A stretch of DNA of 64,000 bases from Solirubrobacteraceae bacterium (lineage in GTDB: Bacteria; Actinomycetota; Thermoleophilia; Solirubrobacterales; Solirubrobacteraceae): NCBI GenBank assembly GCA_036266975.1, contig DATAWZ010000074.1, positions 14,986-78,985 of the forward strand, read 5' to 3'. The first letter of the stretch is position 1. Each line of letters begins with the position of its first letter. Of this stretch, positions 1-64,000 are shown one piece after another. Position numbers and translations under genes: made by a program. The notes below the pieces were generated by a model. It made no database searches. It was not told where the DNA came from and was given only the letters and a program-made list of their open reading frames with translations.

Positions 1-402
1 GCGGCCGAAGCGCGAACGCACCATCCCGCGCAGCGCCTGCCGGCTCCAGCGGAAGGCCGCGCTGAGGTTGGTGTCCACCACGCTGTCCCAGTCCTCGTTC
101 TCGAGCAGCATCGAGACGTTGTCGGCGCGGATGCCGGCGTTGTTCACGAGCACGAGCACCGGTCCCAGGTCGCGCGCGGCGTCGGCGAAGACGGCCTTCG
201 GCGAGGCCTCGTCGGTGACGTCGGCACGGTAGATCTGCGCCCGTCCTCCGGCCCGGGCGATCGCCGCGCTGGTGCGCTCGGCGGCCTGCTCGTCGCTGCG
301 GTAGACGATTGCGACCGGCCAGCCGTCGGCGGCCAGACCCTCGGCGATCGCGGCGCCGATCCCGCGCGAGCCACCGGTGACCAGGGCGCAGCCATCGTTC
401 AC
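1..402 (-). CDS. fabG: 3-oxoacyl-ACP reductase-like short-chain dehydrogenase (N-terminal part; gene runs off the window)
   Basis: Not in the ORF track because it is open at the window edge. Reverse translation from GTG 402..400 gives VNDGCALVTGGSRGIGAAIAEGLAADGWPVAIVY...LVNNAG (SDR TGxxxGIG and NNAG motifs), in frame down to position 1. The start overlaps the fabH stop (GTGA). Confidence 0.75.
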   Translation of the reverse strand, partial: MNDGCALVTGGSRGIGAAIAEGLAADGWPVAIVYRSDEQAAERTSAAIARAGGRAQIYRADVTDEASPKAVFADAARDLGPVLVLVNNAGIRADNVSMLLENEDWDSVVDTNLSAAFRWSRQALRGMVRSRFGR

Positions 403-1373
403 GGCCACTCCAGCACCGCCGCGCCCCAGGTCAGGCCGGCACCCATCGCGCCGAGCAGGATCTTGGCGCCTGAGGTCAGTCGGCCCTGGGCGTGGGCCTC
501 GGCGAGCGCGAGCGGGATGCTCGCCGCCGAGGTGTTGCCGATCTCGGCGATGCAGTCCAGCACGCGGTCAGGCTCGAGCTCGAGGCGCTCGGTCACCGCG
601 TGCAGGATGCGCGCGTTGGCCTGGTGAAAGACGAACAGGTCAACCTCGGAGGGGTCCATGCCCACGAGCGATAGCGCCTGGAGCCCGGCGGCGCTCATCT
701 CGATGACCGCCCGCTTGAAGGTCTCGTGGCCCTTCATCTCCACGTTGCCACCGTGCTGGATGACGATCAGGTCGCGCGAGCCGCCGTCGCTGCGGAGCAC
801 GACCGGTCCCACCCAGCCGCCGCCGCCGGCCGAGAGCACCAGCGCGCCGGCTCCGTCGCCGAAGAGAATCGCGGTGCTGCGGTCGTCCATGTCGATGAAC
901 CGGGACATCACCTCGGCCCCGACGACGAGCACCTTCTCGGCGCGGCGGGCCTCGATCTGCCCGCAGGCGAGGGCGAGCGCCGACAGGGAACCGGTGCACG
1001 CCGCGTTGATGTCGATGGCGCCGGCGCGCTCGGCGCCGATCTCGTGCGCCACGAGGGGTGCGGCCGCGGGGGTGATCTCGTCGGCGGCGACGGTGGCGAC
1101 GAGCACGAGGTCCAGGTCGGCCGCGTCGACGCCCGCGTCGGCGAGCGCGGCCCGCGCGGCGTCGGTGGAGAGCTCGCTGACGCGTTGCCCGTCGGCGCGA
1201 CCGCGCGAGTGGATCCCGGTGCGCTTGCGAATCCACTCCTCATCGACGCCGAGGCGCTCGCTCAGCTCGGAGTTGTACAGCCGGCCTGGGGGCACGGCGC
1301 GGCCCACGCCGGCGATGCCGACGGTGATGGGCGACTGCGAGGGATCGATCGGGGCGAGTTCCGTAAGGGACAT
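399..1373 (-). CDS. fabH: 3-oxoacyl-ACP synthase III (KAS III)
   Basis: 324-aa ORF with the Cys/His/Asn triad contexts INAACTGS, FHQANARI and IGNTSAASIP, and typical FabH length. Confidence 0.9.
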   Translation of the reverse strand: MSLTELAPIDPSQSPITVGIAGVGRAVPPGRLYNSELSERLGVDEEWIRKRTGIHSRGRADGQRVSELSTDAARAALADAGVDAADLDLVLVATVAADEITPAAAPLVAHEIGAERAGAIDINAACTGSLSALALACGQIEARRAEKVLVVGAEVMSRFIDMDDRSTAILFGDGAGALVLSAGGGGWVGPVVLRSDGGSRDLIVIQHGGNVEMKGHETFKRAVIEMSAAGLQALSLVGMDPSEVDLFVFHQANARILHAVTERLELEPDRVLDCIAEIGNTSAASIPLALAEAHAQGRLTSGAKILLGAMGAGLTWGAAVLEWP

Positions 1374-1477
1374 GTGCGCTCCCGTTCAGGGTGCCGGGGT
1401 CGGGACGGTGGACAAACCATATGCGGCCCAGCACCCCCCGACCGGGGGGGACCAGTCGCGTCGGCGCACGCAGAGAA

Positions 1478-2125
1478 TCACTCCAGCACTCCCGTGCGCT
1501 GGGCGAGCTGGACGGCCTCGGCGCGATTGCGCGCGCCGAGCTTGCGGTACAGCGAGCTGGTGTGCTCCTTGATCGTGTGGGGGCTCAGGAACAGCGCCCC
1601 GGCGATCTCGCGGTTGGTGGCGCCGGAGCCGATCAGCTCCAGGACCTGGCGCTCGCGCTCGCTCAGGGGCGGCCCCGCGGGTGCCGCGCTCGGCTTGAAG
1701 ACGGTCATGCCGAGCCCGACCATGCGCACGGCGCGTGCGATGTCGCTCGCGGGCCAGTCCTTGGAGACGAACCCGGCGGCGCCGGCCGCCCGGGCCGCGC
1801 TGGAGGAGATGCCCCCCGCGCCGGAGATCAGCAGGACGTTCGGCGGGCGGGGCTCCTCCTCGCGCAGGCGGGCGGCGATCTCCGGCCCGGACTCCTCGCC
1901 GACGAACAGGTCGACGAGCGCGACGTGGGGTCGGTAGCGCCGGCCGAGCGCGAAGGCCTCGGCGCCCGTGCGTGCCGAGAGCACGCGCTCGACCCACGGC
2001 TGCTGGCCGAGCATGAGGCGAAAACCCCAGTGCACGACATCGTGATCGTCGACGACCAGGATGCGCAGCCGCCGCTCGCCGTCGGGCTCGGTTGTGGCCG
2101 GTTCGGTGGCGGCGGCCGAGCTCAT
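1478..2125 (-). CDS. NarL/LuxR-family two-component response regulator
   Basis: Receiver motif RILVVDDHDVV, plus a C-terminal LuxR HTH (LSERERQVLELIGSGATNREIAGALFLSPHTIKEHTSSLYRKLG). The start overlaps the kinase stop (ATGA). Confidence 0.85.
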   Translation of the reverse strand: MSSAAATEPATTEPDGERRLRILVVDDHDVVHWGFRLMLGQQPWVERVLSARTGAEAFALGRRYRPHVALVDLFVGEESGPEIAARLREEEPRPPNVLLISGAGGISSSAARAAGAAGFVSKDWPASDIARAVRMVGLGMTVFKPSAAPAGPPLSERERQVLELIGSGATNREIAGALFLSPHTIKEHTSSLYRKLGARNRAEAVQLAQRTGVLE

Positions 2126-3294
2126 GGGCGCCCCTCAGCGCGCGCCGCCACCGCTCGTCGCGGGGACGGCTTCGGGGGAGCGGGCGCCGGCGCCTCGACG
2201 TCGGAAACGACGAGTCGCACCTGCCAGCCGCCGCCGCGCGGCCCGAACTCGACCACGCCGCCGCAGCCGAGCGCCTCGAGGGCTGCGAGCCGCAGGCCCA
2301 TGCCGCTGTTGCGACGCCCTCCGGCGGACGGGACGCCGTCGTTGGCGATCTCCATGACGAAAGTACCCTCGGCGTGCGTGACCGATACGTCCACGCGCGT
2401 GGGCCGGGCGTGCTTGTGCGCGTTGCGGATCGCCTCGGTCAGCACCGACTGGCACAGTGCCTGCAGTCGGTCGGGGACCTCATGCGGGTCGCCGGCCACC
2501 AGCCGCACGCACAGATCGGGGTGCACCGCGGCCAGCCGCTCGAGCTCTTCGGCCAGCGTGCTCGCCGTCGGTCGCGGCGCGCGTCCGAGCGGGCGCTGCA
2601 GCGCGGCCCGTAGCTCGCCGAGCGCGGCCTGCAGCTCGCCGGCGCAGCGGCGCTGGGCCTCGCTGTCCAGCGGCTCCTCCGAGGCGAGCGCCAGCGAGAC
2701 ACCGAACAGGCGCTGCATCACACTCTCGTGGATGTCGCGGGCCAGGTCGATGCGCTGCTCGAGCTGCTTGGCCTTCTCGCTCTGGCTGGTGGCGACCGCG
2801 GCGACCGCGGCGACCGCGGCGGTGCGCCCGAGCGCGAGCAGCAGCGCCCGGTCGCCGGCGCTGACCGGCGGGGTGCCGGGCTCACGCTCGCTGATGATGA
2901 CCCCGACCCAGCGGCCGCCGGCCGACATCGGGGTCCAGAACGTATGCATCCCGGCGAGGAATTGCCGCCAGATCTCCGGCAGCTCGAGGCCCTCGGCACC
3001 GTCGATCTCCAGGACCTGCTCCTCGGCCAGCGCGCGCTGGGCGACCGGGAAGCGCTCGACGGTAACGTGGAGGTTTGTGAGGTCGCCCAGCTCCATGCCG
3101 TGCGCGCCGGCGGCGCGCACGCGCCGCCGCGCCGGGTCGTAGCGGAAGATCACCGCGCGCCGCATCGACACCAGCCGGCACACGGCTTCGCACAGGCGGG
3201 CGTAGAAGGCGCCGTCCGGGGCGTCGTCCTCGAGCCGCGAGAGCAGCTCGACGATTACCTCGCTCGCCTCGAGCTGATGCCCGGGCGCGCTCAC
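2122..3294 (-). CDS. Sensor histidine kinase (GAF-like N-terminus, HisKA_3 H-box, HATPase)
   Basis: H-box DIHESVMQRLFGVSLAL and ATPase region EAIRNAHKHA...NDG...GMGL. Translationally coupled to the response regulator. Confidence 0.85.
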   Translation of the reverse strand: MSAPGHQLEASEVIVELLSRLEDDAPDGAFYARLCEAVCRLVSMRRAVIFRYDPARRRVRAAGAHGMELGDLTNLHVTVERFPVAQRALAEEQVLEIDGAEGLELPEIWRQFLAGMHTFWTPMSAGGRWVGVIISEREPGTPPVSAGDRALLLALGRTAAVAAVAAVATSQSEKAKQLEQRIDLARDIHESVMQRLFGVSLALASEEPLDSEAQRRCAGELQAALGELRAALQRPLGRAPRPTASTLAEELERLAAVHPDLCVRLVAGDPHEVPDRLQALCQSVLTEAIRNAHKHARPTRVDVSVTHAEGTFVMEIANDGVPSAGGRRNSGMGLRLAALEALGCGGVVEFGPRGGGWQVRLVVSDVEAPAPAPPKPSPRRAVAARAEGRP

Positions 3295-3512
3295 CCCTGC
3301 GCCGGCACCAATGCGAGTCGCAGGGCCTGAGCCGGGGTCAGGTAGACGTCGCGCGCGTCACCACAGTGCCGGCACCGGCAGCGCACGAAGGCGTCGTAGC
3401 CGTCACCGCCGAGCGTCCAGTCCACCTCGCCGCTCAGGCACATCCGGCACGCGAGTGACGCATCGACCAGCTCCTGCGGGTCCTCGGCGAGAAAACTCGC
3501 GACCTCGACCAT
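3291..3512 (-). CDS. Small Cys-rich (zinc-ribbon-like) protein, first gene of the two-component operon
   Basis: 73 aa with CRMC...CRCRHC. Its stop overlaps the kinase start by 4 nt. No family recognised. Confidence 0.5.
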   Translation of the reverse strand: MVEVASFLAEDPQELVDASLACRMCLSGEVDWTLGGDGYDAFVRCRCRHCGDARDVYLTPAQALRLALVPAQG

Positions 3513-3586
3513 CCCCTGACGGTGTCACTCGTGGGGCACGGCGGCAACGCCCCTCCGGGGCCAACCCCCCAATCGGGGGGTGGGGG

Positions 3587-4594
3587 TCACCCCTCCAGGA
3601 CGCCGCGCCGCGAGTGGCGCCGCCAGCCGCGCCGAACCGACAGCGCGAAGCGCTCGGGCGGACGCGCGTAGAGCTCGGCGCCGAGCGCGAACGCCTCGCG
3701 CGCGAGCTCCTCGCGCCGGACGTCGATTCCGGCGAGTAGCGGGGCAAGATCCTCGCCGTCGCTGGCCGCGGCGAGCTCGCGCAGCACGGCCAGATCGTGG
3801 TGTTCGCCGAGCACGTCGCCCAGCCGCCGCGCGGTAGCCGCGGTGCGACCGAGACCGCCCGGCCGCAGCGGCTCGAGCACCTCCGCGCAATGCCGCAGGT
3901 ACTTCACGCTCTTGCGCCAATCGTGCAGCCGCTCATCGTCGTCGGGCTTGCGCCGCGCGCGGCGCCGTTCCTCGCGCCCACGCGCGTAGACCGCGATCAG
4001 GCCAGGGGCGATCGCCTTGAAGTGCCGCTCAGACGGGGCCCAATCGGGGACGCGAGCCACGCTCTGGCCGAGCAGCCCGGCGACCTCCTCGATGTTCCCG
4101 CGCTCGAGCGCCTCGCGCTCGCGGGCGGCGTCGGCGTGCAGGCGGGCGAGCAATGCCACGACGGCGTCGCGGGTATGCGGGCTGGACTCGTCGAGCAGAT
4201 CGGGCAGTTGGTCGGAGAGCAGCCCCTGTAGCGTGGCGAGCATGACCTCGGCGTCCCGTGCGGCGGCGAGTGCGCGGCCGATGTCGCGCATGCGTGCGTC
4301 CTCGCTCTTGAACGCGTCGGCGTCGAGCGCGCCCCGGACCAGGCGCAGCAGCGCGCGCTCGCGCTTGAGCGACTTGCGCGCCTCGTGGACCGCCTCGACG
4401 CGCTCGCCGGGCGGTGCCGCCCGCAGGCGCTCGGCGGAGGCGGCAAGCTGGGTGGAGGCCACGCGCCGCAGCCCGCGGGGCAGGTCCTCGCCGGCGAGGA
4501 GTCGGAAGGCGCGCGATTCGCGATCCTCCGTATCCGGTGCGGCGTCGATCGACGTCAGCGACATCGAATTGACGATAACGAGAAAGGTGTTCAT
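3587..4594 (-). CDS. CHAD domain-containing protein
   Basis: Helical protein with conserved-His segments VHEARKSLKRERALLRL and LHDWRKSVKYLRHCAEV, typical of CHAD. An alternative start (MSLTSID) lies 10 codons downstream. Confidence 0.8.
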   Translation of the reverse strand: MNTFLVIVNSMSLTSIDAAPDTEDRESRAFRLLAGEDLPRGLRRVASTQLAASAERLRAAPPGERVEAVHEARKSLKRERALLRLVRGALDADAFKSEDARMRDIGRALAAARDAEVMLATLQGLLSDQLPDLLDESSPHTRDAVVALLARLHADAAREREALERGNIEEVAGLLGQSVARVPDWAPSERHFKAIAPGLIAVYARGREERRRARRKPDDDERLHDWRKSVKYLRHCAEVLEPLRPGGLGRTAATARRLGDVLGEHHDLAVLRELAAASDGEDLAPLLAGIDVRREELAREAFALGAELYARPPERFALSVRRGWRRHSRRGVLEG

Positions 4595-5258
4595 GCCCGA
4601 GCTTCAGGTCCTGCGCGTGTTCGTCGCGGCCGACGGCGGCGCCGGCAACCCGCTCGGTCTGTTCGTCGCTGCGGGCGAGGCGCCGACCGCGGCGCGGCAG
4701 GCGACGGCGGCGCGGCTCGGCTACAGCGAGACGGTGTTCGTCCACGATCGCGCCAGCGGGGCGCTGACCATCCACACTCCGCTGGTCGAGCTTCCGTTCG
4801 CCGGTCACCCGCTCGTCGGGACCGCCTGGGCGCTGGAGGAGCTGGACGTCCTGCGACCGCCCGCGGGTCAGGTACCCGTTCGCCGCGAGGGGGCGTGCGC
4901 CTTCATTGAGGCCGATCCGGCGCAAACCCCGGCGTGGGACCTGATCGAGCTCGAAGGTGTCGGCGAGGTGCGCTCGCTAGACGCTCCGCCAAACGGGAGC
5001 GGCCACGCGTGCTGCTGGGCTCCGAGTTCCGGCGCTCGCGGCGAGCTGTACGCGCGGGTCTTCGCCCCTGACTACGGGGTGCCGGAGGACCCGGCGACCG
5101 GCTCGGCGGCCGTCGCGCTGTGCGCGGCGCTCGGCCGTGAGCTGCGCATCGTGCAGGGCGCCGGCAGCGAGCTGCACGCGCGGCCGCTGCCCAGCGGGCG
5201 GGTGGAGCTCAGCGGGCGGGTCGTCCTCGACGAGCGCCGGCCGGAGCGGATCGGCTGA
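4593..5258 (+). CDS. PhzF-family isomerase-like protein
   Basis: Internal ATG of track ORF 4017..5258 gives MPELQVLRVFVAADGGAGNPLGLF...ETVFV...FAGHPLVGTAW...EDPATGSAA. GAAAGG lies 7 nt upstream. Confidence 0.8.
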   Translation: MPELQVLRVFVAADGGAGNPLGLFVAAGEAPTAARQATAARLGYSETVFVHDRASGALTIHTPLVELPFAGHPLVGTAWALEELDVLRPPAGQVPVRREGACAFIEADPAQTPAWDLIELEGVGEVRSLDAPPNGSGHACCWAPSSGARGELYARVFAPDYGVPEDPATGSAAVALCAALGRELRIVQGAGSELHARPLPSGRVELSGRVVLDERRPERIG

Positions 5259-5260
5259 CG

Positions 5261-5551
5261 ATGGCGCTCGAGAAGGCGCGGTGGTGGACGGCAAGGCGCT
5301 CGCAGGCCCGTCGCCGGCCGGTCACCTACCGCTGCCCGCTGTGCGGGCGACCGCTGCCGGCGCTCACCGAGCACATGCTGATCATGCCCGAGGGAGACGC
5401 CTCTCGCCGCCGTCACGCCCACACCGCCTGCGTGCTTGCGGCCCGCCGGCGCGGGCAGCTGCCGCTCCGAGAGGACTGGCTTCGTACCCAGCCGCGCCCG
5501 ACGCCGTGGTGGCGCCGGCTTCTGGGCCGCGGCGCTAGCCGCGCTCGCTGA
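5261..5551 (+). CDS. Small basic CxxC protein (hypothetical)
   Basis: 96 aa, starting 3 nt after the PhzF stop. Contains YRCPLCG...HAHTAC and has high third-position GC. No family recognised. Confidence 0.45.
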   Translation: MALEKARWWTARRSQARRRPVTYRCPLCGRPLPALTEHMLIMPEGDASRRRHAHTACVLAARRRGQLPLREDWLRTQPRPTPWWRRLLGRGASRAR

Positions 5552-6152
5552 CCGACGGGATCGGTCCCTGGGGCTGGAGCTGCCCGTTGTCGAGTGTGTA
5601 GGTGACCGAGGCCGTGCCCCCGCTCGAGAGCCCGTAGGAGAGCGTGACCGAGGTGTCGCTCTGCGAGACGACGGAGACGCTCGAGCTCGGCGTGCTCGTA
5701 TCGGTCCCGATGAAGCGTGCGCCTTCGAAGAAGAACGCCTGCTCGGGGCCGGAGCCCCCGCGCAGCCCGACCAGGACCTGCAGGGTCTGGCTCGAGTGGT
5801 ACTGGGAGAGGTCGACCGGGCTGTAGCCGCGCGAGCGCAGCATCGCCGCCGCCGTGCTGACTCCGCCCGAGCTGGGCGGCACGAAGGCGGGCGCAGTGGT
5901 CTCGGTGCGGGTGCTGCTCGTGGTCGTGGGCGGGGGCACCGTAGTGGCGGCCGTGCTCGTGCTCGTGGTCGTGGTCGTCGGGGTCGTCGCGGCCGCCGGG
6001 GTGGTGGCGGGCGAGGTCGTGCTCGCGGTCGTGCGGGTGATCGTGAGCGTTTCGGTGTTGATCGAGTCGGCGGTGTTGCTGCTGCCGCAGCCGGCGAGCG
6101 CGCCGGCGGCGAGCGCCGCGGCGAGCACGATCACGGGCGGGCGTCGCATCAC
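5535..6152 (-). CDS. Lipoprotein, LppP/LprE-like
   Basis: Signal peptide with lipobox LAGC, a T/P/S-rich linker, and a C-terminal domain (QVLVGLRGGSGPEQAFFFEGARFIGTD) resembling LppP/LprE. Confidence 0.75.
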   Translation of the reverse strand: MMRRPPVIVLAAALAAGALAGCGSSNTADSINTETLTITRTTASTTSPATTPAAATTPTTTTTSTSTAATTVPPPTTTSSTRTETTAPAFVPPSSGGVSTAAAMLRSRGYSPVDLSQYHSSQTLQVLVGLRGGSGPEQAFFFEGARFIGTDTSTPSSSVSVVSQSDTSVTLSYGLSSGGTASVTYTLDNGQLQPQGPIPSVSERG

Positions 6153-6208
6153 CCCACTGTATTCGCGCCGCCTTCCGGTGCTCCTACGCCGCCCTATGCT
6201 CCTCGTCG

Positions 6209-6475
6209 ATGACCCGGCGGCTGCTGACCTTCGTGCGCTACGTGCTGCCGGCGCTCGTGACCATCGCGGGCCTTGTCGCGATGGCCTTCCACACCGACAC
6301 CTCGCTCGAGGGAGGCGCCGGGCTGGTCAGCGCTGGGTTGGCGATCTACTTCGTCAACTGGCTCTTCCGCCAGGGCGCCAAGGGGGACGCCGACCGCGAC
6401 GCCGAGGAGGCCGCGCGGGCCTACTTCGACGAGCACGGTCACTGGCCTGACGAGCGGTCGCGGCGGCGGCGCTGA
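6209..6475 (+). CDS. Small membrane protein (2 predicted TM helices)
   Basis: 88 aa with two hydrophobic helices (VLPALVTIAGLVAMAF, LVSAGLAIYFVNWLF) followed by a charged tail. Confidence 0.55.
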   Translation: MTRRLLTFVRYVLPALVTIAGLVAMAFHTDTSLEGGAGLVSAGLAIYFVNWLFRQGAKGDADRDAEEAARAYFDEHGHWPDERSRRRR

Positions 6476-6523
6476 GTTCCCCGCTGCGGTGGCCTTCTAA
6501 ACGTCTCCTAACCGGCGCGAACC

Positions 6524-8494
6524 GTGGGCGCCCTACGCTTCCATTCGGACGTCCGAGGCCCCGTGACCGACCGCGACCGCCGACAGCCCACTCGCCGTAC
6601 CGCCACGGATCGGCGCACCTTCCTGCGAGGTGGAATCCTCGCCGGAGGGGCGCTCGCCGCCGGAGGCGGGGCGATTGCCGCGCTCGCAAGCCAAGGCTCG
6701 AGCCCGTCCCCGCCGGCCAACCCGCTGGTCGTTCTCTCGCCGGCCCAGGGCGTCAAGGGGGACGCGACCGCGTTCAAGCCCCGCCGTCGACAGCCGAACA
6801 TCCTGGTGATCCTCGTCGACCAGCTGCGCAGCCCCCGCTGGCTGCCGGGCGCCGCCTACGGCTCTCCGCTGATCCCCAACATCAGCGCGCTGGCGAGGGA
6901 ATCGGTGTCGTTCGGGCGCCACTTCACCGCCGCGAACGACTGCACGCCCGCGCGCTCGGCCCTGGTCACGGGCTTGTACACGCACCAGACGGGCTGCCTG
7001 GTCACCGGCGGCAGCACGCTCGCGGCCGGCCTTCCGACCTGGGGCTCGCTGCTGCACGAGCACGGCTACCACACCTACTGGTACGGCAAGTGGCACCTGA
7101 CGCGAGGCGACAGCAAGTGGACCGAGAGCAGCGGTCCCTCGGCGCTCGCCCGCTACGGCTTCCTGGGCGGCACCTATCCATCGCCCGACGGCGCGCCCGG
7201 GCAGGGGCAGCTCGTGGACCCGGCGATCGCCGAGCAGTTCCGCGGCTTCCTGGGTGCGCAGGGCGGGGAGGAGCCGTGGTGCACGACGGTCTCGTTCGTG
7301 AACCCGCACGACATCGCCTTCTGGTACCGCTTCACCGACCGGGTGCCCGCCGAGGCGAGCGCGCCGGCGCGCGTCGGCACGCTGCCGCCGAACTACGAGA
7401 CGCCCGCGCAGATCGCCGCTCAGGGCAAGCCGCGCCTGCAGCTCTCGCTGCAGGACACCTCCGCGGCCTCGTTCGGGCCGGTCGCCTTCACCGGGCCCCA
7501 GACCGTGCCGGACTGGCTGCCGTTCCTGGACCTCTACCTGCAGTTGCAGAACGACGTCGACGCGCACGTGGGCACCGTCCTCCGCGCGCTCGCCGAGCGG
7601 CCGCGAATCGCCGAGAACACCATCGTGCTGTTCACCTCCGACCACGGCGAGTACGGCGCCTCGCACGGCATGCGCGGCAAGGGCGCCGCGGTGTACGAGG
7701 AGGCCATCCGCGTGCCGCTGATGGTCAGGGACCCGCGAGGCGTCCTGTACCGCCGCCGCGGCCCCGAGCGCGAGCAGCTGACCTCGAGCGTCGATGTCGC
7801 GCCGCTGCTGCTGACGATTGGCACCGGCTCGAGCGACTGGCGTCGCGACTCCCACTACGCCTACCTGGCCGGGCGGCTCGACCTGTCGTCGATCCTCAGC
7901 GACCCGTCCGCGCCCGGGCGCAACTACATCCTGCACGCCACCGACGAGATCGTCACCGAGTTCGCGACCGAGCCCTACGCGGCCGGCGCGCCGCTCCACG
8001 TCATCGGGCTGCGCACCGTGAACGGCAAGTACGCGACCTACTCGAACTGGACGCAGGAGGGCATCGAGATCCTCGACACTGGGCAGGAGCGCGAGCTCTA
8101 CGACTACGGGACGCACGGCGGGCGTCTGGAGATCGAGAACGACGTGGGCCTGAATCCGCTGGAGGAGTCGATGCACGCGATGCTCGAGTCGGCGGTCGTG
8201 CAGGAGCTGCGCGAGACGCTGCCGCGACACCTGCGCGATGCCCAGCGCGACGGGCTCGAGGACTACCAGCGCGTCCGGGCCCGCGCCGCGTCGAACGCGG
8301 CGGACGCGCGGGAGGCCATGACCCGGGCGGCCGCCGCCGAGCAGCGTCCTGGCTCGCGCGCCGAGCGCCGGCGCGCCAAGCGGCTGAAGCGAGCGGCCGA
8401 GAGCGGAGGCGCGCTCGCGCAGCCGTACGGCGAGGCGCTCTCGGAGGCGCCCCGCCGGCAGCACCGCCGACCACGTCGGCGCCGCGCGAAGTAG
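6524..8494 (+). CDS. Tat-exported sulfatase (Cys-type, formylglycine motif)
   Basis: Twin-arginine leader DRRTFLRGGILAGGALAAGG and sulfatase signature NDCTPARSALVTGLYTHQTG (CxPxR). Also SDHGE and GKG motifs. Confidence 0.85.
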   Translation: MGALRFHSDVRGPVTDRDRRQPTRRTATDRRTFLRGGILAGGALAAGGGAIAALASQGSSPSPPANPLVVLSPAQGVKGDATAFKPRRRQPNILVILVDQLRSPRWLPGAAYGSPLIPNISALARESVSFGRHFTAANDCTPARSALVTGLYTHQTGCLVTGGSTLAAGLPTWGSLLHEHGYHTYWYGKWHLTRGDSKWTESSGPSALARYGFLGGTYPSPDGAPGQGQLVDPAIAEQFRGFLGAQGGEEPWCTTVSFVNPHDIAFWYRFTDRVPAEASAPARVGTLPPNYETPAQIAAQGKPRLQLSLQDTSAASFGPVAFTGPQTVPDWLPFLDLYLQLQNDVDAHVGTVLRALAERPRIAENTIVLFTSDHGEYGASHGMRGKGAAVYEEAIRVPLMVRDPRGVLYRRRGPEREQLTSSVDVAPLLLTIGTGSSDWRRDSHYAYLAGRLDLSSILSDPSAPGRNYILHATDEIVTEFATEPYAAGAPLHVIGLRTVNGKYATYSNWTQEGIEILDTGQERELYDYGTHGGRLEIENDVGLNPLEESMHAMLESAVVQELRETLPRHLRDAQRDGLEDYQRVRARAASNAADAREAMTRAAAAEQRPGSRAERRRAKRLKRAAESGGALAQPYGEALSEAPRRQHRRPRRRRAK

Positions 8495-8606
8495 CGCCTG
8501 ACCTTTCGCAACAGTCGCTAACGAAGCGCACCGCGACTCCTCCCCGGTGGCGTGGTTAAGGGGAGCGTCCAGTCCCCAACATTCCCACCGCAGGAGGGAA
8601 CGGCAT

Positions 8607-10085
8607 ATGAACGGCAAAGTAGGCGGCGCCGCACTAGCGGCGCTGGGAGCCGCTGCGCTCGCAGGCCCCGCAGGGGCGCTCGCGCACAAGCACCCCAGTC
8701 CCAGCGGACGCCACGGCATCAGCATGTATGTCTCGGAGAACCCGGCCACCTACGGCGACGCGCTGACGATCTTCGGTCGCCTCGTGGGGTCGCACGACGG
8801 CGGTCGAACGGTGACGCTCTGGCACCGGCTGGAGGGCAGCGGTCGGCCCTTCACCGCCATCCAGAGGACCACGACGGACGCGGCCGGGTTCTATGCATTC
8901 AGTCGGCTCGCCGAGGTCGTCGACTCCAACCGTGACTGGTTCGTCACCTCGCTCGGCGCGCGCAGCCGCACGATCCGTGAGAAGGTCGTCGACGTCGTCA
9001 CGCTCAACGGGCCCCCGGACGGCACGCAGCTGGTCACCGGCAAGCCCGCGACGTCGTTCACCGGGAGCGTCTCCCCGAACGACGTCGGCCAGCAGGTCGT
9101 GCTCGAGCGTCAGAACGCGGCGAGCGGCAGCACCCACTGGAACACGATCCAGAAGGGAGTCGTCGGCCCGGGTGGCAACTTCACCTTCAACCACATCTTC
9201 GTGGTTCCCGGCGACGCCAACATCCGCGCCGAGGTGCGCGGCAACGCACGGCATCTGGCGAGCCCCTCGCCGCAGCTGAACTACGAGATCTCTCAGGCGC
9301 AGAAGCCCGGGATCACGATCCAGTCCTCGCAGGATCCGATTCAATACGGCGGTTCGGTGACGATCAGCGGCACGGTCGCGAACGGAGCCGGTGACCCTGT
9401 CACTCTGCTCGCGCACGTCGTCGGCCAGCCGTTCACCACCGTGACGACATCGACCGTGAACCCGACGGGTGGCTATCAGTTCCCGACGATGATGCCGACC
9501 CGGAACACCTACTACGAGGTCAAGGCCACTCCGGCGGTCACTCCGCTGAACACGCCGTCGACGGTGACTGCGGGCTTCCTGCTGGGCGGCCGGCACCACA
9601 AGAAGGCGTCGACGCCGAAGGCCCCGAGCGGGCCGTCGGGTCCGAGCGGTCCGTCGGGTCCGAGCGGAACCTCCGAGCCCAACCAGCCGGCGGGCACGCT
9701 CACCTCGGCGATCCTGTTCGAGGGTGTCCGCGACGTGCTCACCGCGAGCGCCTCGCCGACCACGATCAGCCAGGGCCAGACGGTGATGTTCTCCGGCACG
9801 GTCGCGCCTGACCACAGCGGTCACGCGATCTGGCTCCAGGAGGAGAACGCGGCCGGGACCGGCTTCCACACGGTCCAGGTGGCGGACATCCTGCCCGGCT
9901 CGACCTACCAGATCGTCCATCAGATCTTCGCGGTGGGGACGCGCAACTACCGCGTCCAGATGCCTGGTGGGCCCGAGGACGAGGGCGCCGTCTCGCAGAC
10001 GTTTGCGATCACGGTGAAGCCGGTCGTGGCCTCCGCGCTGCCCCAGACGCAGCCGGCTCCGCAGAGCCAGGGTCAGGGTCGGTAG
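8607..10085 (+). CDS. Secreted repetitive protein with several Ig-like/beta-sandwich repeats
   Basis: ATG at 8607 is preceded by AGGAGG. Signal peptide MNGKVGGAALAALGAAALAGPAGALA. Recurring segments (YGDALTIFGRLVG, YGGSVTISGTVANG, QGQTVMFSGTVAP) and a (SGP)n linker. Confidence 0.7.
   Translation: MNGKVGGAALAALGAAALAGPAGALAHKHPSPSGRHGISMYVSENPATYGDALTIFGRLVGSHDGGRTVTLWHRLEGSGRPFTAIQRTTTDAAGFYAFSRLAEVVDSNRDWFVTSLGARSRTIREKVVDVVTLNGPPDGTQLVTGKPATSFTGSVSPNDVGQQVVLERQNAASGSTHWNTIQKGVVGPGGNFTFNHIFVVPGDANIRAEVRGNARHLASPSPQLNYEISQAQKPGITIQSSQDPIQYGGSVTISGTVANGAGDPVTLLAHVVGQPFTTVTTSTVNPTGGYQFPTMMPTRNTYYEVKATPAVTPLNTPSTVTAGFLLGGRHHKKASTPKAPSGPSGPSGPSGPSGTSEPNQPAGTLTSAILFEGVRDVLTASASPTTISQGQTVMFSGTVAPDHSGHAIWLQEENAAGTGFHTVQVADILPGSTYQIVHQIFAVGTRNYRVQMPGGPEDEGAVSQTFAITVKPVVASALPQTQPAPQSQGQGR
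9627..9667 (+). repeat. Tandem 18-bp coding repeat (about 2.3 copies) encoding SGPSGPSGPSGPSG
   Basis: The sequence reads agcgggccgtcgggtccg agcggtccgtcgggtccg agcgg. Confidence 0.6.
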
Positions 10086-10101
10086 CCACTCCGTTGCAGG
10101 C

Positions 10102-10131
10102 CCGGCGGCCGCCCCTCGGGGCGGCCGCCGG
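10102..10131. terminator. GC-rich hairpin between convergent genes (putative bidirectional terminator)
   Basis: ccggcggccgcccc / ggggcggccgccgg give a near-perfect 13-14 bp stem, 17 nt after the + gene stop and 45 nt after the - gene stop. No clear U-tract. Confidence 0.55.
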
Positions 10132-10175
10132 CCGTCAAGGGCTCGGGCCCTCGTAGTGGGATGGGCCCTGGCGAC

Positions 10176-11825
10176 TCAGGAGCGCGCCGCCGCGCGCTGC
10201 GCGTCGATCTCGCGGAGCTCCACGCGCCGCACCTTGCCGGTCGCGGTTCTCGGCAGCTCGGTCAGGAACTCGACCTCGCGCGGGTAGTTCCAGCCTCCGG
10301 CGCGCGCCTTGCAGTGCTGCTGCAGCTCGGCGATCAGCGTCTCGTCGCCCCTCACGCCCGGGCGTAGGACGACCCAGGCCTTGACGATCTGCCCGCGCTG
10401 CTCGTCGGGCTTGCCGACCACGGCCGCCTCGTGCACCGCGGGGTGGTCCAGCAGCGCGTTCTCGACCTCGGCCGGGCCGATCCGGTAGCCGCCCGAGCTG
10501 ATCACGTCGTCGGCGCGTGCGTGGTACCAGACGTAGCCGTCCGCGTCCTGGTGGGCCAGGTCGCCGGTCCGATGCCAGCCGTCGCCGCGCAGCGTCTCGC
10601 GGGTCTTCTCGGGTTGGCTCAGATAGCCCTTAAACAGCGCCGGGTAGTCGGCGCGAGTGGCGATCTCGCCTTCCTCGCCGGTCGGCACCTCGTGCCCGTC
10701 GGCGCCGAGGAGCGCGACGGTGAGGTAGGGCAGCGGCTTGCCCAGGCTCCCAGGCCGCACCGGCCAAAACGGGCGCTGGCAGCACGCGCCGCCGCCGTGC
10801 TCGGTCTGGCCGTAGAGCTCGAACATACCCGCGCCGAAGCGCTCCTGGCCCCAGGCGAGCGTGGCCGGGTCCAGCGGCTCGCCCACCGAGCCCAGCCGGC
10901 GCACGGCGAAGCGCAACCCATCGCGCTCGACGATGCCCTCGTCGGCGCGCAGCATGCGGTAGGCCGTCGGCACCGTGAAGAAGTTCGTCACCTGCTCGCA
11001 CTCGAGGATCCGCCACCAGCGCTCGGCGTCGAAGTCGCTCTCGAGGGTCCGGAACGGCGTGGCCTGGCAGAGCGCGCTGAACGTGAGCAGGACACCGGTG
11101 ACCCAGCCCAGATCGGAGGTCGGCCAGAAGATGTCATCGGGCCGCAGATCGAGCGAGGTCGCCATCAGGGCCAGGCCGCCCGCGAGCTGATCGCTGCCGT
11201 GCAGGCTGCCCTTCGGGGGACCGGTCGTGCCGCTCGTGAAGTACAGGAACGCGGGGTCCGCCGACGCGCGCAGAAGCGGCGAGTACTCGTCGCTGGCTGC
11301 GTCCATCCGGTCGTGCAGCCCCCCAGGCCCGTCGTCGTCGACCTCGATCACCAGCGCCCCGGCGGCGGCCGCGGCGGGCGCGACGCGGTCCCGCTGCCGA
11401 GCGTTCGTGAAGACCACCCGCGGCCGGGCGTCGGCCACCCGAACGGCGATGGCATCGGTGCCGAACGTCGTGGATAGGCAGCTGACCACCGCGCCGACCT
11501 TCATCGCCCCGATGAGCACGATCCAGTGTTCGGGGACGCGCGGAAGCACGGTGAAGACGAAGTCGCCCTCGCGCACCCCGAGGTTGCTCAGCAGGTTGGC
11601 CACCCGGTTGGAGGCCGCGCGCAGGTCGCCGTAGCTGAAGTCCCGAATGCTGCCGTCGGCGCCCATCCACCGCATGGCGAGCCCGAGGCCCGCCTCGGCG
11701 TGACGATCGCAGACCTCGATGCCCGCATTCAGCCGTTCGGGCACCTGCCAGCGAAACTCGCGCGCGATCACCTCATTGGGCAGGTCGCGCAGCCGCCCAT
11801 AGTGGTCGAGGTCGAAGTGCTCCAT
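10176..11825 (-). CDS. AMP-forming acyl-CoA synthetase (ACS/ACSM-like)
   Basis: AMP-binding motif YFTSGTTGPPKG, then GEIATR...YHARADDVISSGGYRIGPAEVE...GKVRR. The start is taken at the internal ATG (MEHFDLDH). Confidence 0.85.
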   Translation of the reverse strand: MEHFDLDHYGRLRDLPNEVIAREFRWQVPERLNAGIEVCDRHAEAGLGLAMRWMGADGSIRDFSYGDLRAASNRVANLLSNLGVREGDFVFTVLPRVPEHWIVLIGAMKVGAVVSCLSTTFGTDAIAVRVADARPRVVFTNARQRDRVAPAAAAAGALVIEVDDDGPGGLHDRMDAASDEYSPLLRASADPAFLYFTSGTTGPPKGSLHGSDQLAGGLALMATSLDLRPDDIFWPTSDLGWVTGVLLTFSALCQATPFRTLESDFDAERWWRILECEQVTNFFTVPTAYRMLRADEGIVERDGLRFAVRRLGSVGEPLDPATLAWGQERFGAGMFELYGQTEHGGGACCQRPFWPVRPGSLGKPLPYLTVALLGADGHEVPTGEEGEIATRADYPALFKGYLSQPEKTRETLRGDGWHRTGDLAHQDADGYVWYHARADDVISSGGYRIGPAEVENALLDHPAVHEAAVVGKPDEQRGQIVKAWVVLRPGVRGDETLIAELQQHCKARAGGWNYPREVEFLTELPRTATGKVRRVELREIDAQRAAARS

Positions 11826-11958
11826 TCTGCGCGCAACCAACCATACGGGGCGGCGGGCGGGAAGCGCTTCTCGCGCGGGACCTTGGCCATCTCGACAACC
11901 GGCCCATCGGTCGCTTCCCCGTCGGCCCATCCGCTAGCCTCGCTGATGGAGAGAGAGC

Positions 11959-13209
11959 GTGGACGAGACACTGTCACCGCCATCACGCCGTGCCCGGTCG
12001 ATGATCCGGGACGTCGTCGGGGAGATGGCCGACGGCCTCGACGCGACCTCGATCACGGTCAGCGAGGCGATCCACGACCACTGTCCAGGGCTGGACAGCG
12101 ACCTCTTTCCGGCGACCAACCGCTCCACGCGGGCGAACCTCGGCCAGATCACCTCGCTGCTCGCCGACGGCGAGGGCCCGGCGGGGCTCACCGTTCCCGA
12201 CGAGGCGCTCTCGTACGCGCGCGCGTACGTGCACGAGGGCCTCTCGCTCGAACTGCTCACGCGCGTCTACCGCGAGGGTCAGCGCTCCTATTCGCGGCTG
12301 TGGCTGGACCGGCTACGCGCGCGAGCGCGCGATGCCGACGAGCTGGCCGACTCGATGGGCTACTTCAGCGACTGGATGTTCGCCTGGATCGAGGTCGTCA
12401 ACCGACCGCTCAGCGAGGTCTACACCGCCGAGCACGAGCGCTGGATCCGCGGCGGCGTGGCGATGCGCTCCGAGGAGGTTCGTTCGATCCTGTCCGGCGC
12501 GCCGGTGGGCGTCACCGAGGCCTCGAGCCGTCTGCGCTACCGGCTGGATGCACGGCACGTCGGCTTCGTGATCTGGAGCGAGGCGATGTCCAGCGGCGAC
12601 GTCGAGGTCGGCGACGGGCACCGCGTGTTCGGCGAGATGGACCGCTTCGCCGCCGAGGTCGCCGAGTACCTGGGCGCCTCGAGCTTCCTGTCGCTGCCGA
12701 TCGGGCGCCTGTACGCCGGCTGGGCGGCGGTTCCGGCCGACGCGCCGCTCGCCGACCTGCCCGCCGCGCGCGAGCACCTGCACCTCGCGGTGGGGCGACC
12801 GGCTTGGGGCGTGGAGGGGTTCCGGCGCAGCCACCAGGAGGCGCTGCTGGCCAAGCGCGTGGCCACCCTGACCCCGCAGACGGCGGCGAGCTCGCTGACC
12901 TTCGGCAGCGTCGCGCTGGATGCGCTGATGACCCAGGACCTCGACGAGGCGCGCCGCTTCGTCGAGGACGAGCTCGGCCCGTTGCTCGAGGCCGGGCCCG
13001 GCGCCCGCCGGCTCCTGCACACGCTCGAGGTCTTCCTGCACGAGGAGTCCTCGTTTGTGCGCACGGCCCGTCACATGGGAATCCACGAGAACACGGTCGC
13101 CTACCGCGTGCGGCGCGCCGAGGAGCTGCTCGGCCGGCGCGCGAGCGAGCGCCAGCTCGAGCTCCGGGCGGCGCTGCGCCTGGCCAACCTCACCCAGGGC
13201 GCCGGCTGA
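11959..13209 (+). CDS. PucR/CdaR-family transcriptional regulator
   Basis: C-terminal PucR-type HTH: TLEVFLHEESSFVRTARHMGIHENTVAYRVRRAEELLG. Confidence 0.8.
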   Translation: MDETLSPPSRRARSMIRDVVGEMADGLDATSITVSEAIHDHCPGLDSDLFPATNRSTRANLGQITSLLADGEGPAGLTVPDEALSYARAYVHEGLSLELLTRVYREGQRSYSRLWLDRLRARARDADELADSMGYFSDWMFAWIEVVNRPLSEVYTAEHERWIRGGVAMRSEEVRSILSGAPVGVTEASSRLRYRLDARHVGFVIWSEAMSSGDVEVGDGHRVFGEMDRFAAEVAEYLGASSFLSLPIGRLYAGWAAVPADAPLADLPAAREHLHLAVGRPAWGVEGFRRSHQEALLAKRVATLTPQTAASSLTFGSVALDALMTQDLDEARRFVEDELGPLLEAGPGARRLLHTLEVFLHEESSFVRTARHMGIHENTVAYRVRRAEELLGRRASERQLELRAALRLANLTQGAG

Positions 13210-13311
13210 GCCGGCGTTTGGGGTCAGCCGACAACTCTCTCGGGCCGACGCGCCTAACGTGGGCGTCCCGGCCCCGCCTACAGTCGCAGCGACCACCGAG
13301 GAGGAGGCTCC

Positions 13312-15450
13312 ATGTCGCGAACCCCGCGGGTGCTGGCGATCGATGCCGGCGGCACCATGACCGACACGTTCATCGTCGACGAGGACGGGCATTTCGTCGT
13401 CGGCAAGGCCCAGACGACCCCCGAGGACGAATCGGTCGGGCTGATGCAGTCGGCCGACGATGCGATGCGCCAGTGGGAGATGACCGTCGCGGGGACCTTC
13501 CCCGGCATCCGCTCGGGGGTGTTCAGCGGCACCGCGATGCTCAACCGGCTGCTGCAGCGGCAGGGCCTGAACCTCGGCGTGATCGTCACGGCCGGTCAGG
13601 AGGACAGCCTGCAGATGGAGCGCGGGATCCAGACCTACCTGGGCTACTCCTACGCCGACCGCCTGCACATCGCGACCCATCACCACAACCCGCCGCTCGT
13701 GCCGCGCCACCAGGTCCACGGGGTGCGCGGCCGCATCGACCTGTTCGGCAACGAGGCGCTTCCGCTCCGCGAGCGGGACGTCTACGACGCGGCGACCGCG
13801 CTGCTCGACTCCGGCGTGCAGGGGATCTGCGTGTGCCTGCTGTTCAGCTACCGCAACCCGATGCACGAGGCGCGGGTCAAGGAGATCCTGCTCGAGGTCA
13901 AGGGCCAGCGCGGCACGAACGGCGACTGCCCGCTGTTCGTCTCCTCCGAGCTCTATCCCAGCCGGCGGGACTTCCCGCGGCTGAACACGACGGTGATCGA
14001 GGGCTACGCGGCCGAGCCGTCGCGGCGCACGCTGAGTGCCGTGCGCGATCGCACGAAGGAGGCCGGCGCGGGCTTCGAGCTGCGCGTGATGGCCTCGCAC
14101 GGCGGGACGATCTCGATCGACGCCGACCAGCTCGCGACCACCCTGGTCTCCGGACCGATCGGCGGCGTGGTCGGCGGGCGCTGGCTCGCCGACGAGATCG
14201 ACCTGCGCAACGTGCTCTGCACCGACATCGGTGGCACCTCGTTCGATATCGCGCTGCTCGTCAACCGCAAGTACGACGTGATCTCCACGCCGAACGTCGC
14301 CAAGTTCATGCTCAACATGCCGCTGGTGCAGATGGACTCGGTCGGGGCCGGGTGCGGCTCCTACGTGCGGATCGACCCGAGCGCGCGCCGGCCGGAGATC
14401 GGACCTGACTCCGCCGGTGCCTCGATTGGCACCGCGTGGGTCGAGGGGGGGATCCAGACGGTGACGATCACCGACCTGAACCTCATCCTCGGGCGCCTGA
14501 ACCCCGACTACTTCCTCGGCGGGCAGGTCGCGCTCGATGTCGAGCGTGCCCGCGCGGAAGTCAAGCGCCAGGTCGCCGACCCGCTGCGGCTCGAGCTCGA
14601 GCAGGCGGCCGCCGGCGTGGTCGAGCTGTTCGAGTCCCAGCTGCGCAACGAGGCGGTCGGGCGGATCCTCGGCAAGGGCTACTCGCCGGCCGACTTCACG
14701 CTGCTCTGCTATGGCGGCGGCGGTCCGCTGCACGTCGGCGGCTACACCGCCGGGGTCCCTTACCAGCAGGTGCTGATCCCCGAATGGGCGGCCGGCTTCT
14801 CCGCGTTCGGCTGCGCCTGCGCGGACTTCGAGTACCGGTTCGACCGCCAGGTCGACCTGCCGCTGCTGCCCACCCAGTCCGACGAGGAGCGTGCCCAGAT
14901 GGTCGCGCTCGTCTCACAGACCTGGCGGGCGCTCGAGGAGCGGGTGCGCGCCGAGTTCGCCAAGGGCGGCGGTGACCCCGGCGAGATCACGTTCACCCAC
15001 ATGGTGCGCATGCAGTACTACGGCCAGCTCGTCGACATCGAGGTCGACTCGCCCGCGCCCGACCTGTCGACCGCGGCCGACGCGCAGGCGCTGTGCGACA
15101 CGTTCGAGTCGACCTACCAGCGCATGTACGCGCGGGCGTCCTCCTCGCCCGAGCTCGGCTACCTCGTCGCTCAGGCGATCGTGAAGGGCTCGGTCCCGAT
15201 CGAGAAGCCGCGCCTGCCCACCCTGCCGACCGCCGAGGGCACGCCGCCGAACAAGGAGACGCGCCCGGTGTGGTGGACCGACGCCTGGGTCGACACGCCG
15301 ATCTACGAGATGACCGACGTGCGCCCGGGCCACCGCCTGGACGGACCGGCGATCCTCGAAGCGGAGTCGACGACGTTCCCGATTCCCCCCGACCGCAAGG
15401 CCTGGCTCGATGAGCACGGCATCTTCCACCTCGAGAACAAGGAGGCCTGA
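13312..15450 (+). CDS. acxA: Hydantoinase A family protein; acetone carboxylase beta-subunit-like
   Basis: 712 aa. The N-terminus VLAIDAGGTMTDTFIVDEDGHFVVGKAQTTPEDES closely matches my recollection of AcxA, and the length is similar. It lies immediately upstream of the alpha-like gene. Confidence 0.85.
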   Translation: MSRTPRVLAIDAGGTMTDTFIVDEDGHFVVGKAQTTPEDESVGLMQSADDAMRQWEMTVAGTFPGIRSGVFSGTAMLNRLLQRQGLNLGVIVTAGQEDSLQMERGIQTYLGYSYADRLHIATHHHNPPLVPRHQVHGVRGRIDLFGNEALPLRERDVYDAATALLDSGVQGICVCLLFSYRNPMHEARVKEILLEVKGQRGTNGDCPLFVSSELYPSRRDFPRLNTTVIEGYAAEPSRRTLSAVRDRTKEAGAGFELRVMASHGGTISIDADQLATTLVSGPIGGVVGGRWLADEIDLRNVLCTDIGGTSFDIALLVNRKYDVISTPNVAKFMLNMPLVQMDSVGAGCGSYVRIDPSARRPEIGPDSAGASIGTAWVEGGIQTVTITDLNLILGRLNPDYFLGGQVALDVERARAEVKRQVADPLRLELEQAAAGVVELFESQLRNEAVGRILGKGYSPADFTLLCYGGGGPLHVGGYTAGVPYQQVLIPEWAAGFSAFGCACADFEYRFDRQVDLPLLPTQSDEERAQMVALVSQTWRALEERVRAEFAKGGGDPGEITFTHMVRMQYYGQLVDIEVDSPAPDLSTAADAQALCDTFESTYQRMYARASSSPELGYLVAQAIVKGSVPIEKPRLPTLPTAEGTPPNKETRPVWWTDAWVDTPIYEMTDVRPGHRLDGPAILEAESTTFPIPPDRKAWLDEHGIFHLENKEA

Positions 15451-15453
15451 GCC

Positions 15454-18249
15454 ATGGCCACCACTCAGGACACCCGCGGCCTGCAGGAGCCCGACGCGCC
15501 GCCACCGATCGGATGGGACGGCCGCACGCTGGCCGAGATGCTCGCCCACTCCGAGCAGCTCTTCGCGGAGACCGGCTACTACCACGGGCTGAAGCAGCTC
15601 GCGCTCAAGGACTCCGACCCGCTGCACTTCGAGAAGCTCTTCTCGCGGGTGCGCGGCGGCATGGTGTCGGCGCGCGAGACGGCGCTGAACATCTCCGCCT
15701 CGCCGATCGTTCGGGAGCTGGGCGAGATCTGCTTCGCCCTCTACACGCCCGAGGGCGACAACGTCGCGCTGTCGACCGGGATCATCGTGCACGTCCACAC
15801 GATGAGCGAGGCCATCAAGTACATGGTCCGCCACCACTGGGAGGACAACCCGCACATTCGGCCCGGCGACGTGTTCGCCAACAACCAGCCGACGATCGGC
15901 GACGTGCACAACGCCGACGTGCAGACGTTCGTCCCGATCTTCTGGGAGGACGAGCTGATCGCGTGGGCGGGTGGGGTGATCCACGTGATGGACATCGGCG
16001 CCTCCACGCCGGGCGGCGTGTGCGTCGCGCCGACGACGCGCTTCGACGACGGCATCGACCTGCACTGCATGAAGATCGGCGAGAAGGACACGATCGCGTC
16101 CTGGCACTGGAAGCGTGTCTCGATGCAGTCGCGCGCGCCGGGCCTGTGGATCCTCGACGAGCGCACGCGGCTGGCCGGCTGCCACATGATCCGCGACACC
16201 GTCGAGCGGCTCGTGCTCGAGGAGGGCGTGGATACCTTCAAGCAGTTCATGCGCGAGGCGATCGAGGACGGCCGGCGGTCGTTCAAGCACCGCGCACGGA
16301 CGCTGCTCGTGCCCGGCCGCTACCGCTCGGTGGGCTTCCTGGAGGCGCGCTACGCCGACAAGACCGAGATGCCCAAGCGGGCGCGGCGCGACCAGATCAT
16401 GCACGGTCACTACGAGGCGGTCGTCGACAAGGACGGCCACTGGACGACCGACCTGCGCGGCGCCTCGGCGTGGGGCTGGCACAGCTTCAACGCGACTCCG
16501 GCGGCGCAGCAGGGCATGCAGTGGATCCTGTTCACCCAGACGCTGATCTGCAACGACAAGATCAACGACGGCGCCTACTACGCGACCGACCTCGAGCTCA
16601 CGCCCGGGACGTGGGCGAACCTCGGCGAGGCGCCGTGCTCGTCCTCGTTCCCGTGGATGCCGATGTTCGCGACCTCGACCGGCTACCTGCGGGCGGTCTC
16701 GCGGGCGCTGCAGTCGCGTGGCTACATCGAGGAGATCGTCAGCACCTTCACCGTCCCGGGCAACGTCGCCCAGGGCGGCGGGATCGACCAGTACGGGCAG
16801 GTGTCGGGGTTCATGAACTTCGAGATCGGCGCCCAGGGCCAGGGCGGCAAGTACGTCCTCGACGGCCTGGACTACGGCTCCGCGGTGTTCAACCCCGAGG
16901 GCGACATGGGCGACATCGAGATGTGGGAGCTGGTCAAGCCGATGATCTACCTCGGCCGGCGGATCAAGCCCTATACCGGCGGCGTCGGGCGGCACCGGGG
17001 CGGCTCCTCGTTCGAATCGCTGCTGCTCGTGCACGGCACGCCCGACTTCGAGATCGAGAACATCGGCGCGGGCGGCATGTTCACCTCGCCGGGCCTGTTC
17101 GGCGGCTACCCGGGCGCGCAGGCCTACGTCCACAACGTCTACGGCTCGGATATCTACGAGCAGGCGGCGGCGGGGGCGGCCTACCCGGTGGCCGACGTGT
17201 CCGGCGAGGATCCGCAGCTCAACAGCCTCGCCGGCGAACACGAGATCAAGCTCGATCCGTTCACGCTCATGCAGGCGGTCAAGACCGGTGACGTATACCT
17301 ATCCAGCGGCCGCGGCGGCGGCGGGCTCGGCGATCCGCTGCTGCGCTCGGACGAGCGCATCGAGGAAGACATCGCCGGCGGGCACATCCAGCGCGCATGG
17401 GCCGAGAAGGCCTATGCGCGCGCCGACCGCGAGGCGGCGCGCAGGCGGCGCCTGGAGCGTGCCCGGCCCACGAGCGAGTGGTGGGCCGAGCAGCGCGAGC
17501 GCATCTTGCACCGGGACCTGATCGACCCGGTGAAGGTGATGTATGCCGAGTCGATGCGGCTCGGGCCCCGCTGGGCGGCCGAGTTCCGCGGCTTTTGGGA
17601 TCTCCCGGAGGACTTCGACTTCGACGTCATCACCCCCACGGTGGGGGTGCAGAGCTCGGAGCCCGGGAAGGTCACGCCGGCGCAGACCGTCGAGGAGTTC
17701 CTCGGCCAGTCGACCGCCTACCTTCCCGAGGAGGTCCAGGAGGTCCCGGTGGCCTCACAGATGACCAAGGAGCTGCTCGCCGATCTGCTCGACGAGAAGC
17801 TCTCGCGGCGGGCGGTGCACGACATTCAGTCCGGCCACAAGGACCCCGATCGGTTCGACAAGTGGGTCGCGCTGCTGCAGGAGCGTGTGAGCTACGACGA
17901 CCGGATCGTGCTGCCGTTCGGCGAGGGGCTGAACATCGTGCGGCGGGCCTCGGACGGCGAGCTTGTGATCCGCAGCGACGCGGGCCACGACTTCTGTCGC
18001 TGGGACGAGAACTGGAAGATGCACGCGGTGATGTTCGTGCGCGACACCGATGAGCTCTACCGCGAGCTCTACCCGGCCTTCTCGCACCCCGAGGGCGACT
18101 GGATGGAACTGCGCGAGTACTACTGCCCGATCTCCGGCCAGCTGCTCGAGACCGAGGCGGTCACCCCCGGGTACCCGGTCGTGCACGAGTACCTGCCCGA
18201 CATCGACGGGTTCTACCGCGGCTGGCTCGGGCGCGAGGTGCCGGCCTGA
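15454..18249 (+). CDS. acxB: Hydantoinase B/acetone carboxylase alpha-subunit-like protein fused to a gamma-subunit-like C-terminal domain
   Basis: 931 aa. About 770 aa are hydantoinase_B-like. The last ~160 aa (DPDRFDKWVALLQERVSYDDRIVLPFG...REYYCPISGQLLETEAVTPGYPVVHEYLPDIDGFYRGWLG) resemble acetone carboxylase gamma. Confidence 0.85.
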   Translation: MATTQDTRGLQEPDAPPPIGWDGRTLAEMLAHSEQLFAETGYYHGLKQLALKDSDPLHFEKLFSRVRGGMVSARETALNISASPIVRELGEICFALYTPEGDNVALSTGIIVHVHTMSEAIKYMVRHHWEDNPHIRPGDVFANNQPTIGDVHNADVQTFVPIFWEDELIAWAGGVIHVMDIGASTPGGVCVAPTTRFDDGIDLHCMKIGEKDTIASWHWKRVSMQSRAPGLWILDERTRLAGCHMIRDTVERLVLEEGVDTFKQFMREAIEDGRRSFKHRARTLLVPGRYRSVGFLEARYADKTEMPKRARRDQIMHGHYEAVVDKDGHWTTDLRGASAWGWHSFNATPAAQQGMQWILFTQTLICNDKINDGAYYATDLELTPGTWANLGEAPCSSSFPWMPMFATSTGYLRAVSRALQSRGYIEEIVSTFTVPGNVAQGGGIDQYGQVSGFMNFEIGAQGQGGKYVLDGLDYGSAVFNPEGDMGDIEMWELVKPMIYLGRRIKPYTGGVGRHRGGSSFESLLLVHGTPDFEIENIGAGGMFTSPGLFGGYPGAQAYVHNVYGSDIYEQAAAGAAYPVADVSGEDPQLNSLAGEHEIKLDPFTLMQAVKTGDVYLSSGRGGGGLGDPLLRSDERIEEDIAGGHIQRAWAEKAYARADREAARRRRLERARPTSEWWAEQRERILHRDLIDPVKVMYAESMRLGPRWAAEFRGFWDLPEDFDFDVITPTVGVQSSEPGKVTPAQTVEEFLGQSTAYLPEEVQEVPVASQMTKELLADLLDEKLSRRAVHDIQSGHKDPDRFDKWVALLQERVSYDDRIVLPFGEGLNIVRRASDGELVIRSDAGHDFCRWDENWKMHAVMFVRDTDELYRELYPAFSHPEGDWMELREYYCPISGQLLETEAVTPGYPVVHEYLPDIDGFYRGWLGREVPA

Positions 18250-18301
18250 GATAGGCGCGGCCTCGAGCGGCTCGAGCTTGTCGAGCCGCTCGAGCGGGCC
18301 C

Positions 18302-19426
18302 TCAGCCGCCGACCCTGGCGAGCTGGGGCCCTGACAGGTCGGTGAACCCCAGCGGCTCGTAGGGCCCGAGGATCATCGTCTCGAGGATGCCGATCCCGAC
18401 CTCGTCGGGCTGTCCGTCGCGGCTGAGCGTGACCCGGCTGATCGCGTGGTTGTGCAACTGGCGCGGATCGGCGGGGTTCACGTCGACGAGCGCGAAGTCC
18501 TCGCGCTCGACCGCGAGCTCGCCATGGTAGGTGCCGTGGCCCCACGTCGGATGCGGGCCGTAGCCGATCGCGCTCATGATGAAGCGCGTCAACGGCTCGA
18601 AGGCGAGCGTGACCGCGGGCGTCCCCGGTGGCGCGATCTCCACCGTCCCGGCGGTCGGCCAGCGTGTGGGCTCGGCGAAAGCGAGGTCGAGCGTGGCCGC
18701 CGAGGTCTCGGTCATCTCCCCAGGGTGCGCGCCGTCGGGACAGAGCACGCCGCGGGTGTTGACAACGGCGCCGTCGTGCTCGGCCTGCAGATGGAAGAAG
18801 GCGCTCGAGTCGGCGAGGTTCACCGGCGTCCAGGTCCAGAAGAACTGTTGCGGGCGCTCGGGTACCCACGGCTGCTCGTCGGCGGCGCCCAGCGCGCGCA
18901 CACCCCAGGAGCGATCGCGGGTCCCCGCCGATCCGGGGGGCAGTTGCTCGCGCCGACCGTCGACCTCGATCCAGCCCGACCAGTGCCCGTTCTGGGAGAA
19001 GCGCGTGTAGTTCCAGAACATCCGCGGGCCCACGCGCCACTTGAACTGGGGCTCCTCGACCGGGAACGCGCGTCCGTCGAAGCGCAGATCGGCGCTGATG
19101 CCCTCGTAATCGTCCACGACGATCCGCAGCGAGCGCAGGTGCTCGATGACCTCGATGCGGATCGGCCCGACGTGCATGTTCATGCGTTCCATGTTCAGGT
19201 GCCGCGAGGCGTGGATCGCGTGGTGGGTGCCGTCGCGCAGGATCCCGATGTGCGCGTCGGTGAGGTTGACGTGCGGGTAGACACCGAACGCGATCTCGAA
19301 CACGGTGCTCGCGTCCGGGGCGTACCCGGCGAAGAACGAGCGGTCGTAGAAGTTGCGATCGGTGCCCGAGTAGGCGATCGGCTCGGGCGTCTGGTGAATC
19401 GGCAGCTCGTCGGCCTTGGTGAGCAT
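18302..19426 (-). CDS. Conserved hypothetical protein (374 aa), third gene of the dikinase-like operon
   Basis: Clean ORF with protein-like composition (ELPIHQTPEPIAYSGTDRNFYDRSFFAGY...), starting 33 nt downstream of the 513-aa gene. No family recognised. Confidence 0.7.
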   Translation of the reverse strand: MLTKADELPIHQTPEPIAYSGTDRNFYDRSFFAGYAPDASTVFEIAFGVYPHVNLTDAHIGILRDGTHHAIHASRHLNMERMNMHVGPIRIEVIEHLRSLRIVVDDYEGISADLRFDGRAFPVEEPQFKWRVGPRMFWNYTRFSQNGHWSGWIEVDGRREQLPPGSAGTRDRSWGVRALGAADEQPWVPERPQQFFWTWTPVNLADSSAFFHLQAEHDGAVVNTRGVLCPDGAHPGEMTETSAATLDLAFAEPTRWPTAGTVEIAPPGTPAVTLAFEPLTRFIMSAIGYGPHPTWGHGTYHGELAVEREDFALVDVNPADPRQLHNHAISRVTLSRDGQPDEVGIGILETMILGPYEPLGFTDLSGPQLARVGG

Positions 19427-19459
19427 GGTGACCTCTCAGGGTTGATCGTTGACGTGACG

Positions 19460-21001
19460 CTATGGCCTGGAGCGCGGAGCGACGGGCGCAGCGCCCAGCT
19501 CGCGGTGCCATTGCAGGAAGGTGGCCAGGACCGGGTCCTCTTCGGCCGGCCTGCGGGGCTGGGCGCCGCGAGCGACGATGCCGCGGTCGCCGTCGACGGA
19601 GATCGTCTCGCCCTCGTGCACGGGGAGCTCGCCGGTGCCGCAGACCGCGGGGCGGTTCAGGCCGCGCGCAACGACCGCGGCGTGGCTGGCCCGGCCGCCT
19701 CGGGCGGTGACCAGGCCCGCCGAGGCAAGGACGCCCGACAGGTCGGCGGGCGAGGTCGTCGGGCGGACGAGGATCACCGCCTCCCCAGCCTCGGCGCGGG
19801 CCTGGGCGGACTCCGAGGTCAGCGCGACGATGCCGACCGCGGCGCCCGGCGAGGCCGCAAGCCCACGAGCGAGAACGTCGGCCTCGGCTGGCTCGCAGGC
19901 GAACACCGCGGCGCGGGCACCGATGAGCTGCTCGTCGCTCACCCGCGCGACGGCCTGCGCCCGGGAGATGAGCCCCTCCTCGGCGAAGGCCACGGCGAGC
20001 CGAACGGCGGCCCGCGCGCTGCGCTGGCCTACTCGCGTCTGCAGGATCCAGACCCGGCCCTGCTCGATCGTGAACTCGATGTCGCATAGGTCCCCGGTGT
20101 CGCGCTCGAGGATCTCGAAGACCCGCTCGAGCTCGGCCATCGCGGCGGGCAGGTGCGTGCCCAGCTCGCCGAGCGCGAGCGTGTCGCGCTCGCCGGCGAC
20201 CACGTCCTCGCCCTGCGCGTCGAAGAGCACGTCGCCGAACGCACCGCGCGCGCCGGTCGACGGGTCGCGAGTGAACGCGACGCCGCTCCCGGAGTCCTGG
20301 CCGCGGTTGCCGAAGACCATCTGCTGGACGACGACCGCGGTGCCCATCGACTCGTCGATGCCCTTGTGCCGGCGGTAGGCCTGCGCGCGCGGCGAGTCCC
20401 AGGACCGGAAGACCGCGGCGATCGCCTCGGCCAGCTGCCCGCACGCGTCCGGGAATGGCACGCCGGACTGCTCCTCGATCAGCGCAAGCAGTGCCACGCA
20501 GCGGTCGCTTGCGCCGGCGCCGGCCGGCAGGTCAAGCAGCGCGTCCTCGACCACGCCGGCCGAGATCCCGCGCACGGTGGTCGCGAAGCCGTGCAGCAGC
20601 CGCTCCAGCGAGGACTGCGCGAAGCGCTCATCGCCGGTCTCGCGCGCCAGCGCCTCGGCGCCCGCGGGCGTCAGCCCGACGTTGAGCACGGTGTCCATCA
20701 TTCCGGGCATCGAGACCGGCGCGCCCGAGCGCACGCTGACCAGCAGCGGCGAGCGGTCGTCGCCGAAGCGCCGCCTGGCCCCGGCCTCCAGGGCGGCCAC
20801 GCGCTCGTGAACCTCGTCCAGCAGGCCGGTTGGGAGCGCTCCGCTGGCGGCGAACTCCCGGCCGGCGGGTGTGCCGATGATGAAGCCGGGCGGCACCGGC
20901 AGGCCGAGGCGGACCATCGAGACGAGCCCCTCGCCCTTGCCGCCGAGGATCTCCCGGCCCGCCTCGCCGCCGTCGTGGAAGCTGTAGGTCAGCGCGCCCA
21001 T
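19460..21001 (-). CDS. PPDK/PEP-synthase N-terminal ATP-grasp domain plus swivel phosphohistidine domain protein (no TIM-barrel domain)
   Basis: Motifs GGKGEGLVSMVRLGLPVPPGFII, SVRSGAPVSMPGMMDTVLNVGL, and C-terminal TARGGRASHAAVVARGLNRPAVCG. The ATG shares base 21001 with the upstream TGA. Confidence 0.85.
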   Translation of the reverse strand: MGALTYSFHDGGEAGREILGGKGEGLVSMVRLGLPVPPGFIIGTPAGREFAASGALPTGLLDEVHERVAALEAGARRRFGDDRSPLLVSVRSGAPVSMPGMMDTVLNVGLTPAGAEALARETGDERFAQSSLERLLHGFATTVRGISAGVVEDALLDLPAGAGASDRCVALLALIEEQSGVPFPDACGQLAEAIAAVFRSWDSPRAQAYRRHKGIDESMGTAVVVQQMVFGNRGQDSGSGVAFTRDPSTGARGAFGDVLFDAQGEDVVAGERDTLALGELGTHLPAAMAELERVFEILERDTGDLCDIEFTIEQGRVWILQTRVGQRSARAAVRLAVAFAEEGLISRAQAVARVSDEQLIGARAAVFACEPAEADVLARGLAASPGAAVGIVALTSESAQARAEAGEAVILVRPTTSPADLSGVLASAGLVTARGGRASHAAVVARGLNRPAVCGTGELPVHEGETISVDGDRGIVARGAQPRRPAEEDPVLATFLQWHRELGAAPVAPRSRP

Positions 21002-23304
21002 CAGTAGGAGCCCTCCTCTTCGCGTGAGATACCGAGCGTCTGCAGGTAGTCCTCATGGAGCTCCATCCAGACCGTGTGCAGCGACTCGAGGCGCGGGCTG
21101 GTGACGTAGTCGTGCTCGCCGGCCTCGACCTTCTCGAGCGCCGCGCTCAGTCGCGGGGCGTAGCCGTCGAATCGCGGCAGGAGCTCGCTCGTGCGCCGCA
21201 GCGCGGGCTCGACCCGCTCCACGAGGTCGGCGAGCTCGCCCACCAGCTCCCAACGGTCGTCCTCCGCGGCGGACTGCCAGCGGGCGCCCAACGCCTTGAA
21301 CGGGCCGTTCGCCGCCAAGAAGCGCTCGTAGATCGCCTCCAGCGTGTCGCGGTCGAGCGTGCCCTGCTCGGCGGCGAGCAGCGACGCGTGCTTGGCCAGG
21401 CCGGCCTCGGTGGGGATGTAGCCTGCCGAGGTCTTGACCACCAGGCCGGCCTCCTCGAGCAGCGAAGCCTGCTCGAGCGACTCGCGGGTGCCGCGCAGGA
21501 CGAGCGGATGCAGCGCCGCGAGCGGCACATCAATGAGCGCGCCCTCGGGGAGCGCGGGGAAACCCGTGCCGGTGATGAACAGCTTGGCGACGAGCTGCTT
21601 GCCGAGGCCGTCGCGCACGAGCGGGTAGTAGGCCTCCGAGGCCACGGGGTCGAGCTCGTGGAAGTCCAGCTCGTCGCGCATCTGCTCCCAGACCCCGGCG
21701 AGCCGCGCGAACGGCACCACGAACTCCGAGTAGTAGACCTGCGCGCCAGCCATGATCTTGTCGCGGGGCGGCATCGAGGCGATGCGCTTATACAGCGCGG
21801 TCGTCGCCGGGCCGCAGATGTCGAGGTAGCGCTGCATCTCGGCGTCGTCGATCAGGCGGATCTCCGCGGCCGGCGTTTCCCAGCGTTCGCGGACGTAGAC
21901 GGCCGCGGACTGCAGGTACTGCAGGTAATTGGCCGGCTCGGTGAAGGTCGTGCCGCCGTCCATCAGCGCGACGTCGAGGTCCGCGCCGCCGGTGTCGAAG
22001 ATCATCGCCTGCGTGAAGCAGTGCGGCAACTGCTCGGCAACGTCGTGCCAGTGGTACATCGGGTCGTGCAGGAAGTGGTCGCGCACGATCATGAAGCGCC
22101 CGTCACCGAGGTCATACGGGCCGCTGTCGTTCAGGCCCGAGCGGTTGTCGAAGTGCAGGAGGAAGCCGAGGACCTCGGTCGAGGCGTTGAACGAGGTGAA
22201 CAGCGCGCGTCGCTCTCCGTCGCCGACCGGCTGTGCGTCGCGCGCGAAGCGCTCGATCCACGAGCGGTCGAGCACCGCGCCCTTGTAGCCCCGCATCGAG
22301 GTGAACAGCTCGGCGCCCTCCTTCTCCCACATCCCCATGTACAGGCGGCGCATGAATTGGGCGACGAGCGCGACGTCCTCGGCGTCGGCGGCAGGGTCGC
22401 GGATGCCCAGCTCGCCGAGGATCGCTCGGCCGAACATAGGCGTGAACCCCGTGCACCAGATGTGCAGCATGTTGGCCTTGCTCGCCGGCTCGCGGCGTGC
22501 GGTGCGGCCCAGATCGATGAGGCCCTCCACGCCGACCTGCTCGAGGATCAGCCGGTAGAACGCGGGGTAGCGTAGCCACTGCTGCACGCAGCCGAAGCAC
22601 TCGTACTCCTGTCGCGGGATCAGGCCGGACTCGCCCTCGGTGGCACGCAGGGCCAGGAAGTCCCAGATGTTCCAGGCCATGTAGGTCTGCAGCGCATTGA
22701 GCTCCTGGACGGTCAGGTCGCGCGCGGTGTTCTCCGCGGTGAGCGCCAGGACGCCGCTGCTCAGCCCCGCGCGGACCTGCTCGTCGCCGGCGCGGCCGTG
22801 GGGGATCGTGCCGCCGAACTGGTGCAGTAACGGCAGGATCTGCTCCATCATCGCTGCGGCCGCGGTCTCCTCCTCGGTCGGGTCGGGCAGCGGAGCGTCG
22901 TCGACCGGGGCGCCGGGCTCGATCAGCACGCGCCCCTCCTTGGTGCTGACGTCCAGGCGCGCGATCGCCCCGTCGGCGGGGATGATCTCGTTGCGCGAGG
23001 AGCGCACGCCCTCGGTGAATGTCACGCCCATCACGCACGGGATTCCGTACTCGCGGGAGAGGATTCCCAGGTGGCTGGTCGGTGCGCCCTGCAGCGTGAC
23101 GATGCCCTTGACGCCGGCGGTCAGCGCCGGGGTCAGGAACGTCGTCGTCCCGCCGCGGGCGACCACGATCGTGTTCGAGGCCTCGCCGCTGCCGATGAAG
23201 TCGATCACGGCCTGCGGCGAGTCGAGGAACCGCACTGGGCCCTCGGTCTCCCGTCCGTCCTCGAACACCGCCGCGCCTGTACCCACCAACTTGAAGTCGT
23301 CCAT
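21001..23304 (-). CDS. PEP-utilising-enzyme mobile (swivel His) domain protein with a ~640-aa unassigned C-terminal region
   Basis: N-terminus contains VVARGGTTTFLTPALTAGVKGIVTLQGAPTSHLGILSREYGIPCVMG. The start is taken at ATG 23304 (GGAG upstream); the track start at 23340 is also possible. Confidence 0.8.
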   Translation of the reverse strand: MDDFKLVGTGAAVFEDGRETEGPVRFLDSPQAVIDFIGSGEASNTIVVARGGTTTFLTPALTAGVKGIVTLQGAPTSHLGILSREYGIPCVMGVTFTEGVRSSRNEIIPADGAIARLDVSTKEGRVLIEPGAPVDDAPLPDPTEEETAAAAMMEQILPLLHQFGGTIPHGRAGDEQVRAGLSSGVLALTAENTARDLTVQELNALQTYMAWNIWDFLALRATEGESGLIPRQEYECFGCVQQWLRYPAFYRLILEQVGVEGLIDLGRTARREPASKANMLHIWCTGFTPMFGRAILGELGIRDPAADAEDVALVAQFMRRLYMGMWEKEGAELFTSMRGYKGAVLDRSWIERFARDAQPVGDGERRALFTSFNASTEVLGFLLHFDNRSGLNDSGPYDLGDGRFMIVRDHFLHDPMYHWHDVAEQLPHCFTQAMIFDTGGADLDVALMDGGTTFTEPANYLQYLQSAAVYVRERWETPAAEIRLIDDAEMQRYLDICGPATTALYKRIASMPPRDKIMAGAQVYYSEFVVPFARLAGVWEQMRDELDFHELDPVASEAYYPLVRDGLGKQLVAKLFITGTGFPALPEGALIDVPLAALHPLVLRGTRESLEQASLLEEAGLVVKTSAGYIPTEAGLAKHASLLAAEQGTLDRDTLEAIYERFLAANGPFKALGARWQSAAEDDRWELVGELADLVERVEPALRRTSELLPRFDGYAPRLSAALEKVEAGEHDYVTSPRLESLHTVWMELHEDYLQTLGISREEEGSY

Positions 23305-23323
23305 CGTCTCACTCCGCTCTGTT

Positions 23324-23347
23324 TGCAAATGTGACGTCATATTTACA
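23324..23347. promoter_or_regulatory. Imperfect 24-bp palindrome (putative TetR operator) in the divergent promoter region
   Basis: tgcaaatgtgacgtcatatttaca matches its own reverse complement at 20 of 24 positions, centred on GACGTC. It sits in an AT-rich spacer within GC-rich DNA. Confidence 0.45.
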
Positions 23348-23369
23348 TTCTGCCCCGAGGTCTGTCAAG

Positions 23370-24011
23370 ATGCATTGCGTGGCCGAGACGATCGAGACCG
23401 CGCGGCGGGGGAGCAACAGCCGGGGGCGGCGCTCGCGCGAGCGCCTGCTGCGCGCCGCGGCCGACTGCTTCGGGGAACGGGGGTACAGCGCGACGCGCAT
23501 CTCGGACATCACCGCGGCCGCGGGGATGTCCCAGGGCGCCTTCTACCGGCACTTCAAGGACAAGAACGACATCCTGGTGGAGGCGCTGCGCGAGCCGCTC
23601 GATGAGCTGCTGGCGACGACCGCGGTCGGTGCCGGGCTGGAGATCGACCGGGCGGCGCTGACCGCTGGAAACACCGCGTTCTTCGCCATCTACGCGCGCC
23701 ACCGCAAGGTGATGCGCGTCATCCGCGAGGCTGCCGCGCTGCATGAGCCTGGCCTGGTGGAGCTCTGGCTCGGGGTGCGCGGAAAGTACGTGGAGCGCAT
23801 CGTGCGCTGGCTGCAGGAGCTGCAGGCCGCTGGGCGTTTGGAGACCCGCGACGTGCAGCTGATGGCCGAGGCGCTGGGCTCCGTGCTCGATCAGATGGCC
23901 TATACGCGGATCGGGCTTTCCACGGCGCCGACCAGCGAGCAGGAGATCGAGCTGCTCGGCCAGGTCACCGGGGAGATCTGGTACCGCGCCCTGCGCGGCT
24001 CTTCGCTGTGA
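23370..24011 (+). CDS. TetR/AcrR-family transcriptional regulator
   Basis: RERLLRAAADCFGERGYSATRISDITAAAGMSQGAFYRHFKDKNDIL. The start is taken at ATG 23370. Confidence 0.85.
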   Translation: MHCVAETIETARRGSNSRGRRSRERLLRAAADCFGERGYSATRISDITAAAGMSQGAFYRHFKDKNDILVEALREPLDELLATTAVGAGLEIDRAALTAGNTAFFAIYARHRKVMRVIREAAALHEPGLVELWLGVRGKYVERIVRWLQELQAAGRLETRDVQLMAEALGSVLDQMAYTRIGLSTAPTSEQEIELLGQVTGEIWYRALRGSSL

Positions 24012-24549
24012 CGGGCCGGGGCGACTCCTCGCCCGGAAGCAGGACCGTCCCGAGGATCCGCCGCCGCCGGCCGGGCGTGGGCGCGTTGGCGGCGCGGGTG
24101 AGGATCACCGCGTTGAGCTCGCGCAGGAACTCGGCGAACTCGCCGTCGTCGAGCCACAACCCGACCAGACGGTAGGCGGCGCCATCGCGCGCCGGGTCGA
24201 AGTCCTCGCGCGCGAGGTAGCGGTCGGCGTCGCCGAGCAGGCCGGCCACGAAGGCCATGAACGCGTGGCGGTGATCCTCGCGACTCATGCGCTCGACCTC
24301 GTCCGGGGTGATGCTCGCCGCTGAGACGCGCAGCACGTAGGTGCGCTCGACCGCGCCCCGCACGCGGCGCTCGGAGACCACGGCGAGCACCCCGGCCTCG
24401 ACGAGTCGGGCTACGTGCCGGTACAGGCTGGCCGGCGGCACGTCGGGGAGCTCGTCGCGCAGGTCAGACGTCGTGAGCGCGCGATCGCCGAGGAACGCCT
24501 GCACGATCCGCAGTCGGACGGGGTGAAGGAGGAGGTTGGCGGTGGTCAT
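23965..24549 (-). CDS. ArsR-like winged-helix transcriptional regulator
   Basis: Internal ATG of track ORF 23965..24873 gives MTTANLLLHPVRLRIVQAFLGDRALTTSDLRDELPDVPPASLYRHVARLVEAGVL. The 3' end overlaps the convergent TetR gene by 47 nt. Confidence 0.7.
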   Translation of the reverse strand: MTTANLLLHPVRLRIVQAFLGDRALTTSDLRDELPDVPPASLYRHVARLVEAGVLAVVSERRVRGAVERTYVLRVSAASITPDEVERMSREDHRHAFMAFVAGLLGDADRYLAREDFDPARDGAAYRLVGLWLDDGEFAEFLRELNAVILTRAANAPTPGRRRRILGTVLLPGEESPRPVTAKSRAGRGTRSPR

Positions 24550-24550
24550 A

Positions 24551-24566
24551 TTATCAAAACTGATAA
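24551..24566. promoter_or_regulatory. Inverted repeat TTATCA-N4-TGATAA in a divergent AT-rich spacer (putative operator)
   Basis: ttatcaaaactgataa lies directly upstream of the ArsR-like start. It is followed by cgttactgatcccgataacg, which has CGTTA/TAACG arms. Confidence 0.35.
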
Positions 24567-24609
24567 CGTTACTGATCCCGATAACGAACTCCGGAGCGAG
24601 GAGGTCCCG

Positions 24610-24915
24610 ATGCCCGATACGTTCTCGTCCAGCACCGATCGCGGGCGCGGTGGTCGACAGGGTAAGCGCAGCCGGCGGCTGGCGATGGTCGCGATCGGCG
24701 CCGTGGGCGTGGAGGCCGCCTGGCTGCGCCGGCGCGCAGGGGTGTTCGCCGGTCGCGTCGTCGTACGCTGCCGCGCCGGCCATCGGTTCACGACGCTGTG
24801 GATCCCCGGCGCTTCGCTGACCGCGCTGCGGCTCGGCCCGTGGCGCATCCAGCGCTGCCCGGTCGGTCGCCACCTTTCGGTGGTGACGCCGGTCGCGCGG
24901 GCCGCGCAGGGTTAG
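24610..24915 (+). CDS. Small hypothetical protein with one TM segment
   Basis: ATG preceded by GAGGAGG, giving MPDTFSS...RRLAMVAIGAVGVEAAWL... Divergent from the ArsR-like regulator. Confidence 0.5.
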   Translation: MPDTFSSSTDRGRGGRQGKRSRRLAMVAIGAVGVEAAWLRRRAGVFAGRVVVRCRAGHRFTTLWIPGASLTALRLGPWRIQRCPVGRHLSVVTPVARAAQG

Positions 24916-24930
24916 TGCGAGCCAGGCGCC

Positions 24931-25947
24931 CTAGGCGCCCGCGGCGGCGCGCACCCGCGGGGCGACCTCGCGCGCGAGGTACTCAACCCGCTCGGAGCCG
25001 CTGTCGACGCTCTCGCCGGGCAGCTGGCCCCAGAAGTGCACGTCGCGCACCTGCGGGCACCCGGTGAGCAGCGCGTTGAGCTCCTTGACCGCGAGCTCGG
25101 CATCCCACAGCTGGTAGGCCCCGGCCTGCACGATCTGCTCGGGGCTCTCGAACCGCGGCACCTGATCGGGCGGGCCGAACGCGCCCCAGCCGATGTACTC
25201 GTTGAGCTGATACAGGGCGTGCTGGCCGATCTGCGCCCAGGTGCGCTCGGGGTCGGGGGCGACGATGGCCCACTGGCCCGCGAAGATCCGGCCCTCGGCG
25301 GGGTCACGCCCGAGTCGTTCGAGCGCCTGCAGGTAGACCGGCTGGTGGTCGTTCTGGGTGCTGAGGAAGCCATCGGCGATGCGCGCGGCACGCTCGATCG
25401 CCGGCTCGGTCAGGCCGCCGATGAGCAGGCCCGGCGCGTGCTCGGGGACGGGTCCGACGCGCAGATCGGGGAACTGGAAGCGCTTGCCATGGGTCTGGAT
25501 CGACTCGCCGGCCCATGCACGGCGCATGATGTCCACTGACTCCTCGAGCAGGCTCGGGCGCTGGCGCACGCTGCGGCCGAAGGCCTCGAACTCGATCTCG
25601 CGATACCCGACGGCGACGCCGAGGTCGAATCGCCCGCGCGAGAGGATCGCCACGGTAGCCGCGTCCTCGGCGAGCCGGACCGGGTTGTGCAGCGCCGGCA
25701 GCATCAGGTTGGTCCCGAGGCGCAAGCGCTCGGTGCGAGTGGCCACGCCGCCGAGCACGACGAGCGGCGAGGGCGTGTAGCCGTCGTCGCAGAAGTGGTG
25801 CTCGGTCAGCCAGACCGAATCGAGGCCGAGCTGCTCGGCGAGCACGATCTGCTCGACGGTCGCGGCGTAGAGGTCCTCGTAGGGGCGACGCCATTGCGCG
25901 GGGTTTCGCAGGTCGTACCACAGCCCGATTGCCACATCCGCGCTCAT
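24931..25947 (-). CDS. Luciferase-like (LLM class) flavin/F420-dependent oxidoreductase
   Basis: Internal ATG with GAGAGGAGAG upstream gives MSADVAIGLWYDLRNP...LGLDSVWLTEHHF...RLRLGTNLMLPALHNPVRLAED. Confidence 0.85.
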   Translation of the reverse strand: MSADVAIGLWYDLRNPAQWRRPYEDLYAATVEQIVLAEQLGLDSVWLTEHHFCDDGYTPSPLVVLGGVATRTERLRLGTNLMLPALHNPVRLAEDAATVAILSRGRFDLGVAVGYREIEFEAFGRSVRQRPSLLEESVDIMRRAWAGESIQTHGKRFQFPDLRVGPVPEHAPGLLIGGLTEPAIERAARIADGFLSTQNDHQPVYLQALERLGRDPAEGRIFAGQWAIVAPDPERTWAQIGQHALYQLNEYIGWGAFGPPDQVPRFESPEQIVQAGAYQLWDAELAVKELNALLTGCPQVRDVHFWGQLPGESVDSGSERVEYLAREVAPRVRAAAGA

Positions 25948-26128
25948 CGCTCTCCTCTCGTGGGTGTGCTCGACGCGCAGCCTCGCACGCCGGCCGGCGC
26001 GCGGTACGGCGGTGACCGGCGCTCGTTGTGCGCTTCCACGGTCGAAGGCCGAGCCGGCGCCGGGTTGCCTGGAGCGCTGCCATAGCCTGGCGCCTGTCAG
26101 TTCGGGAACCGACGGGAGGAGCAGCGCA

Positions 26129-26890
26129 ATGAATCGCCTCGAGGGCAAGGTCGCGATCATCACCGGGGCCGTGCAGGGCATCGGCCGCGCCTGCGCCGTG
26201 CGCGTTGCGCAGGAGGGCGCGGCCGTGGTGCTCGGCGACCTGCAGGACGACGACGCGACGGTCAACGAGATCACCGCGGCGGGGGGACACTGCGCGCGGA
26301 TCGTCATGGACGTGCGCAAGCGGGCGGACTGGCAGCGGCTCGTGTCCGCCGCGCTCGATTCGTACGGGCGCGTGGACCTGCTGGGCAACGTCGCCGGCGT
26401 AGTCAACATGCACTCGCCGGACAACGTGGTCGAGCTCACCGACGAGGGCTGGGACACGGTGCTCGACACCGACCTGCGCGGCGTGTGGCTGGGGATGCAG
26501 GCGGCGATCCCGAAGATGGTCCAGGGCGGCGGCGGGCGCATCGTCAACATCTCCTCGCTCGCCGCGCTGAAGGGCCTGGACAACCTCGCCGCCTACTCGG
26601 CCGCCAAGGCGGGCGTGATCGGCCTCACCCAGCAGACGGCGCTCGAGTTCGCCAAGGACAACATCCTCGTCAACGCGATCGCCCCGGGCACGATCGACAC
26701 GCCGATCCTCGCGGACATCACCCCCGAGATGAAGAAGATGAACGAGAACTCGCACATGATCAAACGTCTGGGCCGCCCCTCGGAGATCGCGGGGATGATG
26801 GCGTTCCTGTTCTCCGGTGACGGCGACTTCAGCACCGGGCTCACGTTCCCGGTCGACGGAGGCTGGTCGGTCAACGGCCGCAACTTCTAG
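26129..26890 (+). CDS. Short-chain dehydrogenase/reductase
   Basis: GKVAIITGAVQGIGRA, NVAG, and YSAAKAGVIGLTQ (YxxxK). GGGAGGAG lies upstream of the ATG. Confidence 0.9.
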   Translation: MNRLEGKVAIITGAVQGIGRACAVRVAQEGAAVVLGDLQDDDATVNEITAAGGHCARIVMDVRKRADWQRLVSAALDSYGRVDLLGNVAGVVNMHSPDNVVELTDEGWDTVLDTDLRGVWLGMQAAIPKMVQGGGGRIVNISSLAALKGLDNLAAYSAAKAGVIGLTQQTALEFAKDNILVNAIAPGTIDTPILADITPEMKKMNENSHMIKRLGRPSEIAGMMAFLFSGDGDFSTGLTFPVDGGWSVNGRNF

Positions 26891-26891
26891 G

Positions 26892-26931
26892 AAGTACGTG
26901 CCACGAACCTCATAGTTCGTGGCACGTACTT
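26892..26931. terminator. Perfect 17-bp-stem hairpin (terminator and/or MarR operator)
   Basis: aagtacgtgccacgaac ctcata gttcgtggcacgtactt. It starts 2 nt after the SDR stop and ends 20 nt before the MarR start. Confidence 0.5.
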
Positions 26932-26950
26932 GTTGTGCTACAGTCCGCGC

Positions 26951-27472
26951 ATGACCGCGGGCCAAGCAGACCGAACGCCACCACGGGCGCGGCGGCGTCC
27001 CGACCTGGGGATCGCCGACGCGCTCGTGCAGGCGTCGTTCCTGGTCCAGGCGGTGCTCGGCGAGCTCGCCGCCGAGCAAGAGCTGTCGATCGTCCAGATG
27101 CGGCTGCTGGGGGTGCTGCGCGACCGCGAGCTGCGGATGGCGCAGCTCGCGCGGATCCTCGGGCTGACCAAGTCGAGCACCAGCGGCCTGGTCGACCGCG
27201 CCGAGCGCCGGGGGCTCGTGCGGCGCACGGCGATCCCCGTCGGCGATGAGCGCGCCGTGCACGTCGTCCTCAGCGAGGAGGGCCGCCGGCTCACCGCGCA
27301 GCTCGGCGCCCAGGTCGCGCGCCGGCTGGAGGGGGCGACCGAGCACCTCTCGCCGACCAACCGCGGGCGGCTCTCGGGGCTGCTGACCGATGTCGTCCTG
27401 CACGACGCCGAACGGCACGGCATCGATCTGAGCGCCGGCCAGTCCTCGAGCGCTCAGCGGAGCGTCGTGTGA
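26951..27472 (+). CDS. MarR-family transcriptional regulator
   Basis: LSIVQMRLLGVLRDRELRMAQLARILGLTKSSTSGLVDRAERRGLVRR. Confidence 0.85.
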   Translation: MTAGQADRTPPRARRRPDLGIADALVQASFLVQAVLGELAAEQELSIVQMRLLGVLRDRELRMAQLARILGLTKSSTSGLVDRAERRGLVRRTAIPVGDERAVHVVLSEEGRRLTAQLGAQVARRLEGATEHLSPTNRGRLSGLLTDVVLHDAERHGIDLSAGQSSSAQRSVV

Positions 27473-28107
27473 GCGCCCGCGTCGCGGTGATCATCGGCAG
27501 TACCCGCCCGGCGCGGATCTGCCCGGGAATCGCCGGGTGGGTGTGCCGGGTGCTCGCCGAGGGCGGTCCGCTGCGCTACGAGCTGGTCGTCCTCGCCGAG
27601 ATGGAGCTGCCGCTGCTGGACGAGCCGCTGGCGGCCGCGCTGGGCGACTATCGGTGCGAGCACACCAGGGCGTGGAGCCGGCTGATCCGTGGCTACGAGG
27701 GGTTCGTGTTCGTCTTTCCCCAGTACAACTGGGGCTATCCCGCGGCGCTCAAGAACGCGCTGGACTACCTCTACGCGGAGTGGCGCGAGAAGCCCGCGAC
27801 GACCGTCACCTACGGCACGCGCGGCGGCGCCAAGGGCGCCGATCAGCTGGCCCAGGTGCTCGCGGGCCTGCACATGCGCGCCCTGGACACTCGCGTCGAG
27901 GTCGCGATCGGCGCCGAGCAGGTCACCGACGATTGGCAGCTTCGCGACATCGAGGCGACGATGCAGCCCTATCTCGACGGGGTCCGCGAGCTCGGTGCCC
28001 AGATGCTCAAGGCGAGCAGGCACCGGAGCCGGACCCGCGCGGGGCTCCGCTCCGGTGCGCGTGAGGACGGCGCGGTCAGGACAGCGTCCGCAGTCCGGCG
28101 CCGGTGA
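27469..28107 (+). CDS. NAD(P)H-dependent FMN reductase
   Basis: RVAVIIGSTRPARI...FVFVFPQYNWGYPAALKNALDYLY. The GTG start overlaps the MarR stop (GTGA). Confidence 0.8.
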   Translation: MSARVAVIIGSTRPARICPGIAGWVCRVLAEGGPLRYELVVLAEMELPLLDEPLAAALGDYRCEHTRAWSRLIRGYEGFVFVFPQYNWGYPAALKNALDYLYAEWREKPATTVTYGTRGGAKGADQLAQVLAGLHMRALDTRVEVAIGAEQVTDDWQLRDIEATMQPYLDGVRELGAQMLKASRHRSRTRAGLRSGAREDGAVRTASAVRRR

Positions 28108-28822
28108 GCAGATAGGCCGGGGCGACGGTCTCGGCTCGCACGAGCTCGAGCACCGCGACGCCGGCGGCCTCGGGGGTCAGCGGGTCGCCGATCTGGCGCA
28201 TGTACTCCTCCTCGGACTGGCCGTTGCGCGAGGCATACGCCTGCACGGCCGGCCGCCCGAGGTCGGTCAGGGGCGTGATCTGCGGCAGCAGCGTGGTGAA
28301 GCTGATGCCCAGACCGCCGCGAGCGGCCTCGTCCTGCGCGTAGGCGCCCATGAAGCGCTGCGTGGCCTTGGCGCCGGCGTAGCCGCCGCTCAGCGGTGAC
28401 CCGGCGAGCGCCGCGCCGCTGCTGAGGATCACGACCCGGCTGCCAGGGCGCAGCGGCCTGAGCAGCGACTCGCGCAGCCAGTGGAAGGCGACCCGCACGT
28501 CGGTCTGCCAGTTGGCCGAGAAGGTCTCCCAACTCTGCTGCTGCAGGGGGCGCAGCAGCGGCCGGGCCCCGGCGACGAGCACGACGGCGTGAGGCCCGTA
28601 GCGGTCCAGCAAGCGGCCCGCCACCGCGGCGTCGCCGGCATCGGCGATCTCCGGCTGGATGTTGGCCGCGCGCGCGAGCTCGGCGAGGGGCGCCTCGCTG
28701 CGGGCCACGGCGACCACCGGGGCGCCAGTCTCGGCAAGGGCGATCGCGATCCCGCGGCCCAGGCCGCGGCTCGCGCCGACGACGATCGTGGTCTTCTCGG
28801 AGAGGTCGGTCATGGGGGGCAT
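28076..28822 (-). CDS. Short-chain dehydrogenase/reductase
   Basis: TTIVVGASRGLGRGIA...YAGAKATQ. The start is taken at the ATG preceded by AAGGAG. Confidence 0.8.
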   Translation of the reverse strand: MPPMTDLSEKTTIVVGASRGLGRGIAIALAETGAPVVAVARSEAPLAELARAANIQPEIADAGDAAVAGRLLDRYGPHAVVLVAGARPLLRPLQQQSWETFSANWQTDVRVAFHWLRESLLRPLRPGSRVVILSSGAALAGSPLSGGYAGAKATQRFMGAYAQDEAARGGLGISFTTLLPQITPLTDLGRPAVQAYASRNGQSEEEYMRQIGDPLTPEAAGVAVLELVRAETVAPAYLLTGAGLRTLS

Positions 28823-28866
28823 GGTTGGGTCTCCTTGTGTGGGCATGTCGAGCGGATCGATCACGG

Positions 28867-30330
28867 TCAGCGCGAGCAGGCGAGCGCGGGGTCTGGCTCG
28901 TGGATCGAGGTCTTACTCACGGCGTCCGAGAGCTCGTCACGGCGCACGAGCGCGAAGATCGCCGGGACGGCGAGCAGGGCGATCACGCCCAGCACCCAGA
29001 ACGCCTTCTGGAAACCTCCGGCGAGCGCCGCGGGCCCGCTGCTCCCGGCGTGCAGCAGCGCCCGGGTGTGGCTGGCGGCGACGCTCGAGGCGATCGCGAT
29101 CCCGATCGCGCCGCCGAGTTGCTCGGAGGTGTTCAGCAGTCCCGAGGCGAGCCCGGCTCGATCCGACTCAACGCCCGCGAGCGCGCCGATCGAGATCGGG
29201 ATGAACGCGAAGGCGGTACCGACTCCGGTGATGAGCAGCGGGGCCGCGAGGTTGGCCAGGAAGTGTCCGTGAACCGGGGCGCGCGTCGTCCAGATCACGC
29301 CGGCGCCGATCAGGGCCATGCCGACAGCCATCACGATCTTCGTCCCGCCGCGGGTGACCAGCAGCTGCGAGAGGCCGGCGAACGCGACCGACGTCACCGA
29401 GGTGGCCAGCCAGGCGAGCCCGGTGCGCAGCGCGCTGTAGTGCAGGACCTGCTGCATGTACAGCGTGCCGACGAAGATGAACGCGAAGAAGCTGCCGCCG
29501 AGCAGCAGACCGGCAACGTTCGAGCCCGACAGCGTGCGCAGCCGGAAGATCGACAGCGGCAACAGCGGGGAGCTCACGCGCGACTCGATCACGATGAAGC
29601 CGACGAGCAGCGCCGCGGCGGCCGCGAGCACCACGACGGTCCGGGTGGCACTCCAGCCGTACTGGGGTGCCTGCGAGATCGCGTCGACCAAGAGCACGAG
29701 GCCGCCCGTGCCCGCCAGCGCGCCGAGCGCGTCGAAGCGCCGTCGCGCCGTGCGCAGGTTGCTGTCGGGCACAAGCCGCGGGGTCAAGGCGAGCGCGGCG
29801 ATCCCGACGGGCACGTTCAGGAAGAAGATGTACTGCCACCCCGCGTAGCGGGTCAGAAGCCCGCCGGCGATCAGCCCGACGGTGGCCCCGCCGGCCCCGA
29901 GCCCTCCCCAGATTCCGAGCGCCTGGTTACGCGCCGGGCCCTCTTCGAACATGTCCATCACGATCGACAGAGCGGCGGGGAGCATGATCGCCGCGCCGAG
30001 GCCCTGAACGGCGCGCGTCGCGATCAGGAACACGTCCCCGGGGGCCAGCGCGCAACCCAGCGACGCGGTCGTGAACAGCGTGAGTCCACACATCAGCATC
30101 CGGCGGCGCCCGAGCAGATCCGCGGCGCGACCGCCGAGCAAGAGGAAGCCACCGAAGGTGAGCGCGTACGCGGTGACCACCCACTGCAGGCTGGTCTCGC
30201 TGAAGTGCAGATCGCGTCCGACGGTCGGCAGCGAGACGTTGACGATCGTCAGATCGATCACCGTCATGAAATAGGCGACCGCCAACAGCGCGAACGCACG
30301 CCAGCGATTGATGTGTGGCGGGCACGTCAT
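28867..30330 (-). CDS. MFS transporter, DHA2 (EmrB/QacA-like, 14-TM) family
   Basis: 487 aa, highly hydrophobic. Contains GRAADLLGRRRM (MFS motif A-like). Confidence 0.9.
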   Translation of the reverse strand: MTCPPHINRWRAFALLAVAYFMTVIDLTIVNVSLPTVGRDLHFSETSLQWVVTAYALTFGGFLLLGGRAADLLGRRRMLMCGLTLFTTASLGCALAPGDVFLIATRAVQGLGAAIMLPAALSIVMDMFEEGPARNQALGIWGGLGAGGATVGLIAGGLLTRYAGWQYIFFLNVPVGIAALALTPRLVPDSNLRTARRRFDALGALAGTGGLVLLVDAISQAPQYGWSATRTVVVLAAAAALLVGFIVIESRVSSPLLPLSIFRLRTLSGSNVAGLLLGGSFFAFIFVGTLYMQQVLHYSALRTGLAWLATSVTSVAFAGLSQLLVTRGGTKIVMAVGMALIGAGVIWTTRAPVHGHFLANLAAPLLITGVGTAFAFIPISIGALAGVESDRAGLASGLLNTSEQLGGAIGIAIASSVAASHTRALLHAGSSGPAALAGGFQKAFWVLGVIALLAVPAIFALVRRDELSDAVSKTSIHEPDPALACSR

Positions 30331-30393
30331 GAGACCTCCAGTGGTCTGGGTCGGCGAGGAAGCGACGACTGCGGTTGGGGCGGGTCGCGGCCG

Positions 30394-31365
30394 CTACGGC
30401 GCGCGCTCGCTGTTGTCCTCCGCGGGGAACCCGAACCGCGGCAGGAGGGCGGGGTCGATGAACGCGTCGATACCGGCGATCCGCCCATCGACGATCTCCA
30501 GGACGGAGATTCCGTGAGGCATCAGCCCGCGATCCTCGGTGCGGCGGTGGATCGCCACCGCGGGCCGGCCGTTCGCCGAGGTGGGCGACAGCCGCATGCG
30601 CCGCAGGTCACCGCCCGTCGCGGTCTCGCGGAAGAAGCGTGCGATCTCGACGGCGCCGCTCAGCGACCGCTGAGGCGGCATTCGCAGCACCGCGTCCTCG
30701 CGCAGCAGCGCGACCAGTCCGTCGATGTCGTCGCGCTCGAACGCGTCGATGTAGCGGTGCAGCAGCTCACGTTCGGCGGCGTCGGCCACGCGTTGGCGCG
30801 TCGCGGGCAGGTCGTGCTCGATCGTGGTGCGGGCACGCTGCAGCGCGCTGTTGACGGCGGCGACCGTCGACTCGAGCAGCTCGGCGACCTCGGGCGCGGT
30901 CCAGCCCAGCACGTCGCGGAAGATCAGCACCGCACGCTGGCGGCCCGGCAGCCGCTGGATCGCCCGTAGCAGCGCGAGCTCCGTCCCCTCGCGGATCGCG
31001 TAACGCGCGGCCGGGTCGTAGGTCGGTGCTGCCGCCTTCTCCGGGGGCCGGTCCGGGAGCGGATCCAGCGGCTCGGGGCGCCGGGGCCGGCGCTCGAGCT
31101 CGTCCAGGCAGGCGTTGGTCGCGATCCGGTAGAGCCAGGTCTGGAGCTGGACGCGCGGCTTGAAGCGCTCCAGCGAGCGCCACGCCCGCAGAAGGGTCTC
31201 CTGCACAAGGTCCTCGGCGTCGTGAGCGGAGCCGAGCATGCGGTAGCAGTGGACCTCGAGCGCGCGGCGGCAGGGCTCGACGAGCTGGCGGAACGCGCGC
31301 TCGTCCCCGGCCTGCGCGGCGGCCAGCAGGAGGCGGTGGTCGGTGCTCGTGCTCTGGTTGCTCAT
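30394..31365 (-). CDS. ECF sigma-70 factor with fused C-terminal SnoaL/NTF2-like domain
   Basis: Region 2 (DAEDLVQETLLRAWRSLERF...WLYRIATNACLD), region 4 (RQRAVLIFRDVLGWTAPEVAELLESTVAAVNSALQRAR), then a ~120-aa extension (YIDAFERDDIDGLVALLREDAVL...). Confidence 0.85.
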   Translation of the reverse strand: MSNQSTSTDHRLLLAAAQAGDERAFRQLVEPCRRALEVHCYRMLGSAHDAEDLVQETLLRAWRSLERFKPRVQLQTWLYRIATNACLDELERRPRRPEPLDPLPDRPPEKAAAPTYDPAARYAIREGTELALLRAIQRLPGRQRAVLIFRDVLGWTAPEVAELLESTVAAVNSALQRARTTIEHDLPATRQRVADAAERELLHRYIDAFERDDIDGLVALLREDAVLRMPPQRSLSGAVEIARFFRETATGGDLRRMRLSPTSANGRPAVAIHRRTEDRGLMPHGISVLEIVDGRIAGIDAFIDPALLPRFGFPAEDNSERAP

Positions 31366-31379
31366 GGCCTTCACCACGT

Positions 31380-31721
31380 TCAACGGCCGCGAGCGCCGAA
31401 ACTCATCGCGCGGATCTGACATGACCAACGGAATCGCCACCAGCCGGCGAGCACGATCGCGGCGACCAGCGCGGCGATCCTCCCGAGACGATCAGCGCGA
31501 CCGCCGCGAGGGCGACCGCGACGAGCGCGAACCTGGCGAGCCAGAGCGCGATGCTCGCGCGGGTCGGGCACCAGCTGACGGTTCGGCGCCGGCCCGTACG
31601 AATGCGCGCTGGCCCGCGGCTCGCCGCATTCCGGGCACCGTCCAGCGACGATGGTCGCCGTGCGGTGGCAGTGCGGACAGGTCGCCGACGGGGACAGAGT
31701 GCCGCGAGGAATAGGCCCGTG
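31380..31721 (-). pseudogene. Zinc-ribbon (CxxC-x11-CxxC)/membrane ORF without a canonical start, probably decayed
   Basis: The frame directly after the VOC stop reads HGPIPRGTLSPSATCPHCHRTATIVAGRCPECGEPRA... TM-like segments occur in two different frames. The only canonical start (GTG 31571) lies after the zinc ribbon. Confidence 0.3.
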
Positions 31722-32165
31722 TCACTCGGGCACGAACAGTCGCGCCCGCATGTGCTCCGCGCTCTGAGGGTTGAAGTCCCACAGCCCCTTGAGCTGGGCG
31801 CGTAGCTCCTCGGAGAGGCGCTTGGCGGGATCGCGGACATACAGCTGCACGATGTCGCCGGGCAGCTCGACCAGGCGGTTGCCGAAGGCGCGGTCATCGA
31901 ACGCGCGCAGGCGCTCGGCGGCCCGGTAGACCGGCTCGAGCTCATCGACGGTCACGGCGAAGTGGTGATGACTCGTCGGCGTCAGGTCACGTTCGAACAG
32001 GTGCAGCTGTGTGCGGCCGAGCGCAAGCCACTGCACCGGGAGCCCGAAGTTCGGCGTGGCGATGGGCTCGGCGCCCAGGAGCTCGACGTAGAAGTCAATC
32101 GACTCCTGCAGGTCGAGCGCGTTGACGCTGACATGGTTGAGCCTGGCCGACCGCATCCCAGACAC
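31722..32165 (-). CDS. VOC (glyoxalase/bleomycin-resistance/dioxygenase) family protein
   Basis: RLNHVSVNALDLQESIDFYVELLGAEP...HHHFAVTVDE. Confidence 0.75.
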   Translation of the reverse strand: MSGMRSARLNHVSVNALDLQESIDFYVELLGAEPIATPNFGLPVQWLALGRTQLHLFERDLTPTSHHHFAVTVDELEPVYRAAERLRAFDDRAFGNRLVELPGDIVQLYVRDPAKRLSEELRAQLKGLWDFNPQSAEHMRARLFVPE

Positions 32166-32173
32166 GAGCGACT

Positions 32174-32547
32174 ATGTTAGGCGGCCCGGAACGGACAGCA
32201 GCCCAAACGTCCGAGATCGTCGTCGTCGGCTCGTTCACCGCCAAGCCTGGCAAGGAGGCCGAGGCCGAAGCGGCCTTCCGCGCGCTCATCGAGCCCACCC
32301 ACGGCGAGGACGGCTGCATCCTGTACGCGCTGCACCGGGGCACCGATGACCCCCCGCCGTCTGACGTTCGTCGGGCGCTGGAGCTCGCGCGAGGCGCTGG
32401 ACGCGCATCTGGGCAGCGCGCACGTGCGGGGCGCCCTCTCAGGCCTCGGTGAGCTGTTCAGCGACGGGCGGCGACATCGTCATCTACGAGGCGCTTCCCG
32501 TCGGCCAGGAGCAGAAGGGGTCGCGCGCGGCGCACGCCGGCGGCTGA
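32174..32547 (+). pseudogene. ABM (antibiotic biosynthesis monooxygenase) domain gene disrupted by two +1 frameshifts
   Basis: The ABM-like sequence continues across three frames: IVVVGSFTAKPGKEAEAEAAFRALIEPTHGEDGCILYALHRGTDDP, then RRLTFVGRWSSREALDAHLGSAHVRGALSGLGELFSDG, then GDIVIYEALPVG...*. Confidence 0.7.
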
Positions 32548-32557
32548 GCCGCGCTGC

Positions 32558-32878
32558 CTACCCGGCCACAGCGTCGTGGCGGCCGCGGGGCACGGGATGC
32601 GCCTCGGCCCACGCCACGATCGCGTCGCTGCCGGCCACCGTCTCGCCGGCGGCGGTGACGAGCAGGGGCAGCCATGAGCGGCCGGTCGCGCGCTGCGCGA
32701 GCCGCCGCCCGGGTGAGCGGTTCAGCGCCCTGGGCAGCAGGCCCCAGCCGTAGCCGCGGACGACGGTCGGCTCGTAACCGACGGCGCGCAGGGCGTCGAG
32801 CGCGTTGCGGCAGGGGTGGCCGGTGCCGAACGTCTGAAGGGTGCCCCAGCAGACATAGAGAGTCGGCGCCGGCGTCAC
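32558..32878 (-). CDS. Thioredoxin-fold (glutaredoxin/GST-N-like) protein
   Basis: 106 aa: LYVCWGT...GHPCRNALDALRAVGYEPTVV...VAGSDAIVAWAEAHP. The start overlaps the cupin stop. Confidence 0.6.
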   Translation of the reverse strand: MTPAPTLYVCWGTLQTFGTGHPCRNALDALRAVGYEPTVVRGYGWGLLPRALNRSPGRRLAQRATGRSWLPLLVTAAGETVAGSDAIVAWAEAHPVPRGRHDAVAG

Positions 32879-33375
32879 CGTCGCGCTCCGGCGAGCAGCC
32901 GCTGCAGCGCGACCGGGAAGTGGGCGAGGTAAAAGAACTCCTCGCGGAACTGGCGGATCAGTCGAGCCGTGGCCAACGGGCTCGGGGCGCCCAGGCGGTT
33001 GACCTTGCCCGGCGCGCCCAGCTGGAAGAGCGCCGTGAAGAGATCCTCGGCGCGCAGCGCCGGCAGCAGGGTCGCCCGCAGGCGGACCTCGTCCTCGGTG
33101 CGGTTGCGGAAGCTGTGTGGCGTGCGCGCGGGCACGGCGAGCTCGTCGCCGGCCGCCGCGGTCACGGTCCGACCGTCGACCTTGAACGTCGCGGTGCCGT
33201 CGAGCACACGCCAGCGTTCCTCCTGGTGAACGTGCACGTGGGGCGGGATGGACGACCCGGGCGCCATGACCGCCTCGAGCTCGAGCAGCGCCCCATCGCT
33301 GTCGGCGGCGGTGGTCAAGAACGTGATCGCCTGTCCGATCGGAGGGCTCGCAATCGTGGTTCCGGTGGTTGCCAT
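32875..33375 (-). CDS. Cupin domain protein
   Basis: Internal ATG gives MATTGTT...PPHVHVHQEERWRVLDGTATFKVDGRT...AGDELAVPARTPHSF. Confidence 0.75.
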   Translation of the reverse strand: MATTGTTIASPPIGQAITFLTTAADSDGALLELEAVMAPGSSIPPHVHVHQEERWRVLDGTATFKVDGRTVTAAAGDELAVPARTPHSFRNRTEDEVRLRATLLPALRAEDLFTALFQLGAPGKVNRLGAPSPLATARLIRQFREEFFYLAHFPVALQRLLAGARR

Positions 33376-33382
33376 CGCTACT

Positions 33383-33396
33383 CTTTCATACGAAAG
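33383..33396. promoter_or_regulatory. Short inverted repeat CTTTC-ATAC-GAAAG in the divergent cupin/TetR spacer
   Basis: Read directly from a 42-bp AT-rich spacer. CATACG/CGTATG outer arms are also present. Confidence 0.3.
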
Positions 33397-33417
33397 GGAA
33401 CTTACATACCGGATCGT

Positions 33418-33984
33418 ATGCAACGACATCGCCGAACGCAAGTCGAGCGCCGCGCCGAGACCCAGGCGCGGCTGTTGGATGCCGCAGGAAAGGTGTTCGC
33501 GCGGCGCGGCTACCAGGGCGCCTCGCTCGAGCTGATCTCCGAGCGCGCCGGCTGCACGAAAGGGGCGCTCTATCACCACTTCGGCTCCAAGGAGGGATTG
33601 CTGCTCGCGCTACTGGACCGCCACTACGGACGCCGGCTCGAGCAGGCGCAGGTCGACGCCGCGCCGTCGCCGTCGGAGCGCCTGCCCTTCGATCGCGACT
33701 TCGCGCTGCTGTTCCTCGAGTTCGTCTGCGTCGCGGCGCGCGACGTGAAGATCCGCCGACGCCTCGCCGCCCGCCTGCGGGCGCTGCGGGCCGAGAGCGC
33801 CGCGCTCGTCGGCGACGAGCGCGTTGCCGCGGTCATCGGCGCCATCGCCAACGGCGCAAGCATCGAGGCGCTGATCTTCGGGCCGGCCGAGGGCTCGGCG
33901 ACGTTCGATGCGGCGATGGGCCGGCTCGGACTCGGCGAGCCGGCCGCGGCCCGGGACGACGCCGTCACGCCCGGCGCCCGCTGA
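33418..33984 (+). CDS. TetR/AcrR-family transcriptional regulator
   Basis: RRAETQARLLDAAGKVFARRGYQGASLELISERAGCTKGALYHHFGSKEGLL. Confidence 0.85.
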   Translation: MQRHRRTQVERRAETQARLLDAAGKVFARRGYQGASLELISERAGCTKGALYHHFGSKEGLLLALLDRHYGRRLEQAQVDAAPSPSERLPFDRDFALLFLEFVCVAARDVKIRRRLAARLRALRAESAALVGDERVAAVIGAIANGASIEALIFGPAEGSATFDAAMGRLGLGEPAAARDDAVTPGAR

Positions 33985-34006
33985 CCGCCGCGCTCCCACC
34001 GGAGGC

Positions 34007-34732
34007 TCAGCCAGCCATCGCGAGGAACTGGCGCTCGATCAGCGGATAGAGCTTCTCCTGGTCGTCGCTGAGCCCGGCCTTGATGCCGCGGCTGAAGTCG
34101 TCGACGATCGCCTCGGGCAGGTCGGCGGCGAGCGCGTCGAGCGCGGACTCCGCGACGGTCGCCGGCGCGATCTTCTCGGCCTCGAGGCCGGCGATCATGT
34201 CGGTGTCCACGAAGCCGACGTGGACCCCCACGACGTGCGTGCCCTGTCGGCCCAGCTCGATGCGTGCCGCGTTGGTGAAGCTCCACGCCGCCGCCTTGGA
34301 GGCCGAATAGGTCGTCAGCAGCGGCATCGCCACCCACGAGACGACCGAGAGAACGTTGACGAACGCGCCGCCCCCGTTGCGCTCGAGTACGGGCGCGAAG
34401 GCCTGGGTCATCGACACCACGCCGAGGTAATTGGTCTCGAGTTGCAGGCGCGCCGTGTCCAGCGACGCCGTCAGAGGCGGTGCCGCATGACCGACGCCGG
34501 CGTTGTTCACGACGAGCGCGACCTCGGAGAGCTCCTGGGCGAGCTCGCGCACGCGGGCGTCATCGGTCACGTCGACCTGGACGGGAACCACGCGCGGGTC
34601 GGTGACCGTGGAGGCGTCGCGAGCGCCGGCGTAGACGGTGCGCGCGCCGCGCGCGAGGAGCGCTTCGGTGAATGCCTTGCCGATGCCGCGGTTTGCGCCG
34701 GTGACGAGCGCGACGGTCCCCTCGATCTGCAT
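34007..34732 (-). CDS. Short-chain dehydrogenase/reductase
   Basis: GTVALVTGANRGIGKAF, NNAG, YSASKAAAWSF. Confidence 0.9.
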   Translation of the reverse strand: MQIEGTVALVTGANRGIGKAFTEALLARGARTVYAGARDASTVTDPRVVPVQVDVTDDARVRELAQELSEVALVVNNAGVGHAAPPLTASLDTARLQLETNYLGVVSMTQAFAPVLERNGGGAFVNVLSVVSWVAMPLLTTYSASKAAAWSFTNAARIELGRQGTHVVGVHVGFVDTDMIAGLEAEKIAPATVAESALDALAADLPEAIVDDFSRGIKAGLSDDQEKLYPLIERQFLAMAG

Positions 34733-34754
34733 GGTGATCTCCTGACGGCAGTAT

Positions 34755-34772
34755 GGATGATGAACATCATCC
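34755..34772. promoter_or_regulatory. Perfect inverted repeat GGATGATG-AA-CATCATCC (putative TetR operator)
   Basis: Lies in the divergent SDR/TetR spacer. A second GATG..CATC motif follows at about 34789. Confidence 0.45.
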
Positions 34773-34808
34773 TAAACGCTTTTGGCTGATGGCTATCATC
34801 TAAATTCG

Positions 34809-35387
34809 ATGCGGCACTCCAAGGACGAGAAGGCGGCCAGCCATGAGCGGATCGTTGCCGTCGCTGCGGCGCAGATCCGCGAGCGCGGTACCGAGCAGCC
34901 CGGCGTCGCCGAGATCATGCGGGCGGCCGGGCTCACTCACGGTGGCTTCTACAAGCACTTCGCCTCGCGGGACGACCTGATCGCCGAGGCGGTCGGTTGC
35001 GCCCTCACCGAGAACGAGCCGGAGGTCGCACGTCTGCTCTGCGAGGCCGACGACCCGCTCGGCGCCTTCGCCGACTGGTATGTCTCGGAGGCCCACCGCG
35101 ACGATGCCGCGCACGGGTGCGGTGTCGTGGCGCTCGGAGCCGACGCCACGCGTGCCGGGGGCGCAGTCCGGGAGGCCTACCGGGCCCAGGTGGACCGGTA
35201 CCTCGCGCACGTCCAGGCGCTGATCGGCGGGGATGATCCCGATGCCCGCCGCCGCGCCACGGTCACGCTGAGCGCGATGGTCGGCGCGGTCGCGATCGCG
35301 CGTGCGCTCGGTCCCACCGCCGTCTCGGATGAGATTCTCCAGGACGTCCGCGCCGCGGTGCGCGAGCGTCGGCTACTGCCGGAGTAG
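34809..35387 (+). CDS. TetR/AcrR-family transcriptional regulator
   Basis: HERIVAVAAAQIRERGTEQPGVAEIMRAAGLTHGGFYKHFASRDDLI. The start is taken at ATG 34809; the track start is a TTG at 34782. Confidence 0.85.
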   Translation: MRHSKDEKAASHERIVAVAAAQIRERGTEQPGVAEIMRAAGLTHGGFYKHFASRDDLIAEAVGCALTENEPEVARLLCEADDPLGAFADWYVSEAHRDDAAHGCGVVALGADATRAGGAVREAYRAQVDRYLAHVQALIGGDDPDARRRATVTLSAMVGAVAIARALGPTAVSDEILQDVRAAVRERRLLPE

Positions 35388-35428
35388 CGGCCCACTCGAC
35401 GACCGAGGCCCGTCGGGGCAGCGCACGG

Positions 35429-35542
35429 GTCGCGGCGGTCGCTGATCCCGAGCTTTTGCGGGCCCCGGTAGGGAGGCGTCTCGACGGTCCGCACCGAGGT
35501 CACGACACGGTCCACGATCTCGACATTGGTGAGGCCCTGGTC
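35429..35542 (-). pseudogene. Relic of a LuxR-type HTH (38 codons)
   Basis: Minus frame reads DQGLTNVEIVDRVVTSVRTVETPPYRGPQKLGISDRRD, resembling GLTNxEIAxxLxxSxxTVExHxxxxxxKLG. There is no intact upstream domain and no proper stop. Confidence 0.4.
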
Positions 35543-35656
35543 TGCTTGCGTGGATGTGGTCAGAGAAGGCTGGCGACACGCCCAGCAGACAGACCTGTCT
35601 GTCTGGTACGATGGCCGCGCACGACAAACGGACACGGTCACCAACAGAGGACCACG

Positions 35657-36415
35657 ATGAGCGCCCCTCACCTCGAGCTGCCCACCAGCCCACGCTCGCT
35701 GCTGGGCCTGCGTGCCCTGGTCACCGGCGCCACCGGCGGGCTCGGCTCGGCCATCGCCCTCGCGCTGGGGCGAGACGGCGCCGACGTCATCGTGCAGGGG
35801 CGTGATCGCCAGCGCGGTGAGCAGACCGTCGGCGCAGTCGAACGGGCGGGCGGGCGGGCACGCTTCGTGGGCGCGGACCTGGGCGACCCGACGCAGATCG
35901 CCGCGCTCGCCGAATCGGCCGGCGAGATCGACGTGCTGGTCAACAACGCCGGGTTCTCGATCTTCGCCCCGACGGCGCTCGTCGCGCCCGAAGACTTCGA
36001 CCGGCTGTTCGCCGCGAATGTGCGCGCCCCGTACTACCTCGTCGCGGCGTTCGCGCCGCGGATGGCCGAGCGCGGCGCGGGCAGCATCGTCAACATCGGC
36101 AGCATGGCCGGGACGGTCGGTCTGGCCGGCGGAGCGGCGTACGGTGCCACAAAGGCGGCGCTCGCGGCGATGACCCGCTCGTGGGCCGCGGAGTTCAGCG
36201 CATCCGGGGTGCGGGTCAACACGGTGGCGCCCGGTCCGATACACACGCGCGCGCAGGACAAGGAGCGGTTCGACCGGCTCGGAGCTACGACGCCCGCCCA
36301 GCGCGCCGCCCAGCCGCAGGAGATCGCCGAACTCGTCGCGTTTCTCGCCTCCCCGAAATCGAGCTACATCACCGGCGCGACCCTGGCCATCGACGGCGGC
36401 CGCACCGCCATCTGA
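35657..36415 (+). CDS. Short-chain dehydrogenase/reductase
   Basis: RALVTGATGGLGSAIA, NNAG, YGATKAALAAMT. Confidence 0.9.
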   Translation: MSAPHLELPTSPRSLLGLRALVTGATGGLGSAIALALGRDGADVIVQGRDRQRGEQTVGAVERAGGRARFVGADLGDPTQIAALAESAGEIDVLVNNAGFSIFAPTALVAPEDFDRLFAANVRAPYYLVAAFAPRMAERGAGSIVNIGSMAGTVGLAGGAAYGATKAALAAMTRSWAAEFSASGVRVNTVAPGPIHTRAQDKERFDRLGATTPAQRAAQPQEIAELVAFLASPKSSYITGATLAIDGGRTAI

Positions 36416-36417
36416 TC

Positions 36418-36822
36418 GTGACCAGCCAAATCAAACCGAACGGAGCCACCGTGAGCCGCGAACCGAAGATCCCGAGCGCCGAGCATCCAATCACCATCGA
36501 GCCGCATGACGGGCGTGTGGTCGTGCGACACGGCGGCACGATTCTCGCCGACACCCGCGCTGCGCTGACGTTGCGCGAAGCCGACTATCCCGCCGTCCAG
36601 TACATCCCGCGGGCGGACGTCAACCAGTCGCTGCTCATCGAGAGCGACACGGCGACCTACTGCCCCTATAAGGGCGACGCGTCCTACGCCTCGCTGCAAC
36701 TGCCCGATGCCGTGGTGGCCGACGTCCTGTGGTTCTACGGTCAGCCCTATCCCGCGGTCGCACAAATCCGGGATCACGTCGCCTTCTATACGGACCGGGT
36801 CGAGGTCGTGGCCGACGCCTGA
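36418..36822 (+). CDS. DUF427 domain protein
   Basis: HPITIEPHDGRVVVRHGGTILADTRAALTLREADYPAVQYIPRADV...TYCPYKGDASY...DVLWFY. The start is uncertain (GTG 36418 or 36451). Confidence 0.7.
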   Translation: MTSQIKPNGATVSREPKIPSAEHPITIEPHDGRVVVRHGGTILADTRAALTLREADYPAVQYIPRADVNQSLLIESDTATYCPYKGDASYASLQLPDAVVADVLWFYGQPYPAVAQIRDHVAFYTDRVEVVADA

Positions 36823-36835
36823 CCCGGGATCTCCG

Positions 36836-37435
36836 ATGAAGACCGAGTCCCAAGAAACGGGAGAGGCAGGCACCCCGCGGCGTTCGGCCCGCGAGCGGCT
36901 GCTCGAGGCAGCGAGCGAGCTGTTCTACGCGGAGGGCGTCCAGAGCGTGGGGATCGACCGAGTAATCGAACGTGCGGGCGTCGCCAAGGCGTCGCTGTAC
37001 AGCACGTTTGGGAGCAAGGAGGAGCTCGTCCGCGCGTACCTTGAAGCCCGCCACGCCGAGGTGCTCGCGCGGCTCCGCGAGGCCGTCGCCCAGGTCGAAG
37101 CTCCCGCGGAGAAGGTGCTGGCCGTGTTCGATGCTCAGGCGGACATCTTCGGCACGCCCGGCTTCCATGGCTGCGCGTTCGTGGCCGCCGCCGCCGAGGC
37201 CCCGGCCGGCGGGCGCGTCGATCAGGCGACCTGCGAGTACCGTCGCGACATGCGCGCCCTGTTCACCGAACTGGCACGCGAGGCCGGGGCAGGCGACCCC
37301 GCGCTGCTGGCCAGCCAGCTGCAACTGGTCTACGACGGCGGCGGACTCGCGGCCAACCTGGATGACGATCCCGGGATCGCCCGCGCATCCCGCGCTGCCG
37401 CGTCGGTCCTGCTCGCCGCAGCGCTGCGGGCCTAG
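36836..37435 (+). CDS. TetR/AcrR-family transcriptional regulator
   Basis: ARERLLEAASELFYAEGVQSVGIDRVIERAGVAKASLYSTFGSKEELV. Confidence 0.85.
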   Translation: MKTESQETGEAGTPRRSARERLLEAASELFYAEGVQSVGIDRVIERAGVAKASLYSTFGSKEELVRAYLEARHAEVLARLREAVAQVEAPAEKVLAVFDAQADIFGTPGFHGCAFVAAAAEAPAGGRVDQATCEYRRDMRALFTELAREAGAGDPALLASQLQLVYDGGGLAANLDDDPGIARASRAAASVLLAAALRA

Positions 37436-37737
37436 CAGCGGGGCGGCGAGGCCATCGCGGCGTCGGATTGCCAGGATCGTTGTTCCAGGCTCGGGAGGGA
37501 TGGTCACGAACGAGGCGGGCATCGAGAGAACACCGGCGGGAGCGCTGCCGTCGGAGGAGGGCTGGGCCGTGTCCGCTCCGCGGCCGTTTGGATAGCCCCG
37601 TTTCGGTGCGGGCGCGCCCCCGTCTTTGGAGACCCAGATCGAGGACGCGGGCACTCCGCCCCGCGAGTGGTCGCTCGATGTCCCAAACTCGCCAGTCGGC
37701 CGCCGAACCACGGCGAGCAGAGCCCTACGGTGCGGCC

Positions 37738-38172
37738 ATGAGGAAGCTCTCACTCCTGCTGGCGCCCGGCGCGCTCCTGCTGGCGGGCTGCGGCGGCAGC
37801 TCCCATCCGACGTTCGCCGCGCCGCCGCTCCCCGCCAACGCGCCCCGCGCCACGCCGACGGCGAGAACCTCGGTGGCGCCCGCGCTCTCAGGCGCGGCCG
37901 CCTCCGACTACCCCGCGCAGATGCGCCGCACCTTCACGGCGGCGTGCAAGAAGGCGGCGAGCGCGTCTGGCGGCACGGTGCTCGCGACTCGCTACTGCGC
38001 GGCGACCCTCACCTGCATCGAGCAGCACCTGTCCTATCAGGAGTACGCGACGACCGAGCAGGACATCGTCGCGGGGCGAAAGTCGCCGGACATGACCGAG
38101 CTCGAGAGCTGCGCGGCGAGCACGCGCAGCCAAGTGGGGCGACGCGCCAGCGCACCGTCCGGAAGCGCGTGA
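37738..38172 (+). CDS. Lipoprotein (hypothetical)
   Basis: MRKLSLLLAPGALLLAGCGG gives a signal peptide plus lipobox. Four Cys residues in the mature part. Confidence 0.65.
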   Translation: MRKLSLLLAPGALLLAGCGGSSHPTFAAPPLPANAPRATPTARTSVAPALSGAAASDYPAQMRRTFTAACKKAASASGGTVLATRYCAATLTCIEQHLSYQEYATTEQDIVAGRKSPDMTELESCAASTRSQVGRRASAPSGSA

Positions 38173-38508
38173 GCGGATCCTCGGCTTCGGGACCTGACGG
38201 CTCACGCAGACCCCGACGCCTGCCCGGCCAATCGAGCGCATCGAGCTGACGAGCCGGCTCGCTTATGGCTCCCGCTTCAGCTCTCGCCGAGGAACTCCGC
38301 CTTCGCGGTGGCGAACGACCTTTTGCGTGATTCGACGGGGCTACCTGCACACGCAGCGGGCCGGAGAACCGCGGTCCGACGGAGTCGTGCGCACGAAACG
38401 GAATAAGGTGTCCCGTCACGGGCGCTCATCTTCGCCCAGCGGAACGCTGCGCTTCGACAGGGCGGAGAGCACCGGTGCGCCCGGCACCCAGAGCAGGAGG
38501 ATGGCGAC

Positions 38509-38955
38509 TTGAGCGCATTGCAGCGGGAGGCGACGATCCGATGGCTGGCCAATCCTCCGGCCGGCTTGCCTCGGCTGATGGTCGGCAGCCACAGCTTCAC
38601 GTCGCTTCCGCTCAACACGGACCCTGAGGCCGCGCACCCGCTCGCCACCTCGCCGGGCGAGCTGTTCGCCGGCGCGATCGGCAGCATCTTCGTCTGGTTC
38701 GTCGCGAACGATCTAGTCCGCGAGGGCACCCAGGCGCACGAGTTGATCGTCAATGTCTCGATCGCGATGGCCGATGAGGCGGACGATGGCAGCGAGCTCG
38801 CGCTGAGCGCGATCACTTGCCAACTGGTCGGGCGCATACCGGGCCTCGATCGGGCGCGCGCCGAGACGATCGCCCGGGCGGCGTTGTCCCGCTGTCTGGA
38901 AACGCTGGCGATACGTACGGAGAGCATCGTGAGCAGCGTCGAGATTCTGCCCTAG
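38509..38955 (+). CDS. OsmC/Ohr-family protein
   Basis: TTG start with GGAGGA 7 nt upstream. TSPGELFAGAIGSIFVWFVAN and C-terminal AALSRCLETL resemble OsmC. Confidence 0.65.
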   Translation: MSALQREATIRWLANPPAGLPRLMVGSHSFTSLPLNTDPEAAHPLATSPGELFAGAIGSIFVWFVANDLVREGTQAHELIVNVSIAMADEADDGSELALSAITCQLVGRIPGLDRARAETIARAALSRCLETLAIRTESIVSSVEILP

Positions 38956-39083
38956 GTCCGGGCGTTCGATGCCCGGGCCACCCGAGGGCAACGCGGGGTG
39001 GTCGTGCGGTCCGCGCTTATCGCCAACGCGTCGCGCGGGCGGTCCCTCAGGCCGCCGTCCCCACAGATCATGGAGGCGAAACC

Positions 39084-39491
39084 GTGACCAACGCAATTGA
39101 TGGTGAAGCCGCCATCCGGGCTCGGCTCCTGGAGCACTGGGAGGCCTCCGAGCGCGGAGGCGTCGACGCCGAGCACGCCATCTACGCTGCCGAGGCGATT
39201 TTGGACTACCCGCAGTCTGGCGAACGCTTCACAAGGCGAGCAAGGATCCAAGCGCAACGCGCCGGGCATCCGGCCGAGCGCCACTTCACTGTCCGCCGGA
39301 TCCTGGGCGCCGGTGGCCTCTGGGTGAGTGAGTGCGTGATTACCTATGACGGCGTGCCGACATACTCGGTCAGTGTCATGGAGATCACCAACGGTCTGGT
39401 GACGCACGAGACTCAGTACTTCGCCGACTCCTTCCCCGCGGCTCCCGGGCGTGCTGCGCTCGCTGAGCCGATTCCGGCCGGCGACCAATAG
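39084..39491 (+). CDS. SnoaL/NTF2-like fold protein
   Basis: GTG preceded by GGAGG. 135 aa: ...LDYPQSGERF...VSECVITYDGVPTYSVSVMEITNGLVTHETQYF. Confidence 0.65.
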   Translation: MTNAIDGEAAIRARLLEHWEASERGGVDAEHAIYAAEAILDYPQSGERFTRRARIQAQRAGHPAERHFTVRRILGAGGLWVSECVITYDGVPTYSVSVMEITNGLVTHETQYFADSFPAAPGRAALAEPIPAGDQ

Positions 39492-39635
39492 GTCGTGCAG
39501 CTGTCGGGTCGCTGGACGACGTCGACCCGCGTGTCCGCGTCGCATGCTCCGGCGGTCCAAGCAGCCGTGTGAGACCGCGGAGGGAGTAGCGTCGTTCTCC
39601 GCGACCTCGCCGACCACCATGCCGGAGGGCAGCCG

Positions 39636-41093
39636 ATGAACACTTTCGCCGAACGCATCGCCGAGCACGCGGCGGCTGACCCCGACGCGCCGGCCGTGAC
39701 CTGCGCGGGCGCGTCGCTGACCTACGCGGAGCTGGCGGACGGCGCCGGCCGCGTCGCGGCGCACCTCCTTGCTGCCGGCGCGCGCCCAGGCACGACCGTG
39801 GTGATCCTGCTACCCAACGGGCCCGACTTCGTGCGCGCGCTCCTCGCAGCGTGGTGGATCGGGGCGACGCCGACGCCGGTGTCGCCGAAGCTGCCGCTAC
39901 ACGAGCGCACGGCGCTCGTCGGGCTGGCCGAGGCCTCGGCCGTCGTCGCCGAGGACGTCGGCGACCTCGCCGGCGCGTATGAGGTGCTCACGGTTGCCCA
40001 GTTGGCCAAGCCCGTGGACGCGGTCGCACCGTCGTCGACGCCATCGCCGCAGTGGAAGGCGATCGGCAGCGGCGGTAGCACCGGCCGGCCGAAGCTCATC
40101 GTCGCGGAGCAGCACGCTGTCGCCGAGGACGTCATGGGGCTCGGCGTGCTGCTGCGCGTCCCCGAGCGGCGGACGATGGTGGTGCCCGGGCCGCTGTCGC
40201 ACAACGCGCCGTTTGCCGCCTTGTCGGTCGGGCTGCTGCGCGGCAACCACGTCGTGCTGATGGCGCGCTTCGATGCCGCCGAGTGCCTGCGCCTGGTCGC
40301 CGTGCACCGCGCCGAGTGGCTCTACCAGGTTCCGACGATGATGCTGCGCATCTGGCGGCTGCCTGCGCAGGAGCGCCCCGCCCATGACCTGTCCAGTCTG
40401 AAGGTCGTCTTCCACATGGCCGCGCCGTGCCCGCGCTGGCTGAAGCAGGAGTGGTGCGACTGGCTGGGCCCGGAGACGATCCTCGAGCTCTACGGCGGCA
40501 CCGAGCTCCAGGCGATGACGATCGTTGGCGGCCGCGACTGGCTCGCACACCCGGGCAGCGTGGGGCCGGTGGTCCTGGGCGAGATGCAGGTTCGCGACCA
40601 GGACGGCAACGTGCTGCCGCCCGGCGAGACCGGCGAGATCTGGATGCGCCGCGGCGCGCAGGAGCCGAGTCCGTATCACTACCGTGGCGCCCAGGCGCGC
40701 CGAGCGCGGGACAGCTGGGAGTCGCTCGGCGACATGGGTCACTTCGACGGGGACGGTTTCCTGTACCTCGCCGACCGCGCGAGCGACATGATCCTCGTCG
40801 GAGGCTCCAACGTGTATCCGGCCGAGGTCGAGGCTGCCCTCGACGCCCACGGCGCCGTGCGCTCCTCGTGCGTCATCGGGCTGCCCGACGAGGACCTCGG
40901 CAACGTGCCGCATGCGATCGTCGAGCTCGCCGAGGAGGTGAGCGACGAGGAGCTGCTCGCCTGGGTGCGCGAGCGCGTCGCGGGCTACAAGGCCCCGCGG
41001 TCGGTCGAGCGCGTCGACCATCCGTTGCGTGACGACGCCGGCAAGGTGCGCCGCAGTCAGCTGCGCGCCGAGCGGGTGCGCGACGGCGGCTGA
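39636..41093 (+). CDS. AMP-dependent synthetase/ligase (acyl-CoA ligase family)
   Basis: GSGGSTGRPKLIV, ELYGGTE, GDMGHFDGDGFLYLADRASDMILVGGSNVYPAEVE, AGKVRR. Confidence 0.85.
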   Translation: MNTFAERIAEHAAADPDAPAVTCAGASLTYAELADGAGRVAAHLLAAGARPGTTVVILLPNGPDFVRALLAAWWIGATPTPVSPKLPLHERTALVGLAEASAVVAEDVGDLAGAYEVLTVAQLAKPVDAVAPSSTPSPQWKAIGSGGSTGRPKLIVAEQHAVAEDVMGLGVLLRVPERRTMVVPGPLSHNAPFAALSVGLLRGNHVVLMARFDAAECLRLVAVHRAEWLYQVPTMMLRIWRLPAQERPAHDLSSLKVVFHMAAPCPRWLKQEWCDWLGPETILELYGGTELQAMTIVGGRDWLAHPGSVGPVVLGEMQVRDQDGNVLPPGETGEIWMRRGAQEPSPYHYRGAQARRARDSWESLGDMGHFDGDGFLYLADRASDMILVGGSNVYPAEVEAALDAHGAVRSSCVIGLPDEDLGNVPHAIVELAEEVSDEELLAWVRERVAGYKAPRSVERVDHPLRDDAGKVRRSQLRAERVRDGG

Positions 41094-41124
41094 TGGACCC
41101 GCTTGACTGAGCGGGGCTTCCTGA

Positions 41125-41157
41125 AAGCCCAATCGGGAGGACTCGAATTCTGACCCC
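41125..41157 (-). other. Relic copy of the 3' end of tRNA-Thr (candidate att repeat)
   Basis: The minus strand reads GGGGTCAGAATTCGAGTCCTCCCGATTGGGCTT. The tRNA-Thr 3' end reads GGGGTCCGGGGTTCGAGTCCCCGACTGGGCTT. GGGGTC, TTCGAGTCC and TGGGCTT are shared; the T-stem is disrupted. Same orientation as the tRNA. Confidence 0.45.
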
Positions 41158-41189
41158 ATAGTCCGCACGCGTCGCCGCTGGCGGCCCCG

Positions 41190-41724
41190 TTATGCGCCCG
41201 TGAACCGATGCTCCGTCTGCCGGGCGTCCCTCGAGTCGGCGTGGGCGGTCCAGAAGAGCTCGGCGATGTTGTCCGGATCGAAGTCCGTCCCGGCTTGACC
41301 GCGCCGGCGATCGTGACGGTCGCGGCGTGGGTGCCGTCCTCTCGGACGCCATCGGCAATCAGCGTCTGCGCCGAGCGCAGGGCGGCCTTCCCCATCGAGA
41401 GGCTCGCCAGCGAGGGCACTGGATGGTCGGCGAAGCCGCCGCTGGTGACCAGTAGGGTGCCGCCGCCAGTGCCCGTAGGACGGGCGCGGCTACCTGTGCC
41501 GCCACGACGGCGCCGAGGACATCGACATCATGTGCGGTTCGGAGCCGCTCGACAGTGGTGTCGAGGATCTGGCCTGGATCTGGCAAGGCGTCGTTGTACA
41601 CGACGACACCGGGCGCCCCGCTCTGGAGGCGTGTGACGGCGATGGCCGCCGCCGTGTCGGGTATCGGGGCCGATCCGGCGACTGGTCGCAGTACCCTCGT
41701 GCTGTGGCCTTGGGCCGCTCGCAA
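41190..41724 (-). pseudogene. 5'-truncated, doubly frameshifted short-chain dehydrogenase
   Basis: SDR-like sequence runs across frames: ...GAPGVVVYNDA...VLGAVVAAQVAAPVLRA, then GTGGGTLLVTSGGFADHPVPSLASLSMGKAALRS...TVTIAGAVKPG, then TDFDPDNIAELFW...*. No Rossmann N-terminus remains. Confidence 0.6.
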
Positions 41725-42156
41725 TGGGTCGAGAACGTGCTTGCACTCGCCGAGCGCGAGGCGCGCGCGTTCGATGCCGGATGCGTGGGATCAGAGCACG
41801 TGGTGCTTGGCCTGCTCGGCGAGCAGCATGGGCCTGCCGCCCGGGTGCTCGTGAGCCTTGGCCTGAGCGTGGCGCGCGTTCGTGCGCAACTGCAGGCTCT
41901 GAGCCCCGCTGCGACAGCAGCACCTCCGAGCGCGGCGGTGGCGATCCCGCTCACGCCGCGGGCAAGGCTCATCGTCCTCGATCGCGCGGAGGCTGAAGCC
42001 CAGAGCCTTGGCCACGACCTGATCGACACCGAGCACATCCTGCTTGGCCTTGCTCGGGAGAACGAGGGGCTCGGTATGGCGATCCTTCGCGGTTTCGGTG
42101 CCGACGCAGCAACAATCATCGCCCAAGCTACGCGAATGCTGCCGCCCGCGAACTGA
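41704..42156 (+). CDS. Clp N-terminal (Clp_N repeat) domain protein
   Basis: Two Clp_N repeats: VLALAEREARAFDAGCVGSEHVVLGLL and LDRAEAEAQSLGHDLIDTEHILLGLARE. The start is uncertain (GTG 41704 or 41728). Confidence 0.65.
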   Translation: MALGRSQWVENVLALAEREARAFDAGCVGSEHVVLGLLGEQHGPAARVLVSLGLSVARVRAQLQALSPAATAAPPSAAVAIPLTPRARLIVLDRAEAEAQSLGHDLIDTEHILLGLARENEGLGMAILRGFGADAATIIAQATRMLPPAN

Positions 42157-42342
42157 CCGGCCCGACACCTACGACACCGCCATCAGGTCCAGGCGGGTCC
42201 GCACAAATCTCGCTCTGCGCTGCTGCTGCTCGCGCAGACCAACACGGTGGTTCGATGGTCCCAGCCGTGGTAGCAGTTCTGCTACGTTGGTCGTACGACA
42301 GTCACGATTCCCCAGAAAGAACTCCGCAACAACGTCGCGGAC

Positions 42343-42540
42343 GTGCTACGTCGCGCGGAGGCCGGCGAGCAGTTCACGATTACCGTCGCGGGCAGGCCGG
42401 TGGCTGAGCTTGGACCCACCGCGAGGCATCGTTGGGTCAGCGGCCCTGCCCTTGAGCGCGTCTTCGCGACCCCAGCACCGGAAACACTCGCCGAAGGCCT
42501 CGAGCGATTCCCCGCGGCGGTGGCGGATCCATTCACGTGA
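42343..42540 (+). CDS. Phd/YefM-type antitoxin (VapB-like); homology extends upstream of the only canonical start
   Basis: LRRAEAGEQFTITVAGRPVAEL. In-frame upstream codons read VTIPQKELRNNVAD, but there is no ATG/GTG/TTG/CTG back to the stop at 42271. The stop overlaps the VapC start (GTGA). Confidence 0.7.
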   Translation: MLRRAEAGEQFTITVAGRPVAELGPTARHRWVSGPALERVFATPAPETLAEGLERFPAAVADPFT

Positions 42541-42920
42541 GCCGCGTCCTGCTTGACACCTCGATACTGATCGGGGCCGCGGTCCCCGGGAGGCTCGAGA
42601 GTGCGATGAGTGTCGCCTCGCTGGCCGAGTTGCACTTTGGTGCGCTCGTTGCGGTCGATACCGATGAGCGCGCACGGCGAGCACAGCGGCTCGGCGTGAT
42701 CGAGGCGACGTTCGACCCGCTGCCAGTCGACGCCGCCGTGGCCCGCGAGTGGGGTCGCCTGGCCGCCGCGGTGGTCGAGCGTGGCGGACAGCCGCGGCGC
42801 CGAGCGATGGACCTTGTGATCGCAGCCACCGCGAACGTCCACAGCGTCCCACTATTGACCGCCAACACCACCGACTTCGCGATCATCGACGACCTCGTCC
42901 AAGTGCAAGGACTCACCTAA
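42537..42920 (+). CDS. vapC: PIN-domain toxin
   Basis: VLLDTSILIG...LAELHFG...DLVIAATANVHSVPLLTANTTDF. Confidence 0.85.
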   Translation: MSRVLLDTSILIGAAVPGRLESAMSVASLAELHFGALVAVDTDERARRAQRLGVIEATFDPLPVDAAVAREWGRLAAAVVERGGQPRRRAMDLVIAATANVHSVPLLTANTTDFAIIDDLVQVQGLT

Positions 42921-43009
42921 CGCGGCCACGCTGACGGTGGCGGCGGTGTGCGACTCGCGCGTTGCGGCACTCTGCTCGTGGTGCAGTGGGCCTGTAGAAG
43001 GCGGGGTCG

Positions 43010-43039
43010 GAGATCACGACCGCTGTCGGTCGTGATCTC
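43010..43039. terminator. Perfect 12-bp-stem hairpin downstream of vapC
   Basis: gagatcacgacc gctgtc ggtcgtgatctc, 90 nt after the vapC stop. No U-tract. Confidence 0.3.
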
Positions 43040-43110
43040 GGGGATGTTCGGTCAGCCGAAGGGCTTGAGTCCGTAGCGGGCAGCAGGACCCGGGTCGGAG
43101 AGGCTGGCTA

Positions 43111-43137
43111 GTGGGTCGGCCATGAACGTTTGACCGG
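43111..43137 (+). repeat. IS630 left terminal inverted repeat
   Basis: gtgggtcggccatgaacgtttgaccgg. Confidence 0.8.
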
Positions 43138-43176
43138 AAACCGGGTCCGGGCGGCGAACTGGGATGCATCACGATC

Positions 43177-44258
43177 ATGGAGGTGGCGATGCGTCCCCCG
43201 GAGGTGTTCGTTCGGGAGCTCTCGTTTGAGGAGGGTGCGCGGCTGAAGCACGTCTCCAGGAAGGCGAAGTACCAGTCCGAGCGCCAGCGAGCGATCCTCT
43301 TGCTGGCGTCCTCGACGGGGATGTCGGCGCCGCAGATCGCGGCGATGGCCAGGAGTGATGAGTCGCATGTGCGCAAGGTCATTCACGCGTTCAACGAGCG
43401 GGGGTTCGCGTCGTTGGACCCTGACTATCGGGGCGGGCGTCCCAAGAAGACCGCGCCCGAGCAGCGCGATCGGATCATCGCGATCGCGCGCGCCCGCCCG
43501 GACACCCAGGGTGTGGCGCTCACGCGCTGGTCGCTGGCCAAGCTCAGTGAGCATCTGGCCGGGATGGGGATCGTGCTGTGCGAGGAGGCGCTGCGGCTGA
43601 CGCTGCGGGCGGCGGGCCTGTCCCATCAGCGCACGCGCTCGTGGAAGTGGAGCCCGGACCCGGACTTCGCTGCGAAGGCCGAGCGGGTGCTGGGCCTGTA
43701 CCGCTGCTGTCCGCATGATGGCGTGGTGGTCTGCTTTGACGAGATGGGACCGATCCAGCTGATCCCCCACCACGGCTCAGGCTGGGCGCCGATGAAGCGG
43801 TGCGAGCGGCTGCGCGCGACGTACTCCAAGAAGAACGGAGTGCGCTACCTGTTCGGTGCCTACGACGTTCACGCCGACCGGTTGCACGGCCGGCCCAGAG
43901 CCCACAAGAACGCACCCAGGAGGTCCTCGCGTTCTACCGGCAGACTCGGATGCGCCACGACCCCGCGCTGCGGATCTACCTGGTCGCCGACAACCTCTCC
44001 ACCCACAAGACCCTGGCGATCCGCCAATGGGCCGAGCAGAGCAACGTCGAGCTCGTCTTCACCCCGACCTACGCCAGCTTCCTGAACCGCATCGAATGCC
44101 ACTTCTGGGGCATCGGCGAGTTCGTGATCAACAACGCCGACTACCCCGACTGGCCCACCCTGGCCAAGGCAATGGCCGACCACATCCGCTACCGCAACGG
44201 CCGACACCGCGACCAACGCCTCATCGCCGCCGAACGCAAACTCCTCATCGCCGCCTGA
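43177..44258 (+). pseudogene. IS630-family transposase split across two frames near 43912
   Basis: Frame 1 carries the HTH region and runs to ...YDVHADRLHGRPRAHKNA. The -1 frame continues QEVLAFYRQTRMRHDPALRIYLVADNLSTHKT...TPTYASFLNRIECHFW. No slippery heptamer was seen. Confidence 0.8.
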
Positions 44259-44267
44259 CCGCCATTA

Positions 44268-44294
44268 CCGGTCAAACGATTCTGGCCGACCCAC
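44268..44294 (-). repeat. IS630 right terminal inverted repeat
   Basis: The reverse complement is gtgggtcggccagaatcgtttgaccgg. Confidence 0.8.
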
Positions 44295-44584
44295 TAGGGT
44301 CGGCTTCGGCTTGGGCTCGAACAGCCGCCGCCCACGCGGGCCGGTTCCGGCGGACATGAGGGCCGATCCGTCGCGAACGCCGGAAGGCCCGAGTCCCCGG
44401 GGCGCCCGGACGCCGCGATCCCTCTTGGCGGCCGAGCCAGATCGCGACCGCGAGCAGGACGACGGTCAGCGCTCAGCTTGACCCAGCCCGGGGTTGACGG
44501 CCTCGTCTCAGGTCAGCGAATCGCCTTGACGCGTGGCTGGTGGCGGGAGGAGAATGCCTGGACCGTCAGGAGGAGGAATCCACG

Positions 44585-45622
44585 TTGTCTGTGGAGCACG
44601 ACGCGATTGCGCAACTCATCGATTCTGCCGAACGCATCTGCGTCGAGGCTCACGCCTCGGAGGTGTCCGATACACCTGCGGGAGAGATTGCCGAGATTAG
44701 CCGCACGATTCGCGGGACCCTGCGGGGCCGCGATCTCCCCCCGCAGCAACAGGCGTCGCTCATACGGGTGCTGGCCCGCCTAGCCCGGGCTCGCGCCGTC
44801 CAGCTCCGAGCTGAGCGCCGCGAGCGGGCGCGGGTGTACGTGGCGGTCCACGAGGAGCTCGCGAGGCTGAGCGCGTGCTCGTCCGCCAAGGAATTGCTCG
44901 AGGCGGCGGGCGAGTCAGCGTGCACCTGTTGTGGGGTCGACCGGGTAGCCGTCGGGAAGGTGCGTTCGAATACGTGGGACGTCTGCTCGATCGCGCCGGG
45001 GCCCGGCCTTGAGCGGCCGCCGGTGGCGCTGGCGCTCGGCGAGGCCGCGGAGGAAGCCATCCGACGACAGCGTGCGGCGCTCGCGACCCCGGCCGCCGCG
45101 CCGGCGCGGGATGGCTTCGCGGAGCTCACCGGCAGCGCCCGATATGTGGTCGCTCCGGTGGTCTGCGCTGCACGGGTGGTCGCCGTCGTGCACGCCGACC
45201 GCATCAGTCCGCCGGCGGTTGGTGAGCGTGAGCGCGACCTGCTCGAGGCGTTCGCGGAGGGGCTCGGCCGCCATCTTGATGCGCTTGAGCTGCGGGACGC
45301 CTTGGGCGTCTGGGACCGGCATCTCCTCCGTGTGGCGGTGATCGATGAGCCAGTTGATCTCTGGGCCGTTGACGGGTCGCCCGCGGTGCCGCGGCCGCCG
45401 CTGCACACGCCCACGCGAGCTGCCCGGGTGCTCTCGCCACGAGAGCTCGAGGTCATGGAGCTCGTTGCCGCCGGCCGCCGCAACACGCAGATCGCCGCCG
45501 AGCTCGTCGTGAGCGAGGCCACTGTGAAGACTCATCTCACGACGATCATGCGCAAGCTGCACGTCCACAATCGAGCCGAGGCCGTCTTCCGGTTCCTCAC
45601 GTTAAGCGGAGATCGAACGTGA
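44585..45622 (+). CDS. LuxR-family regulator with GAF-like sensor domain (paralogue 1)
   Basis: TTG start after AGGAGGAGGAA. GAF-like end [20 protein letters not shown]...[12 protein letters not shown] and [46 protein letters not shown]. Confidence 0.8.
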
Positions 45623-46665
45623 TGAGCGCCACCGCGGCGGGGCGTCGCCGACGCGAGCTCGAACGACGTGCCGCGACTCTGCGCCGCGACGCCTCCACGC
45701 TGCTCGGCGGCGCACCGGACGATGCCGAGGGCGGGGCTGATCAGCTTGTTGCCGTCGTCCAATCCATCTCTGAGATGCTCGTGACACAGCCGGCCGACGG
45801 GAGCCTGGCGGCGCCGCTCAGCGCTCTCGCCGCTGATCTGCAGGAGCTGGCCCTCGATCTCTACGATCTTGATGCTGCCCGGCGCGCGCTCCGGTACGCT
45901 GGGTTGAACCGGACCCTGCGTCGACTCGACGCGACACCGGGCCCGCGCCTGATCCGCGACGTTTGCGAGCAGGTGCGCTTGACCTGCGGGTTGGAACGCG
46001 TCCTGCTGTCCCGCGTAGAGAACAGCCTCTGCCGACCGTGGCGCGCCAACCACGACGACCTGGGCGAGCCGTGGTTCACCAACCACGTCGGCGGCGAGAT
46101 CAACCTCCAGGCGCTGTCGCTCGCCCATGTTGTCGCGGAGGGGCGCGCCGATGTCATCGACACCTCCCAGGCCGACAATCACGACATGGTGCGCGTCAGC
46201 CGTTCGACGTCGTACGCCGTCGCGCCGATCATGTCGGCGGGAGAGGTCATGGGCCTGTTCCACGCCGACCACGGCGGCGACGCTCGTCCATGCGATGAGG
46301 CAGACCGCGACGTCCTGCGCGTGTTCGCTGAGGTCTTCGGCCACGTTCACGAGCGCGAGCATCTCGTCCAGCGCCTCCGCCTCCAGCGCCGGCGTGTTCG
46401 CGAGACGTTGCAGCTCGTCGACGAGGAACTGCTCGGGATCATCGACACGCGGGCATCTGCATCGGTCGAGGCGCTGCTGGACGATCTCACGCCACGCGAG
46501 CGCGACGTGCTCGAGCTTCTGGGCCGCGGGCGCTCCAACCAGGAGATCGCGGAACAGCTCGAGATCGGTAGGCGCACGGTCAAGGACCACGTGGGCCAGA
46601 TCCTGGCCAAGCTCGGCGTCCGCAGCCGCTCCGAGGTGATCGCGCTGATCCACGGCCGGCTGTAG
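45619..46665 (+). CDS. LuxR-family regulator with GAF-like sensor domain (paralogue 2)
   Basis: [21 protein letters not shown]...[12 protein letters not shown] and [44 protein letters not shown]. The start overlaps the paralogue 1 stop (GTGA). Confidence 0.8.
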
Positions 46666-47019
46666 GGGGCGCGGACACGCTTGGCCCTCAGCGGCTCGCG
46701 TCCTGCCCTCGCAGCGAGATGAGGAGGGTCCCGGTCGGCGACCCGCGGCCACGGAGCTCTGGCCCCGCGCCTTGGCCCGGCGGGCTGTGGTAGCCGAGCG
46801 AAGCCGTCATGAACGGACCTCCGATGAGCTGGGGCAGAACGGCGGTTGCTCGTGCCGGGTCCCTCTGGAGGGAGCGGGGGCCGTCGATCTCCTGCGGCTG
46901 TCTGCGTGGGCGAAGGCCGGACCGTCGGAGGACCCGGCTCCGACCTTGGGCCGATGGCGACGCCGGTGTCTTCGTCGAAAGTGCGGGCTCACTCGCAACC
47001 CTGCATCAGGAGGCTCACT

Positions 47020-47484
47020 ATGGAGACCGGCCAAACCAGCCACATCGAGCGTCACGTGTTGGGCCCGGACGTCGGCTACCTGGGCGAGGAGGCGTACCCG
47101 GCCTTTTCGTTCGTGGACGTCACGCGCGCCGGCAACACCTTCTACTGCACCGGAGTGACGCCCACGCGCGGTACCCAGGACGAGAAGGTCTGGCCCTACA
47201 ACCTCGAGATCGTCGCCCCGGGCAACTTCCGGGAGCAGTACGAGTGGGTCCTCGGCTCGCTCTGCCGGATGCTGGAGCTCGCCGGCGCGCGCGTCCCGCA
47301 CGATGTCGTCAACGTCAACGTGTTCACGACCGACATGCGGGCCCTGAACGAGTGCACCGATGTCTACGAGAAGCACTTCGGTCAGGCGTGGCCGGCGCTG
47401 ACCTATCTTCAGGTGGCCGGGCTGTGGCACCCCGAGCAGATGGTCGAGGTGAATGCGATCGCCGTCACCCAAGACGCCCAATGA
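47020..47484 (+). CDS. RidA/YjgF/L-PSP family protein
   Basis: ATG after CAGGAGG. AGNTFYCTGVTP...NVNVFTTDMRALNECTDVYEKHF...VEVNAIAV. Confidence 0.85.
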   Translation: METGQTSHIERHVLGPDVGYLGEEAYPAFSFVDVTRAGNTFYCTGVTPTRGTQDEKVWPYNLEIVAPGNFREQYEWVLGSLCRMLELAGARVPHDVVNVNVFTTDMRALNECTDVYEKHFGQAWPALTYLQVAGLWHPEQMVEVNAIAVTQDAQ

Positions 47485-48731
47485 CCGCCAGCAAGCACAT
47501 CGTCGAGATGACGGCAGAGGAGCGGCGGGCGGCCATCGAGGCCGCCCGCGCGCTGGCGCCTGAGCTGGACGCAGTGGGGGCCACGGCCGACGAGGAGAAC
47601 CAGTTCCCGTTCTCGCTCGTGCCGCGCTACAAAAAGGCCGGGTTCGCCCGCTTCAGCGTGCCCAAGGCGTACGGCGGCGGTGGGGCCGACATCCTGACGA
47701 TCAGCCAGGTGTCCCGCGAGCTGGCCAAGGGCGATCCGCCGATCGCGCTGGCCTTCAACATGCACCAGACGATGCTCGGCATCTACAAGGCGATGATGAC
47801 CGAGGCGCAGCGCGAGTACTGGCTGACCCGGATCGCCGCGGAGAACCTGCTCATCTGCGCGGCGTTCAGCGAGGATCGCGCCGGCGTCACCGGCCTGTCC
47901 GACGTCGTGGCGACGCCCGTCGACGGCGGCTACCGGATCTCAGGGCGCAAGTCCTGGGTCACCCTCTCGGAGGCGGCGGACCTGTTGACCTTCAGCGCGA
48001 CGGTCACCAACGCGGACGGCAGCCGGCCCAACACACTCGAGAAACGCGTCGCGCGCGAGCAGATCTTCATCGTGGAGAAGGGCACACCGGGCCTGGAGAT
48101 CATCCGCACCTGGAACACCCACGGGATGCGCGCTACCGGCACGCAGACGGTGGCCTTCGAAAACGCGCTCGTGCCGGAGAGTGCCCTCGTAGGCACCATG
48201 CGCGGCGGCCTGTTCGCCCAAGTCGAATGGATCACCGGGCCGTTCTCGGGAGTCTACCTCGGCCTGGCCGAGAAGGCATACGAGCTGACGGTCGAGACCC
48301 TCAAGGTGAAATCTCTGGGCGCCACGGCGATGGCCCTGGATAACCCGCTGCGCGAGATCGGCTACGTGCAACACGCCGTCGGCGAGATGCGCAGCCGCAT
48401 CGTCGAGGCCGAGCGCGTACTCGAGGCGACATGCCAGCTGCTCATCGACGGTCGCGACAAGGATTTCGATCCTGTGGCACGGCCGGCACTCATCAACCCG
48501 TGCAAGCTCATCGCGACGGAGGTCGCGCGCCACGTTACGGACACAGGAATGCGCCTCATCGGCGGGTCGACCTTCCGGCGCGGCGCAGCGATCGAGCGGC
48601 TATACCGCGACGCCCGTAGCGGCCCCTTCCAGCCGATCACGCCCGACCAGAGCTACGACCTGCTGGGCAAGTCCGAGCTCGGCCTGCTCGAGGTCCCCGA
48701 GCCTGTCGCCGACCGACTTGGGACAAGGTGA
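47481..48731 (+). CDS. Acyl-CoA dehydrogenase-fold flavoprotein (type-2 ACAD / possible flavin monooxygenase component)
   Basis: ATGA overlap with the RidA gene. PKAYGGGGADILTISQVSRELAKGDP...GYRISGRKSWVTL...THGMRATGTQTVAFENALVP...STFRRGAAIERLYRDARSGPF. Confidence 0.85.
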   Translation: MTASKHIVEMTAEERRAAIEAARALAPELDAVGATADEENQFPFSLVPRYKKAGFARFSVPKAYGGGGADILTISQVSRELAKGDPPIALAFNMHQTMLGIYKAMMTEAQREYWLTRIAAENLLICAAFSEDRAGVTGLSDVVATPVDGGYRISGRKSWVTLSEAADLLTFSATVTNADGSRPNTLEKRVAREQIFIVEKGTPGLEIIRTWNTHGMRATGTQTVAFENALVPESALVGTMRGGLFAQVEWITGPFSGVYLGLAEKAYELTVETLKVKSLGATAMALDNPLREIGYVQHAVGEMRSRIVEAERVLEATCQLLIDGRDKDFDPVARPALINPCKLIATEVARHVTDTGMRLIGGSTFRRGAAIERLYRDARSGPFQPITPDQSYDLLGKSELGLLEVPEPVADRLGTR

Positions 48732-48942
48732 GGGGCTCGTGCAGGACGGTTCCCCATATACGAGATGCTCGACCGGCGGTTTGGCGCGGCGCTCGCACGA
48801 CTACAGGGCGGGAGAAATTCTGTCCACACGGCATGACGCGGACCGTCGAGCCGTTCTTCTATCGGTGCAGTCCCGCTCATAATCGTCCTGTTCTCATCGG
48901 GAGCGTCCGTCTGGCCGCACCGTTCCCGCCGGTGGCCTTGCC

Positions 48943-49680
48943 ATGAACCGCCGCGCGCAACTCATCTGCATCTGCTGTGGGCCGGTGCTCATGGTGCTAT
49001 TCGCGATCGGCTGGGTGGGGCTCGGTCGCTTTCTCCCCCCGTGGGTGGGTGCGCGCGACAGCCCCGCGCAGACGGCACGGATCTTTTGGGATCACGCTGA
49101 CCGCATACGGATCGGGGTGGTCTTCACGATCCTCAGCATGGGGATGCTGGCGCCGTGGGGCTCGGCGCTGGCCGCGCAGACTAGGCGCCGCGAGGGCAGA
49201 TTCCCGGTGCTCGCGTACGCGCAGGTGACCTGCATCGGTGCTGCGACGGCGATGATCCTCGCGGCGTGCGTGTTCTGGGGAGTTGCCACCTACCGACCCC
49301 ATGCCGTGTCCCCACAGCTCGTCCAGCTCTGTCACGACGTGGGCTGGTTCTTCTTCCTGTACACGTGGCCGGCGTTCTCGCTGTGGGCCGCCTTCGTCGG
49401 GCTGGCCATCTTGCTGGACCAAGTCGAGTACGGAGTGTATCCACGCTGGGCGGGCTATCTGTCGATCTTCGTGGCGCTGGACATCGCCCCGGGCGGGATA
49501 ATCATCTTCTTCAAGCACGGCGCGTTCTCCTGGAGCGGCGCGATCGCGCTCTATGTCCCGGTCGGTGCGTTCTTCATCTGGCTCGTCGCGATGACCACGC
49601 TCACGCTGAAGAACATCCAGAAGGGACTGCACGAGGAAGCGGCCGCCAGCCTCGATTCGGCGATAGGAGACAGCACGTAG
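48943..49680 (+). CDS. Integral membrane protein (about 6 TM), hypothetical
   Basis: 245 aa with multiple hydrophobic helices (PVLMVLFAIGWVGL, GVVFTILSMGMLAPW, FFFLYTWPAFSLWAAFVGLAILL, ...). Confidence 0.7.
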   Translation: MNRRAQLICICCGPVLMVLFAIGWVGLGRFLPPWVGARDSPAQTARIFWDHADRIRIGVVFTILSMGMLAPWGSALAAQTRRREGRFPVLAYAQVTCIGAATAMILAACVFWGVATYRPHAVSPQLVQLCHDVGWFFFLYTWPAFSLWAAFVGLAILLDQVEYGVYPRWAGYLSIFVALDIAPGGIIIFFKHGAFSWSGAIALYVPVGAFFIWLVAMTTLTLKNIQKGLHEEAAASLDSAIGDST

Positions 49681-50475
49681 GGTGAGGTGCTCCCGGGCTG
49701 GGAGAATCGGGATTGCTCAAGTCTCGAATACCCGGCCACGGTCTGCAGTGACGGCCGCCCAACCACGAGCCCCTCACATCCCGCAATGCTCTCCGACGCG
49801 GATGATCAAGCCCTGAAATCCCGTCGTATGCATCGGTCGAGGGCACCGTGGACGAGCCGGCGTTGCCGGCGGCTGCCGCGTCCCGCCTGACGACGACACG
49901 GTCGACCAGTCACGGTTGGTGGCCGACGATCGCACACCGACGATTCCGCGATGCCAACCTCAAGGTGCATCTGGGGTACCGCGCGGCCGGCGCCACGGCC
50001 GGCGCCGATGGGGCCGGCTCCTGGTTTCCGCACGCTGGCGAGTTTCCAGCGCTCCCGCTCCGGGTTTCGCTGTTGGGGCAACCTCCGTCGAGCCGCCACG
50101 GCGACCACGCCGCAGACCCGGCTTCTGCTTGCACGGCCGGTCCGCTGGTCGCGACGGCGGCTCACCGACGAGGGACGACTGCTTGCGTCGCGGCGGAGTC
50201 GACCCGTCCGCGTCCGCATCGCCACTCAGTGAAGGTACGGCTCCGATCGCTCGTGTTCCACCGCGCGCGGGGAGCGCACGATCGCAAGCAACGGAGGCTG
50301 TTGCACAAACCTCCGCGGTCCGAATTCCCTTGGGTGCCGGTGACAACGGCGCGACTTCTCGAGAGGTCGAATCGGTCGCCGGATGTGCTCGCTTGCCCGG
50401 AGATGGGCTCACAGAGCGTCGCCCAAAGTGTCGATTGTGAGTCAATCCAGTCGCCCGGGGTTTGTGCGACACCCT

Positions 50476-50609
50476 CAACGGAACGGAGTCGTCCGCATCC
50501 GCACCGGGTCCGATGCAAACCGCGTCAACGATCCGGGCGGTTGCTTCCCGCAGAAGCGGTCGTCCGGTCCGCGGGCTCCGTCGCGTCGCGGCCGGCTTGC
50601 GCTATCGCG
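50476..50609 (+). repeat. Repeat family copy C (partial, most diverged)
   Basis: caacggaacggagtcgtccgcatccg ... gcttcccgcagaagc ... gcggccggcttgcgctatcgcg aligns with copy B in the same orientation. Confidence 0.5.
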
Positions 50610-50978
50610 TACCAGGAAGCGTCGCCCGTCTCGGTGCGCACGATCGCACATAGGCCGCCGGACGGCAACACGCGCGCTATCGCCTTGGCGACGCAGCACT
50701 CGTCCGGCGAGCTGGGGGCGCCGGGGTCGTCGGGGATCGCGCGGCCGCAGATCCCCGCGCGGTCGCGTCGCACGAGCGGACCGTCGCCATTGCGCTCGCG
50801 AGCAGCCCGGCCATCCGGCCGGCGGATGCGATCGTCCGGCTCTGCGACCTCCGAGCCCCTGCCTTGGGTGAAGGGAGGAACAGGTGCACTTTCCAACCGA
50901 CCCGGCACGCCTCCCCTCCTGGGACCCTCAGTAGGTCGGTTTGCTGACTCGGCGCGCCCGGCGTGAGATGCTGCGCGC

Positions 50979-51689
50979 GTGACAGGCGATGAACTGAAGG
51001 CGAGACGCAAGGCCGCTGGCCTCAGTCAGGCAGCCTTGGCTGAGAGGGTCGGCGTCACGCAGGGCGCAGTGTCCACGTGGGAAACCGGTCGGGTAGCACT
51101 GCCACGCGACCAGATCGACGCGCTCCAGCGCATACTCGCCGACAACGCGAACGCGAGCCTGACCTCTCCGAGCCAAGCATTTGGAGAGTGGCTCCGCGGT
51201 CGCCGAGAGGCGGCGAATCTGACGCGCGAGGAGCTCGCAGCGATGTCGGGCGTCAGCGCGATCCAGATCTACAACATTGAGACCGGCCGTACGGCCAATC
51301 CGCGTTCCAAGACTCGTAAAGCATTCGAGCGGGTTCTGAAGCAACGTGTGCCCGACGAGCTCGTCCGGGCCGTTGAGGAGAGCGCCGAGATTCAAGGCGT
51401 CGGTCGGATGACCGACTTCGACCCGCACAGCGACGGGGAGTTTCCCCGCGAACCCGGGGTCTACGTCTTCTACGACATCAGCGATCGGCCCATCTATGTC
51501 GGCAAGAGCGGGGACATCCGCAACCGGATTCGCGGCCATGTCGACAAGTTCTGGTATCGCAGCCCGATCGTTGAGAAGGCCGCGTACGTTCGCGTCGATG
51601 ACGCTGTTTTGCGCGGTCAGCTCGAGGAAACGCTCATCAAGTTCCTCAAGTCGAACGCCGTCATCAATCAGCGACTTGTCGATCGCTGA
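50979..51689 (+). CDS. Double XRE-type HTH protein fused to a UvrC/Cho-like GIY-YIG nuclease domain
   Basis: HTH 1: LKARRKAAGLSQAALAERVGVTQGAVSTWETG. HTH 2: LRGRREAANLTREELAAMSGVSAIQIYNIETG. GIY-YIG: EPGVYVFYDISDRPIYVGKSGDIRNRIRGH...LEETLIKFLKSNAVINQR. Confidence 0.75.
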   Translation: MTGDELKARRKAAGLSQAALAERVGVTQGAVSTWETGRVALPRDQIDALQRILADNANASLTSPSQAFGEWLRGRREAANLTREELAAMSGVSAIQIYNIETGRTANPRSKTRKAFERVLKQRVPDELVRAVEESAEIQGVGRMTDFDPHSDGEFPREPGVYVFYDISDRPIYVGKSGDIRNRIRGHVDKFWYRSPIVEKAAYVRVDDAVLRGQLEETLIKFLKSNAVINQRLVDR

Positions 51690-51995
51690 TCGCCCATCAC
51701 TCCGCGGCGATCCCGCCAGCGGCACGCGTCCGACCCCACGTGACCCGTTGCGCCGACGCTCGGTTCCGCCCATACGTAGGCGCCCCGGAGCTCGCACCGC
51801 CGGACGATCGCATCCGTCGCTTGGATGGTCGCCAGCTCGCGAACGCACTGAGCGACGAGCCACCCGTCCACGGAGCCCTCGGAGCGGGCGATCGCGGAGT
51901 TGGCCGGCGGTCGAGCCTCTCCCGGCCGGGTCGGAGATCGCTCGGTCGCCGATACGATCGCCGGCCGCGGGCCCGGTTTACGGCGTATGCGATCG

Positions 51996-52400
51996 TCAGC
52001 GTGGCGAGGCGACCGACCAACCGGACGCGCGTGCCGCCTGTGCCATGCGCTCGTCGTAAGTGACGATCTGTCTGACCGACGAGCCGAGCTGGCGAGCACT
52101 CGCGAGATGAATCGCGTCAAGTGAACGCAGCTCATCTGGCGCCATGTGCCCAGCGTCGCGTAGCACGCGGTCGTTCACGCGGAGCAGTTGGATCCGACGC
52201 AACGCCTCCTCGCCGCGTGCGACCGCCCCGGGACCGCTCGGCAGGAGCGCCCGCGCTACCTCGGTTCGTGCCAAGGCGCTGCTCACAAGTGGCTGGCGGC
52301 GAGAGAGATACCGGCGCAGCGCCTTTGACTCGGGCTCGGCAACCGCGAGCTTGACGATCGCCGACGAATCGACGTAGCTCAGCCGCGCTTCAGCGCTCAT
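51996..52400 (-). CDS. vapC: PIN-domain toxin
   Basis: Internal ATG gives MSAEARLSYVDSSAIVKLAV...SLDAIHLASARQLGSSVRQIVTYDERM. Overlaps the antitoxin stop by 11 nt. Confidence 0.8.
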   Translation of the reverse strand: MSAEARLSYVDSSAIVKLAVAEPESKALRRYLSRRQPLVSSALARTEVARALLPSGPGAVARGEEALRRIQLLRVNDRVLRDAGHMAPDELRSLDAIHLASARQLGSSVRQIVTYDERMAQAARASGWSVASPR

Positions 52401-52662
52401 GACGCCTGAGCCGCGCCAGAGCTTCGGACGGCAGTTCGGCGTCCGACGGCACCGCCAGGGGCTCCGGCAGGTCGGAGATATCGGCTTCGCTGGCTTGCAG
52501 ATCCCCGGCGGCTCTGAGCCGCTCGAGCGGATCCACAGGCAACGGTGCGAGGACGGCGACCGGCCGTCCACGGTCTGTGATCTCGATGCTCTCGCCATCC
52601 TCGACACGGCGTATCAGCTCGCTCGCCCGCTGGCGGAGCTCTCTGATTCCCACGCTCGTCAC
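52390..52662 (-). CDS. Phd/YefM-family antitoxin
   Basis: VGIRELRQRASELIRRVEDGESIEITDRGRPVAVLAP. Confidence 0.8.
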   Translation of the reverse strand: MTSVGIRELRQRASELIRRVEDGESIEITDRGRPVAVLAPLPVDPLERLRAAGDLQASEADISDLPEPLAVPSDAELPSEALARLRRHER

Positions 52663-52680
52663 GGTGCTATTTGTAGCACA

Positions 52681-53304
52681 TCAAGGCCCTACTCGGGCTT
52701 CGGCCGTCGTGGCCACTCCTTCGTCGCCGATGCGCTCGCGCGATTCGAAGGCGGGAGCCGACCGATGCGATCGTCTGGTCTCGGTCGACGCCGCCGACCC
52801 CGAAGTTGCGCCTCGTCGCCCAAGCGATCGCCCGGCCGAATGCGCCCGGAGAGATGAAAGCGATCGCCCGAGGAGCTGCGGCCTGGCGTCATCTGGTGGG
52901 CGGTAGCGCAAGCCGGCCGCCACCGGACGGCGCCGAGGACCGGACGAGTGCTTTTCCGGAAAGCGCTCGTCCGCGGCGTTACCCGGAGCCGCGGTGCCGG
53001 ATACGGACGACTCCTTGCCGTTGAACTCGATCGTCCGGTCGCCCCGAGCGCCGGACCGAAAGGGATCGCCGGGGTCGCGAGCATCGACCAGCGCCGTCTT
53101 GGCGTTGCCGGTCCGTTCTTCACGGCCATCGGTCCCGCTTCTGGCGAGGACCAGGTGCCATGCCTCGCAGGGGCTGAGACTCGCATTCGTGCAGGCGCGG
53201 GCATCGGAAGTTGGTGTCGCCTCGTGACCGCCTGTGTCCGCGAGGAGCAGCCAGGCGAGAATTCGCGAGACCGCCGTTCGGTGATCGATGACGCCGTCCG
53301 TCAA
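52681..53304 (-). pseudogene. Open 207-codon frame spanning repeat copy A; possible relic of a primase-polymerase-type gene (very tentative)
   Basis: The frame has the highest GC3 of the three. AWHLVLARSGTDGREERTGNAKTALVDARDPGD loosely resembles the Prim-Pol HLYFR...N...IDVRGDGG block. The Arg/Ser-rich tail is not protein-like. Confidence 0.25.
52897..53154 (-). repeat. Repeat family copy A (about 258 bp, inverted relative to B and C)
   Basis: Shares identical runs with copy B in reverse complement: ggcgaccggacgatcgagttcaacggcaagga (32 nt), ctcgtccggtcctcggcgccgt (22 nt) and cggtggcggccggcttgcgc (20 nt). Confidence 0.7.
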
Positions 53305-53450
53305 CCAGGCGGGCGGGCTGCCACGGCTTGGCTCGCTGGGAGATCGTGGCGGTCGTTCGGTCTCGTCGAGGGCGTGGATCGGCTCGCTCGCGTGTTCACG
53401 CAGGTCTCGGCGCGTTGACGGGCGGCTTTGGTCCAGCTAGGTTCTGTTCG

Positions 53451-53999
53451 ATGGGGCTCTTGCATTCGAAGGCGCATCGGATGTCGACCGGACGGGCACT
53501 GGTGATCACGGCGGACGCGTTGACGTTGGACACGGGCTACACCACCGGTAAGGGCGCATCGCTGCACTCGAAGATTCGGGTTCGCGTGACTCCCGATGAC
53601 GGCGGGTCGCAGTTCGAGTCGGTTGCGAGTGCGTGGGGCGGTGATCAGGAGCATTTGGTTCGGGGTCATTGGACCTATGTCCTGTATGACCGCGAGCAGC
53701 GCGATGGGTGCGACATCGATGGCGACCGGCTCGCGAACGAATTCGGCCGGGATGGGAAGAAGCGCCGGACGTCGGTCCCGAAATGGGTCTCGGACGAGTG
53801 GACCGAGGAAGCCGTGAAGTCGGCCGATGGCCAGCCTACCGCGGCGCCGAGCGCCGAGATTCCGCGGAGTGCGGAATCACCGCCCGGCTCTGAAGACATG
53901 GTCGCGGGCCTGAAGGATCTCGCTCAGTTGCATGCCACCGGCGCGCTGAACGATGTCGAGTACGCCGAGGCGAAATCGCGGCTCCTCGCTCGCGATTAG
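53451..53999 (+). CDS. SHOCT-domain protein with unassigned N-terminal domain
   Basis: C-terminal MVAGLKDLAQLHATGALNDVEYAEAKSRLLARD matches the SHOCT pattern. The start is uncertain (ATG 53451 or 53481). Confidence 0.65.
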   Translation: MGLLHSKAHRMSTGRALVITADALTLDTGYTTGKGASLHSKIRVRVTPDDGGSQFESVASAWGGDQEHLVRGHWTYVLYDREQRDGCDIDGDRLANEFGRDGKKRRTSVPKWVSDEWTEEAVKSADGQPTAAPSAEIPRSAESPPGSEDMVAGLKDLAQLHATGALNDVEYAEAKSRLLARD

Positions 54000-54197
54000 C
54001 CGACAGGAACAACCTTCCCGGCCACTGGCATGGCCTATCTGGGCGTCCCCGCCCCGTTTGGACATGACGCTCTCGAACCTGCGATCGGCATCGGGCGGGA
54101 GCCCGGCTCCCAGTTTCTGACGGGCATCTCTGGCGTGATACCTCCTGCCCCGCAACGCGCGGGATCCGCGATGCAAGGATTCGCGCCGGATGCCCGG

Positions 54198-54590
54198 TCA
54201 GGCTGACGGCTGAGCGCGCTGGGCGATGTGTCGCAGCTTCTTGTCTAGCGTGAGTAGCGCCGAGTCGGTCACGATCGCCGTCGCGAGCGACATGGCGTCC
54301 GGGAGCCGCAGCGACTGATGTTCGGCTCGTAGCGCGGCCGCGCGCCGAGCGACCGCGCGATCGATCGGGACGATCGAGATCCCGGCTGCGTCGAAGAACT
54401 CATCGACGATCGCGTCGGTGCCTTGTTGCAGCGGGCGCACGATGTTCTCGGCGTATACCGTCGCTGGCGCGAGCAGCTCGTCGCCGGCCGCTAACCGTGG
54501 CCGCAGCTCCGCCACTGCCGTGGCGTGTTGATCGTCCCCGGGGTCGAGGAACGCGATCACGATGTCTGCGTCCAGCGCTACGCGCGCCAC
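54198..54590 (-). CDS. vapC: PIN-domain toxin
   Basis: VALDADIVIAFL...LPDAMSLATAIVTDSALLTLDKKL. Confidence 0.85.
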   Translation of the reverse strand: MARVALDADIVIAFLDPGDDQHATAVAELRPRLAAGDELLAPATVYAENIVRPLQQGTDAIVDEFFDAAGISIVPIDRAVARRAAALRAEHQSLRLPDAMSLATAIVTDSALLTLDKKLRHIAQRAQPSA

Positions 54591-54799
54591 TCGTCACGCA
54601 GTCGATCGACATAACCGCGCGGGTACGTGCCGGCCGGAAGACTGCCCGCATAGCGATCGATGACGTCTTCGGCACGCTCGACCTCGATCCGACCACGGCC
54701 GGTCGCCCGGATGACGACCTCGTCCCCTGCGGCCAGGCCGGCATCCTTGAGCACGCTCACGGGGAGTGTGACCTGGTGTTTTCGGGAAACCCTGCTCAT
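54578..54799 (-). CDS. vapB: AbrB/MazE/SpoVT-type antitoxin (VapB)
   Basis: VSRKHQVTLPVSVLKDAGLAAGDEVVIRATGRGRIEVERAED. Overlaps the vapC start. Confidence 0.85.
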   Translation of the reverse strand: MSRVSRKHQVTLPVSVLKDAGLAAGDEVVIRATGRGRIEVERAEDVIDRYAGSLPAGTYPRGYVDRLRDEWRA

Positions 54800-55046
54800 C
54801 GCTTTACCATTCTAACAGGGCGTAAAGCGAGACTCGGGGCGCCGGCAGTCGCCGTCGCCTTTTCGCTGGCCTACCTCGGCGTTATTCTGCGACTCCCGCG
54901 ACGCAACGGCCAGGCTCTTGTTCTGTGCGATAGACAGACCTCAAGCTGAAGAAATCCGGCGCCGCGAAGGAATCGGGGTTGACCGTCTTCGGTGGTACTC
55001 CGAACCGTTCAGCCCGAGCAGGGTGACCTTGGCGAGCTGCCGTCAG

Positions 55047-55297
55047 CTTCGACACGTCCCACGACCACAGCTCGTTCGGCCGCTCGGCCAGCAAGCTCGG
55101 GCTTGGCGTAGGGCCCGTGGGTGAGCTGATCGCGCCGTTCGCGCACACCACGGTGGCGGCCAGCGAGGATCGGGTACGTCGTGGGGGTCGAGCACAGGTA
55201 GGTGCCCTCGTCCAAGAAGTGTCGCCCAGACCTCCTCCGGGGAGCCGTCGACGACCGGAGTGCACCTCGAGACCTGCTGGCGCTGGGGCCCTGACAC
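55047..55297 (-). pseudogene. IS3-type (rve integrase-core) transposase relic, frameshifted and truncated
   Basis: Across three minus frames: SPEEVWATLL, then (H)FLDEGTYLCSTPTTYPILA..RERRDQLTHGPYAKPEL, then LAERPNELWSWDVSKL. Homology stops where the catalytic core should begin. Confidence 0.6.
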
Positions 55298-55771
55298 CGC
55301 GGAGCATCCCCCGCCCCGGGCATGCCCCTGCTCAGCGAGACGATGCAGCGGCCACCAAGCCGCCCGCCCCGCCCGCGACTTCGGCGGCGGTGGGCGCCAA
55401 ACGCTCAGTGAGACCTGCCTTCAGTCGGCGACGAGCATCTCGACGCGGGCGACGGGTGCCCTGGAATGCGCGGATCTCGAGTGCGTCATGTCTCGGTCCG
55501 CCTGCGCGGCGCGCGAGGGCACCGCTGAGGCACGGATCCCGCGCGAAGCAGGGCGAGGGCTCATGCCTCGGCATGCTCGCCGCGTTGAGACCAGGCCGAC
55601 CGCAAGGTGCGCAGCGATGCCGGGGCCGCCCTGGCGCATGTTCAGGGAACCGTTCTGCGATAGAGGCCGCCGGTGTCGCACGGGCAGTAGGATGGCATTG
55701 CGGCCCGCATGAATCCCGCCGACGATGGGCCAGTGGCTCGCGCGTCTGGGGCGAGCAGCCGCCGAGCGACG

Positions 55772-56452
55772 ATGCGCGCGGGCATGGCGGTCCTACTGCC
55801 GGTCGTGGCGTTCGACATCGCCGGGCCGATCGTCGTGCAAGGCGTCGCGGTCACCAGGGCGCCCGCCTGACCGTCGCCCTCGCGGTCAGCGGCGCCCTGC
55901 CGGCAGCTTGGATCCTGGCGGGCATGTTCTCGCGACGCCGTGGGTGTGTTCGTGCTGTCCAGCATCATGCTGGCCACCCTGATAGGACTCGCCACCGGTA
56001 GCGGCTGCCTGTATCGCTTGGACGGTGCCATCCTCACCGGGGTCTTCGGCCTGGTGTGTCTGGGACCGTTGTCGACACCCTGGCCGCTGATGTTCCACTT
56101 TGCGCTGACCTCGAACGGTGGGGCGGAGTCACAGAGACGGACAGATCTCGCTGATCGGTGGCGATATGGGGCGTTTCGCCGGGTGTTCGTCATCATGACC
56201 GTGGCCTCGGGGGTGGCCTTCGTTCTCCAGGCGGCCATCAGCGTGGCGATCATCGAGGTGTCTTCAACCGACAAGACGTTCCTGATCAACAAGATGCTTC
56301 CCTATCTCTTCCTCGCCGTCCTCGGGGTCTGGACGCCCGTCTACGGGATGCGTGGCAAGCGGCGAGGGGAGGCGGCCGGCGCCGGCAGAGCATCAGCTCT
56401 TTCCCAGCAGCAAGGCGGCGCGCCGGCTCCGGGCCGCACGCCGCCCAATTGA
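55772..56452 (+). pseudogene. Polytopic membrane protein gene whose N-terminal part lies in other frames
   Basis: MRAGMAVLLPVVAFDIAGPIVV (stop at 55868), then QGARLTVALAVSGALPAAWILAGMFSRRR in the -1 frame, then track ORF 55940..56452 (GVFVLSSIMLATLIGL...). Alternatively only 55940..56452 is real. Confidence 0.45.
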
Positions 56453-56724
56453 CGAATGGTCGGCTGCACGGTTCCGGGGCAGCGTGTGCGTGCCGCTCCC
56501 ACGAGCCTGAGTCGGACTGCAACCAGAACGGGCGCATCGTGCTGTTCGCCTGAGCGGGGCGCACCGTCGTCGGCGAAGGCGACCGTGCGCGCTCGACGGC
56601 ACTCGCCCGACACAGGCGCGTGCTGGGTCGCCAATAGGGGACGCGAGCGTCGCGCTTGCGCGAGGGTGGAAGCGACCGCCGGGGCTCCTCTACGACTGCC
56701 AACGCGTTGCTGTAGCCGTTCTCC

Positions 56725-57416
56725 CTACTCTAGGGGTACTCGATCGGAGGTTCGTACGTCAGTCAACAGCGCCACGAAGGCGCCGAGTCGGATGCCCCAT
56801 TCGAGCAGCCGCCTGACCCTCTCGAAGGCCCACGGGTTGTAGTTGCCGGTGAACAGTGTGGTGGGGTAGCCGAGATAGAGGCCGATCACGCCGAGGAACC
56901 GCCCCGGGGATGACGCAGATGTCGAGTGCGATCACCCATAGCGGGTTGAGCAGGATCCGCAGCCGCGGGATCTCCCTGCGTGTACTGGAAGTGAAGACGG
57001 ATCGGGTAATCGGCGTCGTCTTCCATCCCGGTCCAGGCTCGGTGTCTGTGACGCCGTGACATGGGCCTGAACTTTCGCGGTGAAGCGGATCACCTGGGTG
57101 ACGTAGTCGTAGGAGTCTCCCGCACCTTGCCGCTCGCCGCCACGGTGAACCAGATCGTGATCACGTGGAACCACGCTACGATGTTCCGCCCGATCGCGTA
57201 CAACTCGATATTGATGGCGGTGAACGGTCGGATGAGAAACGCGAGCCTCTTCTGCGCGCCCGGAGGGCCGGCGACCTCGACCGAGGCCACCGGCGTGTCG
57301 GCTGCGATCGTCGTCTGCTCCGATCTGCGGTTGAGCTGAGCGCTTCCAGCGGTCCGCGTTATTGGCTTCCGCGCCGGGCCCCCCGCGGGGCGCCCCAAGA
57401 TACCTGCCCAGGGCAA
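56725..57416 (-). pseudogene. DUF4389-like membrane protein gene with several frameshifts
   Basis: Minus-strand pieces lie in different frames: KRLAFLIRPFTAINIELYAIGRNIVAWFHVITIWFTVAASGK, then GDSYDYVTQVIRFTAKVQAHVT, then EDDADYPIRLHFQYTQ, then REIPRLRILLNPLWVIALDI, then FLGVIGLYLGYPTTLFTGNYNPWAFE...ALLTD. Confidence 0.45.
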
Positions 57417-58087
57417 GGCGGATCTCGATCAGTCCACTGCGCCTCCGATGCGGTCGCACCTCGCGGATCAAGGCTGGGCGCCGGTCGGCGCGCCCGCTTC
57501 GGCGGCAGGAGCAGCAGCGCGACCCCGACCCGTGTCGACAAGCGGTCATCACCGCGCGAAATGGGCGAGGAGACCGTGCGCTTCGCGCGACGTGCGGGCG
57601 CGATGGGGAGAGGGCGCCCGGGTGCGGGAGCCGGAACTGCCGGTGGATCGCCCGAGGCGCTCACACGCGAGCCCCCCGTCGTTCGACCAGGGGATATTGC
57701 CCCTCATATTCGTGCTGGCTTGACGGGTGGACCGCCGGGCTCGGAGGGGTCCTGGGCGGATGCAGTCAAGGCTTCCTGTGACCTTCAGGCGTCCGCGCTC
57801 GTCTGGCAGCTACCGGCCGCGCCGCGCCGCATCAGCGTCAGGGCACCCACGCGCCGACGCGCATCAGGTGCGCACGGGTTCGGCCTGTGTCCCGGAGTCG
57901 CCTGCGTGCGTCCTTCGCGTGTGCCGGAAGGTGTCGGCGCGATGTGGACCAGATGTCGCTTTACACCGTCCTGCTGAGCGCGTACCTTGACAGCAATAGT
58001 GTCCGTGCGTGACTTTGCGCACAATGTTTGCCGGGTGTGCCGGCGCGACGCCGTGCGCGGGGATTGCTCGAGAGACGAGGAGGACTG

Positions 58088-59851
58088 ATGGCTGATGCCG
58101 CTGTAGCACTGCCACCACATTCCCCCACACGGCTCGACGCCGACGGCCTTGACCGGGGAGTCGGCTTCCTGGGGCTCCTCTGGGCTTCCGAGACGTCAAT
58201 CATCGGCTCCGGCTGGCTCTTCGGAGCGCTGGGCGCCGCTGTGATCGCTGGGCCGTCGGCGATCCTCGGCTGGGTCCTCGGCTCGGTGATCATCCTGGTC
58301 CTCGCCTTGGTGCACGCCGAACTGGGGGGGCTGTTCCCGGTCAGTGGTGGCACCAGCCGCTTCCCGCACTACGCGTTCGGCAGCTTCGCGGGCGCGACCT
58401 TCGGCTGGGCCTCCTACCTCCAGGCAGCCAGCGTGGCGCCGATCGAGGTGCTGGCCGCGGTCCAGTACCTCTCCACCGCGCACTGGGCGCGGAAGTTCTT
58501 CCACGTCAACGCCGCCGCGGGCGCCGCCGGCGGCACGCTCCACGGCTTCGGCTACCTGGCCGCGGCGATCCTGCTGCTCCTGTTCGTGATCCTGAACATC
58601 GTCGGCATCCGCTACTTCGCCAGGATCAACAGCGCGATCACCACCTGGAAGGTGGCCGTCCCGGTGGTCACCGTCCTGATCCTGCTGATCGGGCACTTCC
58701 ACGGTTCGAACTTCGGCCACGCCGCCGGGGGGTTCTTCACCAGCCACGACGCGTTCAAGAACATCCTGCTGACGCTGCCCGCTGGGATCATCTTCTCGTT
58801 GCTGGGCTTCGAGCAGGCGGTACAGATCGGCGGGGAGGCTGCCAATCCGGGGCGTGACCTCCCGCGCGCGGTGATCCTGTCGATCATCATCGGCGCGCTT
58901 CTCTACATCCTCATCGAGGTAGCGTTCATCGGGGCGCTCAAGCCGGGCGTGCTCACGGCCAACGGCGGATGGCTCGGTCTCGGCACGAGCAAGAGCACGG
59001 TCGCTGGAAAGCTCGCGGCCGGCCCCTTCTTCACCCTGGTCAGCATCGCGGGGATCTCCTGGCTGGCGACGGTGCTGAGGGTCGACGCGGTGATCTCCCC
59101 GGGCGGCACCGGGCTGATGTATGAGACGGCCTCCGCGCGGCTGTCGTTCGGCCTCAGCAAGAACGGGTTCGTCCCAAGGCCCTTCGAGAGCGTGAGTGCC
59201 GCGCGCGTCCCCGTGTTCGGGGTGATCATCGCCACCCTGGTGGGGATCCTGTCCCTGCTCCCGTTCCCGAGCTGGGCCAAGCTGGTCGGCATCGTCACGA
59301 GTGCCTCGGTGTTCATGTACGCAGGAGCGCCGGTCGCGCTCGGCGCGATGCGCCGGCAGAAGCCGGACCTGCCGCGGACCTACAGGCTGCCGTGGGCCGG
59401 GATCCTCGCGCCGCTGGCGTTCGCCGGTGCGGGGTGGGTGATCCTGTTCTCGGGCTGGCAGGTGTACAGCACGCTGGTCATCGCCCTGCTGATCGGATAC
59501 GCGCTGATCGGGGTGTCCTACGCGGCCAAGCTGAACCCGCGGGCTCCGGCCATGGACTGGCAGGCCGCGCCGTGGATCATCACGTGGATCGTCGGCATGG
59601 GAGTCATCTGCTACATCAGCTCGTTCGGCCCCGGCGGAATCATCGGCGGCATCGGGATCTTCAAGCACGTCCTCGACAAAGGCGGCACCGATCCAACGTC
59701 GCTGGGTCCCAACGGCTCGGTCTACTGGTCGATCATCATCTCGGCGGTTTTCAGCCTGATCATCTACTACTGGGCGATCGCCACCAGGCTACCCGAGCAC
59801 AAGGTCGATGAATACGTGCGCGACGTGTACCCCCCGCCGGTGGGCGAGTAG
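58088..59851 (+). CDS. APC-superfamily amino acid/polyamine permease
   Basis: ATG after GAGGAGG. IIGSGWLFGALGAA...LALVHAELGGLFPVSGGTSRF. About 12-14 TM helices. Confidence 0.9.
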   Translation: MADAAVALPPHSPTRLDADGLDRGVGFLGLLWASETSIIGSGWLFGALGAAVIAGPSAILGWVLGSVIILVLALVHAELGGLFPVSGGTSRFPHYAFGSFAGATFGWASYLQAASVAPIEVLAAVQYLSTAHWARKFFHVNAAAGAAGGTLHGFGYLAAAILLLLFVILNIVGIRYFARINSAITTWKVAVPVVTVLILLIGHFHGSNFGHAAGGFFTSHDAFKNILLTLPAGIIFSLLGFEQAVQIGGEAANPGRDLPRAVILSIIIGALLYILIEVAFIGALKPGVLTANGGWLGLGTSKSTVAGKLAAGPFFTLVSIAGISWLATVLRVDAVISPGGTGLMYETASARLSFGLSKNGFVPRPFESVSAARVPVFGVIIATLVGILSLLPFPSWAKLVGIVTSASVFMYAGAPVALGAMRRQKPDLPRTYRLPWAGILAPLAFAGAGWVILFSGWQVYSTLVIALLIGYALIGVSYAAKLNPRAPAMDWQAAPWIITWIVGMGVICYISSFGPGGIIGGIGIFKHVLDKGGTDPTSLGPNGSVYWSIIISAVFSLIIYYWAIATRLPEHKVDEYVRDVYPPPVGE

Positions 59852-60396
59852 CGCCTACTCATCCGCTCGAGCCCGCGCCGCCGCGACGACGCGCTGCCCT
59901 CGGGCACTACGGGTGAGGGGGTGTTTGGCGCATGCCGGAGCCCTCGGGAGCCAACCGCCGCCCGGCTTCCAGGAACCACGGCGAACCGGTCTCCTCGTTC
60001 AGGCCCGTCGCTCTGGCGACCGCCTCGATCCTGCCACGCCCATGAGAGGACGCCTCCGCGGCGGCCCACAACCGCCGCCGGTTCCGAAACGGCGTCGTTC
60101 ACCTCCACTACCGCGCAAGCGTCTGACCGAGCCGGCAACGCGAGGCCAGGCAAAGACCTGCTCTCGCGACCGCGCGACCGCGCGAGCATCTGGCTGGCTC
60201 GCCGCAGCGACCCGCTCAGCGCGGATCTCGGGCACGTCCCGGCTTCGACGGCGCGAAAACCTCGCGGTGAGCGCTCAGGCACCCTTCCCGCGCGAAGCGG
60301 GTGTGGGCAGGTTCGTCGAGCAGATGCGCGGCGAAACGTGAGAGCAGGTCTCGGTTGCTGTGGCAGCACCCGAGAGCGTGCCGTAAGGGGATCCCA

Positions 60397-60873
60397 TTAC
60401 GAGGCGCAGCCCGGGTCAGCATCGAACGCTGCGGCAATGAGGTCAGTCAACGGCCCGTCGCTGCCGCTGGGGAACGCCAGTCGGGCGGTCGGGGCGGTCA
60501 CGGCGAGCGTGGTGCCCGTGTCGGGGTAGCTGACGATGTCGGGGAAGTTCACCTCGGATATGAAGAGGAGCCGGCAGGGCTCCGAGGAGGCGTTGCGCAC
60601 CCGGTGTGCGCCCTCAGGGCCGCACGGGAACGAGACGACCTCGCCTGGCTGCAACTCACGAAGCCCGGCGGGCATACGCAGCTCCGGTGTGCCGCTGAGC
60701 ACAATCAACAGCTCCTCGTTGGCGTGATGAAAGTGGTAGGGGCTGCTGAGCGTGCCTGACGCGAGCTCGACGATGCTCGCGCCGAGGCGCTGCGAGCCCG
60801 CGGCCGCGGCCAGCCTGGCGACGCGGCTGCCGCCTCTGTCCCCCTGCCACTCGGGTTCGAACGCGTTGCTCAT
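60397..60873 (-). CDS. Cupin domain protein
   Basis: Internal ATG gives MSNAFEPEW...LSSPYHFHHANEELLIVLSGTPELRMPAG...LQPGEVVSFPCGPEGAHRVRN. Confidence 0.75.
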   Translation of the reverse strand: MSNAFEPEWQGDRGGSRVARLAAAAGSQRLGASIVELASGTLSSPYHFHHANEELLIVLSGTPELRMPAGLRELQPGEVVSFPCGPEGAHRVRNASSEPCRLLFISEVNFPDIVSYPDTGTTLAVTAPTARLAFPSGSDGPLTDLIAAAFDADPGCAS

Positions 60874-61146
60874 GCGCTGGCACCATAACGCCGCGGGCAG
60901 CTGGCGAGGCCCGGGCTGCAGCGCGTACGACCGTGGGCACCCGCTTGGGTCGGCGGCCCGCAACGGGAACCATGTGCGGGAAGGTCGACCGAATGCCCGA
61001 GCGACGACCGTCCGCGAGACATGCCGTCCCGCAAGCCCCCGCCCGGTGGCCTGTCCCGGTAACGAGGCGCTATAGCGACGGCCTTGGCGCGTCGCCGTGC
61101 CCGTGCTCGAGCAAAAGCAGGTCGGCAACCCCCACGGCGGCTACGC

Positions 61147-61403
61147 CCTGCTCCTCGCCAGAAGCGGGACCGATGGTCTTGAGGAACGGACCGCCAACGC
61201 CGAAGGCGCTCATCGATGCCCCCGAGGCCCGGCAATCCCTTTTGGTCCCGCGCTCGCGGCGACCGGACGATCGAGTTCAACGGCAAGGAATCGTCCGCAT
61301 CCGGCCTCGGCTCCGGGTGACGCCGCGGGCGAGTGCTTTCCGGAAAAGCGCTCGTCCGGTCCTCGGCGCCGTGCGGTGGCGGCCGGCTTGCGCCATCGCC
61401 CAT
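61147..61403 (+). repeat. Repeat family copy B (about 257 bp)
   Basis: See copy A. Lies between the cupin gene and tRNA-Thr. Confidence 0.7.
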
Positions 61404-62134
61404 CTGCAGGCGCGCGTAGGCCCGGAAGCTGACGCGTGCATTGTTCGCGTCGCCCTCGCAGAGCCGACGATGCCGATGGCGACGAACCGCACGCGGGCTC
61501 GCCGCGGAATCGGCGCCGCGATTGACGATCGCATTCGCCCGGGAGGAGGCGCGCACCGGTCGCAGACTCGCACGCCTCGTACGCGACGAAGGACTCGTGG
61601 GCTCGCCGGGGCCCGCGCGAGCTCAGGGCCAACCTCGGGCGGGCGCGGGCTTGGGTCTCGAGGCCGAGCGGGCGTCGGATGATCTCCTCGACGCCTAAAT
61701 CGAGCTGCTCGCCATTACGTCCGGCTCGCGGTTGGCGATGTGTAGCGGGTCATCAAGGCCGTATTTGTGCGCCCATAAGGCCAGGCAGGCCCGGCTCGAG
61801 CCGCCCAACCGTCTCCCTGAGGCCGGCCCGCAGGCGAGCGAGCGCACGGCGTGGCTTGAAGGTATCGACGCCCCTGTCCCGGGAGCGGGCGCTGAATTCG
61901 CCACGCCGCGCCGCGCAATGTTCGCACTGGGTTCGCACGACTTACCGCGCGCGGGAGAATCTGCCGGCCTCGACGGGTCGAATCCCGCATGGATACTGGG
62001 GAGCGCCCTGGCGGAGGGCTCGCTCGACCCCTTCCATGGATCTGCGGGGGCTCGGCCGGAGCGTGCCGACGCACCGCAGGCGGCCCGAGCAGAAACTGGC
62101 CTTTGAGTAGGGCCTTTCTGCGCCAGCCAAGCCA

Positions 62135-62207
<73 letters not shown>

Positions 62208-62287
62208 AACGGGATCGCACTGTAGCGTGCGCGAGCGCCCGCAGGCGGCCCCACCGGAGGCGAGGCCGCCACGGCGCGCTTGGGGGC

Positions 62288-62731
62288 TCAGTGGGCCGTG
62301 GGAACGCGGTCGCCCGGCGTCACCGTCTGCACGGGAACGCCCATGCCCGCGACCTTGCGAGGCAAGTCCAGCCGCAGCCAGCGCGACAGGCGAACGCTGA
62401 GGGTCGAGATGATGACTTCGTCGAATCCGCGCAGGTTGAGCGCATCGGCGACGGCGGCCACTGGATCGGCCTCGCCCAGGATGCTCTCCACCGGGCTGCC
62501 CGCGGCCTCGGTCAGCAGCGGCGTCGCCTCGGCGATGACCCTTTCGGCGGCATCACCCCCGCTGTGCTCGGGATCCACGAGCCGATCGAGCCCCTGGGCC
62601 CCGTTGGGCACCAGCAGCGTGAACGTGGCGGGACCTGCGGCGGCGCGCTCGCGAACGGCCTCGAGCAACGGCTGCGTCGCAGCGGTCTTGTGGGCCACGA
62701 TGAGCACGCGAGCCGGGTTGGAGGACTCCAT
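62288..62731 (-). CDS. Universal-stress-protein-like (adenine-nucleotide alpha-hydrolase fold) protein
   Basis: RVLIVAHKTAATQPLLEAVRERAAAGPATFTLLVP...FDEVIISTL. Assigned by resemblance only. Confidence 0.6.
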   Translation of the reverse strand: MESSNPARVLIVAHKTAATQPLLEAVRERAAAGPATFTLLVPNGAQGLDRLVDPEHSGGDAAERVIAEATPLLTEAAGSPVESILGEADPVAAVADALNLRGFDEVIISTLSVRLSRWLRLDLPRKVAGMGVPVQTVTPGDRVPTAH

Positions 62732-62919
62732 GATTGGACGCTCCTTTCGCTGGACCGACCGATCATCTCACCGTTGGGTCGTGGGCGCCAGACCTGTGGA
62801 CGGACGTGCCGTCAGGCGGTGGTCGGCGCGTCGTTCGCTCCGCCGGCCGACTGGAACTTGGCGTGCGCCGGCTTGGTCGTCGTGCGCTTGGCCGTGGGGG
62901 TCTTGGCGCTCTAGTGTCG

Positions 62920-63816
62920 CTAGCCGGCGGTGGTCGTCTTCCTCGTGGCCGAAGGCGCGTGGGATTTCGTCGTCGTGGCGCCGGTGCCGGTGCCGGTCGC
63001 CGCGTGCTTGTGCCGGGTCGCCTGTTTCCTCTTGTTGGTGGCGGGCGCGCTGACCACGCTGGGCGTCGCCGTGGTCACCGAGGGAGTGGTCGTCACCGGC
63101 GTCGCTCGGCTGGGCTCGTCGAGATCCGCGCTGTCTGGTGTGGTGATCGAAGTGGGTGCCCCGATGCCCGGCGGCTTCAGGCCGAACACGGGGGGCCGCG
63201 CTCGCGGCGGGGCGAGCCGAGCGCCGAGCATCGCCTCGGCGATCGCCTGTCGCAGCGCGGGCGCCCGATCGGCGATCTGCGGACTGCCGCACGAGCCCGT
63301 CAGATGCGGCCAGATGCCCGCCGCGTACTGGACGACCACCGAGCGCGCCCGTGAGATCGGCAGGAAGAGGTCGCCCAGCAGCGCATCCTGTCCGCTCGAG
63401 CCCGGGTAGGGATAGCTGATGATCTCGGCAAGGGCGTTGCGACCCTGCCGCGTCACCGCCCAGTCGGAGGGATCCAGAGACGACACGAGGGCGTCCGTGC
63501 TCTCGGTGGGCTCGTAGGCGTACAGCACCGAGATCGACAGGTAACAGGGCCCGGCGATGTCCACCAGTGCCAGCGAGCCGCGGGCGCCGAACAGATCTTC
63601 GCTCACGCCCCACCCGGGCGGTGTGGGGACACGCAGGTGCACCGTGCCGGCGGTGATGCGCATCGCCCTCGCCGTCCGGACCATGGGCGCCGCGGTGGGA
63701 AAGCCTGCATTGGAGTCTCCGCCCGAGCTTCCGCAGCCACCGAGCGCGACCACGGACGCGGCGAGAACGAGCAGTCCGGCGGGCGATGCTCGCCGCGTGG
63801 ATGGACAGGCCGACAT
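62920..63816 (-). CDS. Lipoprotein (hypothetical) with Thr/Lys-rich C-terminal tail
   Basis: Signal peptide plus lipobox LGGC, and a globular middle region. The tail reads TPVTTTPSVTTATPSVV...KRKQATRHKH. Confidence 0.65.
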   Translation of the reverse strand: MSACPSTRRASPAGLLVLAASVVALGGCGSSGGDSNAGFPTAAPMVRTARAMRITAGTVHLRVPTPPGWGVSEDLFGARGSLALVDIAGPCYLSISVLYAYEPTESTDALVSSLDPSDWAVTRQGRNALAEIISYPYPGSSGQDALLGDLFLPISRARSVVVQYAAGIWPHLTGSCGSPQIADRAPALRQAIAEAMLGARLAPPRARPPVFGLKPPGIGAPTSITTPDSADLDEPSRATPVTTTPSVTTATPSVVSAPATNKRKQATRHKHAATGTGTGATTTKSHAPSATRKTTTAG

Positions 63817-63865
63817 CGCTTCTAGATTTTCACGCCCGCGGAGGCGCCGGCGCGAGGTCGAAAGA

Positions 63866-63947
63866 TGGTGGGGGCAGGATTCGAACCTGCGTAGGCAGAG
63901 CCAACGGGTTTACAGCCCGTCTCCTTTAACCACTCGGACACCCCACC
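63866..63947 (-). tRNA. tRNA-Tyr (anticodon GUA), long variable arm
   Basis: GGTGGGG...ACGGG-CTGTAAA-CCCGT-TGGCTCTGCCTAC-GCAGG-TTCGAAT-CCTGC-CCCCACC-A. 82 nt, class II structure. Confidence 0.95.
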
Positions 63948-64000
63948 GGGCGAGCCGAGATCGTAGCGCTCAGACCGCTTCGCGCAGGCGCTGCGCCTCG

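Follow-up and report, generated by a model that had tools for sequence, protein, structure and literature searches.

Which reaction is carried out by an operon that seems to encode a dikinase in pieces? The question is raised by three genes of a Solirubrobacteraceae bacterium (contig DATAWZ010000074.1) lying in the window of 64,000 nucleotides that we analysed and to which all positions refer. An initial annotation had seen in them an ATP-dependent phosphotransferase for a small molecule, perhaps a ketone or a phenol, and had left unassigned about 640 residues of the largest protein and the whole of the smallest, which were thought to form its substrate module. A small-molecule phosphotransferase remains plausible, and the smallest protein proved to have a solved and named homologue, 25-phosphosteroid lyase (9fzn). 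We propose that the locus is a TetR-controlled module for ATP-driven dehydration, in which a multi-part, AMP-forming dikinase acting as an alcohol kinase is paired with a phosphate lyase, and we give this reading an even chance of being right.

Operon and regulator

ORF calling placed three genes on the minus strand, at 21001..23304 (767 aa), 19460..21001 (513 aa) and 18302..19426 (374 aa). The first has a longer alternative reading from 23340 (779 aa); the separate gene calls of JGI for this contig give proteins of 767, 513 and 374 aa together with a TetR protein of 213 aa. The features of the locus are the following:

23370..24011, plus strand: TetR-family regulator, 213 aa (PF00440, JGI call)
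23305..23369, no strand: divergent promoter spacer, 65 bp, 49% G+C (base composition)
23324..23347, no strand: imperfect 24-bp palindrome, likely (putative) TetR operator (pairing and half-site conservation)
22915..23304, minus strand: residues 1-130 of the 767-aa protein, second phospho-histidine swivel domain, His78 at 23071-23073 (PF00391)
21535..22887, minus strand: residues ~140-590 of the 767-aa protein, domain X (no match to any known family)
21004..21522, minus strand: residues ~595-767 of the 767-aa protein, domain Y, helical (no match to any known family)
19460..21001, minus strand: 513-aa truncated PPDK of the VadK type, ATP-grasp and swivel, His440 at 19682-19684 (PPDK_N, PF00391, NF004531)
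18302..19426, minus strand: 374-aa homologue of 25-phosphosteroid lyase (Rv3169 family), RDRSWGVR at 18896-18919 (NF053593, phmmer, fold)

The three genes are co-directional and close-set, with a TGATG stop/start overlap at 21001 between the first two, a spacing of 33 nt between the last two and ribosome-binding-like sites (GGAG/GAGAGG), and the TetR gene diverges from them. A TetR-associated operon is thus supported, and the layout described in the initial annotation was recovered from the ORFs, the JGI call and the sequence. On the other side, convergent genes at 13312..18249 encode hydantoinase A and a second protein in which hydantoinase B is joined with an acetone-carboxylase gamma domain (Pfam).

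The regulator carries the TetR_N helix-turn-helix (PF00440, E = 6.7e-17), and its orthologues, 59-62% identical, adjoin the orthologous operons in four related loci (L001-L004). The spacer has a G+C content of 49%, compared with 70% for the window. A search of it for the sigma-70 consensus, which is uninformative for Actinomycetota, gave no match. The palindrome, TGCAAATGTGACGTCATATTTACA, pairs at 10 of its 12 arm positions and occurs once in the window, for a chance expectation of 0. Its half-site TGCRAATGTGA was found in one copy in each of L001-L004, every time beside the TetR orthologue, and no further copy was detected in 85 loci or in the window. The helix-turn-helix, the divergence and a spacer palindrome conserved in orthologous loci, which together characterise a TetR repressor with a divergent operator, are all present. 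TetR probably keeps the operon repressed through this putative operator until a ligand binds.

The three encoded proteins

The 513-aa protein is, as judged from its sequence, a PPDK ATP-grasp region followed by a swivel domain with its histidine, that is, a split dikinase without the PEP/pyruvate barrel. It matched PPDK_N (PF01326, E = 2.7e-42) and PF00391 (E = 2.5e-21) in Pfam and aligned with residues ~4-486 of solved PPDKs (E = 1e-106). Its swivel motif GGRASHAAVVAR, of the GGxxSHAAVVAR type, puts the catalytic-histidine position at His440, and a SHAAVVAR-type motif was found in 36 of its 38 homologues in related loci. The PEP/pyruvate TIM barrel (PF02896) was absent from both the 513-aa and the 767-aa proteins in the Pfam search. 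[quoted passage not shown] The protein scored 503 bits on TIGR01828, below the cut-off of 843, and 478.4 bits over residues 10-500 on NF004531, the model of truncated dikinases of the Rv1127c/VadK type, whose cut-off is 456. This truncated type is itself already described, as Rv1127c/VadK (PMC13400623).

The only Pfam match of the 767-aa protein was PF00391 (residues 44-98, E = 1.2e-11), in agreement with the second swivel already noticed at its N-terminus; all four peptide motifs quoted with that first reading are present. Foldseek matches of the model to PPDK, pyruvate kinase and rifampin phosphotransferase were limited to the swivel domain, the alignments to RPH structures 5hv1/5hv2 spanning 117-124 columns, and no TIM barrel was matched. 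His78 is invariant in 38 homologues. The second swivel also occurs in many loci as a free-standing protein of 138-160 aa, and a SHLGILSRE-type motif was found in 17 of 17 such stand-alone proteins. The His motifs of both swivels are nearly universal, and a free-standing second swivel is what one expects of a phosphoryl carrier.

The remaining ~640 residues still lack an assignment. Domain X gave no Pfam match at E<=10, no PDB profile match and no Foldseek match below E=1, although its model is confident (pLDDT 90.7). It has two invariant motifs, EGESGLIPRQEYE and RDHF, is a separate gene in many loci and is represented by only 231 clusters among 1.84 billion proteins. Domain Y gave no Pfam match, and neither X nor Y matched a PDB entry in sequence or fold. 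Y, of which stand-alone forms of 170-230 aa were found, has invariant residues H743, W746, H750 and E751; its model shows a bundle of helices and, just before it, a short helix-hairpin that may serve as a binding module. We propose from the sequence context that domain X binds the substrate and catalyses phosphotransfer. Since X has no recognisable phosphotransferase fold, we infer this phosphoryl-accepting site solely from where X lies in the architecture and from synteny.

The 374-aa protein, by sequence and predicted structure, is clearly homologous to 25-phosphosteroid lyase (25-PSL) and is not the part of a kinase substrate module that it had been taken for. It scored 372 bits on NF053593 (cut-off 150), and phmmer aligned its residues 2-311 with 25-PSL (9fzn, E = 1.1e-35) at 27-28% identity. 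Its AF2 model (pLDDT 85.8) superposed on 9g4c/9g2i/9fzn with TM-scores of 0.80-0.83 over ~365 columns (E ~1e-27 to 1e-28); AttH, kievitone hydratase and fungal Diels-Alderases were the next fold neighbours. H11 and R-D-[RH]-S-W-G-x-R are invariant in 25-PSL, in the 374-aa protein and in distant DUF7065/DUF7064 members, and form a putative active-site motif whose catalytic role is assumed. Given this homology, its substrate is most likely the phosphorylated product. A characterised family was thus found for the 374-aa protein but not for the 640-residue region, and the gene set as a whole matches no operon of known function; for this reason the lyase match refines the phosphotransferase idea and does not end it.

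Related loci and known kinases

The initial annotation had suggested a check of gene-neighbourhood conservation, and the modules do recur, in 78 X-bearing loci from other Actinomycetota. Of these, 72 hold a swivel, 53 a Y, 45 a truncated PPDK and 45 a PSL-like gene, while X, PPDK_N and PSL occur all together in 31; within 10 kb, ~40% lack a PSL-like gene and ~40% a truncated PPDK, some of these loci being short contigs. The swivel, X, Y, dikinase and lyase-like genes are found fused, split, permuted and multiplied. In L072, five successive genes encode swivel, X, PSL-like protein, Y and PPDK_N, the first three overlapping by stop/start codons. X-PSL pairs are multiplied inside single loci, with up to four copies of X, each beside its own lyase-like gene, and an X homologue at merely 27% identity is surrounded by the same module set. 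Most loci are catabolic in content (ADH, ALDH, acyl-CoA ligase, ACAD, ECH, thiolase) and contain conventional regulators (TetR, GntR, PucR, LuxR-GAF); one distant locus sits within a PKS/KSIII/ACP cluster. These conserved neighbours point to the catabolism of an alcohol that may be aliphatic, isoprenoid-like or steroid-like.

ATP-dependent dehydration of a tertiary alcohol is known from Sterolibacterium denitrificans, in which 25-hydroxysteroid kinase (25-HSK) acts with 25-PSL (PMC7411048, PMC8449060; PDB 9fzn/9g2i/9g4c). The logic proposed here is identical, the hydroxyl being phosphorylated and the phosphate then eliminated to give an alkene, and the lyases are homologous in sequence and fold. 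The kinases differ: 25-HSK is a single 40-kDa enzyme of the APH type that converts ATP to ADP (PMC8449060), and no lyase candidate is found in the vicinity of its gene, whereas here, in an aerobic-type actinomycete lineage, the lyase homologue shares one operon with a truncated PPDK, a second swivel and X/Y that presumably convert ATP to AMP. Relatives of the lyase elsewhere are partnered or fused with APH-type kinases, as in a Paraconexibacter APH-DUF7065-DUF7064 fusion protein and in Novosphingobium, where an APH gene overlaps a PSL-like gene. M. tuberculosis Rv3168 (APH-type kinase) and Rv3169 are arranged in the same way, next to the TetR gene Rv3167c. Rv3168/Rv3169 and the fusions resemble our locus in that a kinase gene adjoins, or is fused to, a gene of the 374-aa family; they differ in kinase type, and the function of those pairs is putative. 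As a kinase and a PSL-type lyase recur as a unit, in these pairs and fusions and with the APH-type 25-HSK, the dikinase set would fill the kinase slot here.

On the kinase side, M. tuberculosis VadK undergoes ATP/Mg-dependent autophosphorylation on swivel His422 and has been put forward as a regulatory protein kinase and not a component of a catabolic enzyme (PMC13400623). VadK and the 513-aa protein both join a PPDK nucleotide-binding domain to a swivel His without a PEP/pyruvate domain, and the conserved motif makes autophosphorylation of the latter a putative property. In contrast to VadK, described as a histidine kinase that stands alone and for which no phospho-acceptor domain partner has been identified, its homologue here and in 45 of the 78 related loci is encoded with a second swivel, X/Y and a lyase. 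In PpsAB/CreHI/HpeHI and rifampin phosphotransferase (PMC12167813), a catalytic His carries the ATP beta-phosphate to a small-molecule hydroxyl, and the two-component members, unlike the single-chain rifampin phosphotransferase, split the ATP-grasp part from the swivel-plus-substrate part. However, their ATP-grasp part is PEP-synthase-like and has no swivel, while the 513-aa protein is PPDK-like with its own; their partner carries its swivel at the C-terminus, behind a rifampin-binding-like domain, while the swivel of the 767-aa protein is N-terminal and X/Y have no similarity to the rifampin-binding domain. Our locus shares with the two-component dikinases the conserved swivel His, and has neither their rifampin-binding domain with C-terminal swivel nor their His-less ATP-grasp part. 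The PEP:sugar phosphotransferase system (EI -> HPr -> EIIA -> EIIB) also relays a phosphoryl group between histidines of separate proteins before it reaches the substrate, and the His domain of EI belongs to the same swivel superfamily. It uses PEP as donor and carriers of other folds, whereas our locus has no PEP-binding domain and may only by analogy involve His-to-His transfer. The combination of a truncated PPDK module, a second phospho-His carrier, X and Y is most likely a previously undescribed multi-part kinase.

Proposed dehydration and alternatives

In the proposed reaction, the 513-aa protein would bind ATP in its ATP-grasp domain, autophosphorylate His440 and free AMP, by homology with M. 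tuberculosis VadK, the one member with biochemistry. The phosphoryl group would then pass to His78 of the N-terminal swivel of the 767-aa protein, either from His to His or by docking of the second swivel directly on the ATP-grasp domain; we know of no precedent for swivel-to-swivel phosphotransfer. The swivel would hand it to the hydroxyl of a hydrophobic substrate bound by X, with Y as a possible helper or scaffold, and the 374-aa protein, by analogy with 25-PSL, would eliminate phosphate from the ester to leave an alkene. Overall, an alcohol would become an alkene plus water while ATP is converted to AMP. The very high group-transfer potential of tertiary alkyl phosphates, which they share with PEP and aryl phosphates (PMC8449060), would make a dikinase suitable. 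Points that weigh against this reading are the missing phosphotransferase fold in X, the lack of a precedent for the relay, the loci that have no PSL-like gene or no truncated PPDK, the low identity of the 374-aa protein to 25-PSL and the regulatory role proposed for VadK.

The same proteins could instead form a regulatory phosphorelay, in which the truncated dikinase would work as a non-canonical histidine kinase and the 767-aa protein would be its phospho-acceptor, with X/Y controlling other enzymes, possibly the lyase-like protein, and no metabolite being phosphorylated. In favour of it are the autophosphorylation of VadK and its reported interaction with methylcitrate-cycle enzymes (PMC13400623), the lack of a recognisable catalytic fold in X and Y, and the helical bundle of Y with its hairpin, which may be a binding module. 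We nevertheless find such a relay unlikely: multiple X copies, each with its own lyase-like gene, fit substrate-specific catalytic pairs better, the loci already have TetR, GntR, PucR or LuxR-GAF regulators, and the lyase family elsewhere partners small-molecule kinases of the APH type.

The ketone or phenol substrate was suggested initially because the convergent acetone-carboxylase-like genes adjoin the operon. It would make the system a dikinase for ketone enolates or phenols like PEP synthase, PpsAB or HpeHI, with X/Y and the 374-aa protein as substrate module and a pathway link to the adjoining acetone-carboxylase-like enzyme, and known split dikinases do act on phenols (PMC12167813). This now seems improbable, since the hydantoinase and acetone-carboxylase-like genes were absent from all the other loci, the rifampin-binding-like substrate domain found in PpsA, CreH and HpeH is missing from the 767-aa protein, and the 374-aa protein is a homologue of an alkyl-phosphate lyase, whose elimination aryl phosphates cannot undergo. 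Instead of a simple elimination, the lyase-like protein might also ionise the ester to a carbocation that is then isomerised, cyclised or substituted, in the way terpene synthases use diphosphate, in a biosynthetic or remodelling pathway. The fold neighbours that follow 25-PSL and the locus within a PKS/KSIII/ACP cluster agree with such a phosphate synthase, to which we likewise give little credence, as most loci are catabolic and the one lyase of this family that has been characterised carries out an elimination. More tentatively, and with less confidence than in the dehydration module itself, we suggest that such systems are a new class of ATP-dependent dehydratase that forms AMP, in which a VadK-type PPDK would act like Enzyme I, a swivel-to-swivel carrier would serve a novel-fold phosphotransferase X, and unactivated, probably tertiary alcohols would undergo PSL-type elimination; by extension, M. 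tuberculosis VadK could be an orphaned relay donor and not a usual protein kinase.

The proposed dehydration module provides testable role hypotheses for the X/Y family, without Pfam family or structural relative, for the Rv3169/DUF7064-7065 family, whose >3,000 members are all labelled 'hypothetical', and for truncated PPDKs, which are named 'pyruvate, phosphate dikinase' in databases despite their inability to make PEP. VadK, a recently reported virulence factor of M. tuberculosis, belongs to the same truncated-dikinase family, and the conserved partners found here suggest phosphate recipients of VadK-like proteins in other Actinomycetota. If the chemistry is right, dehydration by phosphorylation and elimination would be widespread and not a curiosity of anaerobic sterol degraders, and it would have at least two unrelated kinase solutions, which could be useful for the biocatalytic dehydration of hindered alcohols.

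The operon and its two recognisable enzymes

The initial annotation had proposed a three-gene minus-strand set divergent from a TetR gene. The open reading frames bear this out, as does an independent JGI gene call for the same metagenomic contig, which gives the three identical products plus a 213-aa TetR protein. The genes considered here are the following:

21001..23304, minus strand: gene of the 767-aa protein (open reading frame)
19460..21001, minus strand: gene of the 513-aa protein (open reading frame)
18302..19426, minus strand: gene of the 374-aa protein (open reading frame)
13312-18249, plus strand: hydantoinase A gene (712 aa), then a 931-aa fusion gene

A GGAG lies nine bases upstream of the 767-aa start, a TGATG overlap joins this gene to the 513-aa gene, and 33 nt separate the latter from the 374-aa gene, which is preceded by a GAGAGG site. 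PADLOC, used to look for anti-phage defence, matched none of the three proteins.

Pfam placed both PPDK_N and PF00391, the phosphohistidine swivel domain, in the 513-aa protein, and PF00391 (residues 44-98) as sole domain in the 767-aa protein. The PEP/pyruvate barrel PF02896 was absent from both, in agreement with the earlier description of a TIM-barrel-less dikinase with two swivel domains; lacking PF02896, the system is not a PPDK. The 513-aa protein aligned with residues about 4-486 of solved PPDKs (E about 1e-106) and, with 478 bits, exceeded the curated threshold (456) of NF004531, a 534-position NCBIfam model for a short 'pyruvate, phosphate dikinase'. By sequence it belongs to the family of Rv1127c. 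This protein, recently renamed VadK, has no PEP/pyruvate domain and was shown to autophosphorylate on His422 with ATP and Mg2+, while no phospho-acceptor has been identified yet (PMC13400623). The counterpart of His422 is His440, within GGRASHAAVVAR. Since the 513-aa protein is of VadK type, the dikinase half of the finding falls in an already described family, which automatic annotation still misnames.

The 374-aa protein had been left unassigned and tentatively placed in a substrate module. Instead, PDB sequences and fold identified it as a homologue of 25-phosphosteroid lyase (25-PSL). It scored 372 bits on NF053593 ('Rv3169 family', cut-off 150) and matched PDB entries 9fzn, 9g2i and 9g4c, '25-phosphosteroid lyase', over residues 2-311 (E 1.1e-35). 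Its AlphaFold model (pLDDT 85.8) gave TM scores of 0.80-0.83 on these three structures, the next nearest folds being AttH, kievitone hydratase and fungal Diels-Alderases (TM about 0.45-0.5). H11 and the motif R-D-[RH]-S-W-G-x-R were invariant in an alignment of 25-PSL, the 374-aa protein and distant DUF7065/DUF7064 relatives. We assign the protein by homology to the Rv3169/25-PSL family. In Sterolibacterium, 25-hydroxysteroid kinase (25-HSK) makes a 25-phosphoester from which 25-PSL eliminates phosphate to yield a delta-24 alkene; with this second half, 25-PSL completes an ATP-dependent route that dehydrates a tertiary steroid alcohol (PMC7411048, PMC8449060, PMC11061730).

The spacer to the TetR gene (23305..23369, 65 bp) is 49% G+C, compared to 70% for the window. 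The palindrome reported in it was confirmed as an imperfect 24-bp repeat, TGCAAATGTGACGTCATATTTACA, with half-site TGCAAATGTGA, occurring once in the window. The 11-nt half-site TGCRAATGTGA is present in exactly one copy in each of four orthologous TetR-bearing loci (L001-L004), always within the spacer adjoining the TetR gene. It was found nowhere else among 85 loci, and in the window only at 23324. Because the half-site is conserved in these four spacers, the phylogenetic footprint supports the palindrome as a putative TetR operator. Consensus scans, uninformative for a 70% G+C actinomycete, returned neither a sigma-70 promoter nor an intrinsic terminator.

In the convergent 931-aa protein, hydantoinase B is fused with an acetone-carboxylase gamma-subunit domain (PF08882). 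The enzyme scored far under the NCBIfam cut-offs for acetophenone carboxylase and caprolactamase. Its B-gamma fusion is unusual, and its predicted type is that of an ATP-dependent carboxylase or a lactamase-like enzyme. Upstream there are genes for a PucR-type regulator and an acyl-CoA ligase. The suggested pathway link between these genes and the operon was rejected: hydantoinase A/B homologues occur in no related locus, so that their vicinity is coincidental. The operon and the convergent genes are separated by 52 bp (18250-18301), nearly all of it a G+C-rich inverted repeat (CTCGAGCGGCTCGAGCTTGTCGAGCCGCTCGAG) without a T tract; this repeat, missed by the consensus terminator scan, may form a bidirectional terminator hairpin.

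The modules of the 767-aa protein

The 767-aa protein divides into three modules:

residues 1-130: swivel module
residues about 150-585: X module
residues about 610-767: Y module

It has more than 450 homologues, whose annotation goes no further than 'PEP-utilizing enzyme' or 'hypothetical', with PF00391 as sole domain in all. Its AlphaFold model, built from 38 sequences, reached a pLDDT of 90.7 and a pTM of 0.81. Foldseek against the PDB recovered the N-terminal swivel only (PPDK, pyruvate kinase, Enzyme I, rifampin phosphotransferase). Residues about 140-767 had no match below E=1 in the PDB, in local alignments whose candidate list for the full-length model was not saturated (114 matches). 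X and Y gave no Pfam match, even at E<=10, and no NCBIfam match; a profile of 23 X sequences retrieved nothing from the PDB sequences, and ten distant X homologues contained no Pfam domain. With Pfam, NCBIfam, PDB profile and Foldseek all empty, the region of ~640 aa left unassigned in the initial annotation stays so. X is also rare, with 231 representative clusters among 1.84 billion proteins. Residues invariant in 38 homologues are swivel His78, EGESGLIPRQEYE (223-235), RDHF (408-411) and a cluster of H743, W746, H750 and E751.

Stand-alone Y-domain proteins of 170-230 aa adjoin the truncated, VadK-type PPDK gene in many loci. The Y-domain search retrieved no more than 33 relatives, with no mycobacterial name among them. 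Rv1126c, the operon partner of VadK, has about 200 aa, and its co-expression raises VadK solubility (PMC13400623).

Co-occurrence of dikinase, X and lyase-like genes

A genome scan with one genome per species yielded 77 loci, nearly all from Actinomycetota (Paraconexibacter, Patulibacter, Conexibacter, Pseudonocardia, Actinomycetospora and others, among them Gordonia, Rhodococcus, Nocardioides, Arthrobacter and Curtobacterium). The gene caller and single-linkage clustering had assigned to the X cluster some ORFs that were lyase-like or mis-started, and the counts were therefore taken from a cleaner tblastn/HMM tally in +/-10-kb windows. They are lower bounds, because many loci are short contigs.

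Genes found alongside X in X-bearing loci
swivel: 72/78
Y: 53/78
truncated PPDK: 45/78
PSL-like gene: 45/78
X, PPDK_N and PSL all present: 31/78

The synteny of the trio holds in the closest relatives (L001-L005), where the order 767-513-374 is kept. Across the loci, swivel, X and Y are fused, separate, permuted or accompanied by several X paralogues per locus. In L072, five consecutive genes encode swivel (161 aa), X (436 aa), PSL-like protein (321 aa), Y (181 aa) and truncated PPDK, with overlapping stop and start codons in the swivel, X and PSL-like genes. In L080 and L081 a 310-aa DUF7065+DUF7064 gene directly follows the 77x-aa gene. The histidine motifs are conserved in 36 of 38 truncated PPDKs and in all 17 stand-alone swivels.

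The pairing of kinase and lyase extends to another kinase type. In Paraconexibacter sp. AEG42_29 (L079), a TetR gene diverges from an operon P450-ALDH-SDR-768aa-509aa-360aa, whose last gene (14971-16941 of the locus) encodes a natural 656-aa fusion of an APH/EcKL-type kinase with DUF7065 and DUF7064, the lyase fold. We read this fusion as a Rosetta-stone link from kinase to lyase. A PSL-like gene of Novosphingobium overlaps at its start with an APH/EcKL kinase gene, and the characterised kinase 25-HSK is itself APH-type (PMC8449060). Taken together, these three cases indicate that a kinase and a PSL-family lyase form a recurrent unit, in which the dikinase set would fill the kinase position in the window operon.

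A distant X homologue (27% identity, 726 aa) lies with its module set inside a PKS/KSIII/ACP cluster (L082/L083, 5944-11963, GCA_902829765.1); the set comprises a stand-alone swivel of 246 aa, a truncated PPDK of 590 aa and a DUF7065 protein. The cluster is of polyketide/fatty-acid type, with KSIII genes, ACPs and a PKS with a CurL-like C-terminus and thioesterase. This setting may point to an olefin-forming step of the 'phosphorylate then eliminate' kind in biosynthesis.

Proposed reaction and metabolic setting

By homology with VadK, for which alone it has been shown, the 513-aa protein would bind ATP and autophosphorylate on His440. The phosphoryl group would then arrive at His78 of the 767-aa protein, and X, helped by Y, would place a hydroxyl-bearing hydrophobic substrate for phosphorylation. 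The 374-aa lyase would finally eliminate phosphate to give an alkene, as its homologue does. We give this composite four-step scheme about an even chance of being correct, the role of X being its weakest link. To our knowledge, His-to-His transfer between swivel domains has no precedent.

Tertiary alkyl phosphates are about as energy-rich as ATP (Keq about 0.34 in the 25-HSK study, PMC8449060), which groups them with PEP and aryl phosphates, other dikinase products, and makes a dikinase, spending two phosphoanhydride bonds, chemically sensible. The window system would work like the ATP-dependent dehydratase 25-HSK/25-PSL and also in the manner of PpsAB, CreHI and HpeHI, which are two-component small-molecule dikinases. 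However, it lacks the APH domain of 25-HSK, and likewise both defining features of the HpeH class, a C-terminal swivel and a rifampin-binding-like domain for the substrate (PMC12167813). Its domain content thus places it outside both the APH-type kinase family and the HpeH-type class. In the literature we found no description of the X and Y domains, of a second swivel as carrier, or of PSL-type lyases as partners of VadK-type dikinases.

The recurrent neighbours are aldehyde dehydrogenase (27 loci), acyl-CoA ligase (24), SDR (22), enoyl-CoA hydratase (20), acyl-CoA dehydrogenase (15), Zn-ADH (14), luciferase-like oxidoreductase (11), APH kinase (9) and thiolase (7), with regulators of GntR, PucR and LuxR-GAF types. 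Judged from these gene families, the set corresponds to a catabolic alcohol route ending in beta-oxidation and does not name its substrate; the P450, ALDH and SDR neighbours gave generic NCBIfam matches only, with no substrate clue. A tyrosine-phosphatase-family protein (PF13350, Y_phosphatase3) occurs in 13 related loci (e.g. L033, 16578-17414), usually adjoining Zn-ADH and ALDH genes. It might hydrolyse a phosphorylated intermediate or reset phospho-histidine.

Two reductase-type genes lie directly downstream of the lyase-like gene in L080 (13267-14307) and L081 (13212-14675). The product of one passes the cut-off of TIGR03857, an F420-dependent LLM-class oxidoreductase, a match uninformative on substrate. 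The other, an FAD protein, matched the geranylgeranyl-reductase family below threshold (90 bits vs a cut-off of 159), too weakly for this substrate lead to be kept. Should these enzymes act on the alkene product by reducing it, the pathway as a whole would, speculatively, deoxygenate an alcohol.
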